NCBI GenBank assembly: GCA_048881705.1
Contig: JBHLSH010000005.1
Coordinates: 19,417 to 83,416 of the forward strand
Source: Candidatus Heimdallarchaeota archaeon
Lineage (GTDB): Archaea; Asgardarchaeota; Heimdallarchaeia; Hodarchaeales; Hodarchaeaceae
Direction of reading: 5' to 3'
DNA length: 64,000 nt
In this document: positions 1-64,000 of the stretch, one piece after another
Position numbering within the stretch: position 1 is the first letter of the stretch
Layout of the letters: the number at the start of each line of letters is the position of its first letter
Translations under genes and position numbers: made by a program
Notes under the pieces: model-generated
What the model was told of the DNA's origin: nothing
Databases searched by the model: none
Seen by the model: the letters and a program-made list of their open reading frames with translations, nothing else

Positions 1-1881
1 TGGCTATACCAGTATATGTTCGATGAAGGGACAAACTTTAGTGAAACAAGAGTTAAACAATTGAAGCTAATCCAATGTGCTGTATATGGTATTATCGATT
101 TTATTTCACAGTTCGAAGAAGAATTGTTGAAGATATGGCGTAAACCAAAATTATCAATAAATAGCAATTATGTCATTACTCTGGATAGAATTATAGAGAA
201 GAAAGGGGGCGCCAATGTTATCGGTAGGATAGTTGGTCATTCAGGAATACACCGACAGTTGAATGAATGGAAAGCTCTTGGCATAGTTTCTGATAAAACG
301 CGGCCCGAGCATATATTTCATAAAAGCGGCAGAAAAGTCCAGAACCGATATCGATCCTTGCCACTTGATACACAATATTTCAAGGATTTAGAAGAATTAA
401 TCCTTTCTCTTTTTTCTAATGGGCTGGATAGAGAATTAAATGGATGGCTCATCAAGTCTGAAAATTGGCAAGCTTTGAACACGGTTATAAATAAGTTTAG
501 AAACAAGATAAAGCTGATATATATAGATCCTCCATTTAATACTGGAACAAACGAGTTTACTATGTATATAAATCGTTTTTTGGATTCTGCTTGGCTAACA
601 ATGATGGAAAACCGACTTCAACTTGCCAAAGAATTCCTACATCCTTCTGGAAGCATCTATGTTCGAATTGACCATCACGCCAATCATTACGTACGGATGC
701 TCCTAGAAGATATATTTGGAAGTGATAATTTCCGAAACGAATTAATTATCAAACGAACCGAAGGGAAAAGTAGGGTCGAGGGAAAAGCATTTTCAGTCGG
801 AACTGAATCCTTGATGTTTTTTTCCAAAGGATCAGAAACCAAATTGAAAATCCCAGTAAAAAAGACTGATCTTAGCGTGCAAACGCAAGAGTTCCTTTCT
901 CGATTGAAAAAGGTAGAACCAGAAGTTTATACTCATGTAAATGATCTGATAGATGAGATTTTTTGGCTCGATCTTGATCATCGTCCTGGCTATCGATCAA
1001 CGTCTACGGAAATTTCAGTGTTCGGTCAGAAGTTCAGGGCTCCTGAGGGGAGACATTGGCTTCTTAACCAGAAAAGAATTGACGAAGCATTAGAACAGGG
1101 ACGTGTGAGACTCTCATGTGACTCATGCGGATCCAAGATTCAAACGGATTCAGTTAGACACGATGAATCGTGTCGAAATCCCCAACACAAGGTTCAAATT
1201 TACTACGCTGAAGAAAGCGTCACCTCAAATTGGACTGATCTCCAAAGTTATGCACAGTCGAACTTTTGGGGAAAAAAGTTTTCTACAGAGAATGCGGAGG
1301 TTTTATTGCAGAGGATAATGCAGGCCGCAACTGAATCAAAAGATGATATCGTTCTTGACTTTTTCCTCGGATCAGGAACGACCATCGCCGCAGCTCACAA
1401 ATTTCAAAGAAAATGGATTGGGATAGAGATGGGAGAACATTTTTACGACATTGTTCTTCCACGAATGAAAACGGTTCTTGCGGGTAAGCAATCTGGTATT
1501 TCACAAAATGTAAAATGGAAGGGGGGTGGGTTTTTCAAATACTTCGAGCTGGAGCAGTTCGAGCAAGCGCTAAGAAAGGTTAAATACGAGGATAGTGATC
1601 CATTGGAAGCGTTCGGTGCTGATCTCTATTCCCAGTATATTTTCCTAAAGGATTTAAAACTCCTAAAAGCTCTAGAGATCGATTATAAGGCTAAGAAGGT
1701 TCACATCAATTGGGATCGACTATATTCAAACGTCGATATATCTGAAACACTATCACATCTCTTGGGCCGTAGGATTAAGACTATTACCAAGACGGATTTA
1801 GAATTTGAAGATGGTTCAAAGTTTGATATAACAGAGCTCGATTACCAATTGGTAAAACCGTTACTATGGTGGGAAGGATGA
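1..1881 (+). CDS. mod: Type III restriction-modification methyltransferase (Mod), probably 5'-partial
   Basis: IYIDPPFNTG (motif IV) precedes VLDFFLGSGTT (motif I), the beta-class order; abuts a Res-type helicase; frame is open from base 1 (TGG CTA TAC CAG TAT ATG). Confidence 0.9.
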   Translation, partial: WLYQYMFDEGTNFSETRVKQLKLIQCAVYGIIDFISQFEEELLKIWRKPKLSINSNYVITLDRIIEKKGGANVIGRIVGHSGIHRQLNEWKALGIVSDKTRPEHIFHKSGRKVQNRYRSLPLDTQYFKDLEELILSLFSNGLDRELNGWLIKSENWQALNTVINKFRNKIKLIYIDPPFNTGTNEFTMYINRFLDSAWLTMMENRLQLAKEFLHPSGSIYVRIDHHANHYVRMLLEDIFGSDNFRNELIIKRTEGKSRVEGKAFSVGTESLMFFSKGSETKLKIPVKKTDLSVQTQEFLSRLKKVEPEVYTHVNDLIDEIFWLDLDHRPGYRSTSTEISVFGQKFRAPEGRHWLLNQKRIDEALEQGRVRLSCDSCGSKIQTDSVRHDESCRNPQHKVQIYYAEESVTSNWTDLQSYAQSNFWGKKFSTENAEVLLQRIMQAATESKDDIVLDFFLGSGTTIAAAHKFQRKWIGIEMGEHFYDIVLPRMKTVLAGKQSGISQNVKWKGGGFFKYFELEQFEQALRKVKYEDSDPLEAFGADLYSQYIFLKDLKLLKALEIDYKAKKVHINWDRLYSNVDISETLSHLLGRRIKTITKTDLEFEDGSKFDITELDYQLVKPLLWWEG

Positions 1882-4056
1882 ATGGAACCGGTCTATCCCC
1901 TGTTACAAAAAATGGTGGAGAATTTAGATTTTGATACTCTCCCTTCTCACTGGCGCGCTCTCTGCACGTCTTCGTTTTCCAAGCGCATAAGCCTGTATGG
2001 CTATCAGCTTCAGGCCCTTAAAAATATAATAAGGGGCTTATATTTGTTTTTCAAGATTGATAGAGCTGATAAAAGCCAGTTTTATTATAGGTACCTTGAT
2101 TATGGGCTGACTCCAGATACGGAAAGTTGTCTCAATCTCCAGATTGCTGCCTACGACATGGCCACCTCAAAAATCATTCAGGAATACCTCTCCCCAGTCC
2201 AAGGAAAAGTCCTGTTTCAACGAATTCTCCAACGAGCCGCATTCTGGATGGCAACAGGATCAGGTAAAACCCTTGTCATCATAAAACTAGTTGAAATCTT
2301 GAAAAATTTAATGGATATGGGAGAGATTCCGGAAAAAGATATTCTAATCTTAACACACAGGGATGATTTGCTCACCCAGATAATGAACCACGTTAACGAG
2401 TTCAATACATCTTTAATGGAAAAGGGTTTTTCTATTAATTTGACAAACCTGCAAAATTACGAGAATTTAAAAAGAGAGGGACTTTCGCCATTTTTGGACA
2501 CCGCGAGAGTATTTTATTATCGCTCTGATCTCATTGGTGACGATCAGAAGGAGAAAATCGTAGATTTCAGGAATTATGATATCAACGGCAATTGGTACCT
2601 CATACTCGATGAGGCACATAAAGGAGATAAGAATGAATCCAAACGCCAACTTTACTACTCCATCCTATCACGAAATGGCTTCTTGTTTAATTTTTCTGCG
2701 ACATTTGTGGATCCTCAAGACATGGTCACAACAGTCTACAATTTTAATCTTGAGAAATTTATAACCCGTGGTTATGGAAAACACCTTTTGTTGCTTCAGG
2801 ATGAATCGGATATATTTCGGGAAAAATCTGACTTCAACTCAAAGGAAAAGCAGAAAATCGTCTTGAAGGCTTTGATTCTTCTAACCTACATTAAGAAGAT
2901 AGTTATGAATATCACTCAAATCCGGGAGGGTATATATTGGGAACCGCTAATGCTAACACTGGTGAATACGGTTAACCTTTCCAGAAAACAGAGAAGGCCA
3001 GATTTGATCATGTTTTTCAAGGAAATAGAAGATATAGCGAAAGGGGATATAGATTCAATCTTATATGGCAATGCTATCAATGAGTTAATTCGGACAGAGG
3101 AATCCCATTATCTTTTTGAAGATACCCGCCTCCAGATTGATTGTCAACTAATCAAGACGATCTCAATCCAAGACATATTATTCCATATATTTAATTCAAC
3201 CGAATTCAGTGCAATCGAAGTAATCACAATTCCAGATAGTCGAAAGGAAGTAATTTTCAAGCTAAAATCAACAGATAAACCTTTTGCGTTAATCAAAATT
3301 GGAGATGTGACCAAGTGGATAAAGGAAAATCTTCCTGGATATGAAATAATTGAAAGTTACGACGACAGGAGCATCTTTTCTGATATCGAAAATCGGAACG
3401 ATATCAGTTTGCTAATGGGTTCTAGAGCATTTTATGAAGGGTGGGATTCAAACCGTCCTAATCTGATTATGTTTATAAATATTGGAAGGGGTATAGAGGC
3501 AAGAAAATTCGTAATGCAAAGTATTGGGCGGGGTGTTCGAGTAGAACCGATTATGGGTAAACGACGCCGATTAAAAAGCCTATATGAGGTAAAAAAGGAT
3601 AATAACCTATATCCACAAATGAAAAACTTAATAGAACCTTTAGAAACTCTTTTCATTTTTGGGACTAATCGTGAAATTCTCAAACAAGTCTTTAAAACTC
3701 TAAAAATTGAAAAAAAACCGAAAGAAGTCCACGAACCTGAAGATGTGGATGTCAGCGCAGCTCCAAAAAGGAAAAAATCCGGAAAGAATGAAATTATACG
3801 TGGCAGTTTAGGAAGGTTAGAGATTCCAGAATCTTATTTTCGGATTCTATCAGAACTTTTTCAATCGTGTGATGATCGCATTCTAATTTCCATAAGTGGA
3901 CTATCTTTAAATTCCGTAGAAAAGATAAGACGCTACCTTCAAGAACCTTCCAAATATTTCTTAAGAACGAGAGATCCTGTAACAGACGTTCCTCCAAGAA
4001 TGGTTATTAAAATCGTGGTCAACCATTTTCGCGAAGATTCAAACGATTTCCTTTAA
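1882..4056 (+). CDS. res: Type III restriction Res subunit, SF2 helicase/ATPase part (no C-terminal nuclease recognisable)
   Basis: MATGSGKT Walker A, LDEAH Walker B, FSAT motif III, FYEGWD, QSIGRGVR motif VI; ATG directly follows the mod TGA. Confidence 0.85.
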   Translation: MEPVYPLLQKMVENLDFDTLPSHWRALCTSSFSKRISLYGYQLQALKNIIRGLYLFFKIDRADKSQFYYRYLDYGLTPDTESCLNLQIAAYDMATSKIIQEYLSPVQGKVLFQRILQRAAFWMATGSGKTLVIIKLVEILKNLMDMGEIPEKDILILTHRDDLLTQIMNHVNEFNTSLMEKGFSINLTNLQNYENLKREGLSPFLDTARVFYYRSDLIGDDQKEKIVDFRNYDINGNWYLILDEAHKGDKNESKRQLYYSILSRNGFLFNFSATFVDPQDMVTTVYNFNLEKFITRGYGKHLLLLQDESDIFREKSDFNSKEKQKIVLKALILLTYIKKIVMNITQIREGIYWEPLMLTLVNTVNLSRKQRRPDLIMFFKEIEDIAKGDIDSILYGNAINELIRTEESHYLFEDTRLQIDCQLIKTISIQDILFHIFNSTEFSAIEVITIPDSRKEVIFKLKSTDKPFALIKIGDVTKWIKENLPGYEIIESYDDRSIFSDIENRNDISLLMGSRAFYEGWDSNRPNLIMFINIGRGIEARKFVMQSIGRGVRVEPIMGKRRRLKSLYEVKKDNNLYPQMKNLIEPLETLFIFGTNREILKQVFKTLKIEKKPKEVHEPEDVDVSAAPKRKKSGKNEIIRGSLGRLEIPESYFRILSELFQSCDDRILISISGLSLNSVEKIRRYLQEPSKYFLRTRDPVTDVPPRMVIKIVVNHFREDSNDFL

Positions 4057-4176
4057 ATCAGAACAACCTTACCCTAGGAGTTAGAACCGTCTCGGTTTTA
4101 TTAGGAAGGCAATGTATTTTACCTGTCATAACATAAGTATGGGCTATCAATAGAATTTAACTGGAATTGTTGTGAA

Positions 4177-5688
4177 ATGAGTATAGATGCATTTTATCAG
4201 CATTTAAACAAGGGCAATCTCAGCGAAGCAGATCGCATAGCTGCCATGCTCTACGGTGAAGAAAGAGATGAAGCAGAACTGATAATGGCGGTATTTAAAT
4301 TGAATAACTTTGGTCCAGGACCGGTGGCGCCCTTTGTAAATCGGATCCTGTCAGAAAGCCAGAATATTCCGCGTATCCATAGCATGGCCAGAATTGTATC
4401 AGCAGGAATCCTCTTTTGGCAAGCTAAATATGAAGAGGCCCAGGCGGAACTTGAAATAGCCGAAAATTTATTGATAATGGCATCAAAGAATTCAGAAAAG
4501 GGAACTCGGCATATAAAGGCGATTCTTCTTCTTTTTAAAGGAGTTATTCATCACGGCCTAGTTGATATTAATGATGATTTGGTTTTGAAAAATTACCAAA
4601 AGGCGCTGGAAATTTGTTTCGAGGAGGGATTTCCTTTAAAAATTCTAGTCGCTACCATTTACAATAATATATCCGTTTTTTATAAGAGAAAGGGAGATTG
4701 GCCAATAGTAATAGAATATAATCAAAAAATTCTGGATCTTTGCGATAGAATCGGAAATCAAGCGCTTCAATTATATCCCCTAATTCAGTTAGGAATTATT
4801 CAGTTCGTTCAGGGCGATCTAGCATTAGCTCAAGAATTATTTCAAAAAGCATTACATTTTTCTGAACAATATCCCGATAAACGAGGAGCTGCATGGGCCT
4901 TGGAGAATTTGGGCGCGGTTCATCAGAGTAAGGGGGAATTCCAAAATGCTTTGGATTGTTATCAACGGGCTCTTCAGTTAACTCAATCAATAAAACTTGC
5001 GGGAGGTGCTGATCTTTCGGCTATCTATTACAGGCTGTTCCAACTTCAATTGGCCATGGAAAGTTCTAATCAGGCACAAGAATATCTGAGAAAGCTGCAG
5101 GAGCAAAGTCAGATTGACCAAAGTCTAAATGCCCAAATTCATTTTCAAATGGCAAAAGCCCTATTTTTGAGAACCAGCCAGCGATTCAAAGATAAAGCAC
5201 AGGCGCAAGATCTTTTTAGAACTGTTATGGAGAACAAAGGAACGAGCGAAGGAATAAGGTTCCTGGCCATGCTGCATCTATGTGATTTATTATTACAAGA
5301 GGCAAAGGTTTCTGGTGAAGAAAAATTGCTTGTGGAGGTCCAAACGATAACGGACTACGTCATCGAACAGGCACAAGTTTGGAAATTTGCTCCCGATCTT
5401 ATCAACACCTTCATCTTGAAGGCAAAATTCCTATTGATTACCGGCGCTGCACAAGAAGCGTCTAACATACTTAAAGAGGCCCTTCAAATTGCCGAAGATA
5501 GGGCATTAATTTATCTAGCTGATCAGGTTAGAAAAGAACAGGAAAACTTGAAAGATGAGCTTAAAAAGTGGAAGGAATTTACGGAACGGAATGCATCCTT
5601 ACAGGAACGCCTTGCTTTTGCTGAACTGGAGGATTATCTTCAAATGGCCATCAAAATGCGGGATTTGAAGGCTGATCCTTCAAAATAG
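4177..5688 (+). CDS. Tetratricopeptide repeat protein
   Basis: Repeated TPR consensus (A..YNNI...Y...G.W..A..Y.QK.L; ALENLGAVHQSKGEFQNALDCYQRAL) and a helical C-terminal region. Confidence 0.85.
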   Translation: MSIDAFYQHLNKGNLSEADRIAAMLYGEERDEAELIMAVFKLNNFGPGPVAPFVNRILSESQNIPRIHSMARIVSAGILFWQAKYEEAQAELEIAENLLIMASKNSEKGTRHIKAILLLFKGVIHHGLVDINDDLVLKNYQKALEICFEEGFPLKILVATIYNNISVFYKRKGDWPIVIEYNQKILDLCDRIGNQALQLYPLIQLGIIQFVQGDLALAQELFQKALHFSEQYPDKRGAAWALENLGAVHQSKGEFQNALDCYQRALQLTQSIKLAGGADLSAIYYRLFQLQLAMESSNQAQEYLRKLQEQSQIDQSLNAQIHFQMAKALFLRTSQRFKDKAQAQDLFRTVMENKGTSEGIRFLAMLHLCDLLLQEAKVSGEEKLLVEVQTITDYVIEQAQVWKFAPDLINTFILKAKFLLITGAAQEASNILKEALQIAEDRALIYLADQVRKEQENLKDELKKWKEFTERNASLQERLAFAELEDYLQMAIKMRDLKADPSK

Positions 5689-5739
5689 TGATCACTCTTC
5701 TATCAATCTTGTGAAAAAAGGGAAAATCATGTTTCAAGG

Positions 5740-8142
5740 CTAATCGCAAAGAATCGAGCGGCTCAGTTTTTGCAGGATTTCCATTTTCTGGTTTGTACTC
5801 CCTTTTCTTCTAACTTTGGAAACTTCTTTTACCAATAACCTGTGCAGTTCCAAGCTGGGATCATATTCGGGTAACTTCAGGTTTCTAAGTAACTTTGTCG
5901 TCGTGGAGGTACCCAATTTTTTTGCAGATACAAATCTCCGAACACGTGGCGAATTGACCAATCCTGCAATAAAAAGTAATTCCTCTTTGCTCGAAAAAGA
6001 GGTGTACATCACCTTATTGTTGGGTACTAAAGGTTTTACCCCTAGGTAAGTATCTCTTGTTGGTACAACAATAGAGCAACGAAATTCACCCATTTCAGGC
6101 CAAAATAACTTGTATGGAGAGAATAAATCCTTGTTGACGTTGTAGATTGAATAGAAAGGATCATTGGATTTGAAGTATTTTTGTACCCCAGGCCGTCCAC
6201 ATAGCTCATGCTTAAACGTTTTTAGATAGGAATAGGTTGCGGGGTACTTCTTCCGCATTGTAGCTACGTCGATCCCTCTCCTCGTTAACGGATTATTCGT
6301 CACGATTACGTGATAGTTATCTGTGGATCGGATATTCCATAATCCAATATCTCGGCCCCGAACGAGCGGAAAAAGCAGATCAGGTTCAATCTTTGCGTGA
6401 ACAATCTTTACTTTTTTCCTCCCAATATTGCCAAGATTCTCAATCAACATGTTTCCGTCCTCAGATCTCTCGATAATTCGAACCCAAAACACGCCATTCA
6501 ACCAAGTGCAAATGCCTGCTTTACCTAAATACTTGGAGCGGCCTCTCAACTTTTTTATAAGTACAGGAACTTCTTCGTCAGAAAAAGGGTAAATTATCCA
6601 TGATGATTCTGGCTTTTCTCCTGAAGGTTCCGCTAAGAGTTTCGTATTGCTGATAGATGCTCTAACGTGTTCTAATGTTTGTGCATTATCAGCCAGTTCA
6701 ATTTTGTTATTCTTGCTCCAAATACGGTAATTTACTGGGTAAATAGTTTTTTTTCCTTTGGTACAATAAACGATGGCAGTTCGGGTTACGGCTTTGAAAG
6801 GTTTGAGACCTACCATATCGTCAACCAAATCTATGCTGAAAAACTGGTCACTTCCAAAAGAAAATTCTCGAAATCCCTCCCCTGCCTTCATCGATTGGAA
6901 GACATTTTGGTTAATTAGAAAAATTAATTTCCCGTTCTTCCTAAGATAGAGATCAATGCATCTATAAAGAAAAAGCATAGAAAGATCTTTTTTTCCTCCA
7001 CCGAGTCTCGCTTCCGAACCTTTTTTGATAGAAAACAGACTGTACCGCTTCCAGAGGTTGAATGTTTCAGTTCGGTAACTTTTTGAGAGGAATTCCCATC
7101 CCACCCATGGCGGGTTACCCAAAACATAGTCGAAACTACCAGTCCATCCTTTAATTCTCGGATTTACAGCATCTGATAGGAAGATAGGGAGAATCTTATT
7201 ATCTTCTCCGCATGGCATAATATCAGAAACTGCGATTAGATAGTTTGCTCGGGCTGTAGTTACAGCTATTGGGTTAATATCAATTCCAACAACCTGATCT
7301 CGAATCAACTCAAATAGCTCTTCCTCCAGGATAGATGCCCGAAACTGTCTCTTGAGCTTATTTATTACGTGAATAATGAATGTTCCTGAACCGCAGCACG
7401 GGTCTAGAACTCTAGTTTTCTCCCCGATCTCAATTTGATCGCTAACATATTCAGCAAGCCAATTAGGAGTGTAATATTCGCCCAGATCGTGACGAATCCC
7501 TTTAGGTATCAGACTTTCATATAATTCCTTGAATAGATCCAAAGCTTCATAAGAGTTCGAATCTGCATGTATTGATCGATAGCTATCCAAGGATTTAAGT
7601 ATTTCAAAAATCATATTCGCTAGGCTGTCTGACCACTCATCGGTAAACCACCAGTAGAAATTATCAGTAACTATATCAAATAAGCCGGAATATTCATTAA
7701 TATGGCCAGCAGGAACATTTTTCAACAGTTCACACAATTCAGACGGGTTTTTACATAATAGCTGACGTAGATATCCATGATCACCCAAATTTCTGTTTGA
7801 AAAAACGGCTTCGGAGGCCAATAATGTTATTATCAAGGAATAATACGTATGAATACAGAAAATGACTTCAGTACATCTAAGACGGCTCCTTTCAAACCTC
7901 TTTGCTAGATTTAGCATACTCTTTTTAGGGGATTGGAAATTATATCTGCAGAAACGGGAAAGGTGCTCTTTCCATGCCCTAAACCTTTTTTTTGTACGTG
8001 CTTTTACGGGGTTCTCGATTGCTCGTAGTAAAACAGATACCAAATTTGTACAATTGGAGGATCCCAGTCCGAAATCATTGGTAAGATTAAATGAAGAAAG
8101 GGGGCGTCGATCTGAGACGAGCATATACAAACAACATTCCAC
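5740..8142 (-). CDS. N6-adenine DNA methyltransferase, type IIG/Eco57I-like M-TRD portion
   Basis: LGEYYTP, VLDPCCGSGTF (motif I), VGIDINP, VLGNPPW (motif IV; gamma class), TRD-like C-terminus. Confidence 0.85.
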   Translation of the reverse strand: MECCLYMLVSDRRPLSSFNLTNDFGLGSSNCTNLVSVLLRAIENPVKARTKKRFRAWKEHLSRFCRYNFQSPKKSMLNLAKRFERSRLRCTEVIFCIHTYYSLIITLLASEAVFSNRNLGDHGYLRQLLCKNPSELCELLKNVPAGHINEYSGLFDIVTDNFYWWFTDEWSDSLANMIFEILKSLDSYRSIHADSNSYEALDLFKELYESLIPKGIRHDLGEYYTPNWLAEYVSDQIEIGEKTRVLDPCCGSGTFIIHVINKLKRQFRASILEEELFELIRDQVVGIDINPIAVTTARANYLIAVSDIMPCGEDNKILPIFLSDAVNPRIKGWTGSFDYVLGNPPWVGWEFLSKSYRTETFNLWKRYSLFSIKKGSEARLGGGKKDLSMLFLYRCIDLYLRKNGKLIFLINQNVFQSMKAGEGFREFSFGSDQFFSIDLVDDMVGLKPFKAVTRTAIVYCTKGKKTIYPVNYRIWSKNNKIELADNAQTLEHVRASISNTKLLAEPSGEKPESSWIIYPFSDEEVPVLIKKLRGRSKYLGKAGICTWLNGVFWVRIIERSEDGNMLIENLGNIGRKKVKIVHAKIEPDLLFPLVRGRDIGLWNIRSTDNYHVIVTNNPLTRRGIDVATMRKKYPATYSYLKTFKHELCGRPGVQKYFKSNDPFYSIYNVNKDLFSPYKLFWPEMGEFRCSIVVPTRDTYLGVKPLVPNNKVMYTSFSSKEELLFIAGLVNSPRVRRFVSAKKLGTSTTTKLLRNLKLPEYDPSLELHRLLVKEVSKVRRKGSTNQKMEILQKLSRSILCD

Positions 8143-8153
8143 TGGTTAAATCT

Positions 8154-8747
8154 CTAGCTCTCTAAATACATACAAAACGATTGGTTACGTACCGGAAGCG
8201 GTAAGGCATGAAATTGGGAAGTGTGGACAAGATGAAGATCAAGGTTTTTGAAAAGTTCCTTCCAATCATCTAATTTTCGAAAATTAAAAGGGATGGGCAT
8301 TTGAGCTGAAAATGTTCGATTTTCAAGTAAATCGAAAAATTTTAGGAAAAAGCGCTCTAACCTATTATTAAAGACATCTTCAATAATTATTAGTTTTTTT
8401 CTACTAACTCGCATCATTTCTTTTAATATACTACCAACATTGGGACAATGATGAAGGACAAAAACACCTATGCATACATCAAACGAATCATCTGGAAATG
8501 GAATCGGTTCATTCCCATCATAAAGGCGCAATGGGATACCTGGAACACGATATTTTGGATAGGCTAAGATATCCAAACCCTGAATCTCTACGCCTGTTTT
8601 TTCTTGAATTCGGAGAGAAACGTATCCATCCCCATCGCCAACGCTCAACATCGATTCGCCTGATTCCAAAAAAAAATGGATATGCTTTAAAATCTGATTT
8701 GCCCGATAATTTCGAATTGGTTCTGCAATTCTTGTAAGTAGAGACAA
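8154..8747 (-). CDS. Class I SAM-dependent methyltransferase
   Basis: LSVGDGDG motif I, GLDI, PFPDDSFDV, VLHH, EMMRVSRK. Confidence 0.85.
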   Translation of the reverse strand: MSLLTRIAEPIRNYRANQILKHIHFFLESGESMLSVGDGDGYVSLRIQEKTGVEIQGLDILAYPKYRVPGIPLRLYDGNEPIPFPDDSFDVCIGVFVLHHCPNVGSILKEMMRVSRKKLIIIEDVFNNRLERFFLKFFDLLENRTFSAQMPIPFNFRKLDDWKELFKNLDLHLVHTSQFHALPLPVRNQSFCMYLES

Positions 8748-9093
8748 ACTTTTGGCTCCCGTTAATGTCCCAGTATTTGATCGAATGTTAAATCAGCGCA
8801 GATTCAGTTCCTTCTAAATCTTTTTCTTCGTGTTCCAAATCATAATGAACAACTTCGATGTAGAATGCTCATAGGATCCTCTTCCAATAGAATGTCTTAT
8901 TCTGGAATAATGTGTCTCACTAGAAAGAGGAAATTGCCATTTTGTCGGTTTATGAAACGAAATGGCCCTTTAATGACATATTTTATGCTGATATTGACAA
9001 ATAACTTTTGAAAGAGCTTCATTCATTTAAATACGGATTATTCGCAAGTATATTTTTAATCCTTATACAAAAAGCTATTTTGGTGTCAAATTA

Positions 9094-9531
9094 ATGGTAA
9101 GAATAGTTCCTTATTTAACGGTAAAAAATGGTAAAGAGGCCATCGAGTTATATAAAAGGATTTTTAACGCTAAATTAGTAGATCACGAAGCTTTTAGCCC
9201 TGAAACAACAGCTGGCTTTAATTTTCCTAAAGATTTCGATTATGAGAACTCTACGATGCACGCTGAACTGGATATTGGAGGATCAGCCATTTTCTTATCT
9301 GATAATGTAGGCCCTCCTGCCGAATCATCCACTCGACTAGTCGAAGTAGTTCTGGATTTCGAAACAAAAGAGGAAATCGAAAATATCTACAAAAAAGCCC
9401 AAGAAAACGGGTGTGAGATTATGATGGAGTTACAACAGACTTTTTGGGGCGCATTATATTCACGATTCTCGGATCCTTTTGGTATCGGTTGGCAGCTGAA
9501 TCATGATCTGCCTCAGGAAGAGTCCAAGTAA
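9094..9531 (+). CDS. VOC/glyoxalase family protein (PhnB-like)
   Basis: IVPYLTV..GKEAIELY..IF, MHAELDIG, FWGALYSRFSDPFGIGWQL. Confidence 0.9.
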   Translation: MVRIVPYLTVKNGKEAIELYKRIFNAKLVDHEAFSPETTAGFNFPKDFDYENSTMHAELDIGGSAIFLSDNVGPPAESSTRLVEVVLDFETKEEIENIYKKAQENGCEIMMELQQTFWGALYSRFSDPFGIGWQLNHDLPQEESK

Positions 9532-9887
9532 TCCTTTACTTAAATCCAAACGAAAAGCTTACCTCTTTCTTTCTATTCTGGTTTCGCTTGGTATCGAAAT
9601 TCACCTCCTTTGATATGATCCGCTCGGTGGATTACGGAGTATTGAGCGTACATTAATTATTGGAATTGGTACGTGGATCAATGTCATCCTTTACAGCTAT
9701 TTTCGTAAGTAAAGGTTTGATAAGTTATCTTTCACCTTGCTTTCAATAACCATCAGCGATCTATATCAGTGGAAATCCTGCTATTGCCGCTTAAACAGAT
9801 ATCTCTGATTACTAAGGTGAAGTGAATCTTTCCACTATAAGTTGATTCGTGGTTCTGTTCAGGAAAAAAATTGTAAAGTGGAAAACC

Positions 9888-11147
9888 ATGGTAAAAAGAA
9901 TTAGCCTTTCGAAATTGCAGCAATCATTGAAGCAAAATCCGCAATTCATCTTACTTGATGTCCGAACCTATCAGGAATATCGAACTGGACACATCCCTGG
10001 AGCCAAATCTGTCCCATTACACGAAATCAGCCGAAACGCAGAGAATTTTCCTCAAGATAAGGAAATTGTGGTTTACTGCCAAAATGGACCGTGTTCGATG
10101 TCGATGAAAGCTGCTTTCGAACTAAAAAAGCTTGGATTTCAAAATATAGCTAAGCTCGAAGGTGGATATGATGAATGGAACATTAACGGTTATCCTATCG
10201 AAAGCGACCAGAAACAACTACAAATATCTCGTGCCTTATCTTATAGACCAATTGATGCTCCAAATCTGGATGCAGTGAAAAACCTCCATCAATCATTTTC
10301 GAAGGATTTTATTCCCTCTGACAAAGTTACAGACTTTCTCGAAGACCTTTCTCCAATCCATACGTTTGAATATTCTCATATAAAACGAAAAGATTCCAAA
10401 TTATCGCTCGGATATGAAATCAAAACTGTAGATGATATTAACGCCATTTATCTAATGGTTAATCCCGATCCACGTAATATTGCAACGGTTCCAAGCAATA
10501 GCCTGGTTATTTCCCATCATAAAATTAGTTGTTATGATAATTGGATATATGCGGGGATGCTTGATCAAGCACGAGATAATCAGTTTAATATTTATAACTT
10601 TCATTTGGCTTGGGATACGATGGTAGACGGTATTGGGGATTCTTTTTTGTTCCATCTCGAGATTCCGAGAGAACAGATCCGAAAAGTTGACCTAACTTAT
10701 AAAGGAGTAAATATTCCAAGATTAGGATCAATTCTTGAATCTACAGTCCCTCTAGAAGAACTCATAACGCGTATGAATGCACTGAATGTAAATCCTTCAG
10801 TCATCGTGAATCCGAAATGTCAAAATGCAACAATCGGGTATGTACCCGGGGGAGGTTTTGTGGACAAAATGATTATTCAAATGGCGGACTATGGGGTCGA
10901 TGTCCTGATTAGTAGCGATCCAAATTGGGTGGTCGAAATCATTGCTCGGGAGCTTGGGATGACCCTAGTTGTCATTGATCACTATAAAAGCGAACGATAT
11001 GGTTTGCAGGCAATGCAACAAATCCTGAACGAAGCTTTTCAGGAAACACCCACCATCATCTTGGAAAATTTAGATTCTATTCAGTGTCCTCCAGACGATT
11101 GTCCTTGTTGTGTTGAAGGGCAGATACAAAGCGTACCTGTAAAATAG
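9888..11147 (+). CDS. Rhodanese domain fused to a NIF3-like (DUF34) dinuclear metal-centre domain
   Basis: N-terminal LLDVRTYQEY..GHIPGA, VVYCQNG, LEGGYDEW; C-terminal HHK, FHLAWD, PGGG, DVLISSD, IDHYKSE. Start moved to the ATG at 9888. Confidence 0.75.
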   Translation: MVKRISLSKLQQSLKQNPQFILLDVRTYQEYRTGHIPGAKSVPLHEISRNAENFPQDKEIVVYCQNGPCSMSMKAAFELKKLGFQNIAKLEGGYDEWNINGYPIESDQKQLQISRALSYRPIDAPNLDAVKNLHQSFSKDFIPSDKVTDFLEDLSPIHTFEYSHIKRKDSKLSLGYEIKTVDDINAIYLMVNPDPRNIATVPSNSLVISHHKISCYDNWIYAGMLDQARDNQFNIYNFHLAWDTMVDGIGDSFLFHLEIPREQIRKVDLTYKGVNIPRLGSILESTVPLEELITRMNALNVNPSVIVNPKCQNATIGYVPGGGFVDKMIIQMADYGVDVLISSDPNWVVEIIARELGMTLVVIDHYKSERYGLQAMQQILNEAFQETPTIILENLDSIQCPPDDCPCCVEGQIQSVPVK

Positions 11148-11203
11148 TAAGGAATTTAGAACAGATGAGCCTGAAAGGGACTCTCCTGGCTCTGCTATCA
11201 AAA

Positions 11204-11725
11204 TCAATCCTTGTAATGCCCGTGTAGGAGTTCAAGCGTTTTCTCATGCGATAACTTTAATACATCAATTAGCTCACAAAACTTCGTGATCATTGACGCT
11301 AGCTCTTGATTGCGAGTATTGCTTTCTCTTGGGATATTCTCAAAGATCTTGAGGAGATCGGCCTTGAGAGAAGCGTCTTGGGCCATACTCTGTGTGATTC
11401 TATCGACCGTTAATTCCTTGAAGTTTCCCTTTACAAAGTATTTCCTTTCAGCTCTAGCGTTTTCATTGTCTTCTAACATGTATTTACAAAATCGAAGTTC
11501 TAAGAGAAAATCAAGTACTCGCGAGACGGAGCTTTTCGATTTTCCAATTAAGGCGGCAATTTCCTTTTGGGATAGTCCTCTTTCTGGCGAAGGGGCCCTT
11601 AAGAATATAAGGCCAAACACCTGGCCCAACGTTTCGGATCTACCCTTTAATTCATAAAATTTGCTAAATGAATTTATGAAATCTTTTTCATATTGGTTTA
11701 GTTTATTGTATTTGAGCGATACCAC
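11204..11725 (-). CDS. GbsR/MarR-type winged-helix transcriptional regulator
   Basis: GQVFGLIFL, LSQKEIAALIGKSKSSVSRVL HTH, RKYF wing. Confidence 0.8.
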   Translation of the reverse strand: MVSLKYNKLNQYEKDFINSFSKFYELKGRSETLGQVFGLIFLRAPSPERGLSQKEIAALIGKSKSSVSRVLDFLLELRFCKYMLEDNENARAERKYFVKGNFKELTVDRITQSMAQDASLKADLLKIFENIPRESNTRNQELASMITKFCELIDVLKLSHEKTLELLHGHYKD

Positions 11726-11898
11726 AAGTTATCCCTCGTAATTTTGACTTTCACACTGTTCCAGGTCTATATTATTGGGTAGAAATGCATGCAGAACCTT
11801 TTTAAACTTTTTCAAAATCGAGAAACTGAATTGCATTAATCTAAGAATGAGTCCTATCATTCTGAAACTTTGTCAATAAGGGCTTCATGTGATGAAAA

Positions 11899-12513
11899 AT
11901 GGACCAACCTAAGATCTTAATAGCATATGGGAGTCGATATGGATGTACCGAAGAAATTTCAATTAAAATCGCAGATTTTTTACAAGAAAAGGAGCTCCTA
12001 ACAGCTAAAGTAGTGAATCTAAGAACCACACCTGAGGAGTTTTGGCCCATACCAGATGATTATCAGGGAGTTTTACTTGGGACTGGAATCCGAATTGGAA
12101 AGTGGACAACGGAGGTGGAGTCTTTTCTTAACAGAGTAAAAAGCTCATATTTTACCGAAAAAGGTGTCATTGGGTTCTTCATAAGCTGCGGTTATGCTGC
12201 GGATCCGAAACATTATCCAATAGCAGTACGGACTTTCCTTGAGAAAAAATTTAATGAGATGGCAATTCAACCCGATATCTACGAAGCATTCGGCGGGATT
12301 TTCGATTTTTCATCATCCTCAAGGATTAAGAGTATTGACAAACAGATTCTGAAATGGGGGTCTCGGGATCTACATTTAGAGATCGATTATGGCAATTATA
12401 ATGATTATCGAAATTGGGGACGTATTTTCGATTTCAGTCATTCCTTTGCAGAATTGGCAAGGAAGTCCATTATAACACGGAACCAAAAGCACTCGCTCGT
12501 TCATTCCAATTAG
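11899..12513 (+). CDS. Flavodoxin-domain protein (HemG/Flavodoxin_5-like)
   Basis: ILIAYGSRYGCTEEI FMN loop, GVLLGTGIRIGKW, FGG, DYRNW. Confidence 0.8.
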   Translation: MDQPKILIAYGSRYGCTEEISIKIADFLQEKELLTAKVVNLRTTPEEFWPIPDDYQGVLLGTGIRIGKWTTEVESFLNRVKSSYFTEKGVIGFFISCGYAADPKHYPIAVRTFLEKKFNEMAIQPDIYEAFGGIFDFSSSSRIKSIDKQILKWGSRDLHLEIDYGNYNDYRNWGRIFDFSHSFAELARKSIITRNQKHSLVHSN

Positions 12514-12697
12514 GTCAGCTAAATGACGCGGAAGTTTTCTTTAATCTTGTGCGATGTCGTTCTCCATCAATGCGGTAATTTCAGGTATAAAACAAACTAT
12601 GGCTTCTAAAAAAAATGCAGACAAAACTGAGTTTGATTCCCACACTATGTTCTAGGGATAAAAAAAGGATCGTAACCCCCTCCTCAAACTGCGGAAC

Positions 12698-12967
12698 CTA
12701 AATTGTAACTGGGGTGATAGAAACCACTTCAGGGATTACCGCTTTAAGACGTTCAAGAATCCCCCTCTGAAGGGTGATCGATTGTATCCCACACCCTATA
12801 CATGCTCCTTCCATGTACACCTGAACGTCTCCGGTTTCTTCGTCAAAATTGACGAAAGTGATTCCACCACCGTGCATTCTCAGATATGCACTCATATCCT
12901 CTAAGACACGTTCAATTTTTTCGTCCATAGGAAGTTCTTCAAATGGTAATTCTGGTTTTGTGCTCAT
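12698..12967 (-). CDS. NifU C-terminal (Nfu-type) Fe-S carrier
   Basis: LRMHGGGI, VYMEGACIGC (CxxC), TLQRGILERLK; last gene of the suf run. Confidence 0.9.
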   Translation of the reverse strand: MSTKPELPFEELPMDEKIERVLEDMSAYLRMHGGGITFVNFDEETGDVQVYMEGACIGCGIQSITLQRGILERLKAVIPEVVSITPVTI

Positions 12968-13004
12968 GTTATTTCCTTTCCTTTCTTTATAATGTCTTAT
13001 TGAA

Positions 13005-13766
13005 TCAAGCAACGGCAAATTTTTCTATGTAAGGTTCATATCCTTTGTCTTCTAGTTGTAAAGCCAGTTCCGGGCCTCCTGATTTTACGATCCGTCCATC
13101 GACAAATACGTGCACATAATCCGGTTTGATCCATTCCAATATACGCTGGTAATGGGTAATAATAAGAACACCAACACCTTCCTCCTCTCTGAGTTTGTTT
13201 ACCCCGTAGGCGACCACTTTAAGAGCGTCAATGTCTAGCCCAGAATCGGGTTCATCTAGGATCGCGATTTCAGGTTTCAGGAGCAACATCTGAAGAATTT
13301 CATTTTTCTTCCGTTCTCCGCCGCTGAATCCTTCATTCACGTAACGATTTATAAATCCAGAGCTCATATCAAGCTCCTTTAGAACACGCCGCGTCTCCTT
13401 GATTAGTTTTGGAGCTGAGGGCGCCTTTCCCGTCCTTCCTTTAATGGCCGCTAACAAGAAGCTCAATGTGTTCAAACCACTGATCGCATGCGGATGTTGA
13501 AATCCAAGATATAAGCCTAGATTTGCACGTTCATCAGTGGATAACTCCAAGAGATCTTTTCCCTTATAAGTAAGAGAGCCCTGGTTTATCTCGTATTTTG
13601 GATGGCCCATTATCGCCAGTGCGAGCGTACTTTTCCCCGATCCGTTGGGTCCCATCATCGCATGAGTTTCACCTTTATGCACTTTGAGGTTCAGCCCTTT
13701 GATGATCTTTTTCCCTTCCACAGACACGTGAAGGTTCTTAATCTCTAAAAAGATATCTTCTGACAT
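13005..13766 (-). CDS. sufC: Fe-S cluster assembly ATPase SufC
   Basis: MGPNGSGKST, VNEGFSGGERKK, ILDEPDSGLDIDAL, ITHYQRIL. Confidence 0.97.
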   Translation of the reverse strand: MSEDIFLEIKNLHVSVEGKKIIKGLNLKVHKGETHAMMGPNGSGKSTLALAIMGHPKYEINQGSLTYKGKDLLELSTDERANLGLYLGFQHPHAISGLNTLSFLLAAIKGRTGKAPSAPKLIKETRRVLKELDMSSGFINRYVNEGFSGGERKKNEILQMLLLKPEIAILDEPDSGLDIDALKVVAYGVNKLREEEGVGVLIITHYQRILEWIKPDYVHVFVDGRIVKSGGPELALQLEDKGYEPYIEKFAVA

Positions 13767-13790
13767 ATTGATTTCGTCCGTATTACAAGA

Positions 13791-14213
13791 TTATGTTCCA
13801 TTCTTTTCTTTTAACGCGCTAATAGCTCCCTTACGCCCATACTCAGAATAAAGATTTGCTCCTGCTTTAACTATATGCAATCCTAAAATTGCGCATTTCG
13901 TTCTCGTCGGTGTAATTTGTATTCCTAGCAGATCTAACATGAACTGATTGTCCAGTTTCTGTATCTCTTCTAATGTCATTTCCTCTAGAGCTTCGGCTAA
14001 GATATCAGCAGACGCTAAGGAAATTGTACATCCCCGGCCTTCGTAAGAAACTTCTTCTACTTTTTGATCTGGTCCTATGCGGATATAAAATGTAAGTTTA
14101 TCCCCGCACGAAATGTTTTCGTCACCATGGGCAATATCGGGGTTTTCAAGAATGCCTCGGTACTGTGGATTCTTGAACCGATCTATAATGATCTGCCGAT
14201 ACATTTGACTCAT
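13791..14213 (-). CDS. sufU: SufU/IscU-type scaffold or sulfur-transfer protein
   Basis: NISCGD, GRGCTISLASA, RTKCAIL (three conserved Cys). Confidence 0.92.
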   Translation of the reverse strand: MSQMYRQIIIDRFKNPQYRGILENPDIAHGDENISCGDKLTFYIRIGPDQKVEEVSYEGRGCTISLASADILAEALEEMTLEEIQKLDNQFMLDLLGIQITPTRTKCAILGLHIVKAGANLYSEYGRKGAISALKEKNGT

Positions 14214-14232
14214 CTGACGTTTTCCTCCATCG

Positions 14233-15495
14233 TTATAGGTCGAAGAGTTCTTTAATTTCGTTTAATCCTTCTATCAGACGATCAATATCTGCACGCGAAT
14301 TATAAATGTAGAAACTGGCTCTGGTGGTTGCTGCCAAATCCATACAGGCTAGCAGAGGATGAGCACAGTGCTGTCCAGCTCGGACGCAAATGCCGTGTTC
14401 ATCCAGGATCGAAGCGACATCATGACTATGAACTTCTTTAACGTTGAATGATACCACGCCAGCTCTCCTAACGGGTGGAGGACCATATGATTCAATGAAA
14501 TCAAGCTCTGCAAATCTATTTAGACAGTAGTTTAGGAGATCTTGTTCAATCTTGTGAACTCGTTCCATCCCTATGTTTTCAAGATAATCGATCGCGGCTC
14601 CGAATCCAATTCCACCTGCAATATTGGATGTTCCTGCCTCAAACTTCCATGGTAGTTCGTTCCACTTAGACTGGTCTACCGTTACAGATGAAATCATATC
14701 ACCACCATATAGAAACGGCGGCATAGTTTCAAGGATATCCCTTTTTCCATATAATGCTCCGACTCCAGTAGGCCCAAGCATTTTATGAGCTGAAAATGCA
14801 AAAAAATCGGCATCTAGGTCCTTAACGTCAATATTTATGTGGGGCGCGCTTTGTGCGCCGTCGACTACTGCTACTGCTCCGTGGTCATGCGCAAGTTTAA
14901 CTAATTCTTTAACGGGAGTAATCGTACCGAGAACATTGCTGACATGGGTAATGGCAAATATCTTGGTTTGATCTGTGATCAGACGCTCTGCTTCGCCTAC
15001 TTCGATTTCGCCATAATCATTAACAGGAATTACCTTGAAATTCGCCCCCGTAAATCCAGCGAGCTGCTGCCAAGGTACAAAATTGCTATGGTGTTCTAAG
15101 TGACTAACAACAATCTCATCCTTCCTAGTGACATTATTCATGCCATACGAATACATGACTAGGTTGAGGGATTCTGTTGCATTTCGGGTAAAGACTACTT
15201 CTTCAAAATCTGCCTTGATAAAGTCTGCAACCTTTTTATGAGCACCCTCATATTCGATTGTCGAACGTTCGCTAATTTCATAAATTCCTCGGTGAATGTT
15301 AGCATTATATTCTGCATAGTAGGCCTGAACAGCCTCAATAACTTGACGGGGCCTTTGTGAACTTGCCGCGCTGTCCAGATAGACCAGGCGCTTGCCATTC
15401 CTGCGTGAATTCTTTAGAAGAGGAAAATCATCCAAGATACAATTATGGAATTCTGAAGAATCCGATTCGCTGCTGGAATATTGAAGATCACTCAA
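14233..15495 (-). CDS. sufS: Cysteine desulfurase, SufS type
   Basis: YLDSAASSQ, EHHSN, VDGAQS, FSAHKMLGPTG (PLP Lys), RAGQHCA (group II catalytic Cys). Confidence 0.97.
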   Translation of the reverse strand: MSDLQYSSSESDSSEFHNCILDDFPLLKNSRRNGKRLVYLDSAASSQRPRQVIEAVQAYYAEYNANIHRGIYEISERSTIEYEGAHKKVADFIKADFEEVVFTRNATESLNLVMYSYGMNNVTRKDEIVVSHLEHHSNFVPWQQLAGFTGANFKVIPVNDYGEIEVGEAERLITDQTKIFAITHVSNVLGTITPVKELVKLAHDHGAVAVVDGAQSAPHINIDVKDLDADFFAFSAHKMLGPTGVGALYGKRDILETMPPFLYGGDMISSVTVDQSKWNELPWKFEAGTSNIAGGIGFGAAIDYLENIGMERVHKIEQDLLNYCLNRFAELDFIESYGPPPVRRAGVVSFNVKEVHSHDVASILDEHGICVRAGQHCAHPLLACMDLAATTRASFYIYNSRADIDRLIEGLNEIKELFDL

Positions 15496-15838
15496 CTTTT
15501 AGAAACACCTCGTTGTTACGAACGATCACTGGATAAACAGGCAACGGGTTTATTGCAGGAGGTTGGATTACCTCGCCGGTCGTCATGTCAAATGTCGCTA
15601 AATGGTTCTTGCATGTCACATATTCATCTTGAAATATGCCTTGTTCGGTCAAATCCACTGCCTTATGGGTGCAGAATGCAGATGTTGCATAAATCTGATT
15701 TTCGATCTTTCGTACCATGATCTTACTCTTAGTGTCATCTACCACGACCGAAATCACCTTACCATCTGAGAGATCATCCACGGTACACACACGCACTTCC
15801 ATTGGCTTAACCAATTGTTTTGGGCTTCTGAGTATCAT
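15488..15838 (-). CDS. Rieske [2Fe-2S] ferredoxin
   Basis: FCTH and CKNH ligand boxes, FDMTTG, PPA..PL..YPV. Confidence 0.9.
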   Translation of the reverse strand: MILRSPKQLVKPMEVRVCTVDDLSDGKVISVVVDDTKSKIMVRKIENQIYATSAFCTHKAVDLTEQGIFQDEYVTCKNHLATFDMTTGEVIQPPAINPLPVYPVIVRNNEVFLKVE

Positions 15839-17250
15839 TATTCATCAATACTATAAAAAGCCCCATAGGTCTCTAGATCTTTCGATTGAGGTAATCCTTT
15901 GAATTGCCAGCCGTAAGCTCTTTCCTGGTGCCACTTTTCAAGGGCTGCTTGCCGTATAAGGTGAGATATACGTTTTTCCCCAAACTTAGACAAGATCGGT
16001 TCCAAATAGCTCAATAAAACCAATCTGCGTGCCCTAGATTCCGGAATTCCGCGTGATAAAAGGTAAAAAATCTGTTCTTCATCCACCTGACTTACAGTTG
16101 CCGCATGAGCGGCCCGTACCTCGTTATTATCGATAGCCAAGGCGGGCACAGCATTAAATTGCCCCTTATCTTGCAACAATCCCTCCGCTTTAAGCCAAGA
16201 GTCGGCATTTTTTCCTTTGGCTTCGATATGAATCAAACCTCGCAAGGTACTCTCTGCTCGATCCCGCATAATACATCGAGCGTTGGTGGCCCCGATCGTG
16301 CTTTCAGCTTGGTGAGTAAGCTGGGATTTGATATCGAATCGTTGGCGTTCGGTGCCGTGCATCGTGTATAAATCGTGTGCATCACACCCAGAACCACTTA
16401 GAAACAATTCATTGGACATTCGCGTGAATGCACTTCCTTGAAGGTGACAAAGCGATTCAAACTTCCCGCTCGGTTTAAAACCTACTCGTCTACTCACAAA
16501 AAGGCCCGCTGATAATGCCAGATTTTGAAGTTGCCCCATCTTTACTTGAGCATTTGCTCCGACATGAACTTCTTCTACGAGACTTAGCAGATGTGGGGTT
16601 TTTACTATCTGGTCGGAATAAAGTTCTTCGATTAAACTGATTGAACTATTCGATTCAGTGTAGATTAGAAGTTCGGAAAACATTCCAGCAGATGGCGCAT
16701 CGTGAATCACCAGTCGCCTGATTGGGTTTTCCAAGATAACGTTTTTTGGGACATAAAGTAGAGTTCTATTCGTAGCTAGTGCGCCATTTAGAGCTGCAAG
16801 TTTATCGTCATGTTTTCCATACAACCGTTTGTTTAACAGCGGTGAAACTGTCTCATAGCTGTTTTTTATGGCTTCTTTGAGTTCAGTGAGAATTATTCCA
16901 CCATCAAGAGCAGCTTTGGATAAATAAACATTTTTAACTCCAGCACTTGTCTCTATAATCAAAGCAGAGGTGTCTCGTTTCAAAATGTCTAATCTCTGTT
17001 TAATCTCAGCGGGAATAGGCGTTGATTTCAAGGATGGGATGGAAGGCCTCAATTGCGTGAAATCGAGTCCTGTGAATTTTGTGTATTTGTAGAATAGAGT
17101 ATCTCTATCTACTGGTAGGCTTTGATAGGCCTTGAATGCGTTCTTTCGGTACTGAAGGAAAGACTTTGGTTCCTCACGACTCTCTGCGATAGAGAGAGGG
17201 GTGGTTCCATCTACTTCAGCCAATTGAATCTCTTGCACTTGGCTGGACAT
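15838..17250 (-). CDS. sufD: Fe-S cluster assembly protein SufD
   Basis: Beta-helix repeats, PALAIDNNEVRAAHAATV, FYLLSRGI; downstream of sufB. Confidence 0.92.
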   Translation of the reverse strand: MSSQVQEIQLAEVDGTTPLSIAESREEPKSFLQYRKNAFKAYQSLPVDRDTLFYKYTKFTGLDFTQLRPSIPSLKSTPIPAEIKQRLDILKRDTSALIIETSAGVKNVYLSKAALDGGIILTELKEAIKNSYETVSPLLNKRLYGKHDDKLAALNGALATNRTLLYVPKNVILENPIRRLVIHDAPSAGMFSELLIYTESNSSISLIEELYSDQIVKTPHLLSLVEEVHVGANAQVKMGQLQNLALSAGLFVSRRVGFKPSGKFESLCHLQGSAFTRMSNELFLSGSGCDAHDLYTMHGTERQRFDIKSQLTHQAESTIGATNARCIMRDRAESTLRGLIHIEAKGKNADSWLKAEGLLQDKGQFNAVPALAIDNNEVRAAHAATVSQVDEEQIFYLLSRGIPESRARRLVLLSYLEPILSKFGEKRISHLIRQAALEKWHQERAYGWQFKGLPQSKDLETYGAFYSIDE

Positions 17251-17263
17251 CGTTTCCCTGTCC

Positions 17264-18658
17264 TTACCCTACGCTACCTTCCATTTGAAGTTGAACCAGT
17301 CTATTGAGTTCTACAGCGTAGTCCATTGGTAATTCTTTGACGAATGGCTCAAAGAATCCCATAACGATCATACTGAGGGCATCATTCTCATTAATGCCTC
17401 GAGACATGAGGTAGAAAAGCTGATCCTCTCCTATCTTACCGACGGTTGCTTCGTGACTAATGGTCGCATCTTCTCGATTTGTTTCGATATATGGGAATGT
17501 ATCAGAGGTACTCTCCTCGTTCAAAAGCAGGGCGTCACATACAACGTTGGATGATATATTCTTCGCCGTAGGGGATACTCTAACAAGACCCCGATAGGTA
17601 GTCTTGCCTGATCCTCGGGAAATGGACTTATTGATGATTCGAGATTTTGTATCGGGTGCAAGATGGATCATCTTGGCCCCAGCATCTTGATGTTGACCCG
17701 TTCCTGCATAAGCCACAGAAATAACCTCGCCGCGAGCACCCTGGCCCATCAAGTAAATAGAGGGATATTTCATTGTAAGTTTGCTGCCGAGATTTCCGTC
17801 AATCCATTCTATGTGCGCGTTTTTATACGCAAACCCACGTTTCGTTACCAGATTATAGACATTATTCGACCAATTCTGAATGGTTGTATATCGGATCCTT
17901 GCGTCTTCCATTGCGATTAATTCAACCACGGCAGAGTGTAAGGAATCCGTACTATAAATTGGGGCAGTACATCCCTCCACATAATGTACATCTGCGCCTT
18001 TTTCTGCAATAATCAGAGTCCGTTCAAATTGGCCAACGTTTTTGGCATTAATCCGGAAATAAGCCTGGAGAGGAACATCTACTTTAGTATTGCGTGGCAC
18101 TAGGATAAAAGAGCCTCCGCTCCACACTGCACTGTTTAATGATGCGAATTTATTGTCGTCCTTGGGAACTACGGTCCCGAAGTATTCTAGGAACACGTCT
18201 TCATATTCCTTGAGCCCCGTGTCTGTGTCCAGGAACACCACTCCGAGCTTTTCTAGGTCTTCACGTAGTTTATGATAGACAACTTCTGAATCATACTGTG
18301 CTCCAAGTCCGGCCAGAAATTTACGTTCGGCTTCAGGAACACCCAATCTATCGAAAGTACTCTTAATTGCATCAGGGACGTCATCCCAGGTTTTTTCGGC
18401 ATGATCAGTATAGCGTACATAGTAGGTGAGATCATTAAAATCGATTTGTCCCAATTCGTCACCCCACCGCGGGAGGGGGGTGTCGGTGAAGTGTTTCAAG
18501 GATTCTAGCCGAAAATCGAGCATCCAACTCGGTTCATTCTTAATGCGAGAGATTTCACGGACAACTTTTTCCGTTAATCCTCTCTCAGTTCGAAATATAT
18601 CTTCCTCTGGATCAGCCCATCCAGCCGTATACTCCTTTTCAGGAATGTCTTTATACAT
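17264..18658 (-). CDS. sufB: Fe-S cluster assembly protein SufB
   Basis: [49 protein letters not shown]. Confidence 0.97.
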
Positions 18659-18771
18659 CTAATTAACCTTCTAAGACAGATAACTTTTTATTTTTTCGGA
18701 AGATAATGTACCTAACGAAATTAGTGCTTCCTCAGCGTTGAATTTGGGATATTCAAAGGTATAGTGGGAGC

Positions 18772-18836
18772 TAACAGCGTTTTAGCTGTTAATCTAGCAC
18801 AATGTTCGTAGTTCTTATCCAGTTAACAATTGTTAA
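18772..18836. promoter_or_regulatory. Two TAACA-Nx-TGTTA inverted repeats in the sufB/htpG divergent intergenic region
   Basis: TAACAGC-gtttta-GCTGTTA (18772-18791) and perfect palindrome TTAACAATTGTTAA (18823-18836). Confidence 0.4.
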
Positions 18837-19000
18837 TATCCCGTATTTAAAGTTAATTGTGTGAATACATGGTGTAAATTTCCGCGGAACTACCGATCAG
18901 AATTGGAAGCGTGGAGGAATTCATTACAATATGACCACGATTACTCGAATTACGGGAAGAAATCACTTGGTAAAAAACCATTCGATTGGAGAGGCAATTC

Positions 19001-20902
19001 ATGAGTACTGAAAATAAAGCTACAGCAGAAACTTTTAAATTCCAGGCGGAGATCCAAAAGGTACTAGACATACTAATCAACCGATTATACAAGAATAGAG
19101 AAATTTTTCTTCGTGAATTAATCTCTAACGCAGCTGATGCGTTACATAGGTTCCGCATCAAACGCTTCGAGGGATCAGAAAAGATTCTGGATTCCGATGA
19201 AGAATTAGCGATCCATATACTGTTCGATGAAGATGAAAAGACCATTAGTGTTATTGATAATGGCCTGGGGATGGACTATGAAGAAATTATTGAAAACTTA
19301 GGGACCATTGCACAGAGTGGAACCTTGGAATTCTTCAACCAGCTAGAAAAATCGACTGATGCTATAAATCTGATTGGTCAATTTGGAGTTGGGTTTTACA
19401 GTTCGTTCATTGTCTCTAATGAGGTAGTGGTTAGGTCTCGCTCATATAAAGAAGATGCCCAAGGATTAGAATGGAAATCTGAAGGAACGGGGGAATTCAC
19501 TGTTTCTCCATATGAAAAATCTAATCGTGGAACAGAAGTCATTCTTCATCTCAAAGAAGACGCAAACGAATTTCTGAATAAATTTAAATTGGAAGGAATC
19601 ATCAAGAAATACAGCGACTTCGTTGGTTTCCCAATTAGGGTCGGTGACGATGAGAAAATCATTAATCGGCAAACGCCAATATGGCACCAGGCCGCTGATT
19701 CTCTAGAAGACAAGGATTACAATGAATTTTATCAACAAATCTCTATGGACTTCTCGGAACCCTTGCATCGTATACATTTTAGTGTTGATGCTCCTATTCA
19801 GTTTAGAGCCCTATTGTTTCTTCCGAGTCAGAAAAATCGAATGATGATGACCAATCTGTATTCGGATTATGGTTTGCGTTTATATAGCAAGAAAATACTG
19901 GTTCAAGAAAAGGCCAAAGATCTACTACCGGAATATTTACGATTCGTAGTTGGGGTGGTTGACTCAGAAGATTTGCCACTTAATGTCTCCAGGGAAGTAA
20001 TCCAGGTAGATCGTTCTATAAGGAGAATTTCGAAAGCTTTAACTTCTAAAGTGCTTGATGAGTTAGAAAAGGTTGCAGATGATGATGAAAACAAGTATTT
20101 AGAATGGTGGGAACAATTTGGGGTCTTCATAAAGGAAGGACTAACCTCTGATCAGAAAAGAAAGCAAAAACTGCTCAAGCATCTAAGAATCTATACATCC
20201 AAATCTACCGATAAGCAGATAACATTGGATCAATATCTAGAAAACATGCCTGAGGAACAAGAAGAAATTTTTTATCTCCTTGGCGAGAACTTAGATACCC
20301 TTAAGAGAAGCCCACACTTAGAACACTATAATAAACTTGATCTAGAAGTTATTCTATTTAACGAGCCAGTTGACACCTTTGTTATGACTCATATAACTGA
20401 ATATAGGGATAAAAAGTTCAAACTAGTAGATCAAGCGGAACCTGAGCCTGACTCTGAAGAGGAAAAGGAGGAGGAAGGCGAAACAAAAAAGAAAGAACCC
20501 GAAAAAGATAAGTTTCTATCGAAAATGCTCGAGATACTTGGAGACAGAGTTATTGATGTGCGATACACAGATCTCCTAAGCGAAAGCCCATGCCGGCTTG
20601 TAAGTCCAAGTGGAACTGGAACATTCACGCGAATGCTCAAATACATGGACGAGAACTATGTTCCCCAGAAGAAAATCCTTGAAATTAACCGAGATCATCC
20701 TTTAATAAAAGGACTCGATCCAAAATCCCCTAGGTTTCCGCTGCAGACGTTTATGTTGCTGGAAGGCCAAGAACTGTTGGAGGGAACATTACAAAATCCC
20801 ACGGACATGGTCTCACGAATTCACGAGCTAATGATGACGAATGTAAGGTCACAGGTACAGCAGAAAGGCAAGGGAGGAAAAAAGAAGTCAAAAAAGAAAT
20901 AA
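19001..20902 (+). CDS. htpG: Molecular chaperone HtpG (Hsp90)
   Basis: FQAE, LYKNREIFLRELISNAADA, DNGLGM, LGTIAQSGT, IGQFGVGFYS, DSEDLPLNVSRE. Confidence 0.97.
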   Translation: MSTENKATAETFKFQAEIQKVLDILINRLYKNREIFLRELISNAADALHRFRIKRFEGSEKILDSDEELAIHILFDEDEKTISVIDNGLGMDYEEIIENLGTIAQSGTLEFFNQLEKSTDAINLIGQFGVGFYSSFIVSNEVVVRSRSYKEDAQGLEWKSEGTGEFTVSPYEKSNRGTEVILHLKEDANEFLNKFKLEGIIKKYSDFVGFPIRVGDDEKIINRQTPIWHQAADSLEDKDYNEFYQQISMDFSEPLHRIHFSVDAPIQFRALLFLPSQKNRMMMTNLYSDYGLRLYSKKILVQEKAKDLLPEYLRFVVGVVDSEDLPLNVSREVIQVDRSIRRISKALTSKVLDELEKVADDDENKYLEWWEQFGVFIKEGLTSDQKRKQKLLKHLRIYTSKSTDKQITLDQYLENMPEEQEEIFYLLGENLDTLKRSPHLEHYNKLDLEVILFNEPVDTFVMTHITEYRDKKFKLVDQAEPEPDSEEEKEEEGETKKKEPEKDKFLSKMLEILGDRVIDVRYTDLLSESPCRLVSPSGTGTFTRMLKYMDENYVPQKKILEINRDHPLIKGLDPKSPRFPLQTFMLLEGQELLEGTLQNPTDMVSRIHELMMTNVRSQVQQKGKGGKKKSKKK

Positions 20903-21082
20903 AATGGCAATTTTATCACGCCTTCCAGAGAATATAGTTCACCCTAGTTTTCAGGTTCAATCCCAATAAAAAAACTTCAACCGTGTACACGGAATACAAC
21001 CTTCTTAATAGTGCGCCAAAATAAGTAAAAACAAGAAAAGAAACTATAATTTCCATTGTAATACGCCTAATTGGCCTAAGGA

Positions 21083-22351
21083 ATGGCTCATATGAGTGCA
21101 GAGAACTACGATGCCTTACTTATTGTGATTTTCGAGATTGGAGCAGTTATAGTTTTCTCATTATTGACTGCGAACATTTTGGGGAAACGGGGAATTCCTC
21201 AAGTTTTAGGTTTGATTATCGGGGGTTTAGCGCTCCAATTCATAGCGGTAACGGGATTTCCTTCGCCTCCGACCCCAGAAATTCATTTCATTATTACTAC
21301 CTTTGCCCTCGGATTGATCGGGTATCAGATCGGGGCGAACTTAGATCTTTACAAACTGCGAGAGGCTTCTTGGGGTTTACCATTAATCCTTTTGGGAGAA
21401 GCAATTGGAAGTTTGATCGCTGTTACGGTCGTTATGGTAATTATATTTCAAGATATCATGTTGGCTATACTATTGGGGACAATATCTATGGCTACCGCGC
21501 CCGCTTCGACTTCCGAGGTAATTCGTGAATACAAAGCCCACGGATCTCTCAGTCAAACTGTTCTTTTCGTTGTGGCCTTTGATAACATCATTGCAATCAT
21601 TTTTTTTAGCTTTGCTTTCGTATCAGCTGAAGCTTTCTATTCCTCATCTGCATTATCTTTAGCTGATGCTCTATTGCCTGTTGCCTGGGAAATCGGGGGA
21701 GCTGTAATTTTGGGTATTTTAATCGCACTAATGATGCGTCCCATTCACATTGAAGGAGTTGAGGTATATCGGAGCGCAGAATATGTCTTCCCTGCAATCT
21801 TGATATGTATTGCGCTTGCGGGATTATTAGATTTTTCTGTAATGCTCAGTTGTATAGTTCTGGGACTGGTATTAAGTAATATGGCTCATTGTGAAAACAT
21901 GGACTGCGTTCGATCCGTGGAACGGCTTAGTCAGCCTTTGGTTGCTCTTTTTTTCATTCTGGTGGGCTTTGAAATGGATTTGACTTTACTGGTAACGCCT
22001 ACCCTGATCGGAATTCTTTTATACTTCCTTTCGCGTGCTGCAGGGAAATCATTGGGTGCTTATGCTAGCGCGAGGATTTCTAACCAACCTAGAAAAGTAA
22101 CAACAAATTTACCTTTTACCTTATATACGCAGGCCGGAGTAGCTCTTGGATTGGTTGCATTTGCATATTCCAGGCTATCTGATATTGGAACATTACATAC
22201 AACTAGGATCGCGCATCTTTTACTGGATATTATTGTTGTTAGTGTGTTGCTGGCTGAGTTGGTGGGTCCTCTACTCATTAAGAAAGCTCTGTTCAGATCT
22301 GGAGAGGCCAAAAGCCCGATCAACGCTGCTAAAAGTTCTATATCAACCTAG
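21083..22351 (+). CDS. Cation:proton antiporter (CPA2/KefB-like)
   Basis: About 12 hydrophobic segments, ATAPA, AFDN, LFFILVG, QAGVALG. Confidence 0.85.
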   Translation: MAHMSAENYDALLIVIFEIGAVIVFSLLTANILGKRGIPQVLGLIIGGLALQFIAVTGFPSPPTPEIHFIITTFALGLIGYQIGANLDLYKLREASWGLPLILLGEAIGSLIAVTVVMVIIFQDIMLAILLGTISMATAPASTSEVIREYKAHGSLSQTVLFVVAFDNIIAIIFFSFAFVSAEAFYSSSALSLADALLPVAWEIGGAVILGILIALMMRPIHIEGVEVYRSAEYVFPAILICIALAGLLDFSVMLSCIVLGLVLSNMAHCENMDCVRSVERLSQPLVALFFILVGFEMDLTLLVTPTLIGILLYFLSRAAGKSLGAYASARISNQPRKVTTNLPFTLYTQAGVALGLVAFAYSRLSDIGTLHTTRIAHLLLDIIVVSVLLAELVGPLLIKKALFRSGEAKSPINAAKSSIST

Positions 22352-23106
22352 AAGATTCTTTCGAACTTGATCGAAAAACCGATCTTTCTTAGTGATTTCA
22401 GAAAAATGGCAGCCTCATCTATCTCGGTTGTCTTGTAACTTGAAACAACCGCAGGAATCAAGCCTGCGCCTGCGGATTTTATTAATTTAGCCGGTGTTGA
22501 TTTTGTTTTATCTAATCTCTCTTCGATAATCTGTTTTCTTACTAAACTAGTTCTATCAATAAAACTCAAGATCAAGACTCCGTATCTCTGTGATTTTTCC
22601 TTCTTGGTATCATCATCGGGCCTGGGATTCTCTTTTTCACTTCCAGAGAAGACTCCTTTAAGAGTTTCCTGTATTTTATTTCCCGTTTTTAGTGCCATAT
22701 CTGATAATTGGTCGATTCCGCGAATTAATCCATCAACTATCCCCTGTGGTTGCCCCTTAGTATCAAAAAATAAGGTTTGATATACGATTTCGTAAAATCT
22801 AGGCTCATAGATCATGTTGTATCTGGGTGGATAACCAACTTGGTCTTTTATCAGCCGATAAGCAAACGAACCACCGGGAATAAATGAAAGAAGAGCTGAA
22901 AATGTTGATTCTAGGGCCACAATTTTGGCTACTTCTACAAGGCCTTCTATATTTTGTTTGTTAATCCAAAAACAACGGCCCTTCTTATCTACCAGTCCTC
23001 CAACTAGATAACCTTGGAAAACTTCCAGAACGGTACAATCTTTGAAACCTAGCCTTTGACGGGCAAAATCACATATCTTAAGCTCATCTTGCTCATTGAA
23101 GCCCAT
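22348..23106 (-). CDS. Hypothetical protein
   Basis: 252-aa ORF filling the space, with a 4-nt stop overlap with the antiporter; no motif recognised. Confidence 0.6.
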   Translation of the reverse strand: MGFNEQDELKICDFARQRLGFKDCTVLEVFQGYLVGGLVDKKGRCFWINKQNIEGLVEVAKIVALESTFSALLSFIPGGSFAYRLIKDQVGYPPRYNMIYEPRFYEIVYQTLFFDTKGQPQGIVDGLIRGIDQLSDMALKTGNKIQETLKGVFSGSEKENPRPDDDTKKEKSQRYGVLILSFIDRTSLVRKQIIEERLDKTKSTPAKLIKSAGAGLIPAVVSSYKTTEIDEAAIFLKSLRKIGFSIKFERIF

Positions 23107-23198
23107 TTAAAACCCGTGGAACCATCAATAAGTTCCCCCATTAAAAGTGTTCATGGCGATTAAGAGTACTTCTCCAATTTCCTATGATGGAAGCTAGA

Positions 23199-23594
23199 TT
23201 AGCGCATCTTTAGAGCCTCTATTTGACCTGAAAGGCAGTTTTTTGCTGTTAGCTTAGCAAAACCTTAATTTTTGGTTCCTTGGCCAGCTATGCTAACTGC
23301 AGCATTCTGAGCAGGCGCCTATATAACAACAGAGTCCTCTGCTCCGCATATCATTATTTCCTCCATGTTTCCCCTGGCATATGTCTGTAGAATACGATTT
23401 GAAAGGCCTAAAGAAGACGCTTCCATAATAGAAATTACATTTTCGCGTTCCACAAAAGCAGAAGCTAATGGAAGGCCGTCTGGTGATAGAACTGTAATGG
23501 ATTCGATTCCCGATATTTTTCCTAACTACCCCTCTAGTAATGTAGTGAGTTCCTGTAATGAAACACGACGTTTTTGATGGATGATTGCGACCAT
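23199..23594 (-). pseudogene. Roadblock/LC7 domain pseudogene with three in-frame stops (not in the ORF track)
   Basis: Manual translation: MVAIIHQKRRVSLQELTTLLEG*LGKISGIESITVLSPDGLPLASAFVERENVISIMEASSLGLSNRILQTYARGNMEEIMICGAEDSVVI*APAQNAAVSIAGQGTKN*GFAKLTAKNCLSGQIEALKMR*; 132 codons, no frameshift. Confidence 0.8.
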
Positions 23595-23871
23595 AGGATT
23601 CTGGAGGGATAGAGTGGTGCTTCAAAAAAAACCCATCTCTAGCAAGTATCCGTTAAAAGCTCGTGACGTGTTTTATTGGTCATGCGACAAGCTAAGCACC
23701 TGTGTAGTGCGATAGCATCTCACGTTCGTATATTGAGCCCGTTAGGAGCCGCCCACTCCTTCAACCAATTAAGAAAACTATTTAACCCTTGTAAGAGAGT
23801 TCGATCCTCAGTGTTACGAGAAAGCCCGTAATCTGTGACAATTTCTTCCTTATTCAACACTTTCTAAAATA

Positions 23872-25470
23872 ATGTCTAAGACCGTATGGACAATGACAGT
23901 AGACAGCCAAGATGACGCAATTCAAATCCTTTATTTCAAGGGTGAGCACTGTGCCCCGTGTAAACCCGTGGAGAAGCATTTGAAACGGATAGTTGAAACT
24001 AGTCAAGGAAAAGCCCTTATGACGACCATTGACACGGATAAACATGCTGAAATTGCTTCTCGATACGGTGTCAAACAGGTTCCTCACGTCTTGTTCAATG
24101 AGGAGATAGTGTTAACTGCGGGACAAGCTAGTGGAATGGTGGGTTTCGGTGAATTTGACCAGTATGATTTATTCAACTACCTATTTAACAAGCTGATTGA
24201 GGCCGGGGTTAAAGCGAGCGAAGCAGAACGTGATCGCTGGCGAAAGTTATCGATTATAACAGTATCTGAAAGGTTGATAGATGTAGAAGGAAGTGGTATT
24301 GTAACAAGACCCTCAGTAGGAGATTACGTTCATATCGGGCATCTTCAATCAATCGTAACGTCTTTACTAGCTATTAATCCTTCAGCCAAAACATACCTAT
24401 TTCGTGCGGGAGAGATGGCTGGAAAATTCGGTGCAGCGCAATCTTGGCTAGGACGCTACAACCCGAACATTATGTCGACCAATCGGATGGGTGACCGATT
24501 CAAGGAGGTGTTGAAGGGCTTTCGAGTTCTTTATGGTAAGAATCCCATGGAATCAAAGGTAGCCTCGGAGTTGAACTACACCCAAACCTCTCCATATCAC
24601 GCTACGCTTGAGATGATGGGTTCTGCTCATGCAGTTCGGAACTCCGAAATTGGGCAAGATGTATGTGGGTTCTTGGCTGGAGAGATTTCAGGATTGCTAG
24701 AAGTCACCTTGGGGGAAAAAGCGGCGGTGGTTGAGACTAAATGTTGGGGCCTTGGGCACGATCATTGTGAATTCGATATACGGCTGAATGAAAGCTCAGA
24801 TCACTATTTAGTCCCCTTCTCCAATGCTAAGGAATTTTTTGGAACTGATGATCGTCTTCGTTTTGAGCTTTCCCTAGCTGAAATCTCGAGAAATATGTTT
24901 GACTCGATCTTACGCCGACCTTACGGACTTTTACGACCAGATATTGGGGACTACATCCATATTTCTTCTCTCCAACACATTCTAACCTCATTGAAGTTTT
25001 CGGATCCATTCAATTCTACGCTTCTCTCGTATGCGGGATTACATTATGGACAGATTCTCGAGGACGTAGGCATTATTTCCAGGATTATGACGCGTCGCAA
25101 TCTCAAATACTCTTTTCCTATGGAATTTGATCAGGCATGTGAGGTTCTTGGATATTACTTCAGCACACCTGGAATGATTTATGCACGTATCCACGCAGAT
25201 ATGACCGTTGAGATGGAGGATGATGAAACAGCCATCTTTAAGATGTGGGAAAGCGCCGCCACTTCTGGTATTGATCTTTCGACGGTTGATTTATCCGCGC
25301 TATTTCCTGGAACGGAAAAACCCGCTACCATAAACACATTGGATGATTTCATTGCGGGGTTTATTAACGGTCGATTGGACTTATTGGTTGAGGAAGATGT
25401 GATTGTTCATGAAGCACGGTGTCAGGCTAGCGGTCACCCTTATTGCGAATTCGTAGCGGAGCTAGATTGA
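23872..25470 (+). CDS. Thioredoxin domain fused to two V4R domains
   Basis: CAPC in a Trx fold (GVKQVP); duplicated RPxxGDYxHI...E.xC...G...CEF units. Confidence 0.8.
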   Translation: MSKTVWTMTVDSQDDAIQILYFKGEHCAPCKPVEKHLKRIVETSQGKALMTTIDTDKHAEIASRYGVKQVPHVLFNEEIVLTAGQASGMVGFGEFDQYDLFNYLFNKLIEAGVKASEAERDRWRKLSIITVSERLIDVEGSGIVTRPSVGDYVHIGHLQSIVTSLLAINPSAKTYLFRAGEMAGKFGAAQSWLGRYNPNIMSTNRMGDRFKEVLKGFRVLYGKNPMESKVASELNYTQTSPYHATLEMMGSAHAVRNSEIGQDVCGFLAGEISGLLEVTLGEKAAVVETKCWGLGHDHCEFDIRLNESSDHYLVPFSNAKEFFGTDDRLRFELSLAEISRNMFDSILRRPYGLLRPDIGDYIHISSLQHILTSLKFSDPFNSTLLSYAGLHYGQILEDVGIISRIMTRRNLKYSFPMEFDQACEVLGYYFSTPGMIYARIHADMTVEMEDDETAIFKMWESAATSGIDLSTVDLSALFPGTEKPATINTLDDFIAGFINGRLDLLVEEDVIVHEARCQASGHPYCEFVAELD

Positions 25471-26724
25471 TGATACTCCTGATGGCAGAATTTCCTTGGT
25501 TTGAGGATCATCAATGAGGGCCCGTATCGAGGAAATCGCGAGTATTCCCAGCCCTAGTATGCATACCAATGCGGAAATCGCAAAAAACGGATTTTCTGTT
25601 ATTTTTGAATATGTTTCGATAGACCAAAGAAGTGACCACCAAACTTCTCCAATGTAAACCATACCAAGACCGCCGATTAGGCCTAAAAGTGTATAATCAG
25701 ACCATAATGCAATATCAGTCTCACTGTCCTTTTTGATTCTTAAGACAAGCATAATGCTATAGAATGCAAAGAAAAACGGAACATAGTGCGGATAAAGGAT
25801 TCGATTAAACATCAAGAATATAGTCATCAAGGGAACAATTGCCTCCAAAACCCATCGTTGGGAAATCAAAGGGGATCGAAAGACAAGATACATGAGACAA
25901 ATTGCAAGCAATGTTAGCTGAATTAAAAATGGAAGTAGCGTGGTCGAAATTTCTGTGAAAAAGTATGTATATAACGACATGCTGGGATCTGGTCGGGTCG
26001 CGTGAATCAGAAAGGCATCCTCAATGTATTGCTCGGGAGTAAGAATTAGGAATGGAACGGAGACCATAAGAAATAATGCCCCTGCAATTGCCCAAGTCCA
26101 CAGAACCTGCCATTTCCGTGTTCGAATCCCCCAAATCAAGAGAGGAATCATATATATACCTGCTGTTGGTTTGGTTAGCAGCGCACAAGCGAATCCCACG
26201 CCGCCTAGTATGTAATTGTCATTCAAAATAGCAATAAACGCCATTAAAACAAAAATGAGCATAAATCCTTCATGATAACCTCCGAAAACAACTCCTAGTG
26301 TTGCTGGGTTCAGCAAAAACCAATTCATAGCTAGAAGGGAAATGGTTCGACTTTGGGGGATATTTTCGGTAATTTTAGAGACAAGTAGATAAAGTAAAAT
26401 TCCGTTAATTAGATTACAAATAATTAAAAATATTTTGACTCCTTGCCAAGTAACGTTTTCGATCCCCACTATACCAATCAATGCTGCCAAGGTGTATAAA
26501 TAGAGTGGGGGATATTGTGGCCTTGGAAGTATCTTCCCTTCCGATACAATAGCTCCTATGTCACGGTAAAGGAGTTTTCCTCGCGAAATTTCTTTTGCGG
26601 CTTCAAATTGAAGAACAAAATCCACTGGATTAAAGTATAAGAGCCCAACCACCAAATGTATAAGTAAATTTACAAAAAGGGAGGCCAGCATTCTATGAAA
26701 ATGATTCGTATTGCTCACAGACAT
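25462..26724 (-). CDS. GT-C fold membrane glycosyltransferase (GT87/DUF2029-like)
   Basis: Polytopic; LYRDI, QYPPLYLY, GYHE, ALLTKP, YPHYV. Confidence 0.7.
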   Translation of the reverse strand: MSVSNTNHFHRMLASLFVNLLIHLVVGLLYFNPVDFVLQFEAAKEISRGKLLYRDIGAIVSEGKILPRPQYPPLYLYTLAALIGIVGIENVTWQGVKIFLIICNLINGILLYLLVSKITENIPQSRTISLLAMNWFLLNPATLGVVFGGYHEGFMLIFVLMAFIAILNDNYILGGVGFACALLTKPTAGIYMIPLLIWGIRTRKWQVLWTWAIAGALFLMVSVPFLILTPEQYIEDAFLIHATRPDPSMSLYTYFFTEISTTLLPFLIQLTLLAICLMYLVFRSPLISQRWVLEAIVPLMTIFLMFNRILYPHYVPFFFAFYSIMLVLRIKKDSETDIALWSDYTLLGLIGGLGMVYIGEVWWSLLWSIETYSKITENPFFAISALVCILGLGILAISSIRALIDDPQTKEILPSGVSSI

Positions 26725-27124
26725 ATAATTCCCTTTTCATCTGAATATTTGTTCTTAGCGAATATTAGAAGATCAAGATATTTTGGAAATAAATCATATC
26801 ATGCCCTGAATAATTCTATCAGTAAGGGCTCTGTCCATCACATTTATCCTTTAATCCACCAGTTGGTATTGAGTTTATACGTGCGGCGCGAATAGTTCAG
26901 ATGTAAAGTGCGGACCTACTTTCTTTTCTCGTTTAATCTAATTACTTGGAAAAAAGGAGCAATTCTCGGAAATAACCAAATTAAAAGGAATTTTCTGGCT
27001 ACGTGTATTTGGGTTCAAATGGTAGCATGTGAATCTGTCTACTAGCATTGAAACTAGTAAACGATCTCTTCATGGTGCCAAGGTCGGCAAATATTCGAAA
27101 CAGAAGAGATTGGTAAATTCTTGG

Positions 27125-28504
27125 CTACGCGACTTCGCCGTACAGACGTTTAATTTTGCTTCGCCAAGATAAGAACCCATCGGGACTTCTTGGATAATCT
27201 TCATAGAGATCCCTTGCGTTATTCATTCTGTTAAGGATTCCACGAAATTTGAGAAGTGTCCCCAGCATGCTTCTGCCACGCCATACTCGTGCAAGGTTCT
27301 TTGTGAAACTACCAGCAGATAGCTGTCCCGTGGAATTACCGTATAGGAGATCGTCCTCCCCTAGTATCCGTTTATGAAAAACCTTATTTATGAGTTCACT
27401 GGGCATCGGAACAATAAAATCCTTCATAATTGCCAAAGGAGCGGTTACAGGCCCAATGGTTGTCATAAATTCAACACTGTAATCCCAAAGTCCAGCTTGT
27501 GAGACATCTCCGTTTTCTAATGCCTTAGTAATAGTTTTTGTAGCCATTGCCGCAGCATTGACGCTTATTCCTATTCCCCCACCATCTGTGGGCTTAACCT
27601 GAGTCCCCGCATCACCTATCAACATAAAACCATTCCAAACTAAATTATCCTGTGGTCGTCTCAAAGGAACTGGCCAACCACCACCATGTATGATCTCGGA
27701 TTCTTTGTAAAATCCCTTCACAGATTCCATGAATACTTGAAATTGCTTTTGTGGACTCAAATTGTTGATCTTCATCACTCCTAATCCGACATTCATACTC
27801 CTTGGCCCTCGTGGAAACTCCCAAATATACCCTCCGGGACAAATTTCTTGATCAAACATCAGGCGGATGAATTCGGGAGATTCAATTTCGGTTTCCGTGT
27901 CCCGAAGTTCCCGATAGCATTTACAAATATCTTTTGGATCCAAAAACCGATCCATATAGGTTTTTTCGGGATCTAGATTCCTTCTGAGGAAGGCATTTAT
28001 TCCTGTGGCGTCTATTGTAACTTTTGCAAAGTCTTCCTTAAGCGAATTATCTTTTGATCGATATCGGATCCCCACTACCCTATCCTTTTCCACAATGGGT
28101 TCCTTGACCCTCGTGTCATCAATGAGCTCGGCCCCATAGTCCATGGCGGTATCTAATGTACGCATGCCCATTTTAAAGCGATCAAGGATGACGCCAGTGC
28201 TATTTTTTTCGACGAGTTCAAGTTTTACTTCTCTGTCGGGGGAATATAGCCATGCGCCTTTAACTCGTTGAAGGATTTCATCTCCTTTCGGAGGAGAAAC
28301 CCCTATTATCGATTCAATCTTTTTAAAATGATCAAGGCTTGAGGCATCACCACAAATTTTAACGCCAATATCATCTTTACGTAATCGATCATAAAGGGCG
28401 ACCTTTAATCCATGATGCGCCAGTCCTGCCGCCGCTACAGAACCCGCAGTGCCGGCACCAGCAACGATAACGTCGTAATTGGTCATTTTCCTCACGTTAA
28501 CCAT
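27125..28504 (-). CDS. Geranylgeranyl reductase family FAD oxidoreductase
   Basis: DVIVAGAGTAG, KICGD, IDATG, PGGYIWEFP, LIGDAG.QVKP.DGGGI. Confidence 0.9.
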   Translation of the reverse strand: MVNVRKMTNYDVIVAGAGTAGSVAAAGLAHHGLKVALYDRLRKDDIGVKICGDASSLDHFKKIESIIGVSPPKGDEILQRVKGAWLYSPDREVKLELVEKNSTGVILDRFKMGMRTLDTAMDYGAELIDDTRVKEPIVEKDRVVGIRYRSKDNSLKEDFAKVTIDATGINAFLRRNLDPEKTYMDRFLDPKDICKCYRELRDTETEIESPEFIRLMFDQEICPGGYIWEFPRGPRSMNVGLGVMKINNLSPQKQFQVFMESVKGFYKESEIIHGGGWPVPLRRPQDNLVWNGFMLIGDAGTQVKPTDGGGIGISVNAAAMATKTITKALENGDVSQAGLWDYSVEFMTTIGPVTAPLAIMKDFIVPMPSELINKVFHKRILGEDDLLYGNSTGQLSAGSFTKNLARVWRGRSMLGTLLKFRGILNRMNNARDLYEDYPRSPDGFLSWRSKIKRLYGEVA

Positions 28505-28830
28505 GATGAATGAGATCTTATCAATTGCGCTGCATGAATTTAGTATAACCAGAAACCTCGATTATAAAACCTAGATAATGAACTGAAATTCCCAGTCTGG
28601 TGCAAACATCATCCAAACTCTTTGGTAAAACCTTCTAAAGTTAAACATGGATGTTCCGGGATCTCTCGAAAAAAACCGCTTTAGCATTGCTTTAAGAACC
28701 TGATCCATTAGTTCGCCTGTTTAAAGTTGCATTCTCTTTGATGCGAGAAACGGAAAACAACGTAAATAATTTGATTACGACGTTTACACTTTCCAGTTCT
28801 ATTTACAGTAGTGACAAGAAGAGATAATCC

Positions 28831-30444
28831 ATGGCAACAAAATTACATCCAACAACACAATTCTATCTGTTTCTAGCCCTTCTTATAGGGGTTGTTATTG
28901 GTTCTGGAGGAGGCTTTATCATGTTTTCAATAGTCAACCCTAACCAACCTGCTAGAGAATCAGTGACTTTTGATATTGGAGCTCATCAATGGGGCTTTGA
29001 TCCCAATAGAATTGAGGTAAAGCTCGACGATCACGTCGTCTTGAGATTTTCGAGTAATGCAACAACGGAACCTGCTTACACAAGACACTCAATCATTATT
29101 CAGGCCTATAATATTAGTGTTGATTTACCTGTTGGTCAGATTACAGTTGTTGAATTTGATGCTACTATCCCAGGAGAATTTCTAGGTGAATGTGGTATCT
29201 TTTGTGGGCGAGATCATGCAGCTATGTCTATGACGATAGTTGTAAGCGGATCTGGGGAAGATATTCCTGAACAGGATTTACAACCACTCACCCAACTTAG
29301 CCAAGGTGTTTCGGCTGGAAGTTGGAACAACTCTGACGTGATGGTCATAGTCGAAAGAGAAGCTCGAGCAATATCATTTATTGATGGGAGCACCAATACT
29401 TATCTCGGAAGACTGTCCGGAATTGGCTATCAACCTCATACAGTTGTTTTCTCTAGTAATTTAACCTATGGCTACATCATCGGACGAGGGGGATGGTTTG
29501 TGAAATTCGGTTTGGATGATTTTCAAGCTAAAGGGTGGATAAAGGTCGGCACATCAAGCAGGGGAACCGCAATTAGTAACGATGACAACTATGTACTGAT
29601 AAGTAACTACGAACCTTCTAGTTTTGTAATAGTCGATACGAGAACCATGGAAATTGCCAAAGATTACCAAATCCCGATCCCCTACGATGAAAACGGAACT
29701 ACGGAAGGATCCCGCGTTGCATCGATCATTGATACGCCGAACAACTTGATGGTGGTAGCAATGAAAGATCTAGGTGAAGTATGGGTAATTAATATGTCAG
29801 AACCGAATTTCCCCGTCACAAAGATATTTTACGGTGTTGGAGAGGTTCTTCATGACGCCTTTTTAACTGAAGACGGACGTTATTACTTCCTAGCTAGCCA
29901 GGGGTCCAATTGGATTTGGGTTCTCGATACGGAGACCTTAACAGAGGTAACACGGATTCCTACAGGAGAAAAACCACATCCAGGTCCAGGGGCATTATGG
30001 GGTGATCTGGCCTTTTCCCCATCTGTTGGTGAAGGAAGATTAAACATCTGGAATACCACCTCATTTACGATGCATAGGAATATTACACACGGTGGTCCTG
30101 GATTGTTTATTCGATCATACTCCAGAAATGCTTCCTATCCTTATGTTTGGTGGGATACCATTCTATCGTCAAACCCTGTTGAAAACAGACTAATCCACGT
30201 CCTTGATGCAAGAACAATAGATGATCCTACTCCTCTGATATACGATCTAGATGCAGGAAATGGATCCCTTCATCCTGAGTTCACCTATAATGGAAAATAT
30301 GTCTATGTATCACTTTGGCACGAAAGTAAAGTCCTTGTATACGATGCTTACAATTTCAATGATGGTCCCATCACTTCATTTATTATTACAACGCCAACAG
30401 GGATCTTTAATGCCGGTTTACGTGTCGAGGAAGTAGGATTGTAG
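28831..30444 (+). CDS. Membrane-anchored CuA-type cupredoxin plus cytochrome d1-type beta-propeller (NirS/NirN/NirF family)
   Basis: N-terminal TM; H86...C121-x3-C125-x3-H129-x2-M132 CuA motif; propeller with YQPH203, IGR, SSRG, SRVASI, VLH341D, KPH383PG, GLFI, TPTGIFN matching cd1 nitrite reductase d1-domain motifs; no CxxCH. Confidence 0.8.
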   Translation: MATKLHPTTQFYLFLALLIGVVIGSGGGFIMFSIVNPNQPARESVTFDIGAHQWGFDPNRIEVKLDDHVVLRFSSNATTEPAYTRHSIIIQAYNISVDLPVGQITVVEFDATIPGEFLGECGIFCGRDHAAMSMTIVVSGSGEDIPEQDLQPLTQLSQGVSAGSWNNSDVMVIVEREARAISFIDGSTNTYLGRLSGIGYQPHTVVFSSNLTYGYIIGRGGWFVKFGLDDFQAKGWIKVGTSSRGTAISNDDNYVLISNYEPSSFVIVDTRTMEIAKDYQIPIPYDENGTTEGSRVASIIDTPNNLMVVAMKDLGEVWVINMSEPNFPVTKIFYGVGEVLHDAFLTEDGRYYFLASQGSNWIWVLDTETLTEVTRIPTGEKPHPGPGALWGDLAFSPSVGEGRLNIWNTTSFTMHRNITHGGPGLFIRSYSRNASYPYVWWDTILSSNPVENRLIHVLDARTIDDPTPLIYDLDAGNGSLHPEFTYNGKYVYVSLWHESKVLVYDAYNFNDGPITSFIITTPTGIFNAGLRVEEVGL

Positions 30445-30631
30445 GTATTCCGTTATCCAAACTTGGCTCGTAACGAGCCAGTTTTTCCCTTTTTTCCTAA
30501 TAATACGGGTTGTTTCTTAGCTATGAAAGCGGTACGGTCAGATGCAAGTCCAATCAAGAATGGTAGTGGGAGTTTAACAAGAGAACTGCAAGATATGAAT
30601 CTCAATTTTCCCAAATAAACCAAAAATCCTA

Positions 30632-31744
30632 TTAAATGAACCGCTGCAATGCCTCAATTACTTTGGATTGAGTTTGCTCTCGCTCTTCTAGTTCTCTTTT
30701 GAGGTAATCAATACTGTCAACGGTACTTGGATCCCTATGATTCAACATAGCCAAATAGATACTGATGAAGTCAAACAAGTATGTAATAGACAATAGTTGG
30801 CTAAGCAAGTGGGTCCCCCTAGTATGAATCTCGATGAGTTCGCATTTCGGTTTTACGATTCTCTTGCTGATCTCAAAACGTAAACGAACGTTTGAATGCT
30901 CTGTTGGGAATCGTATAACCAGTACTAGGAAAGGATAATCATTCTTTTCGTATCCTTCCCATCCCACTATATGATTATGGTTCAGTTCTGGTAATTCCTC
31001 AGAGATCGCCAGCATCTTCGAATTCTCGTTGAACTGACACTTAATTCGATTTGCTATGCATCTGTACGGGGCCCAAACAACGGGGATTTTTTGAAATAAT
31101 TTCATGGCAGTATTCTTTGCACTGTTTTCAGGCAAACTAATATCAAGGCGACATTGATCTCGTATATCTCGAAGGATATACAATATTTCATCGATTACGG
31201 TTTTTTGTAAACTTATCAGATCGAATGACTGAAGGATTTTAGCCAAAGCAAAAAAAATGAGTGGAAAGGCTGCTCGGGGCTGAAAACCAGGTGGGATTTC
31301 GAAATACGGTAGTGAGTTCTCCTCAAAAAATCTGGCAATATAACCGCCTGAAGATATCCCTACAACGCGACACCTTTTTTCGAGGGCGAAGAGAAGACAG
31401 GACAGGGTTTCCTCAGTGTTGCCAGAATAAGATACGAAACATACGAGTGTATCTTTACCAGCAAATGTAGGAAGTCTATAATTCCTGGTCACAGTAACGG
31501 GAATTTTAAGTGGAAATATTGCCTTAATATAATCACCACTAACAGCTGAACCTCCCATCCCGCAAATAATGATGTTATTCGGTCTTCCTCCATATAAAAC
31601 TTGGAATCTGTTGGTTTCAATTTGAGATGGAATAGTGAAGTCACGGGAAAGGAGCTCTTCTATCATATCAGGCAGACGGTACACCTGGTTCAACATGTTT
31701 TGGGGATCGTATTCTTTTATTTGAGCCATATTATTTAAATCCAT
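30632..31744 (-). CDS. Bifunctional phosphoglucose/phosphomannose isomerase
   Basis: CGMGGSA, SYSGNTEET, QPRAAF, QFNENSK, PELNHN; start taken at the ATG at 31744. Confidence 0.92.
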   Translation of the reverse strand: MDLNNMAQIKEYDPQNMLNQVYRLPDMIEELLSRDFTIPSQIETNRFQVLYGGRPNNIIICGMGGSAVSGDYIKAIFPLKIPVTVTRNYRLPTFAGKDTLVCFVSYSGNTEETLSCLLFALEKRCRVVGISSGGYIARFFEENSLPYFEIPPGFQPRAAFPLIFFALAKILQSFDLISLQKTVIDEILYILRDIRDQCRLDISLPENSAKNTAMKLFQKIPVVWAPYRCIANRIKCQFNENSKMLAISEELPELNHNHIVGWEGYEKNDYPFLVLVIRFPTEHSNVRLRFEISKRIVKPKCELIEIHTRGTHLLSQLLSITYLFDFISIYLAMLNHRDPSTVDSIDYLKRELEEREQTQSKVIEALQRFI

Positions 31745-31868
31745 GGAGTTCGCTCCGGCGTTGATTTGATAGCAAAGACAGTTACAACAAAAAACATGGA
31801 CCTCATAATGTGTTCTAGGTACTATCTTTCCTTTTTGCATTTTTTTACGGTTATTGTTCTGATGTATT

Positions 31869-32330
31869 ATGCGAGGAACATTCCTCCGACTTCTTAGTTT
31901 TCTCGGCGAAACCGGATACTATGCACGAACGCAAAATGAAAAAGAAATTTTGTCCGAATTAACTGAGACGGGCGTCGTCCAATTAAAAAGGGGAACAAAA
32001 AACGTATATACGTTAACTGGTGAGGGGTATCAGATAGTTAGCGAGAGATCAGCGAATGCCCCCCAAGTATCTGATGACCAATTTCTCCAATGGCTAAGAA
32101 AAGCTTATCATCAATTGGCTAATCCTCTTAACCCATTGGTTAAAATACCTGATCTCAGAACTCGACTAAGCACTAAATGTCACGATACTGTTTTTGAGAA
32201 AAAAATACTGGATTTTCATGAGCAAGGAGTCTTAACTCTTCACACAGCATTTTCAAAACAACATGCGGAAGGTGGGATAGAATCAAGAACCAAACCTGGG
32301 GTATACTACTACGTGATGTTTGAGGCATAG
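31869..32330 (+). CDS. Hypothetical protein with winged-helix-like domains
   Basis: YTLTGEG wing-like motif; second helical unit (LVKIPDLR...FEKKILDFHEQGVLTL); 5 nt upstream of the ATPase. Confidence 0.65.
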   Translation: MRGTFLRLLSFLGETGYYARTQNEKEILSELTETGVVQLKRGTKNVYTLTGEGYQIVSERSANAPQVSDDQFLQWLRKAYHQLANPLNPLVKIPDLRTRLSTKCHDTVFEKKILDFHEQGVLTLHTAFSKQHAEGGIESRTKPGVYYYVMFEA

Positions 32331-32335
32331 TTGCT

Positions 32336-33700
32336 ATGAGCCATACCACTACAATTATTACAGAAAATCCATTTCATACTTTTGTTGCACGCCCAGACGT
32401 TCCTGTACGTTTTAATCTTAACCGACCCAACCAAATGGCCTTAAAGAATGTCAAACGATTTTTAAAAATAATAAGAGCCAAAAAACGAGAAAACGTTCTT
32501 CTTCCAATTATTGCAGAAGCAGGATCAGGCAAAACGCATCTCTTTCATGTAATTCGGGAAGTTGTGACGGATGCTTACCCGGTATACATTCCAGTCCCCA
32601 TTAATACGGAGCGGATATTTGCTCACATTTATTTTGAAACGGTGAAAGCAGGTGGGGCATTGCTTCTTGAATGGGTAGCGGATTATCTAGAACAAACCTA
32701 CAAATCTGTCGAAAATGCAGCTTTAGAATTCCCTGGAATGACCAATATAGTCATCACTGGTTTTTTCGCTCTCAAGGATCCCAAACAGGCCAAAGTAGCC
32801 CTAAAATGGTTAACAGGTTTTGATGTCGACACTGAGACAGTTCATTTTAAGCGGACAATAATGGACGATGAAGATCTAGCATTTGCCGCGTTACAATTGA
32901 TACTTAGGGTGATTGACAAACCCATTATCTTTTTTATAGATGAAGTCGAATCTCTATTTATTTCGCAGGGCCCTGAAGCAGAACTTCGGTTTTTGGAGAC
33001 AATAAAGAAATTAGTGAACGAGGCTTCAAATTTTCTTATGTGCCTTGCCTGTTTAATCACTCTATGGGATAAAATTCTGGATCTTTCAAGCACTGCTTTT
33101 CAAGGACGGATTGAACCTCCGATTGTACTAAAACATTTCACAAAAGAAGATATAACTGACTACTGTCAATCTGTTCTTCCTGAATTCCACGTAAAGTTTG
33201 ATGTTTCACCTTCAGATCCTCTTTGGCCATTAGAAAAGGGAGATATCGAATCTTCATACGCGTACTCACATGGAAATCCTAGAGAAGCCATCAAATGGTT
33301 AGCAGGAATAATAGAGAAGAGAAAAATCGCACTTCTGGAGTCTTTAGATACAAATCAACAGTACCTTACCAAAATTGGAGGAAGAGTAAAAATCACAATC
33401 GAACATGTTCTCAAAGGTACAGTTGGGCTCCTTCACAAAAATCATGGGCTTTTGGTACCTGTATCAAATGAAGAACTCAGGATATTGGTCATAATACCTC
33501 CCCATAGCACCGTATCAGACCTATTTCAGGAGTCATTTTGGGCCGCAGTTATTCGTAGGACCACAAGCGAAGAATATGATAAAATTATCTCGATAGGCGA
33601 AGAGGAAGATATGGGACAACATAGGATCGAGCTTGAATATGAATACTTCGCTGAAGGGGAATTTGAAGATGGTTTAGCTAGAATCTTGAAAGTCAAATGA
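32336..33700 (+). CDS. AAA+ type P-loop ATPase (BrxD/DUF2791- or ExeA-like)
   Basis: AEAGSGKTH Walker A, FFIDEVE Walker B, FQGRI Arg finger, GNPRE sensor. Confidence 0.75.
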   Translation: MSHTTTIITENPFHTFVARPDVPVRFNLNRPNQMALKNVKRFLKIIRAKKRENVLLPIIAEAGSGKTHLFHVIREVVTDAYPVYIPVPINTERIFAHIYFETVKAGGALLLEWVADYLEQTYKSVENAALEFPGMTNIVITGFFALKDPKQAKVALKWLTGFDVDTETVHFKRTIMDDEDLAFAALQLILRVIDKPIIFFIDEVESLFISQGPEAELRFLETIKKLVNEASNFLMCLACLITLWDKILDLSSTAFQGRIEPPIVLKHFTKEDITDYCQSVLPEFHVKFDVSPSDPLWPLEKGDIESSYAYSHGNPREAIKWLAGIIEKRKIALLESLDTNQQYLTKIGGRVKITIEHVLKGTVGLLHKNHGLLVPVSNEELRILVIIPPHSTVSDLFQESFWAAVIRRTTSEEYDKIISIGEEEDMGQHRIELEYEYFAEGEFEDGLARILKVK

Positions 33701-34011
33701 TCTTAAAGACCAAAAGGAAATTGAAAGTTGAAAGGGCCCAAGGTTTGCTTGGGTTTGGATAGCTCAGGAAAGCAAAATCCGAATAGTTTGTTTAAAATTG
33801 TTTAAAAAAAAGTAACCGCAAATAATTGTTGAAAATCAGTTTCAATATACTCGATTGAAATTTCATGGAAACCGTTTCATCAGGAGACAATATCTCGGTT
33901 CTTCTTTGGAAATGAATGATAAATTCAGATTAAAGAAAGGCCGTTAACTTCTCTCTATGGATGAGAATGACATAAAAAACATGAATTGCCTAGTTCAATC
34001 TTAAAATCCTA

Positions 34012-34944
34012 ATGGTGAGTGCATTTAAAATGGTCAGTGGAATTTACATTTTGAATAAAGAGACAGGTATACCATTGTATTCCGTGCCTATCACAAAAGA
34101 TGGTTTTAATCCGAGTAATGGTGATTTGGTATCAGGTTTGATGGGCGCGATAGTGAAGTTTAGCGAACACATCCAAATCGGGCAGATCACAAACTTTGAC
34201 ACACTAGAGCACAAAATTATAGTTGCAAGTTCGGCCAGTAATATCCTCAGTCTAGTTTACGACCAAAAACGCCAATCGATTAGGGACCCCCATTATCTTG
34301 CGGCCTATTTGTTGGATGAATTTGAGCGAAAATACCCTGAACTTGGGAATTCTGAACCACCTGTTGATTTTGACACCACTGGTTTTGATAAGATAATTAC
34401 TGATGCGCTTTCTCTGAATATGCTTCCCTTTTTCTATAATGTAGTAAAATGGGCGAAAAAGGAATATGGAGGCGAGCCTCTTCTGCATCAACAGGCCTAT
34501 ACTGAAAATGAAGAACCCGTTGTCATAGATATAATGTTAGATCGTGGGGATCGTGATATAAAAGGGATATTAGATCGGGTAGCCAGTCGTGTTATCGGCG
34601 AGGACTTTTCAAAGGATATAATTTATATAAAAGTAGTTGATGGACAGGCTGGTGCGGGAGAAATTCGTGAATTTTTTAACATGTGTTCAGCATTTGGAAG
34701 ACGTCGAGGACATGACTCCATGCCTTCCTACTTTCCCTCAATTGCAGTAGTAGTAGCTAGAAGTTATAGTCCAACAGTTCCGCGGATTTTTACGGAGCTT
34801 CAAAAGAATGGAGAAGCTCACTATCTCATTCCAGAAGCCGCCCCTAGAATTGCTAAATCAATTAACAAACCTCCGAAATCACACCAATGCCTAATCCAAT
34901 GTTGGCAATGGGATAAACAGTACCCTGATCTTGTCTATGAATAA
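34012..34944 (+). CDS. Longin-like domain plus degenerate Mrr-like restriction-endonuclease-fold domain
   Basis: N-terminal IYILNKETGIPLY...LVSGLMGAIVKF (Asgard longin-like pattern); C-terminal IDIML...YIK...G.GEIREF...AVVVARSYS. Confidence 0.55.
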   Translation: MVSAFKMVSGIYILNKETGIPLYSVPITKDGFNPSNGDLVSGLMGAIVKFSEHIQIGQITNFDTLEHKIIVASSASNILSLVYDQKRQSIRDPHYLAAYLLDEFERKYPELGNSEPPVDFDTTGFDKIITDALSLNMLPFFYNVVKWAKKEYGGEPLLHQQAYTENEEPVVIDIMLDRGDRDIKGILDRVASRVIGEDFSKDIIYIKVVDGQAGAGEIREFFNMCSAFGRRRGHDSMPSYFPSIAVVVARSYSPTVPRIFTELQKNGEAHYLIPEAAPRIAKSINKPPKSHQCLIQCWQWDKQYPDLVYE

Positions 34945-34946
34945 AT

Positions 34947-36263
34947 TTAGGCCCATTTCTTGGGCAATTCAGGTTCCCAGCCTTTAGGTATCGTTCCAGT
35001 AGCAAAAACCGTGAATCGATGCTTGAAGCTCTTCAGAAGAGAATCAGTCGCCTTTTGCATCTCTGATGGGTCTATTTGCACTAGTTCCGTATACATTTTC
35101 TCGGGGGGAATAGGTTCTCGGAATTTGAGGAATTTTTGGAGAAAATCCACACCGTAAGAAGAAGGATCTTCGATTTCGCTCAAATAGCTCCCCCAAACTT
35201 CTTCAATCAAGGTATTAACCATCGGTTGGGTCCATTCAATATCCTCCAATCTGGCGATTGTATTCATCACTTCTTCAAACACGTTTGGAGTTTGATGAGG
35301 GGGAGCCACAAAAAAGATGGAAGCAGCAGAAATATCAAATAGAGGCTCAAAGCCATATCCACAGACACCTGCAATGCCTTTGCTAATTATTTCTCTGTAT
35401 AAAAGAGAAGTTCTGGAGTTTCCGATATACGTGTTCAATAGGAGGAGCGGAAAAATATGTTCCGACGAGATGCCTGGTGCATCTACGCAAAGTCCTACGT
35501 AACAGAGAGGTTTATCTGTAAGTTGGGTATGGTACTTTATATTTTCATCACGTTTCCCGAGAATGACGGGTGGGGGGTGTTCTGGGTTTACTCGTGGATT
35601 CTCGATATGGCTATCAAAGAGATCTGTGAGAAATTCTTTCCCTTCATCTACTTGAAGGCCACCACACAGACCCAACGCTGCATTGTCGAGGGTATAGTAT
35701 TTGTTAACATATGTCTCGATCATTGGGATGTCGATACCCCGTACGGACTCAGGGCTACCAAGGATCGTATGCTCGAGAGGTGTACCTTCAAAATGCAATT
35801 TGCGAGCGGTAAATAGTGTATGTCTTGCTGGATTATCTAGCGTTAACAAGATTTCCTGGATTACCACGTCTTTCTCGGATTTCAGTTCGCCCGAATCTAG
35901 TCTACGGTTGAGCAGTAAATCATGCCAGATCTGAGCTGCCGTCTTTAAGTGTCTTGTAGGAACCTTAGCGTAATAAATTGTATGATCAAAACTGGTATAG
36001 GCATTCAGTTCCGCCCCCATACGAGTGAAGGCCTCATTTACTTCTTGGGTCGAGTATGAGGGGGTTCCTTTAAATGCCATATGCTCAAATAAGTGACTAA
36101 TCCCGTCTGTAGAGCCAGTGCCGAATCCCATCTCCATCATAGAGCCTACATTGTACGCTATTGCGAATAAGGTTGTTCTTACCCTGGGAATTCCCACCAG
36201 ATGCATTTGTAATCCATTGGGCAGAGAAACGGACTCTATTTCCTCCTCTACTTTGCTTTTCAC
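34947..36263 (-). CDS. M16 family zinc peptidase (active subunit)
   Basis: GISHLFEHMAFKGT (HxxEH), NAYTSFDHT, EKDVVIQE. Confidence 0.93.
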   Translation of the reverse strand: MKSKVEEEIESVSLPNGLQMHLVGIPRVRTTLFAIAYNVGSMMEMGFGTGSTDGISHLFEHMAFKGTPSYSTQEVNEAFTRMGAELNAYTSFDHTIYYAKVPTRHLKTAAQIWHDLLLNRRLDSGELKSEKDVVIQEILLTLDNPARHTLFTARKLHFEGTPLEHTILGSPESVRGIDIPMIETYVNKYYTLDNAALGLCGGLQVDEGKEFLTDLFDSHIENPRVNPEHPPPVILGKRDENIKYHTQLTDKPLCYVGLCVDAPGISSEHIFPLLLLNTYIGNSRTSLLYREIISKGIAGVCGYGFEPLFDISAASIFFVAPPHQTPNVFEEVMNTIARLEDIEWTQPMVNTLIEEVWGSYLSEIEDPSSYGVDFLQKFLKFREPIPPEKMYTELVQIDPSEMQKATDSLLKSFKHRFTVFATGTIPKGWEPELPKKWA

Positions 36264-36269
36264 CTTGGT

Positions 36270-37520
36270 TCACCCTATGGTAATTTCGATCTCGGTTTCC
36301 CATTGCTCATTAAGGACAGATGGGTTGATATTGCCTGAAGCGGCCAAACTAAAGTTTTCAGGAGCAAGAATGTCCTTCCACCATAATGTTAGCTCTTTTG
36401 GATCAACCCTTTGGATTTCAGCGTAAATACTCTCGACTGATTCTTCTAATCCGTGAATACGACGATTGATCATCTTTCCCGTAATCCCCAAGCAGCTATC
36501 GAAATCAAGATCCAGTCCGTTTATCAAGAAATCCTTTGTGGTTTCGAATTCCCGCTTTGAGACAGGCTTCCTTCCCAAATCTACAATCAGATCAGCCAAT
36601 CTTCCTAGAGCTTCCCCTACGCGTGCTGGATTAGTTTCCATAAAACACCTGAGAATCAGGTTATCGTTAATGACGCTCATATTTGACCCAGTAATATATC
36701 CCAATCCCAGTTCGTCTCGTAAAACACGAAACATGCGTGAACCATACGATTCACCCAGTAGTGCACTTGAAAAACGACACATTGCTACATTTAATGGAGT
36801 AGCAGTCGTAGTTACGTTTAAACAAAGATATGCATTCTGATCCGACGGTACTGGGGACAATACCGCGACTTTCTTTCCATTTTTCCGTTTGGGAAACTTG
36901 GTCTGCTCGCTAATGGGTAATTTTCTAGGGGAAAATTCTTCAAACTTCTGTTGTACCTTGGATAGAATAGTTCGATTGAAGTTTCCCACTAAAAAGCCAA
37001 ACATATTCTCGCGAAACTTTGAGAGTGTGGAACTCAAATCCTCTATGCCAATTTTACTTAGAGATTCTTCATCACCAAATTGCGAACGACCCAACAGATG
37101 ATTTGGTCCAAATATTGCTCTATCAGCATCAAAAAAGAGCATCTTTTGTAAGGAGCTCGCCTTAATTTGCTGAACGGTTTGGATAAGTTTTTCGCGTTCA
37201 ATTTCAAATGCCATTGGATTTAGGATGGGAGTGGAAATAAGATCGAACAGGAGATCCAACACGTCGTCAGAATACCTGGGAAGAACGCGGCAACCAAATA
37301 TTGAGTAATCTTTTTCTACAGCGGTGAAGAATACCCCACCCTTGCCATCAATGAGTTTCGCAACCTCTGGTTCAGAATAACGAGAACTACCACGTTTCAT
37401 AACCTGAGCCAACACCGTGGTAGTTCCTCCTACTAAATCGTTCGCTGCTCCGTGTTTTGTTACTAAACCAAGAGTGCAAGTCCTGAAATGGTCATAAGGG
37501 TGCACCATTGACAATTCCAT
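36270..37520 (-). CDS. M16 family peptidase, non-catalytic subunit
   Basis: M16 fold motifs (MKRGS, HLLGR, SRMFRVLRDELGLGY) but no HxxEH; 6 nt upstream of the active subunit. Confidence 0.85.
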   Translation of the reverse strand: MELSMVHPYDHFRTCTLGLVTKHGAANDLVGGTTTVLAQVMKRGSSRYSEPEVAKLIDGKGGVFFTAVEKDYSIFGCRVLPRYSDDVLDLLFDLISTPILNPMAFEIEREKLIQTVQQIKASSLQKMLFFDADRAIFGPNHLLGRSQFGDEESLSKIGIEDLSSTLSKFRENMFGFLVGNFNRTILSKVQQKFEEFSPRKLPISEQTKFPKRKNGKKVAVLSPVPSDQNAYLCLNVTTTATPLNVAMCRFSSALLGESYGSRMFRVLRDELGLGYITGSNMSVINDNLILRCFMETNPARVGEALGRLADLIVDLGRKPVSKREFETTKDFLINGLDLDFDSCLGITGKMINRRIHGLEESVESIYAEIQRVDPKELTLWWKDILAPENFSLAASGNINPSVLNEQWETEIEITIG

Positions 37521-37569
37521 GTCTCATCCACCAAAGATTAGCAGAAAAAGGTACCGAGAAGGAAGAGGG

Positions 37570-39177
37570 TTAACTGGAAAGATTTAGGGCTGCCTTTTGG
37601 GTTGGAGCTAGTTTTGCTCGACCCTTTTTCCACCACCATATGCCTCCTAGGGCTAGTGCTCCAATGAATACAAGTACTTCTAAAGCTGTCACGACAATGT
37701 CCATTGAGATTGAATCTGCTAGTGTAGGAAGGACATATGCCAATTGGGCCGCCAATGTTGCCTGGAGGTTAACCCCAAACAAAAAATCAAGAGCAGGAAG
37801 AGTGCCTCCAGCCAAAGTTCCAAGACTCGCGATAAGTTGGCCGAATCGATGGCTACTTACACTCAGCCTTGGTAGAGTCATTTCTTGGAGTAAAGTCCCC
37901 CGCTCGTTTCTGATATAAATTTTTCCGTTTAACGGTGTTGATCTGAGACCAGGATCTACCAATGGTGTTACGAAGAATACAAGTTCAATAGGAAAGTTTT
38001 GTGATTCAATATTTACCCGTTGGTATGTTGGTTGGATCAAACATCCCGAAAGAAGAGGTTCCACATGCAATTGACGGGTCGGTTCTACTAGTTCAAATTT
38101 GTCTCGAACCTCTGTCTCTTGTTCACCTGAAAAGATGTGAGATTTGTCTCGCATGATTTCTCTTTCTCGAGCCGACAATGTTACCGTAAAAGGATAGGTT
38201 TTCCGAGGATTCATACGAGAGAAATAATGGAGATGGGTATGTATCGTTCGAGGGGAGGGTATCTGCTCGATTGTTTCTTCATCCACGAAGGTTTCGGCGT
38301 CGGACTCTCTTGGTTTGTCCCTAGATAATTCATCTGGAGCTGGCATACCTGCAGCGAGATCATCCCCCACGGCTGAAGATGAAATTGAAATAACGGAGTC
38401 GTCCATTGGGGCAGGTTCGGCGGTAGTTGGAGGCGCTTCAGGAATAGCAGCCAAAGAGGGCGAACTTGGAGCCTTTCGACTTTTTTTCTGCTTTTCCTCA
38501 ATTCCACTGGAACGTACGGAAGCAGGTATTGAAGGAGGTTGAGGTGGAGGTATAACCTGTTTAGAAGGAGGTGGAGAAGATGCCTCTACGCGAGCTGGGG
38601 CACTCCGACTTCTCAGCTCAAAGTGTTCTTCTTTTTCTTCCTCCCCTCGTTCTTCACTGGGCAGATCGCCTGATTCTTCCCATAAAGAAGATAGGGAATC
38701 AGGGGTAAATTCCGCATCTTCTTTGGCCAAAATCGGCTTGGGCGGAGTTTTTCTAGTTTCTTCTAGAAATTCTAAGTCCGTCTTACTATCAAGAATCTCC
38801 TCTAGCTTCCTAGAAAGCTCTGCTGCTGCCTTTGAATAAATTATATCTGATGACAGGGCCATTTCAGTTAGAAGGGCCTGGAGTTCGGATTGTTCCGCGA
38901 GGAAGTGCCACGTAGCTACCGCCTTGAGTAGAACATTGATTAACATTAATTTTCCTGCATTTGTTCCGTTTTCTAGGACCGACAGAATCATGGGAACAAA
39001 TCTTCGCGGAGAAGGAAGAAAATATTCTTGGAGTTTCGCAACCAAGTATTGCACAAATTCGTCGTGATCAATCCACGGTGAATCTTCGGGGAGAGATAAA
39101 AGAAAACTAGGAACAAAATCTAGAAAGTTCTCTGGGGAGTGTAATGAGAATGGAAAAATCATCAGAAAACCAACCAA
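37570..39177 (-). CDS. Hypothetical protein: helical N-domain, Pro/Ser/Glu-rich linker, beta-rich domain, C-terminal TM segments
   Basis: Composition shifts along the 535-aa ORF; hydrophobic VVTALEVLVFIGALALGGIWWW followed by KK. Confidence 0.7.
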   Translation of the reverse strand: MVGFLMIFPFSLHSPENFLDFVPSFLLSLPEDSPWIDHDEFVQYLVAKLQEYFLPSPRRFVPMILSVLENGTNAGKLMLINVLLKAVATWHFLAEQSELQALLTEMALSSDIIYSKAAAELSRKLEEILDSKTDLEFLEETRKTPPKPILAKEDAEFTPDSLSSLWEESGDLPSEERGEEEKEEHFELRSRSAPARVEASSPPPSKQVIPPPQPPSIPASVRSSGIEEKQKKSRKAPSSPSLAAIPEAPPTTAEPAPMDDSVISISSSAVGDDLAAGMPAPDELSRDKPRESDAETFVDEETIEQIPSPRTIHTHLHYFSRMNPRKTYPFTVTLSAREREIMRDKSHIFSGEQETEVRDKFELVEPTRQLHVEPLLSGCLIQPTYQRVNIESQNFPIELVFFVTPLVDPGLRSTPLNGKIYIRNERGTLLQEMTLPRLSVSSHRFGQLIASLGTLAGGTLPALDFLFGVNLQATLAAQLAYVLPTLADSISMDIVVTALEVLVFIGALALGGIWWWKKGRAKLAPTQKAALNLSS

Positions 39178-39256
39178 TAAGAGTCGAACAGTTTTCGGTG
39201 TTCAAAAATATTTCCCTTTCCCAGTAACACCAATGATAGATGGGAAATGGTGTTCA

Positions 39257-39706
39257 TCATCGAGATATCTCATTTTTCAAACTAGCCACACCGAGGATCT
39301 TTCCCAAAAGGCTCGAATTCACTTCTTCGGATATCAAGTAGAAATTCCTTGTGATCTGTTTGAGAGTTTCAGCCATCTCCATTCTCGGCGGGATTTCAAG
39401 TACTTGACGATACTCTAATATTTCTACATACAAATCATTTAACAAATGAAAGTTATTAAAGGAATTATCTAAAGAAAGAACTGATTTTATTTCTTCAAAG
39501 GACTGATAAAGGGCAAATAACTCTAGTATGGATGTTTCTCTTGCGATGTTCAATTCAATTCTCATTCTGTCCAGGCCTCGCCAAAGTTTCAGGATATCCT
39601 GCCTAGCAAACTTACGGGAGTTACTCAGAAAATCCCGAAGGGATTGAATTTCATATCCTATTTGTACCCCCTCTTGTCGATCGGTAGAGCTTTGCCTTAT
39701 TCTCAT
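39257..39706 (-). CDS. Hypothetical helical protein
   Basis: 149-aa ORF co-oriented between two real genes. Confidence 0.6.
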   Translation of the reverse strand: MRIRQSSTDRQEGVQIGYEIQSLRDFLSNSRKFARQDILKLWRGLDRMRIELNIARETSILELFALYQSFEEIKSVLSLDNSFNNFHLLNDLYVEILEYRQVLEIPPRMEMAETLKQITRNFYLISEEVNSSLLGKILGVASLKNEISR

Positions 39707-39740
39707 AAAAACATCGGCCTATTGAACAGTCTTTGTTCAG

Positions 39741-40187
39741 TCATTTGAGGTTAAGACGTTCTTGATAGACAGTAAGTTCCCGTAAAATCTCTGAGATGAT
39801 CTTATCATAAGGCCGCAAAAGTCGAATTAAAACTTTATCCTGAAACATTTCTGTTGGCGAGAGCCCCTGCCTAATTAATTCAGGCAGCCCACTTGGGACG
39901 TAAACGATTCCTTCCCGAATTAAGCGATAGATCTCCTGAAGTACCCGTGTCTTATCTTCTAAGGTTTTAATGTCTAGGGCGTCGAGAATCTCGGGAAGAT
40001 TTTGCTGGGGAGCATCTTTAAACGAAAGAAGCAAAATTACTCGTTCCATTAACTGAGCTATTCGCTCTGCATCAGCTTTTTCTTTTGAGGAAATCTTTGG
40101 CTTCACTACGCCGTTATTTTCCTTCAAGAGAAATAATTTCCCGGGAATTCCATCATTATTCTCTTGTATATTTGATGTTGGGCACAT
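39741..40187 (-). CDS. Hypothetical wHTH-like protein, paralog of 52492-52896
   Basis: Shares LLSFKDAP.QNL..IL.AL, EI.RLIREGIVY, IRLL.PYDKII.EI with 52492-52896. Confidence 0.8.
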   Translation of the reverse strand: MCPTSNIQENNDGIPGKLFLLKENNGVVKPKISSKEKADAERIAQLMERVILLLSFKDAPQQNLPEILDALDIKTLEDKTRVLQEIYRLIREGIVYVPSGLPELIRQGLSPTEMFQDKVLIRLLRPYDKIISEILRELTVYQERLNLK

Positions 40188-40461
40188 TAGAAATCCTGCT
40201 TAGTTTTGGCCGGCTCGAAGAAGCTTGCACGATAACGACCATGGAGTCTTCCAGAAAAGCTAGGAAAATATCTGGATAACATCTTCCCGTACCAAATCGT
40301 GAGGTGTATGGACAATTGAGGATGGCCTGTCTAACGCGTTTAAGCATCTAGATCTTATATGAAAACGCCATAAAAGGGAATTCTTTGAACTTCAAACATT
40401 TTCGAAAACCATTGAGGAAAGTAGTATTAAGCAAGCTCGAGTCGAAGTAAAACGGATAAAA

Positions 40462-41289
40462 ATGTCACAAATGCGTTTAATTGATGAGGACGAGCAAGAG
40501 ATTAGTTTCCAAAGTCAGAAAATAAAACGAAAAATCGTTGTTCTTTCTGGTAAAGGAGGAGTGGGTAAATCTACAGTAGCCACCAATCTTGCTCTCGCAT
40601 TTGCTAAGAAATTTGGGAAAGGAAAGGTTGGAATCATCGATTTGGATCTCTCTGGTCCAAATATCCCCAAAATGCTTGGCATTGAGGATAAGAAGGTACA
40701 AGCTGCGGTTAAATCTCCTGTTGAAACAGGAAAGGAACTGTTAGAACCTGTAGAAGGACCATTGGGCCTCAAAGTGGTCTCCATGGGTTTTTTTTTGGAA
40801 ACCCGGTCTACGCCTGTGGTTTGGCGTGGCCCCATTAAAATCAAAGCACTTCGCCAATTTATGGACGATTTCGATTGGGGTGACCTGGAGATGCTGATCT
40901 TTGATATGCCCCCGGGCACAGGAGATGAGGCGCTGTCCGTTATGCAACTACTTCCAGAAATGGATGGTGTTGTAATAGTAACTACCCCCCAAGAGGTTGC
41001 CCTCTTAGATACGGGAAAATCGTTAACCATGTCGCGGGAAATGCAGCGACCAGTAATTGGCATCGTAGAGAACATGGCGACTTTTCGTTGTCCCGATTGT
41101 GGTACCCAACATCCCATCTTTGGCGAAGGTGGTGGGCAAAGGCTCGCAAAAGAGTTTAATACCGATTTGCTTGGTCAAATTCCTCTAGATCCCGTTATCC
41201 GGGTAAAGGAAGATCAGGGAATCTCCAAACCATTCGATTATTTCGTTCCCATTGTAGATCGGATACTTGAGAAGATTGACTCGAATTAA
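40462..41289 (+). CDS. Mrp/ApbC/NBP35 family Fe-S carrier ATPase
   Basis: SGKGGVGKST, VVWRGP, DMPPGTGDE, VTTPQ, ENMA.F.CPDC. Confidence 0.95.
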   Translation: MSQMRLIDEDEQEISFQSQKIKRKIVVLSGKGGVGKSTVATNLALAFAKKFGKGKVGIIDLDLSGPNIPKMLGIEDKKVQAAVKSPVETGKELLEPVEGPLGLKVVSMGFFLETRSTPVVWRGPIKIKALRQFMDDFDWGDLEMLIFDMPPGTGDEALSVMQLLPEMDGVVIVTTPQEVALLDTGKSLTMSREMQRPVIGIVENMATFRCPDCGTQHPIFGEGGGQRLAKEFNTDLLGQIPLDPVIRVKEDQGISKPFDYFVPIVDRILEKIDSN

Positions 41290-41315
41290 GTATCATAAAA
41301 ACAATTATCTTCCCC

Positions 41316-41325
41316 TTTTTTTTTT
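41316..41325 (+). terminator. Oligo-T putative archaeal terminator
   Basis: T10 run about 26 nt after the mrp stop. Confidence 0.4.
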
Positions 41326-41587
41326 CCATTTTACATTGCTGGTATTCTAATCGATGTTAAAATTCCGAGAAAGCGGGTTTCGGGAATCTAACCCAACAGT
41401 TTTCTGGGGATATCCCGAAGGGCATTATTCTCCGAAAATAGATGATGTTATAATTCCAAGATTCAATAAGTTGGTAACTCATCGAAAGTTGAATTGAGAT
41501 AGGTCCTAATCTTAATTTATTGAATATGATGCTCTTTCTACATATCTTGTTCCATCATGTCGGCTTCATGCAGTAGTGTGGTCATCC

Positions 41588-42031
41588 ATGCCGAAGCTAT
41601 TAATCTTTGAATCGGGATTGATCAGGAACGGATTGCCCCTAATTCGGAGGCAATATCTTGAGTCCGAAGATTTAAAAACCAATCCCACTCTTGTAGGGGG
41701 ATTTTTGTCTGCCATTCAACAGTTTACAGCTGCAACGTTCAAAGATCTTCCAACTTTACTTAAAATGGAGAGATATATGGCTTGTCTTAAGAGGATCGAT
41801 TGGTCTTCGGATCATTTCCTTCTATATGCCATCTGTGATGGTAAAGGTGACCCCAAGATAATCCAAAACGCACTTGCCAAGATCACTAAGCGCTTGGTGG
41901 GATGGGAGACCGCATTAGAGAGCATAGATACAGAGGATTATAAAGGACTCTTTCCGATCTTTGATGAGGAGTTCTCATTGCTGAATCGAAATTATGCAGA
42001 TTCATTTGTGGATTGGTTAGCCGAGGTATGA
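41588..42031 (+). CDS. Longin-like domain protein
   Basis: GLIRNGLPL...NPTLVGGFLSAIQQF pattern shared with the N-terminus of 34012-34944. Confidence 0.6.
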   Translation: MPKLLIFESGLIRNGLPLIRRQYLESEDLKTNPTLVGGFLSAIQQFTAATFKDLPTLLKMERYMACLKRIDWSSDHFLLYAICDGKGDPKIIQNALAKITKRLVGWETALESIDTEDYKGLFPIFDEEFSLLNRNYADSFVDWLAEV

Positions 42032-42149
42032 CCAATTAAAGACGGATAATCGAAAATTCGTGGCAATGGGTTCGTTTCGGAATCAGTAATCTATTGTTTT
42101 GGAGGTTTGGTTAATTGGGACCTTTAATCTGAAGTCGAATCCAATGCTT

Positions 42150-42300
42150 TCCTGTACTTCTCTTCCGTGCCCATAACTCTGGAAAAGCTGACTCCGCTCT
42201 GTTTTATTGAATGCCTTTATCTTACGCCTTCCATATAGTGAGTGTCATAACCAGTCAAGATAAATCCCCGATCCAAGGAATAAAAAAATGAAGAGTAATT
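42150..42300 (-). pseudogene. Degenerate copy of the 3' end of the DUF362 gene
   Basis: LGSGIYLDWL*HSLYGRRKIKAFNKTERSQLFQSYG vs LGSGIYHDWLWYPLIGKRKIKAFEETDWGQLFQKYE of 44029-45180. Confidence 0.8.
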
Positions 42301-42367
42301 TATCGACTGGTTATTTGACGTGTAAGTTGTCCAGAAGCCGAAGAAGTCTAGAACAGAGCTCATATAG

Positions 42368-42577
42368 TTAGGTCTCTACTGGATCTTTAGGTGAAACCAA
42401 TATACGAGATTGAAAAGCGGCGAGAAGAAGTACGGCGCCAGGTATGAGAAGCAACATACTGGTGACACCATAGATCGTGTTAACACTAATGTCTGTCAGA
42501 AATATGAGCAGGGCGTGTACCCCAAAAGCCCAGAACATAATTGCAAGGGCCAGAAATATGTACTCTTGTCGATTCAT
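42368..42577 (-). CDS. Small two-TM membrane protein
   Basis: 69 aa with two hydrophobic helices. Confidence 0.55.
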   Translation of the reverse strand: MNRQEYIFLALAIMFWAFGVHALLIFLTDISVNTIYGVTSMLLLIPGAVLLLAAFQSRILVSPKDPVET

Positions 42578-42756
42578 GGTTACAGTTCAGTCAAAGATGT
42601 ATTAATAATTTCCTCTTTCCGAACTCCCATTGTCACGAATATATAACCTAGTTCATTGTTGCTTTTTTCGCGACAATATCATCTTTCCTTTGTTTGGGAT
42701 TTAAGCGCGGTAAACAGAGTTTATTTTCCCACTCTAAATCAAAACAATGATGAACT

Positions 42757-43950
42757 ATGAAGATGAATTTCTACATTTGTGGATCGTCAGGCGACGCGTC
42801 AGATTCAAATTCATTAACTGTTGTCCAAAAGGAAGAATCCATCCAGATACTCCATAAACTCCTTGATAAACAAGGATCTACTGGACGTAATCTTGATAAT
42901 TTCTCAGAGGAAGAAAAAAAGACTATCGACCTTTTGATTCAGCTAAAAATTCTGCAAATTGATTCCACCAATCATGTTACTCTAAATTTTCCCTTTTTTA
43001 CTCAAGCAGATCACAAAATCATGGATAAAGTGGTCAATAAGGCTGCTCAGACAATAGTAACGAAGTTAACAGAGAAATGGGATCAGATCAATAAGCTCAT
43101 TGCTCAAGTTGGATTGCCCACAAAGAGATCACACAATGAGCGAGGTTTTTTGGTTCTTGGCTGTATCATTTTGGATTGGCAAGGACTCCATTGGCTGTCT
43201 ACAAATGATGTTTTAGTCGTAACCAAACCACAACCCAATGGTTCTCGTTTCTTGCTTATCGGGTCTCCTCATGAGGTCAGCGTTAATACATTTAAACGAT
43301 ATTGCTTCTCATCCACTCATGAGACGGTTTCTTGGAATTATACGGTGTTTGGACAAGCTTATCACTCACGTTGGGTGACCCCAACCATTGAAATGTTCAT
43401 TCAACAAAAATTATCAGGGTTGCAAGATATTCCTTCTCGAATAGCAAAAATAATCCCCAGATTTGTCTCAACAGCTATCGATCAATACTTGGATCGGTTA
43501 GGGAACCTCTTGGCTTCCAAAACTGTATCAAAAAAGGAATTTGCGGATGACCTGAATCTAACTGATGAAGGTATCGAGAATTTATCGAATTATCTCTTGA
43601 ATAACGGGTTTATAGAGGAAGAGCAGAATGAGTGGAACAGGAGTGTCCTCGTTTTATCCCCTGAAGATCAACCGAAATTGGATGCCTTGATGTCGATTTG
43701 TAAGCAGCTAGTGGTTGAATCGATTCAAATATCATTACCAGAGCTTAAGGAACGATATCCCCAGACAACTGCAGGGAAACATCGAGTACCCTTCGAAGAA
43801 GCCATGAATGAATGGTGGCATGAGATCTTCTCTAGGGTAATTCAATTATTAATCATTGAGGGTAAGCTACAGCCAAGTTTTCATAATCAAGACACTCACT
43901 TTGGTAGTTTCATATGGTCAAATTCCTTAGAACTGAAAGTACCTATGTAA
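42757..43950 (+). CDS. Hypothetical protein with wHTH-like segments
   Basis: 397-aa ORF; HTH-like SKKEFADDLNLTDEGIENLSNYLLNNGFI. Confidence 0.7.
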   Translation: MKMNFYICGSSGDASDSNSLTVVQKEESIQILHKLLDKQGSTGRNLDNFSEEEKKTIDLLIQLKILQIDSTNHVTLNFPFFTQADHKIMDKVVNKAAQTIVTKLTEKWDQINKLIAQVGLPTKRSHNERGFLVLGCIILDWQGLHWLSTNDVLVVTKPQPNGSRFLLIGSPHEVSVNTFKRYCFSSTHETVSWNYTVFGQAYHSRWVTPTIEMFIQQKLSGLQDIPSRIAKIIPRFVSTAIDQYLDRLGNLLASKTVSKKEFADDLNLTDEGIENLSNYLLNNGFIEEEQNEWNRSVLVLSPEDQPKLDALMSICKQLVVESIQISLPELKERYPQTTAGKHRVPFEEAMNEWWHEIFSRVIQLLIIEGKLQPSFHNQDTHFGSFIWSNSLELKVPM

Positions 43951-44028
43951 TAATGCCGAGGATTGGAATTCGGTCAAACTAATACAATAATCCCCTTAAA
44001 ACGTCCATATGTGAGTGTTCTCTTGGAT

Positions 44029-45180
44029 TTAATACGGGTTCCAATCCTTGATCTTAGGGTACGTCTCTTTTTCTCCATACTCATATTTTTGAAAGAGTTG
44101 CCCCCAGTCAGTTTCTTCAAAGGCCTTGATCTTGCGTTTTCCGATTAGAGGGTACCATAGCCAGTCGTGATAAATCCCAGATCCAAGAATAAAGAGCTTG
44201 AAGAAAGGCGTATAGAATAATAACCAATGGAGAGGTTTAAGAGGACGGTATCGATAGGTAGTACTTCTCAATCTTTGATCCCAGCGAACCACCAAGCTTC
44301 GTTTTGTCTTGAATCTGAAGTTTGTTGCTTTAAATTGCTCTTCTTCCCATCCTATTATATCGATTTGCTCTACATCCCCCTGCCCTAATCCCTGGTCATG
44401 GGCTAAAGCAATATATTTTATTGATAGAGGATCAAAGCCCATCAGTTTTGCTGCCACAGCATCGATAGCTACTTGGTCCTCGCTGGCCAGTAAAAGGTTT
44501 AAAGGGCGTGGTTCCATAACTCGAGGCCCAGCCCCGTCTCCAGCTACCGTACCATCCATCACTGCTAAAAGCCCAGGATGGATTTCCTTCTGTATGGTCA
44601 AGAGATCCACAAGTATTTGATGTATAATTTTATGGCTGTGGTGACGATATTTTGGAATTAAACCTCCAAAAGCGTTTTTAATCGCACCTGTGGTCACAGT
44701 ATGTCCGTGGGTCTTGAACGTTGGAAGATGAACCATGTTGCTATTCAGAAAAAGCTCGGGAACTATAATCTGGTCCTTGAACAGTTCCCGCATCCCTGGA
44801 ACGTCTGATTTTGGTTCGTAGTGCACCCATTTTTCATTGGTCAATGGCCTATATACTGTATTTTTCTTCTTGAGTATTGCCAGCCATTTATTCAAGTAGG
44901 CCCCCTTATACGGATGCGTTACGACTGTTTGATTCTCAGTAGGAATGATTTTCTCGGGGCCAAATCCATCATCAATGAATTTTTGAAGAACACCTTCCAA
45001 TTGCCATGGAGGGGTTGAACATGCCGGATAGAAGAGAGACCAAGATAGATTGATTTTGATAATGGTGTCAATTTCTTTTTTTAAAACGCGTTGATAGTCG
45101 ATGAGATCTAGAATTCGGGAGTAGTCTGTGGTTACTCGCTGAGGACTTGTCGAGAGAATAGCAACCTTACTCATGTCCAA
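44029..45180 (-). CDS. DUF362 domain protein
   Basis: IKINLSW, TPPWQLEGV, HLPTFKTHGHT..TGAIKNAFGG, VMDGTVAGDGAGP, DQVAIDAVAAKLMGFDP. Confidence 0.88.
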   Translation of the reverse strand: MDMSKVAILSTSPQRVTTDYSRILDLIDYQRVLKKEIDTIIKINLSWSLFYPACSTPPWQLEGVLQKFIDDGFGPEKIIPTENQTVVTHPYKGAYLNKWLAILKKKNTVYRPLTNEKWVHYEPKSDVPGMRELFKDQIIVPELFLNSNMVHLPTFKTHGHTVTTGAIKNAFGGLIPKYRHHSHKIIHQILVDLLTIQKEIHPGLLAVMDGTVAGDGAGPRVMEPRPLNLLLASEDQVAIDAVAAKLMGFDPLSIKYIALAHDQGLGQGDVEQIDIIGWEEEQFKATNFRFKTKRSLVVRWDQRLRSTTYRYRPLKPLHWLLFYTPFFKLFILGSGIYHDWLWYPLIGKRKIKAFEETDWGQLFQKYEYGEKETYPKIKDWNPY

Positions 45181-45484
45181 ACATCGCCAAATAATCAGAA
45201 TGTTGTTTTATCCAAAAAGATTCCGTGATAATTACAGAAATGCATCCTAGACCGTGGCAATGTCTCAGCTCGTCCTCGTTCTAGAGTTAAAATGCGAATA
45301 TTCTCCGCCTCTAGGAACGCAAATCAACCATCAAGACGGATGGGGTTGCTTCCATAACTCGTTTAATGCAATAGATTGTGTTATCAGCCCAGTGTTCATC
45401 GGATATTTTCAAAAGAGATGAAAAGGATATGAAAAAAGAAAAGAGGGGAAATAGCTTGGCATCCCAAGCTGTTAGTAATAGAAT

Positions 45485-46186
45485 TTAAGCGCCTACGGCG
45501 ATTCCGCTTAAGCTGCCTCTGATTTTCAGGGGAATGTTAGTGAACGCCAAACCCGCCAGGAGGATTCCAATGTTAATCACAAGGCCGCTTACTGAGGCAA
45601 AAGTCATTGGGACAAGAATGTCGTTAGTGCTCAAAAAAGCTGAGATAATCCCAATAAATCCGATGACGAGGCCTAAAATCAGGAAAAGAATTTTGTTTCG
45701 CACATCGGGACTATCTGCACTTACCTGATAAATCTGCGCAAATACATATGCAGACAGACCTAAGGCAACAGAGACGATTAAGGCACCAACCAAAACACTT
45801 CTACTGAGCTGAAAGCTCGCTGAGAAATAGAGCAACGCATATGCGATCGTAAATAGCAGGTAGGCCCCGAAAACGGCGACGGCAAGGGGACTCTTGTAGG
45901 CACCATCACGTCCGTCAAGAATCAATTTGCCAGCAAAAAATATGGCCGTCGGCGCCCAAATCATAATAATGTTCCCGATAAATCCAAGAGCTTCCGCCTG
46001 AAATCCATAAAATGCCAACATACAGATAAAGGATGAAACTCCGAATAAGATTGTTGAAAACCCGAAGGTTAGATTGATCTGATTTCGGTTAGATCTTAGG
46101 ATTAGCAGCGTCAATAATGTGAACGCAATCCCCAAGATACCAAAGAAAGATCCCATTAAAATGTCAACTTCAGCCATTGTTTCCAC
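45485..46186 (-). CDS. Stand-alone 7-TM membrane protein (HisKA_7TM-like sensor region)
   Basis: Seven hydrophobic segments, N..F in TM2, no soluble output domain. Confidence 0.6.
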   Translation of the reverse strand: METMAEVDILMGSFFGILGIAFTLLTLLILRSNRNQINLTFGFSTILFGVSSFICMLAFYGFQAEALGFIGNIIMIWAPTAIFFAGKLILDGRDGAYKSPLAVAVFGAYLLFTIAYALLYFSASFQLSRSVLVGALIVSVALGLSAYVFAQIYQVSADSPDVRNKILFLILGLVIGFIGIISAFLSTNDILVPMTFASVSGLVINIGILLAGLAFTNIPLKIRGSLSGIAVGA

Positions 46187-46449
46187 ATCGATAAGGATAA
46201 TTGGATAAGAAAAGGCCTAATCCAATTATAAAAATGATTATACGAAAACTGATCTCAGGTGCATGAATTCTCTAGTTTTCGATCTGATTTTGGTAGGTGC
46301 AAAAAGGCCAAATTCAGATGGTTTTCAACGAAGTTTTTGACCTTTTTAAGGTTCTTCCTTGATGGGAAGGAGATTTGATATGGAGGAGGACCGTTTTCTT
46401 TCTATATACGCGATTGTCGCCCAGCAGTCCCATAACTTACGAAAAATCG

Positions 46450-46988
46450 CTAGAGAGTCTCCAATTTTTCAATTAAGGCGCTTTCAAAATCCTCGAAAAT
46501 TTCGTTTAAAATTGCGTACATTTTTCGTAAGTCGATTATTGTTTTCAAAAGCTGCTCTGATCCAGGTGGATTTTCATTTAGCATATCTTGCTCTATCTTC
46601 TCTAGTTCCTGCATCAACGTATGTGATTCTCTAATCGAATAACGAAACCGCTTAATTGAAAGGTCTTTTATGCTTCCATGAGCATAATATTTTCGAATTC
46701 TTCGCCCCGTCGACTCTTCTTGATAGCTACAATATTTCGCCTGATACATCTTTTTTAATGTCCGACTAATAGTACTCACAGAAACCTGCTTGTGGAAGTT
46801 ATTATTGAGATAGGAGGCTATTTCTTGTTGGTTCAATCCTTCTTCCAGTGTCTTAGCTTTTATGAATAATACCGCGAATATTCGTCCGAATGTTTTTGAG
46901 CGTCTTGCTTCAAAGAGACGTCCATAAAGTTCTATAATCCTTTTTTCAAATGCAGTTAAAGCATAATTATTGGCTTGAATTCTAACAT
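46450..46988 (-). CDS. GbsR/MarR-type regulator, paralog of 11204-11725; 5' end lacks an in-frame start (probable frameshift)
   Basis: Frame extends upstream of the track ORF as NYALTAFEKRIIELYGRLFEARRSKTFGRIFAVLF, aligning with the paralog; nearest ATG (46988) is 1 nt out of frame. Confidence 0.7.
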
Positions 46989-47096
46989 GCCACCATTCGG
47001 TATGAATTCCCCATTGTGTAGGCTAGAGGCGATTATTATGAATGTACTTTCAATTTTTCTTTTATCAAAGGATTTATATAACTTTTTTGCATGACA

Positions 47097-47131
47097 ATGA
47101 AACGAATTGCAACACCATGAAACGAATTGCA
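47097..47131. repeat. Direct repeat ATGAAACGAATTGCA x2, 20-nt period
   Basis: Copies at 47097-47111 and 47117-47131; partial ATGAAA at 47137. Confidence 0.8.
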
Positions 47132-47250
47132 CGAGAATGAAATTAAAAAACGGTCCAACCACTGAAAATGATTGCAATACTTCCGCAAATAAGGAAACCT
47201 GAGAAATTAGAAAAGAGAAAGTGGATGTTTTTCAGCCAAGGTAAAGGAAA

Positions 47251-49671
47251 ATGAAAAGTATTCAAGAAGAAGAGAAATTAGTCTTTGCTTTTCGGGAATT
47301 AAAGCAAAATCAAGAAATACTAGCTGGGGGAAAAGGAGGTACTCTTGCACGTTTGGTACATGAAGGATTTCCTGTTCCTGATGGGGCCATAATTGTTCCA
47401 AATGCATTTGATGAGGATCAATTACTTCCAGAGGCATGGGAACAAGTAAAAACATACCTCAGAGGTGTTCGACAAAGAAATGGTAGTATTTCTTTTGCGG
47501 TACGATCCAGTGCTTTGGCAGAAGATTCAGCTACAGCTTCTTTTGGTGGACAATTTGAAACGGTTCTTGATGTCAAAACTGATGAGGAAATTCGTGAAGC
47601 GATAACAGTAGTTCACAAATCCCGATTAAATGAGCGAGTAGAAGCGTATTCAAGGGCAAAGGGGCTAACCACGGATCATGAAATTGCAGTAATTCTTCAA
47701 CAACTCGTTAGATCAGAGATCAGTGGAGTCTTGTTTACTGCAGATCCAGTCTCGGGCAGTCGGAACAACATGGTAGGAAATTACGCATACGGAATGGGAG
47801 ATCAATTGGTTTCTGGAGAGGTGGATGCGTATGAATTTACAATTACAAGACCCAAGGGAAAATATAACGGGCCTCCTGAATTGAAACGGTATGCTAGAGT
47901 ATTATTCAAGCACGCGAAAGCGATCGAAAACAAGCTCGACGCTATTCCGCAAGACATTGAATGGGCCGTCGCTAACGAAAGAGTATTTATACTACAATCT
48001 CGGCCTATTACTACTTTGATTGGAAAAGACCATACTACTGGGTATTATAACGAAAGTCTGACGGGAGACTACCTTTGGACCCAAACGGGTATCGGGGAGA
48101 TTCTCCCCCAAGTCATGAGTCCAATGGAATGGTCACTGTGGCGATTATACAATGTAGAGCTAATGGAACATGACTGGTTTCACCCCCATCTTATGATTGG
48201 AAATATCGCCGGTAGAGCTTACATGAATGTTTCGATTTTAGTAAGTATTATGCGGAAAATGAAAATCGGGCCCTTAGGTTATAGTGAAGAAAGAATCAAT
48301 GAAGTTCTCATGGAGAATATGATGGGGGATATTCCAGAGAACATGAAAATTCCGACTTTTCCAGTTTCTTGGAGAAAGATTCTTTTCAAGATGATACCTG
48401 ATGAATTCAAATGGCAACGTGCAGTCAAGAGATATAAGAAACAATTTCCAGACTTTCTTGGGACACATTCTGCAAAATGTAACGATTTTCAAGAGCGAAT
48501 AAACACACTGAAAGCTAGGGCCGATCTCATATCGTTTTGGAACGATGAACTCCGTCCCGACTTCGTGAATACGGTATTCATGCTAAAGACAGCAAATGAA
48601 GTATATATTAATCCTTTGAATGATCTATCTATCAAGATAGGGAAAATAACCGGCAAAGAGATTGCTACAATCCTTATCCAGGGGCCTCCTAAGGCAGAAA
48701 GGCTAGAAAGTTTAGGGCCAATGTTGGGATTGGCGGATATCCTGGAGGGGAAGATTTCACGGGAAGAATATATGGAGCGATATGGACATCGAGATCCCAA
48801 TGAAAACTACCTAATATACTCTCGGCCAGCAGAGGAGCCAGATTGGCTTGAGAAACAGCTTCAGGAATATCAAAAAACCCCCTTTGATTTTGACAGTATA
48901 TTGACAAAACGTCAGGAGGATTTTGAAAGGGCGATAGATGAACTACGAAATCTAGTGAAACCTAGAAAGTTCAATTCTATTATCAAACAAATTAACGAGC
49001 TAACGGAAGAAATGCACACTCGAGAGGAGATTCGATCAGAGCTTACTCGTATTATCTGGATAATCCGTCTATATCTCCTAAAAGTGGGGGAAATCACGCA
49101 ATTAAACGACGGTGTTTTCTATCTAGAAGAAGAAGAACTTTTAGATGTGCTGTCTGGAAAAGAAGAAGTAATTTCCCTAATTCCGAAGAGAAAAGAGATG
49201 TATAACAAGTTGATAAGTATCCCTCCAATTCCGGGACTTATCAATGGAAGATTCACTGACCCTTTTCAATGGGCAAAGGATCCCAATAAACGCGCTGATT
49301 TTTTTGATTCCCATGTGATTCTAGATATCAAAATAGATCCTGATCTTGTTGTTGGAGTACCAGGTTCCTCAGGTCGCATTGAAGGGTTGGTCCGAATAAT
49401 TAATGATCCTGATGAAGGAGAAAATCTTCAACCAGGTGAAATACTTGTCACCCGAACTACAAATGTTGGTTGGACACCGCTTTTCACAAAAACAACCGCA
49501 ATTATCACCGATGTTGGTGCACCCTTGTCACACGCGGCAATAGTCGCCCGTGAATTGGGTATTCCGGCTGTTGTGGGATGTACAGATGCAACTGCTCGAT
49601 TACAGACTGGGGACAGAGTCTTGGTAGATGGAGGAAACGGGACCGTTAAAATCTTGGCCAAAGCCAACTGA
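47251..49671 (+). CDS. PEP-utilising phosphotransferase, rifampin-phosphotransferase-like architecture
   Basis: ATP-grasp N-domain (GGKG, AVRSSA..EDS...SFGGQFET, DIEWA, LQSRPIT), central substrate domain, C-terminal swivel domain (LSHAAIVARELGIPAV). Confidence 0.88.
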   Translation: MKSIQEEEKLVFAFRELKQNQEILAGGKGGTLARLVHEGFPVPDGAIIVPNAFDEDQLLPEAWEQVKTYLRGVRQRNGSISFAVRSSALAEDSATASFGGQFETVLDVKTDEEIREAITVVHKSRLNERVEAYSRAKGLTTDHEIAVILQQLVRSEISGVLFTADPVSGSRNNMVGNYAYGMGDQLVSGEVDAYEFTITRPKGKYNGPPELKRYARVLFKHAKAIENKLDAIPQDIEWAVANERVFILQSRPITTLIGKDHTTGYYNESLTGDYLWTQTGIGEILPQVMSPMEWSLWRLYNVELMEHDWFHPHLMIGNIAGRAYMNVSILVSIMRKMKIGPLGYSEERINEVLMENMMGDIPENMKIPTFPVSWRKILFKMIPDEFKWQRAVKRYKKQFPDFLGTHSAKCNDFQERINTLKARADLISFWNDELRPDFVNTVFMLKTANEVYINPLNDLSIKIGKITGKEIATILIQGPPKAERLESLGPMLGLADILEGKISREEYMERYGHRDPNENYLIYSRPAEEPDWLEKQLQEYQKTPFDFDSILTKRQEDFERAIDELRNLVKPRKFNSIIKQINELTEEMHTREEIRSELTRIIWIIRLYLLKVGEITQLNDGVFYLEEEELLDVLSGKEEVISLIPKRKEMYNKLISIPPIPGLINGRFTDPFQWAKDPNKRADFFDSHVILDIKIDPDLVVGVPGSSGRIEGLVRIINDPDEGENLQPGEILVTRTTNVGWTPLFTKTTAIITDVGAPLSHAAIVARELGIPAVVGCTDATARLQTGDRVLVDGGNGTVKILAKAN

Positions 49672-49681
49672 GGATTTCCCG

Positions 49682-51079
49682 ATGAGGACGGATACCGACA
49701 TCCTAAGTCAAAACTTCAACCCAAGATGGAATCTGATCTCGCTATATATGGCCAGTTTCATCATTGTAACAGGATTCTCAGTCATCATTCCTTTTTTCCC
49801 GATTTATGCGAACGATATCCTCTATGAGTTTGATATTGTAGGCTTAACCATAGGCATTGCGCTCCAAATTGGTTTAATCACCGCGGCTTCTAAGTTTGTA
49901 CAGATTTTCCTAACTCCGGCGTTTGGCGACTTATCAGATGAAGTCGGCCGTAAACCCTTGATCCTAGTCGGAATGTCATTATATACAGCATTAATGGTCG
50001 GATACGGCCTTGCATCTGATTTTCTGACATTGTTCCTGCTTCGGATGTGTCAGGGTATCGGTTCGGCTGCAGTGTGGCCTATTGGTGAAGCATTAGTGGT
50101 AGATACTTCCAAGGAAGAGGATCGTGGAAAGAGTCTAGGGTACTACATGTTTTCCATGCTTATAGGATTAACATTAGGGCCATTCCTTGGCTACGGCGTC
50201 TTCACGGGATTTGCTACAATAGGTTTCAGTGTTATCGATTCTTATCGATTGACCTTCCTTTCTGTAGGCATCTTTGGAATAATTGCAACAATTATGGTTA
50301 TTGCATTTGTCAAAGATCCACGTCAACTGGATATGAAACCACAATCGATTCTCTCCCTCTATGGTTCCTCCATTCGTGCGATGCTCGTAAAAATCGTTCA
50401 AAGCCCCAGGATTCTGATCCAAAGTTTATCATCTGAGGATGGCTATCGAACTCGTAGTATTTACACTCTTTATGTTGTTGCTCTAGTTAATGGTCTCGGA
50501 ATGGCCCTCCTTTTACCGATTGGTGCCCTCTTTTTAGAAGATTATTATGGGCTGGATGCAGGGAGCATTGCCCTTGTACTCGGAGTTATTGGAGCTCTTG
50601 CTCTCGTTGGAGCACCTCTAGGAGGGTACATAAGCGATAGATACGGACAAAAAAGAACAGTTTGGATCACGGGTATACTCGGTGGGGGGATGATGTTCTT
50701 GTTAGGCATCCAAACCACGATCTGGATGCTAGTGTTCCTCTTTACCGCCAGGCGGTTCCTGTTCAGTATTCTATCCCCCTCTTTCAGATCATTGCAAAGC
50801 AGTTTGACTCCCGAGGCAGTGAGGGGAAAAGAGTTTGGTGTAGTTCAATCAGCTAATAATCTAGGATCAGTAATAGGCCCAATTCTTGGAGGTTATCTGT
50901 ATGATCTATTTTTCGGTCTTAATGTCGACCTAGGAGGTGGTTTGGTGTTCATTGGCGCTGGTGTTACCTTTGCAGCCTCTGGGCTCTTCGCGATTTTTGC
51001 TATGATCCTAGTTATTCTCTATGTCGGCTCTACCGAAATCGAGGCAGAATCCCCAGTTCTATCCAGTTCTACTACTTAA
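49682..51079 (+). CDS. MFS transporter (DHA1/TetA-like)
   Basis: GDLSDEVGRKP and GYISDRYGQK motif A copies; about 12 TM. Confidence 0.92.
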   Translation: MRTDTDILSQNFNPRWNLISLYMASFIIVTGFSVIIPFFPIYANDILYEFDIVGLTIGIALQIGLITAASKFVQIFLTPAFGDLSDEVGRKPLILVGMSLYTALMVGYGLASDFLTLFLLRMCQGIGSAAVWPIGEALVVDTSKEEDRGKSLGYYMFSMLIGLTLGPFLGYGVFTGFATIGFSVIDSYRLTFLSVGIFGIIATIMVIAFVKDPRQLDMKPQSILSLYGSSIRAMLVKIVQSPRILIQSLSSEDGYRTRSIYTLYVVALVNGLGMALLLPIGALFLEDYYGLDAGSIALVLGVIGALALVGAPLGGYISDRYGQKRTVWITGILGGGMMFLLGIQTTIWMLVFLFTARRFLFSILSPSFRSLQSSLTPEAVRGKEFGVVQSANNLGSVIGPILGGYLYDLFFGLNVDLGGGLVFIGAGVTFAASGLFAIFAMILVILYVGSTEIEAESPVLSSSTT

Positions 51080-51509
51080 TCTCCCCTATCTTTTTCAAAG
51101 ACCAATAGGTTCCTCCGCCGTGTTGCCACGCTTCATAACATTGCAGGATGAGTTGATGATCGAACGCTAGTTCGCTCGTCAAGGCTTTAGATACTGGACA
51201 CTTCCGAAATTCGGCCGCATCCGAGCCTGCTCGCAGCTCTCCTTCAAAATCACAAATAAACACGGTAGAAATAACCCGCCCTCTAGGATCGCGGCCTGGA
51301 TCGGAGAAAAGTCCCAAGATCTCCAAAGGCATTACCTCCACCCCAACCTCTTCTTTCATTTCTCTTACCAACGCTTCCTCGATTCTCTCATTCTTCTCCA
51401 CCATTCCACCAGGAAGGGCCCATAATCCTTGGTAAGGCGGATTAAGTCGTTTTATCAAAACAATTGCTCCATCCTTGTCTTTCAATATTCCATCAGCTGC
51501 ATGTATCAT
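51072..51509 (-). CDS. NUDIX hydrolase (ADP-ribose pyrophosphatase-like)
   Basis: WALPGGMVEKNERIEEALVREMKEEVG Nudix box; RDPR; LAFDH. Confidence 0.93.
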   Translation of the reverse strand: MIHAADGILKDKDGAIVLIKRLNPPYQGLWALPGGMVEKNERIEEALVREMKEEVGVEVMPLEILGLFSDPGRDPRGRVISTVFICDFEGELRAGSDAAEFRKCPVSKALTSELAFDHQLILQCYEAWQHGGGTYWSLKKIGEIK

Positions 51510-51710
51510 TTTTTGAACCGTACGCTATAAACGTTCATTCTGATCTCACTAGAGCAGCATTATGTTAATTTTTCCATTATAATGACTCCTGAATCCCCTT
51601 TTGATCTCATTTCTTGTTATTGTAATGCATATTGCCTTTGACTACAGATTCGCACTAGATCGCTCCCAGTGTAGAGAGAACATTATAAATTGAAAAGTCA
51701 CCTACCGTTG

Positions 51711-52169
51711 CTATTGGGCAGGATAAAATTGTTTTAAACTTCCTCTCAAAGAATCAAGTACCTGGAGTAGGTTATCGGTCCGGAAAGGTTTTGAAATAAA
51801 TGGAAGATGCGCTAGATCGTCCGGAATAGAATATTCATCAATCATCCCACTTACGAATACTATTTTCTGCGATGGATTTTCAGTTAGGATTTGTTGAGCG
51901 ACGTCAAACCCTGAGCACCCTGGTAAATCAATATCCAGAATGACAATAGCGGGCTTGCGAAACAGGTCTTCATAATACTTGATTGCAGTTAACCCGTCAG
52001 TGACCAATCCAATAACATTCCACGGGGTCATTGTGAAGAGGATTTGATAATAATCTTGGAGATCAACGTTATCTTCAACAATGAGGAGATCATATTCAGT
52101 ATTCCTCCTTGGCAAGCCAGCTGGTTCTGTCTCCGGATTACGCAGATAATTTACTTCGCGAAACTGCAT
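51711..52169 (-). CDS. Stand-alone response regulator receiver (CheY-like)
   Basis: LIVEDN, VILDIDLPGCSG (phospho-Asp), VFVSG, ISKPF. Confidence 0.92.
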   Translation of the reverse strand: MQFREVNYLRNPETEPAGLPRRNTEYDLLIVEDNVDLQDYYQILFTMTPWNVIGLVTDGLTAIKYYEDLFRKPAIVILDIDLPGCSGFDVAQQILTENPSQKIVFVSGMIDEYSIPDDLAHLPFISKPFRTDNLLQVLDSLRGSLKQFYPAQ

Positions 52170-52184
52170 TTTTACATATCACCT

Positions 52185-52517
52185 TTAGATTACACGATAC
52201 TTCTCTTTTTGACTGATCTTGTACTTGGCTACGTTTTCCTGAATTTTCGTCTCTGCATCAGGGGGAATAAAAATAGGTTCAGGAGCTATTCGATCTACTA
52301 CACCAGAATCTCCAATATGAATCGCTTTAATTTCACTCAAGTACGCCAATCCACACAGGAAGAGACTCCATGACATATTGGCGTTAACCAAAGCCTTCAG
52401 TTCTTGAACAGTTATGGCGGCATCTTCTCTTAGCGCCTCCAGTTTTTTCAGGATCTGGGCCACAACGCCAAGTTTCTGGCTAGGTTGGGATTCACAAGGC
52501 ATGGGGAGTCTCTTCAT
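52185..52517 (-). CDS. Hypothetical small protein (wHTH-like)
   Basis: Overlapping operon arrangement with both neighbours. Confidence 0.6.
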   Translation of the reverse strand: MKRLPMPCESQPSQKLGVVAQILKKLEALREDAAITVQELKALVNANMSWSLFLCGLAYLSEIKAIHIGDSGVVDRIAPEPIFIPPDAETKIQENVAKYKISQKEKYRVI

Positions 52518-52896
52518 AATTCTTTTTTTCCAATTCCTCTCTTACTTCGGAAACCTGCCGCTGGATCTCCCCAATGATCTTATCGTATGGTTGAAGGAGA
52601 CGTATATCGATGTTGTCGAATTCTTGCGCATTCGAGAGCCGATTCCGAATCAGGTTTGGCAGGCCCATGTCAGGGATATACACAATCCCTTCTCGAATCA
52701 AACGAAAGATCTCATCCAAGATTTTAGACTTTTCTTCAATGGTCTGGATCCCTAACGCTTTCAGGATGAAGGAAAGGTTCTGAATAGGCGCATCTTTAAA
52801 GGAAAGAAGAATCAGGACGCGATCGGCCAACTGGGCCATCTGTCCTGCTTGAATCTCTTCCTTGGTTTTAACGACTTGTTTAAGACGATCGTTCAT
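52492..52896 (-). CDS. Hypothetical wHTH-like protein, paralog of 39741-40187
   Basis: Shared motifs with 39741-40187; start placed at MNDRLK. Confidence 0.8.
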   Translation of the reverse strand: MNDRLKQVVKTKEEIQAGQMAQLADRVLILLSFKDAPIQNLSFILKALGIQTIEEKSKILDEIFRLIREGIVYIPDMGLPNLIRNRLSNAQEFDNIDIRLLQPYDKIIGEIQRQVSEVREELEKKNYEETPHAL

Positions 52897-52934
52897 TCTC
52901 CTAGTCTCCGTGTAATCAACACTAATATACAACC

Positions 52935-53240
52935 TCACGGGCCTCCTGAGAATCCAATGAGCGAAAAGCACTGATCCTCCTTTGGATCTTGAATGAGATT
53001 CAAACGCTCAGTAGTCAGATTTTCGATGAGATCGAGGAAGTAACGAAGGATTATTGTGAGCTCATGTGGAGCATAACGATGAGGATCCTGTAATCTAATC
53101 TGTGCGAGCTGATCCTGCACTTCAAATGAGGAAAAGAGATTAGCACTAAGGTATATCAGTTGGAATACACGTTCTAACGGGTATTCCACCCCGAATTGTT
53201 TCGTAAGGAGCATTTGGTTGACATCCTGCAGAGATCGCAT
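52935..53240 (-). CDS. Hypothetical helical protein
   Basis: First ORF of the minus-strand run that ends in the receiver gene. Confidence 0.55.
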   Translation of the reverse strand: MRSLQDVNQMLLTKQFGVEYPLERVFQLIYLSANLFSSFEVQDQLAQIRLQDPHRYAPHELTIILRYFLDLIENLTTERLNLIQDPKEDQCFSLIGFSGGP

Positions 53241-53817
53241 GAGATCTAGGCAGGATATCTAAAAACGCGGAAAAGAATTAAAATAGAAGGTTCCGCAAAA
53301 TTGACACGTCTTAAAACTGGATGTCAACTTTGGGGAAAGCTGGGTATGATGAAAAATAAAGGAGCCGTCATAAACCATGTTATGAAACATTAGTAATGTC
53401 TGGCAACCCAAAATTCAGTCTACTTTTGTTTAGAAGGAGACTGTAACCAGCTATCCTATCAAACTTATACAACCTTTCCGAAAATAAATGAGCAGGATTT
53501 TGGGGGTCCCAAAGATAGGTTCCCCTTTCTTTCCTTTCCTCAATCTATCCCAGTTCTAGCTGGGCCAGCCGACACTTCTGCAATGGATGTCGTGGTTAGG
53601 AAAAGGATGATAAGGATCAACCATGGTAGGAGTTTTAATAGAAGCAATTTTGGATCTGTGGTTTCTATACGGTTTCTTAGTCTTTTCTGCATTCGTTACA
53701 CCTAATTTCACTTGTACTCGATTTTTGTTTGCGAATTACCAATCAATTTCGGACAATTGGTAATGCTGACATTTTATCTAGTAATCCTTATAAATCTGAT
53801 GGTGGTCGTTCTAGCTT

Positions 53818-55266
53818 GTGCAATCTGCAAAATCGCAATCTCCTGTTTATTACTTGGAAATACTCCAACAAAAATCAGAGATCTATCAGCTTGAGCCTTT
53901 TGTTGTGGGTTTTTTACAGATCTGGTTAGAAATACACCAGCAAGCTGTAGGGGCATCTTTAGACGATCTGCTACCCATTACAAAAAAAATCTTGGCCCAA
54001 AGTGTCCTTCCATTTTTTGAAAAATTTAAAACGGATCCTAATCTAAAAAAAGTAGATCCATGGTTTGAGTCATACGCTTCCATACTTCTCACTTTTGAAA
54101 ATCGCGGTAGTTACCTTATACCATTACACTTGGTAACCTACGAGATTTGCTACAGCCAAAAAGGGATGCTTCTTTTTTTCTTACGTCGTTTAGAAACCAG
54201 AGAGATACGCGGTACCAAAGAGGAGCTATTTGAATTTCTGATTCCTATCCTGAACAATTTTATAGTGCCTCTGGATGAAATAGACATTGGAATTTTAAAA
54301 ACTTCGATTCTCTTGGAAAAAGGCCCTTTGCAGATTTCTCGTGCTATCTCGTATGAAGCTTATACTTCTCACATCGATATGTCAGCACGGAACATTATAC
54401 GTAGATTAAACCGCCTCAAATTTATTGATGTCATTTCAACCATCTATTTTCTCGACATGGGACAGCTAGGCTATGAAACCATGCTTTTGTTCCATACTAA
54501 TGACTTCCCCAGTCAATTTGAGGACTATCTCCTGTTATCGGGAAGCATTCAGCTGGGAACTTTTAGCGTGGTTCAAATTCCATACCGGAAAACTCAATTG
54601 ATTCAAGAGCTTCAGGAGTCATTGGACTCCGTACTCCTCTATCCCTTAACACAACGAGTAATGAATTGGAATTTATCTGGACTTGCTACCGGAGAAGATC
54701 CCTGGCAGAAACCCCCCTCACTTCTTTATGGAATCCCCAAAGAAGATCTTATCAGTCCCTCCCCTAGCATGGATATCTCCTTGGAACCTTTCGGAACTCC
54801 ATTTGAGCTATCCCCTGCTGATATCAAAATACTAGATTTCTTAAGTAGTCAGGGAGACGTACCCAACCTAAAAAGTTTGAGCGATGCCACCAAAGTTTCG
54901 GTCAAAACCATATCGAAGGCCTTTCAACGCTATAGGGAACATAAGTTAATGACACGCATGGCCCAATTCTTTAGCATTGGTTTAGATCTTTCAATATTCT
55001 TCTTTCTGACCATTGAAGATGACTCTATCCCCTGGATAGACCATTTTCTAACTTTTCCCAAAGCGGATGTTTTTGTTCATAGGGAAAATTCTGGCTCAAC
55101 TTATGCAGGATTTTTGAAGATACCCAATAAATGGATTAAACCGTTCTCTCGTAACATGGACAAGACCGTGAGGGCCCTAAGGGACACAAATATCAAGTTT
55201 TATCATAAAATCCTTAGTTCAATAGATCACTTCAAATGGGGCATCTCGCTTCAGAAAACTCTTTGA
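53818..55266 (+). CDS. Hypothetical protein with two Lrp/AsnC-like HTH units
   Basis: LDEIDIGIL...MSARNIIRRLNRL and LSPADIKILDFL...VSVKTISKAFQRY repeats. Confidence 0.7.
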   Translation: MQSAKSQSPVYYLEILQQKSEIYQLEPFVVGFLQIWLEIHQQAVGASLDDLLPITKKILAQSVLPFFEKFKTDPNLKKVDPWFESYASILLTFENRGSYLIPLHLVTYEICYSQKGMLLFFLRRLETREIRGTKEELFEFLIPILNNFIVPLDEIDIGILKTSILLEKGPLQISRAISYEAYTSHIDMSARNIIRRLNRLKFIDVISTIYFLDMGQLGYETMLLFHTNDFPSQFEDYLLLSGSIQLGTFSVVQIPYRKTQLIQELQESLDSVLLYPLTQRVMNWNLSGLATGEDPWQKPPSLLYGIPKEDLISPSPSMDISLEPFGTPFELSPADIKILDFLSSQGDVPNLKSLSDATKVSVKTISKAFQRYREHKLMTRMAQFFSIGLDLSIFFFLTIEDDSIPWIDHFLTFPKADVFVHRENSGSTYAGFLKIPNKWIKPFSRNMDKTVRALRDTNIKFYHKILSSIDHFKWGISLQKTL

Positions 55267-56331
55267 GCTTGACTGCTTTGTGCGAAATCACAGCAGAGGG
55301 CCAACATTTTAAGATTCGATATTCTAACAGAATGAGATCGGTACGTTTAATGCAATGAGGGGTTCCAAAGCGGATCAAAACTATTATTTGTATTGATTCG
55401 TCAATGACAAACTGATAGCGATATATTGCGTTGAATACGAGCAAAGACGGGGAAACCTTGCTAGTCTTACAAAGTGCGGTACAAAGTTTATCTGCTGAGC
55501 TCACAAGCTCCTCGGTTTTGAAGGAGGAAGCAAGCCTGAATCCCGAATAGATGTCCGCTGCGCTCAACAGAACAATTAAAAACGCGATTACAGAGGTTAG
55601 ATACATGCCATAGGATAATGGCAGGCAAAACAAAACCATTTGGTCAGCATTGCAGATAACATCAGAATCGAAAGGATTATTAGGGTTGGGCTTGGCTGGG
55701 AGTCCCAGTAATAATGTGGCTGTGACTGATCCCAACACTGGAATCCTGCTAACCAAAATTATACCGATTGAAAATTGGAGATGCCTTAGCCCTGGTGGTG
55801 GGCATGGATTTTGATCCAGTTTTCTTCGAGTTCAAAAATAAAATGCCAGCCCGATTAGCACTAAAAGGGCCTCAATAACCGAGGAATGACAAGGAAATTG
55901 AAATTACTGCTTATTGCATTGAACAGCACACAAAATCCATTGTTATAAGAGGAGGGGAGCTATCGTTTTGGAATGGTCTTTCTTCAGGAAATAGTAAAGG
56001 GTACCCAGAGCCCCTGAATCAATCAAAATTTCTTCAAAGGAACGAAAAGACAAAGGAAGCTCATAACATAACAGAAGTGAACAGGAGAGTTACCAATTCG
56101 GCTGTAAAGTTTAGCGTAATTTGCGAAAGTTTCGTCCGCATGCACTTTTTCAGGGGAGGCCTCCGGATTACCATGTCCATATAAAATTGAAGTGAATTAA
56201 TCACACCAACGGATGGATTTCACGGGGTGATAGCGATCTGAGTGAGGACTCGGAAATTCGAGATTTCGGGGTATTGACAGATAAAGTTGGGTTTGACTAT
56301 CAAGAAAAGAATCTTGGATTTTAGATGAGAA

Positions 56332-57690
56332 CTACATTTTATCCATGCTTTCTAGCAGTCGTGCAATGCAAAGCTGGCCCATTTTAAAATCCTCAAGAAC
56401 AAGGTTCTCATTAGGGGAATGGCCATTACTACCTGGGTAAGCGACACCAATTGAGAGCATTGGCACATATTCAGTAAAGAGATAAAGGGGCCCCGAACCT
56501 GGGCTCCAGGGATGAACCACGGGCTCGTGTCCGTACACTTCGGCCATAGTTTTTGCAAGATGTTGGACGAATGGATGGGATATATCGGTATATGCAGGGC
56601 TATAACCATCCCACCACTCGATTTCAATATTGAATCCATGAGCCTCGAAGTGGCGTTTTAGATTTTGGATTATCGTGTCTGGGGTTTGATTAGGAACCAA
56701 TCGAAAGTCAATCTTGGCTTGTGCCATAGCAGGAAGCACTGTTTTACCTCCAGCTCCTTGCCACCCTGACCAGATTCCGCATATTGTGCAAGTAGGTTCC
56801 AAGTAATATTTTTGCAACAGTTTGTTCCCCGTAAGGTCATTTATAAACTGGGAAATTCCAAACTCCTCCTTCATTTTTGTTTCATCGAAATGGGGGGCCA
56901 AACGTTCGATGGCATCAAGAAGTTCTTGTGATGGGGACACTACCTGGTCATAATGACCTTGTATGCTAATACGATCCGTTTGATCGTCCCGCAGCGATGC
57001 CAAGGCGGCAACCAGATGATTGGCTGGATTCTTGACGATCGTTCCGTTTGCGGAATGCAGGTCCTTTTTGGGACCCGTTGTTTTCAATTGAACATAACAA
57101 ATCCCCTTGACGCCACCCCATATCTGTTGAATGCCGTTCACATTAGTACCACCAAATTCCCAGACTCCTGCGTCAGCTTGGAGAAATCCAGAATGTTCTC
57201 GGGTAAAATCTCCAAGGTTTGGGCTTGATGTTTCTTCCTCACCTTCTATCACAAACTTGATATTCACAGGAATTTCCCCTTTTAGATCTAACAGCATTTT
57301 AATCGCTGAAGCTCGTACTATAATTTCTCCTTTGTTATCTGCCACCCCTCTCCCGTATATTTTTCCATCACGGACTTCAGGCTCAAATGGAGGGCTATCC
57401 CATAAGTCAAAGGGTTCTGCAGGTTGTACATCGTAATGATCGTAGAAGAGAATTGTCCTAGGATACCCTTGATCGAGGTGGGCCGTAAAGACCGGTTGTC
57501 CCTTTGTGGGGAAGACTTTGGTTTTAAATCCTAGTCCCGTAAATATCCTATCTAGCTCTTTGACCGCTTGATTAGAGTATTCCCCTCCCTTTGCCGTAAC
57601 TGTGGGTAATCTAATCAATCGAAAAAGGTTATCAAGTGTTTCGTCGATATGTTCATCCACATATTGTTTCATTTCATCCAAACTACTCAT
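56332..57690 (-). CDS. M20/M25/M40 metallopeptidase (ArgE/DapE-like dipeptidase)
   Basis: YDHYDVQP, YGRGVADNKG, EGEEE, DLHS, HSPNE. Confidence 0.93.
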   Translation of the reverse strand: MSSLDEMKQYVDEHIDETLDNLFRLIRLPTVTAKGGEYSNQAVKELDRIFTGLGFKTKVFPTKGQPVFTAHLDQGYPRTILFYDHYDVQPAEPFDLWDSPPFEPEVRDGKIYGRGVADNKGEIIVRASAIKMLLDLKGEIPVNIKFVIEGEEETSSPNLGDFTREHSGFLQADAGVWEFGGTNVNGIQQIWGGVKGICYVQLKTTGPKKDLHSANGTIVKNPANHLVAALASLRDDQTDRISIQGHYDQVVSPSQELLDAIERLAPHFDETKMKEEFGISQFINDLTGNKLLQKYYLEPTCTICGIWSGWQGAGGKTVLPAMAQAKIDFRLVPNQTPDTIIQNLKRHFEAHGFNIEIEWWDGYSPAYTDISHPFVQHLAKTMAEVYGHEPVVHPWSPGSGPLYLFTEYVPMLSIGVAYPGSNGHSPNENLVLEDFKMGQLCIARLLESMDKM

Positions 57691-57762
57691 AAAATCTACC
57701 TAATCCTTTCATTTCTGAAGAAATCTTAAATAATAGCATTTTCAATATCTCATTGGAATGAC

Positions 57763-59154
57763 TCATGATTGAGTAATCGGTTTAAACTTTGCTGTGAAGT
57801 GTCTGAGGATTCCGGGATCATAAACGATTTTCATTCCAGAAATCTCGGATCTATGCGCATAAAGATCCACCACCGATTCGATTACATAATCGAGATGTTC
57901 TCGTGAATATACTCTCCGAGGTATCGCCAGTCTTACTTGTTCTAATTCAGGATAAACCCAGCTTCCATCATCTTTTTGTTTTCCAAAAGCTACAGATCCT
58001 AGTTCTGCCGCACGAATACCGTACCGTTCGTAAATGGCGATTGTGAGGGCCCAACCGGGAAACTCAGATCGTGGAATATGACTAAGGAAACTTTTGGCAT
58101 CAATATTTATCGAATGGCCTCCAACTGGTTTTAGGAAAGGTACGCCAGCTTTTTCCAACCCATGCCCTATGTACTCTAGCTGCTGATGACGATATCGTAG
58201 ATATTCCTCCTGTAAAACCTCTCTTAATCCTCTCGCAATTGCCTCCAGATCACGGCCCGCTAAACCGCCATAAGTGGGAAAACCTTCAATAACAGTCATC
58301 CGCTCCTTAATTTTACGAGAGATCTCTTCGTCATTAAGCGCGATAAAGCCGCCGATATTTACCAAACCGTCTTTTTTTGCGCTGACAAGGCATCCGTCCG
58401 TGTAGGAGAACATCTGTCGGGCTATTTCTTTTGGCGCAAGATGCCGGTAGCCGTCTTCTCGTAGCTTTATGAAATACGCATTCTCTGCAAAACGAGCGGC
58501 ATCTAGAAAGAAGGGGATGATATTCTCTTTGGCAATCTTTGAGACTTCTTTAATGTTCTTCATTGACACTGGCTGCCCTCCTCCAGCATTATTCGTCACC
58601 GTAACGATAATCAGCGAAACAGGTTTATCCCCCTGTAAAACGTGTCGTAAAGCGTCAATATCAAGGTTACCCTTGAAATCATGAATCAAGGATGGTTGGT
58701 AGGCTTCTTTGATGACAAGATCACGAGCTTCCCCCCCTGATGTTTCAATGTTTGCACGTGTTGTATCGAAAAACTGATTAGAAACAACTAGTTTCTCATT
58801 ATCAATATTCATTGCGTGAGATATCAAATTTTCTGCACTGCGTCCTTGATGGGTAGGAATAAAATACCTGAATCCAGTAATATCTTGGACTACCTGCTCC
58901 AGGTTGAAAAAATTCTTACATTGAGCATACGACTCGTCTCCGAGCATCATTCCAGCCCATTGATAATCAGACATTGCCGAAGTTCCTGAATCTGTTAGCA
59001 AATCTATGTAAATGTTCTCTGCAGCAATATTGAAGACATTATGGCCTGCTTCTTCAAGCCACTTCTTGCGATCCTCAACGGTGGTTAGTTTAATTGGTTC
59101 AACAACCTTGGTTTTATATGGAGGGGGAGTTAATTTAAAATTGGATTCTGACAT
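57763..59154 (-). CDS. tnaA: Tryptophanase (beta-eliminating lyase)
   Basis: IDLLTDSGT, HQGRSAE, DAARFAENAYFIK, SAKKDG (PLP Lys), EGFPTYGGLAGRD; C-terminal LRHFTA favours TnaA over tyrosine phenol-lyase; start at MSESN. Confidence 0.85.
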   Translation of the reverse strand: MSESNFKLTPPPYKTKVVEPIKLTTVEDRKKWLEEAGHNVFNIAAENIYIDLLTDSGTSAMSDYQWAGMMLGDESYAQCKNFFNLEQVVQDITGFRYFIPTHQGRSAENLISHAMNIDNEKLVVSNQFFDTTRANIETSGGEARDLVIKEAYQPSLIHDFKGNLDIDALRHVLQGDKPVSLIIVTVTNNAGGGQPVSMKNIKEVSKIAKENIIPFFLDAARFAENAYFIKLREDGYRHLAPKEIARQMFSYTDGCLVSAKKDGLVNIGGFIALNDEEISRKIKERMTVIEGFPTYGGLAGRDLEAIARGLREVLQEEYLRYRHQQLEYIGHGLEKAGVPFLKPVGGHSINIDAKSFLSHIPRSEFPGWALTIAIYERYGIRAAELGSVAFGKQKDDGSWVYPELEQVRLAIPRRVYSREHLDYVIESVVDLYAHRSEISGMKIVYDPGILRHFTAKFKPITQS

Positions 59155-59357
59155 CTTGTCAAGTTCCTCAAAAATGCGTTCAAGCGAATTAAAACTCCAT
59201 GAAATAATTCCCATAATATTACTTCTTCTAGGAAAATCTTTGTTTGGAATCAGAAGGAGTGAATTCGCGAATTGAAAATTATTAATGTTAATCTTTGAAC
59301 CAATACCTTTCGGTAATTTGAAATACCAAGACAAATATATCAAGAAGAGAGCGAAAA

Positions 59358-59699
59358 ATGTCTGAAGCAGATGTCATCAACGGAATTCATAAGGTTTTAG
59401 GGAAGCTGGGTGAAGAAAAAAACAAAAAACGGTTCAAAAAATGGAACCGAAAGATTGGGTTTACATTTGAGGAGTTTGGAAAAACTTGGACTACCACCCT
59501 TACGGCAGGTGTCCCAGATGACCTCGTTGAGGGCCCAATCGATAAAAGCATAAAATATGACATTCTTGTAAAAACCAACTCTGTAACTTGGTTGGGAGTA
59601 CTCAATAAAGAGATTGACCCTATCAAAGCCTATTCTAAGGGGGAATTGAAAATCAAGGGAAGTGTAACTGATCTTCTCAAATTGAGGCGAGTATTGTAG
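59358..59699 (+). CDS. SCP2 sterol/lipid-binding domain protein
   Basis: IDPIKAYSKGELKIKGSVTDLLKL signature. Confidence 0.88.
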   Translation: MSEADVINGIHKVLGKLGEEKNKKRFKKWNRKIGFTFEEFGKTWTTTLTAGVPDDLVEGPIDKSIKYDILVKTNSVTWLGVLNKEIDPIKAYSKGELKIKGSVTDLLKLRRVL

Positions 59700-59723
59700 G
59701 ACAATTGAAGACCAGAATACCTT

Positions 59724-61433
59724 TTAGATCACCAAAAAAAATATGGAAAATGTTGAGTAAGCAACAAATCCCGCTATAACGTTCGAAACTACTGCAGCAG
59801 ATAATCCCCATCGTATTCTCACGAGAGGGCTGATCGCCGCCAGCAAACCGAAAATGATTATACCATATAGAATCAATGTGATTTCCAATGCTGTCGAGTA
59901 CAAAAGGAAGATTAATCCAAAAAAAATCAACAATTTCGTGAAGAAGTAGACAAGACCTAACAAAATGTAGAGTCGGAGGCCCGTGCAGGAGGGTTGGAGT
60001 CCACGTATGTTTTGATACATGATTTCCCAAAAAAAAATCGCATCAATGGCCAATACTAATCCTATTGTCAAAAAAACACTCCACAGATTCAATGCTGTTT
60101 GAAGGTTGATGAACGGAATCCAAGGGTGATCTAAAAGTATGACAAATCCCATGTAAAGGAAGAAGATTATAGCGACAGCAATTCCAACCTCTATTCCTAC
60201 CTTTTCTAGATATGCTCTCCGCTGAAATCTTTTCAAAAGCGGAGAGGGAGTGAAAATTAAAGTAAAACCTATAATTATTATTGCCCCCGTCACTAATACA
60301 GCAAAAGTAATTGCAAACAAGGTGGAATAATAAGTTGGGAGTAATAAGGATAATATAAGTGAACCCGCTCGACCTATGACATATACAGTTAGGATTCTTA
60401 TGAGGAGGTTAGTCGTTCCGTGGAGATCGGGTTTTTCCTCTTGAGATATTTCCCTAATTGAAGTAAATTTTTCGATGTATGGAAATAATGAGAGGATTGC
60501 AAATGTGATCAGCAGTCCTCCCGCTAGGAGAAGTACCCAGGAAAAAATAATCAAGTAATAGGATAGTGTTGAACCGAGAATTACGGTATTAGGATTGTTA
60601 AATGCAGTGTTTAGAAATTCAATGGTCTCCTGTTTGACCAAGCTAGCATCTAAATTATGTCCTTGATTTGGAAAAACGACTAATTTCTTGTTCCTTGTTG
60701 GAGCGGCTGTATGAAGATCTCTGGCTTGTTGGACTGGAACAATCGCATCATTTTCCCCGTGAAGAATTAGGAGACTAGATATGTTGTCTAAATGGGTAAT
60801 CGGGTTTCGAATGTCCAGCTCAGTCTTATTGCCTGGATCAATAATTACGTGTGGCCGAAAATTTACTCGTTCTTGCCACCGGAAATCCCGTTCTAGTAGC
60901 CAAGCGGAAATATTCGAAGGTGTGGAAGAAGCTATGGCCGTACTTATTCGGGGATCTGTTCCTGCAACGAGTAAACTTATCACACCTCCAAAAGAAGACC
61001 CCCAAGTCGCTAAGGCACTGGAATTCACAATGTCGGTTCTGGACACCAAGTAATCGATTGCAACACGACCATCCTGTTGATCCAGGCCACCCAGATCTGC
61101 AATTCCTTGAGACTCCCCGTGGCCTCTTAGATCCATAGCGAGCACAACATAACCTGCTTCCGCGAAACCCAAACACGTGGGAATTAGATTCTCTTTGGTA
61201 CCCGCCCATCCGTGAAATGCTAGGATGGCTGGTCTGTGTCCTGGTTCCTCAATCTCAGCAGGGGTAAATAATAATGCAGAAAGCCCTATATCACCGCTAG
61301 TTATTTGTATTCTTTCAATACTTACCCGAGCTGATATGAAAACTCCAGAACTAGCCAAAACACTGCCCCCTGCTAGAATAAATCCCAAAATTAAGAATAA
61401 AAGGGGAGTGGTAATCTTGAAGCTTTTGTACAT
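59724..61433 (-). CDS. Membrane-embedded alpha/beta hydrolase (esterase/lipase-like)
   Basis: N-terminal TM, FHGW, DLRGHGES, WGSSFGG nucleophile elbow, HGEND, GH; multi-TM C-terminal half. Confidence 0.85.
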   Translation of the reverse strand: MYKSFKITTPLLFLILGFILAGGSVLASSGVFISARVSIERIQITSGDIGLSALLFTPAEIEEPGHRPAILAFHGWAGTKENLIPTCLGFAEAGYVVLAMDLRGHGESQGIADLGGLDQQDGRVAIDYLVSRTDIVNSSALATWGSSFGGVISLLVAGTDPRISTAIASSTPSNISAWLLERDFRWQERVNFRPHVIIDPGNKTELDIRNPITHLDNISSLLILHGENDAIVPVQQARDLHTAAPTRNKKLVVFPNQGHNLDASLVKQETIEFLNTAFNNPNTVILGSTLSYYLIIFSWVLLLAGGLLITFAILSLFPYIEKFTSIREISQEEKPDLHGTTNLLIRILTVYVIGRAGSLILSLLLPTYYSTLFAITFAVLVTGAIIIIGFTLIFTPSPLLKRFQRRAYLEKVGIEVGIAVAIIFFLYMGFVILLDHPWIPFINLQTALNLWSVFLTIGLVLAIDAIFFWEIMYQNIRGLQPSCTGLRLYILLGLVYFFTKLLIFFGLIFLLYSTALEITLILYGIIIFGLLAAISPLVRIRWGLSAAVVSNVIAGFVAYSTFSIFFLVI

Positions 61434-61485
61434 CGACGATTACGCTTCTAAAGACTAATTCTTTAAGATCAATATTTTAAGCGGA

Positions 61486-62469
61486 TCAGAGTTGTTCATC
61501 GAGCCAATCCAAAAATGCTTTGGAAACTTCCCCTTGCGAATGAACCTGTGGTGGTTGAAATTCGGAACCGATGTCACGAGGTTTCTGGGTCGATTGTGGA
61601 ACCGTTACCAACCATTCATCAAAGGATTGAGCTAATCCCTTTCTATGTTTTCGTTTCTCCCATTCATCGACAATTTTCTTCTTTTGCAATAGCCATCGCG
61701 GAGGCGTCAGGATTTGGTTGATACCCTCCATTGTACGGAGTTTGGGGGCATCCAGAGGAGGAATTCCATACCCTTTTGACAATCGTCTTATCGAGTTCAT
61801 GATAACGTCTGTTGCTGATCGCAGCGCGTAGGGATCATAAATGTCTTTACTGTCATACATATGAAGAAAGATTGGATCACCTACAATAAGATCAACTCTC
61901 TTCCCTGGACGAGGCCAATTGCCCCCATATGGAAGTAATCCATCTGTACCAATAATACCTACGGGAACCACGGGAGATTCAGTTTCAAAAGCAAAACGCG
62001 CAACCCCCACTTTCCCGTCCAATGCTTTCCTGGAATAGCGGATGTGACCTTCGGGGAAGATGCCGAGTGCCTGACCATGAGTAAGTATTTGAATTCCTTT
62101 TTCAATCGCTAGACGGTTTTTTCCCCTGCTTCCCTTCTCTAAGACGGGAATGACGCCAAAATAATCCATCATACGGCCCCAAAAGCGATTCCGCCACAGT
62201 GCACTTTTTTTCCCCAAAAAATAGATTCTGTTTTCTAATTCCGGGGGAACGGCCAATCCAAGCAGAAATGCGTCAATCACTGATTCATGATTGCCTGCGA
62301 AAATGACACCACCCCGCAACTCATCGAGTCTATCCGTGAGCCGATATTGTCCTTCAATTCCCAGTCGATAACCAAATCTTGCAGAAAACTTCACAAAATT
62401 GCGGATTAAGCCATATTGAAGATCGGGAATTTCCGTTGGAAGATCGTCTTGAGGGGCATTGGGGACCAT
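61486..62469 (-). CDS. Lysophospholipid acyltransferase (PlsC family)
   Basis: GNHESVID (HxxxxD), FLGK, IFPEG, GVARFA, VPVGI. Confidence 0.88.
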   Translation of the reverse strand: MVPNAPQDDLPTEIPDLQYGLIRNFVKFSARFGYRLGIEGQYRLTDRLDELRGGVIFAGNHESVIDAFLLGLAVPPELENRIYFLGKKSALWRNRFWGRMMDYFGVIPVLEKGSRGKNRLAIEKGIQILTHGQALGIFPEGHIRYSRKALDGKVGVARFAFETESPVVPVGIIGTDGLLPYGGNWPRPGKRVDLIVGDPIFLHMYDSKDIYDPYALRSATDVIMNSIRRLSKGYGIPPLDAPKLRTMEGINQILTPPRWLLQKKKIVDEWEKRKHRKGLAQSFDEWLVTVPQSTQKPRDIGSEFQPPQVHSQGEVSKAFLDWLDEQL

Positions 62470-62601
62470 TGGGGATACTCCCGAGGTAGATAAAGTGTTA
62501 CAGCAGAGAATGTTAAAAGCATTTCTTTTATGCCACTTGTATCTGGGGAGACGCCTATATGGTATTTCGGCCAAAGCATGGAATTTGTGACAACTTCTTG
62601 A

Positions 62602-63171
62602 TTATTCCTTGGTTTTTATACCTTTGACCGTAATTATATCTTCATAAACAGGTCCTTTTGGAGTTAAAGTACTCTTTTTTAATATTACGGCATCTATTGT
62701 TTGTTTTCCAAACGAAATATCTTGGTTGTCCTGAATTAGGGTATGAATGGTTTGTTTCTCAGAGGAACCAAGTTTCTTCACACGTGCTAGCGTAAGGTGC
62801 GGAGAGAAAGGCCTCTTCTCTCGTGGGAAACCTAACGAATCAATCGCTGCTCGAACTTGGTTAGCAATATTAGTTAAATCAGGCTGACCTACTTGGATCC
62901 CTATCCACACAACACGGATATAGTTTAAATTCGGAAAACAACCCAATCCATTTAACGAAATGGAAAATGGAGTGAATTCAACCTTGGCAAGCCCGGATTT
63001 TATTGAGGATATTGACTCATCTGGGGTCTCGCCTATGAACTTTAGGGTGATGTGAAGTTGATTTGATTTAACGGGTTTTACGCCCGGTAGCGACAATTGA
63101 CGAAGAACCGGATCAATCTCTTTTAGGATAGATAGTTCAGAAACTTCGACGCAGATAAATAATCTGGGCAA
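62602..63171 (-). CDS. thpR: RNA 2',3'-cyclic phosphodiesterase (2H family)
   Basis: LHITLKFIG and FSPHLTLARVK 2H motifs; S.LTP.GP.Y. Confidence 0.95.
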   Translation of the reverse strand: MPRLFICVEVSELSILKEIDPVLRQLSLPGVKPVKSNQLHITLKFIGETPDESISSIKSGLAKVEFTPFSISLNGLGCFPNLNYIRVVWIGIQVGQPDLTNIANQVRAAIDSLGFPREKRPFSPHLTLARVKKLGSSEKQTIHTLIQDNQDISFGKQTIDAVILKKSTLTPKGPVYEDIITVKGIKTKE

Positions 63172-63385
63172 TTGAGGTGTACCACCTGTGATTTCTATAA
63201 CTCAACACCGAGTTAATTCTCTAAGTGCTCCATTCTATTCTTGATTATTGGCGGAAATGTTCAGCATCCGTTTGATAAATGCTTTGATGATTAACTTTAT
63301 AAAGTTAGTATGCTGCACTATATATAGGCATACCATATATAGCCACATTGACATCTAAGCCCAAAGAGTCGAGATTGGACTTCTG

Positions 63386-63793
63386 ATGCGAGACACAGAA
63401 AAAGGCAGAGCATCCAACCAACCAAGGAAAAAATCAACGTTAATGTCGCATTGGGAACGTGATTTCCGTCGAGGGGTTTTACAACTGATGATATTACTGT
63501 TGGTTAGGCTTAATACAGAAGAAGCCCATGGCTACGGCCTTATCAAGCTTATTCGAGATACGGGTGTTCCATTGAAGGCGGGTACAATCTATCCATTATT
63601 AAAACGTTTAGAAAACGATGGTTTGATCCAATCAATACTAGCAGATGACTTGGAACATCCTGGACAACCACGTCGTATCTATACAATCACTCAGCTTGGT
63701 GAGGAAGTCATATACGACATGATGGAAATATATCAGGATTATAACAATTCAATCAAGATATGGTTTGATGAAATTAAAAAATCTGAAAGATAA
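63386..63793 (+). CDS. PadR family transcriptional regulator
   Basis: HGYGLIK, GTIYPLLKRLE..GLI, RRIYTIT..G. Confidence 0.93.
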   Translation: MRDTEKGRASNQPRKKSTLMSHWERDFRRGVLQLMILLLVRLNTEEAHGYGLIKLIRDTGVPLKAGTIYPLLKRLENDGLIQSILADDLEHPGQPRRIYTITQLGEEVIYDMMEIYQDYNNSIKIWFDEIKKSER

Positions 63794-63803
63794 CAGGAGA
63801 TAA

Positions 63804-64000
63804 TTGGATTTGAAATCGTTCAATCGGGATGCTAAACAGCTAATAAGGAATTATATCGATAGTGTTGAGGAATACCTTACATCAAAAACCCATCTTCATC
63901 CCAACGAAGTTGATAGTCTATTAGGTGAGATAAATGATTTTCTTTACCTTAGGAGCAGTGAAATCGCAACAGATCCAGATGATAGGGTATTTTTCACGGA
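63804..64000 (+). CDS. 3'-partial ORF with HAAS-like N-terminus (not in the ORF track)
   Basis: AGGAGA then TTG at 63804; (L)DLKSFNRDAKQLIRNYIDSVEEYL...EVDSLLGEINDFL open to the window end; follows padR. Confidence 0.6.
   Translation, partial: MDLKSFNRDAKQLIRNYIDSVEEYLTSKTHLHPNEVDSLLGEINDFLYLRSSEIATDPDDRVFFT

Follow-up and report, generated by a model that had tools for sequence, protein, structure and literature searches.

A predicted CuA domain joined to a d1-type beta-propeller in a horizontally acquired Asgard archaeal gene

A single-gene insertion in an Asgard genome

The window analysed here, a 64,000-nucleotide stretch of DNA, contains a gene at positions 28831-30444 of the plus strand (537 codons and a stop) with a transmembrane anchor, a CuA-type cupredoxin domain and a d1-type beta-propeller, as delineated by the ORF call, Pfam and AF2. 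No other long ORF occurs at this locus, and the 537-residue product is the only match to PF02239 in the host genome. The nearest record (94% identity) bears a Thorarchaeota label and the next (54%) a Heimdallarchaeota label, in agreement with the Asgard origin suggested by the first-pass annotation.

The gene is the sole one inside a segment of ~2.0-2.1 kb (28505-30631) that, in a comparison of flanks with eight genomes of the same genus, proved to be restricted to this genome and that of one congener. The segment is bordered by genes for a geranylgeranyl reductase (27125-28504, minus strand) and a phosphoglucose isomerase (30632-31840, minus strand), which lie ~150-570 bp apart in the eight other genomes. 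Across the phylum, the gene is present in two of 201 sampled genomes. A search around the 2-kb insertion found no convincing terminal repeats or target duplications. The gene was acquired horizontally, as a single-gene 2-kb insertion into an Asgard lineage. Its neighbours in the window, which also include a V4R-thioredoxin protein, a PIG-U-like membrane protein and an M16 peptidase, are unrelated housekeeping genes, and no functional partner of the product was found among them.

Membrane anchor, CuA domain and haem pocket

A hydropathy peak at residues 13-31 and an AF2 helix at residues 7-34 (28849-28932, plus strand) define the single N-terminal membrane anchor that had been noticed in the sequence. 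The Lys4 side of this helix is predicted to be cytoplasmic, which would place the remainder of the protein outside the cell. Comparison of N-termini indicates that a lipobox-like G-C replaces the helix in homologues from Marine Group II (MGII).

Residues 44-139 (28960-29247, plus strand) form a cupredoxin beta-sandwich of the COX2/NosZ CuA type, based on Pfam, PDB and L-NosZ matches and the strands of the AF2 model. When the N-terminal part was scanned alone, both Cupredoxin_1 (28.1 versus a cut-off of 27) and COX2 (24.0 versus 22) exceeded their Pfam cut-offs, and a ba3-type COX2 in the PDB matched the domain at 3e-9. The L-NosZ profile scored 59.7 bits against a cut-off of 700, with only its CuA end matching well. 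The ligand set that the first-pass annotation had recognized, H86 and C121-x3-C125-x3-H129-x2-M132, is exact. The first ligand, His86 (29086-29088, plus strand), is conserved and lies 35 residues N-terminal to Cys121, and the CuA loop C121-GIF-C125-GRD-H129-AA-M132 (29191-29226, plus strand) is conserved in the homologues P0001-P0013 and L011. Because the motif is kept in 13 of 13 cupredoxin-fused homologues, it is not a chance match. The CxxCH motif is absent throughout the 537-residue protein, as had been claimed, and its only two cysteines are both in the CuA loop. SCO1 is also encoded by the host. From the complete ligand set on a cupredoxin fold, we predict that the product of ORF 28831-30444 has a CuA centre.

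The remainder of the protein, residues 166-537 (29326-30441, plus strand), is an eight-bladed d1-type beta-propeller, modelled mostly with pLDDT >90 (the model has pLDDT 86.4 and pTM 0.78). The Cytochrom_D1 profile (PF02239), which had been expected to match, covers residues 166-528 at an E value of 1.7e-58, and the top structural matches identified with Foldseek are NirS, NirF and NirN (~1e-27). In a HMMER alignment to Pseudomonas aeruginosa NirS, His203 (29437-29439) pairs with the proximal haem ligand His182, and His341 (29851-29853, in an L-H-D motif) and His383 (29977-29979, in P-H-P-G-P-G) pair with the distal His327 and His369, all on the plus strand. His203 is invariant in 46 family members, and the equivalent of His383 is also the second iron ligand in NirF and NirN. 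In the same alignment, R176, R219 and R244 pair with NirS Arg156, Arg198 and Arg225, and Y260 with Tyr245. The three Arg residues are those noticed earlier in the VERE (R176), IGR (R219) and SSRG (R244) motifs, and the His residues map to the NirS pocket as had been proposed. A further histidine, His481 (30271-30273, plus strand, in H-P-E-F), is shared with NirN, NirF and the NirS of Thermus, and is Gln in proteobacterial NirS.

Many of these positions are invariant across the CuA, cytochrome b5, multicopper-oxidase (MCO) and cytochrome c forms of the family described below, specifically H203, R219, R244, Y260, L-H341-D, P-H383, R428 and H481-P-E-F. Position 176 is always Arg or Lys, and NirS Arg372 is replaced by Pro. 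In NirS and NirN, the three Arg positions bind the acetate and oxo groups peculiar to d1, and protohaem in the pocket would not readily account for their conservation (with Arg or Lys at 176). The combination of a membrane anchor, a CuA domain and a NirS-like pocket without haem c, which the first-pass annotation had put forward, is a real and conserved architecture and is extracytoplasmic by prediction.

Relatives, hosts and candidate functions

By sequence, the propeller has its best PDB match in NirF (E 4.9e-36, 6tv2), and both NirF and NirN (E 2.9e-34, 6rtd) are closer to it than NirS (1e-18). In the phylogeny the propeller falls outside all three clades. The three NirS references group on their own (100% support), with a branch of 1.5 substitutions per site. 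Those of NirN likewise make up a clade apart (100% support), and NirF has its own branch, 2.3 substitutions per site in length. The classical families are on long branches, and a deep topology joining NirS, NirN and NirF was not rejected (AU p 0.29). The possibility of clustering with NirN or NirF, raised earlier as an objection to a NirS-type enzyme, is borne out in part: the protein is nearer to NirF and NirN than to NirS by sequence, but groups with none of the three in the tree. A Natrinema plasmid homologue (34% identity) was left out of the tree. As an archaeal reference it proved unsuitable, being unannotated and matched in two pieces, with several key residues missing in the alignment frame.

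The closeness of NirF and NirN would suit an enzyme for tetrapyrrole processing or salvage, in which the tetrapyrrole is the substrate, to be oxidized or otherwise modified, and electrons leave through CuA or, in relatives, through cytochrome b5, cytochrome c or MCO. Such an enzyme could help haem auxotrophs to convert or capture exogenous tetrapyrroles. The propeller has the NirN-type invariants W222, K312, W318, W390, R428, W440 and H481. Apart from NirS, both characterized relatives are oxidoreductases that modify tetrapyrroles and pass the electrons to a haem c (PMC13168839). However, the distal His341 is a NirS hallmark and is kept in the window protein, where NirN has Asp and NirF has Tyr.

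The propeller does not stand alone, as had been thought, and belongs to a family that spans several hundred species and in which the redox module has been exchanged. The propeller occurs joined to CuA in Asgard archaea, MGII and Thermofilaceae, to cytochrome b5 in Patescibacteria, to an MCO module, and to cytochrome c in Chloroflexota. On the sequence comparisons made here, the propeller family is a large uncharacterized group that forms no part of the NirS, NirN or NirF clades. The MCO-type module, found in P0014, is oxidase-type, a point in favour of tetrapyrrole processing. This fusion and the oxidizing relatives NirN and NirF/NirC allow for electron flow opposite to that of a reductase. 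Profile scans assigned no known family to the multi-TM N-terminus of the b5 forms, and the 362-residue membrane protein encoded 3' of the cytochrome c forms has no similarity to NnrS. We also considered whether CuA substitutes for haem c for want of cytochrome c maturation. In the archaeal hosts this is ruled out by PF01578 cytochrome c assembly proteins, which occur in the host genome, in that of its congener and in three from MGII; missing maturation as the reason for the module swap fits only the b5 forms of Patescibacteria.

The host genome (91% complete) was searched for HemB (ALAD), HemC, SUMT and NirJ, and none was found. Weak matches to NirJ and TP_methylase were rejected as traces of a d1 pathway, since they are MoaA and diphthine synthase, the latter being the sole TP_methylase of the host. 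Other CuA-type hosts likewise lack HemB, HemC, SUMT and NirJ. Across the family, 18 of 22 host genomes are without HemB, including every CuA and b5 host, and NirJ above the cut-off was found in none of the 22. The cytochrome c hosts with ALAD (n = 4) have NirJ-like matches that are distant in three cases (99-204 bits) and near the cut-off in G019 (434.6 of 515). Given these absences in the host and across the family, synthesis of haem d1 by the host itself is excluded, and the haem d1 cofactor assumed in the first-pass annotation is not borne out. Haem auxotrophy has been described as frequent in Asgardarchaeota, MG-IIb, Patescibacteria and Chloroflexota (bioRxiv 10.1101/2021.01.11.426183).

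Haem d1 or dihydro-haem d1 could still be taken from neighbouring denitrifiers, making the protein a copper-d1 reductase of nitrite to NO. All mappable d1-specific contacts of NirS are kept or conservatively replaced (R/K176, R219, R244, Y260 and both distal His), and the modelled fold is indistinguishable from that of d1-binding propellers. Even so, we consider a d1-loaded pocket very unlikely, given the scarcity of ALAD and the lack of any NirJ above the cut-off among the 22 host genomes and the replacement of Arg372 by Pro. A steady supply of d1 is also improbable for planktonic MGII of the oxic ocean and for groundwater Patescibacteria, and we know of no demonstration that haem d1 can be taken up from the environment.

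Although it makes no haem, the host does employ both haem and CuA, for it encodes an A-type oxidase (CtaD/CoxB/CtaE), CtaA and cytochrome c maturation proteins. NarG, NirK and NOR were not found in its genome, so neither a nitrite source nor a NO sink is evident. Among five CuA hosts, two have NarG. No neighbouring gene is universally conserved among 77 related loci, where the best recurring neighbour occurs in nine. Some contexts are nonetheless informative. The MGII genes are ~1.2 kb from a COX3-COX2-COX1 operon and adjoin a CopD-like gene. The Thermofilaceae gene is preceded by a hemerythrin gene and followed by genes for a protein with CuA and a NapH-like polyferredoxin membrane part and for a further CuA protein. 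Crp/FNR regulators lie upstream of the cytochrome c forms. In eight Patescibacteria loci, the gene directly downstream belongs to one cluster of homologues, whose representative is a true NirK (303.5 bits versus a cut-off of 296.3, scored on L058 alone). NirK is carried by only ~5 of 14 Patescibacteria hosts and by no CuA host. Its position beside b5 forms could mean that the propeller has a role other than nitrite reduction.

Several of these contexts could indicate a terminal oxidase or a NO-handling enzyme that reduces O2 to water or consumes NO, in detoxification or microaerobic respiration. The aa3 oxidase operon adjoins the MGII copies, the window host is an aerobe without nitrate or nitrite reductase, and cytochrome oxidase activity is known for cd1 enzymes. 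In the Patescibacteria loci with an adjacent NirK, the latter already covers the step from nitrite to NO, and a NO consumer would complete the pathway. In addition, CPR bacteria that prefer oxic conditions are reported to be enriched in genes annotated 'nirK, nirS' (PMC12577380). We regard this function as improbable: we found no residue signature of O2 or NO chemistry, the limited distribution of NirK among hosts counts against it, and a pair of distal His is the classic layout for protonating nitrite.

The genomic contexts bear on tetrapyrrole processing, too. Genes for PNPOx-like proteins recur near the family loci, and this superfamily takes in haem-binding and haem-degrading proteins. Moreover, the family occurs mainly in lineages that do not synthesize tetrapyrroles, an association in which kinship among hosts is ignored. 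However, neither a haem transporter nor another salvage gene is a conserved neighbour in the 77 loci, and the informative contexts (NirK, Crp/FNR, the NapH-like protein and the COX operon) favour respiration of N-oxides or oxygen. We think it rather unlikely that the tetrapyrrole is a substrate and CuA its electron exit.

The reading that we prefer, with a confidence about midway between doubt and conviction, is that of a reductase in which electrons pass from cytochrome c through CuA to a propeller with scavenged haem, and on to nitrite or else NO or O2. Within it, we infer how the protein lies in the membrane, which way electrons flow, and which cofactor and substrate are used. The protein would be a membrane-tethered extracytoplasmic oxidoreductase whose binuclear CuA, like that of cytochrome oxidase subunit II, probably receives electrons from a c-type cytochrome, and would hand single electrons to a tetrapyrrole in the centre of the NirS/NirN-type eight-bladed propeller. 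There, His203 would be the proximal iron ligand, and His341 and His383, with Asp342, would form the distal acid-base pair. The cofactor would have to be scavenged because the host makes no tetrapyrrole. Most likely it is protohaem, since this must be imported in any case for the aa3 oxidase and c-type cytochromes. A small oxidant would most likely be reduced, in the first place nitrite to NO, with NO or O2 as alternatives. Nitrite reduction by the window protein is a plausible proposal. The group to which it belongs may be an undescribed sister of NirS, NirN and NirF with an exchangeable electron-entry module (CuA, cytochrome b5, cytochrome c or MCO-like).

To our knowledge, the characterized d1-type propeller enzymes (NirS, NirN, and NirF with NirC) all work with haem c and haem d1. 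Here, the same pocket is accompanied by a predicted CuA centre, and the host does not make haem at all. Tentatively, the propellers fused to CuA, b5, cytochrome c and MCO might constitute a fourth widespread d1-type class adapted to organisms that do not make tetrapyrroles, either as respiratory or detoxifying nitrite, NO or O2 reductases on scavenged haem or in the redox capture or conversion of exogenous tetrapyrroles. If so, many 'nirS' calls in metagenome-assembled genomes (MAGs) of Asgard archaea, MGII, Patescibacteria and Chloroflexota refer to a different enzyme with other cofactor chemistry. Since automatic pipelines label these propeller genes nirS, the denitrification potential inferred for Asgard, MGII, CPR and Chloroflexota MAGs may be wrong, and the nirS-labelled family may hide new chemistry. 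The family provides a tangible case for studying how organisms auxotrophic for haem furnish their haem enzymes outside the cytoplasm, and illustrates how modules are swapped in nature at the point where electrons enter a respiratory enzyme.

Comparison with known systems

The full-text literature searched yielded no account of a CuA-d1 or b5-d1 architecture, so the earlier impression of novelty stands as far as that literature reaches. The nearest accounts are a remark on a haem-c-less Halobacteriota protein (PMC10999283) and a report of C1-C2-NirS proteins from Chloroflexi that bear an additional cupredoxin at the N-terminus (PMC8756737, Schwartz et al. 2022). The latter also join a copper domain and a d1-type propeller in a single polypeptide, but they retain cytochrome c domains and were described as NirS, whereas copper is the sole extra redox module of the window protein.

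The CuA domain resembles those of ba3-type COX2 and of NosZ, including clade III L-NosZ, in its H-x34-C-x3-C-x3-H-x2-M pattern and cupredoxin fold. In NosZ, too, a CuA domain is paired with a catalytic beta-propeller. The domain order is opposite, however, with CuA C-terminal in NosZ, and the seven-bladed CuZ propeller of NosZ differs from the eight-bladed d1-type propeller found here.

NirS (EC 1.7.2.1; P. aeruginosa 1nir/1bl9, P. pantotrophus 1aof) shares with the window protein the eight-bladed propeller, the proximal and both distal His, equivalents of Arg156/198/225 and Tyr245, a fused N-terminal domain for one-electron entry, and, by prediction, the extracytoplasmic location. It differs in that its entry domain carries haem c instead of CuA and in the membrane anchor of the window protein. 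Sequence similarity is only ~21-25%, and the window protein is outside the NirS clade. Arg372 of NirS is Pro and a Gln of NirS is His481 in the window protein, whose host cannot make haem d1.

By profile, the closest classical relatives are NirN and NirF. NirN, the dihydro-haem d1 dehydrogenase, has the equivalents of W222, K312, W318, W390, R428, W440 and D442, an H-x-E-F motif and a two-domain layout. Unlike the window protein, it carries haem c, has Asp in place of His341, and acts on a d1 precursor that the window host cannot make. NirF, the partner of the cytochrome NirC in introducing the keto groups of d1, is in some species a membrane-anchored periplasmic protein and holds its tetrapyrrole between two His. 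It differs in having no fused redox domain, in its residues at positions 341 (Tyr) and 244 (Ile), and in its very long separate branch.

CuA domain and d1-type propeller in one protein

The gene at 28831-30444 (+), the sole long reading frame at this position, encodes a protein of 537 residues (P0001). Its N-terminal membrane anchor is modelled as a helix at residues 7-34 (AF2; hydropathy maximum at residues 13-31), and residues 44-139 form a beta-sandwich, the CuA domain. The only cysteines, C121 and C125, both lie within C-GIF-C-GRD-H-AA-M, and H86, located 35 residues before C121, completes the set of CuA ligands, which is that of cytochrome oxidase subunit II and NosZ. Scanned separately, the N-terminal part exceeds the Pfam cut-offs for Cupredoxin_1 and COX2; the best curated match of the CuA domain is the CuA end of lactonase-type NosZ, and its PDB matches are ba3-type COX2 domains. 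A motif search found no CxxCH in the whole sequence. In profile searches Cytochrom_D1 covers residues 166-528 (E 1.7e-58). AF2 gives a good model (mean pLDDT 86.4, pTM 0.78), which Foldseek matched equally strongly to NirS, NirF and NirN (~1e-27), far above other propellers. The first-pass annotation had described a transmembrane anchor, CuA in place of haem c and a d1-type propeller, and the ligand set, the domain matches and the lack of CxxCH bear this out; the COX2/cupredoxin and Cytochrom_D1 domains that it expected were both found in Pfam scans.

Alignment with P. aeruginosa NirS equates H203, H341 and H383 with His182, His327 and His369, confirming the mapping of these histidines onto the NirS pocket in that annotation, and R176, R219, R244 and Y260 with Arg156, Arg198, Arg225 and Tyr245. 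Position 341 is His in P0001 and NirS, Asp in NirN and Tyr in NirF, and the distal pair is therefore of the NirS type. In sequence similarity over the whole propeller, NirF (E 4.9e-36) and NirN (2.9e-34) outrank NirS (4e-18), and NirN-type invariants are also present, among others W222, K312, W318, W390, R428, W440 and H481-x-E-F. The ring A/B acetates are held by three arginines in NirS, NirN and NirF, and the Arg equivalent to position 244 touches oxo or acetate groups in NirN and NirS (bioRxiv 10.1101/2020.01.13.904656). A serious rival to a reductase is that P0001 could be a NirN/NirF-like enzyme processing a bound exogenous tetrapyrrole, a reading favoured by the NirN-like scaffold but opposed by the NirS-type His341.

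Propeller family and its redox modules

Homologues fall into four groups with one propeller type and differing redox modules (CuA, cytochrome b5, multicopper oxidase or cytochrome c), and a scan seeded with a motif recovered 384 relatives across one genome per GTDB species. The pocket residues H203, H341, H383, R219, R244, Y260 and others are maintained across all module forms, and position 176 is Arg or Lys throughout. Hosts of the CuA form are two Asgard records labelled Thorarchaeota and Heimdallarchaeota, Marine Group II (MGII) Poseidoniales and Thermofilaceae; all 14 CuA-fused members examined have the CuA motif and lack CxxCH, and one homologue (P0121, 686 aa) carries two tandem cupredoxins before the propeller, each with the full motif. 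The b5 forms, in which b5 is placed behind a multi-helix membrane part, occur in dozens of Patescibacteria, in Limnocylindria and in Acidimicrobiaceae, and the cytochrome c forms in Anaerolineae and other Chloroflexota, Bipolaricaulia and Acidimicrobiia. A metagenome protein of 746 aa (P0014) joins the propeller to a two-domain multicopper-oxidase module that retains four HxH motifs (HFH114, HTH156, HFH253 and HSH302), HSH replacing HCH with Ser at the expected type-1 copper Cys position. The haem propeller thus adjoins a trinuclear-cluster module that has no T1 site of its own, a fusion that speaks for tetrapyrrole processing.

In a tree of 54 propeller domains, the CuA, b5, multicopper oxidase and cytochrome c forms make up a bush with short branches, and the NirS, NirN and NirF references each form a clade of their own with 100% support, on long branches (1.5, 1.25 and 2.3, respectively). 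The phylogeny called for in the first-pass annotation thus keeps P0001 out of the NirN and NirF clades, but places it outside NirS as well. The tree does not fix the deep branching order; a topology holding NirS, NirN and NirF together is not rejected (AU p 0.29). Natrinema thermotolerans plasmid CP031304.1 carries an unannotated haloarchaeal homologue (L092:7961-9109) that aligned in two segments at 34% identity; several of the pocket residues are missing from it in the frame read, and it is possibly a pseudogene. PMC10999283 mentions a Halobacteriota cytochrome d protein that has no c domain, which may be this homologue.

Gene insertion and tetrapyrrole supply

The neighbours of the P0001 gene within the window are unrelated housekeeping genes. 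Among 201 sampled genomes of the phylum, a gene of this type occurs only in the host and in one of ten sampled congeners. The flanking reductase and isomerase genes lie ~150-570 bp apart in eight other genomes of the genus, whereas the host has ~2.0 kb extra between them, containing the P0001 gene alone; this indicates the insertion of one gene, for which horizontal gain is the simplest explanation. Also in the window are a 532-aa protein with an unusual combination of an N-terminal thioredoxin domain and two V4R domains (23872-25470, +), and a 420-aa membrane protein with a weak match to the eukaryotic GPI-transamidase subunit PIG-U (25462-26724, -; E 3e-5, just under the cut-off).

HemB and HemC were not found in the host genome (91% complete, 7.5% contamination), which encodes an A-type haem-copper oxidase with its own CuA subunit, haem A synthase, cytochrome c maturation proteins and SCO1; the host therefore uses haem without synthesising it. 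Its sole TP_methylase is diphthine synthase, and its best NirJ-like protein is MoaA. Across 22 further host genomes, NirJ was above the cut-off in none and HemB was present in four, all hosts of the cytochrome c type. Haem-pathway gaps are frequent in Patescibacteria, Chloroflexota, Asgardarchaeota and MG-IIb (survey, bioRxiv 10.1101/2021.01.11.426183). The family's restriction to auxotrophic lineages again favours tetrapyrrole processing. Synthesis of haem d1 by the host itself is excluded, and the d1 cofactor of the first-pass annotation, as self-made d1, is wrong for a host without HemB, HemC, a SUMT-type TP_methylase or NirJ. Scavenged protohaem is the most economical cofactor because host cells must import it anyway, although the conservation of the d1-type arginines would then remain unexplained.

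Gene contexts and proposed function

Respiratory contexts among relatives count against tetrapyrrole processing. In all three MGII loci (L013, L014 and L015), the propeller gene is ~1.2 kb from a COX3-COX2-COX1 operon, in an order common to the three: a CopD-like gene and the CuA-propeller gene come first, then one or two small genes and COX3-COX2-COX1. The COX1 of these loci has an N-terminal 'choice-of-anchor V' extension. In Thermofilaceae, hemerythrin and PNPOx-like genes lie upstream of the CuA-propeller gene, which is followed by a gene for a 642-aa protein with an N-terminal CuA-type cupredoxin and a NapH/NosR-like polyferredoxin membrane part (L005:4377-6305) and then by one for a 140-aa CuA protein; together the two resemble a chain dedicated to supplying the propeller with electrons. 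At eight Patescibacteria loci, the b5-propeller gene is directly followed, after ~200 bp, by one of a set of homologous genes whose representative (L058:4701-5945) scores as a genuine copper nitrite reductase, NirK (TIGR02376; 303.5 bits against a cut-off of 296.3). This means either that two nitrite reductases are encoded next to each other or that the propeller is active at an adjacent step. A PNPOx-like gene is nearby in seven Patescibacteria loci. Several cytochrome c forms have a Crp/FNR regulator upstream, and at four cytochrome c-type loci (L074:9754-10842 and three others) a conserved 362-aa polytopic membrane protein, which is not NnrS and matches no known family, is encoded directly downstream. 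NarG was found in the Heimdall host and in one MGII host and not in the genome of the window; NirK was found in no CuA host.

The function that best fits is a reductase in which a c-type cytochrome would pass electrons to the CuA of P0001, and CuA to haem held in the propeller on the outer face of the membrane, where this scavenged haem would reduce nitrite, or NO or O2. Since the host encodes cytochrome c maturation proteins, and no carrier of the plastocyanin type was found in it, the likely donor is a c-type cytochrome, as for COX2, which receives its electrons from one.

Full-text literature searches found no description of this CuA/d1-propeller architecture. A survey of NirS places it in bacteria and Hydrothermarchaeota only and mentions a haem-c-less Halobacteriota outgroup (PMC10999283), and 'nirS' is listed from automatic annotation in one CPR study (PMC12577380). 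New here are the swapping of modules across the family, the survey of hosts, the gene insertion and the NirK, COX and NapH-like contexts. Chloroflexi NirS with additional cupredoxins retain their haem c domains (PMC8756737), whereas P0001 is without haem c.
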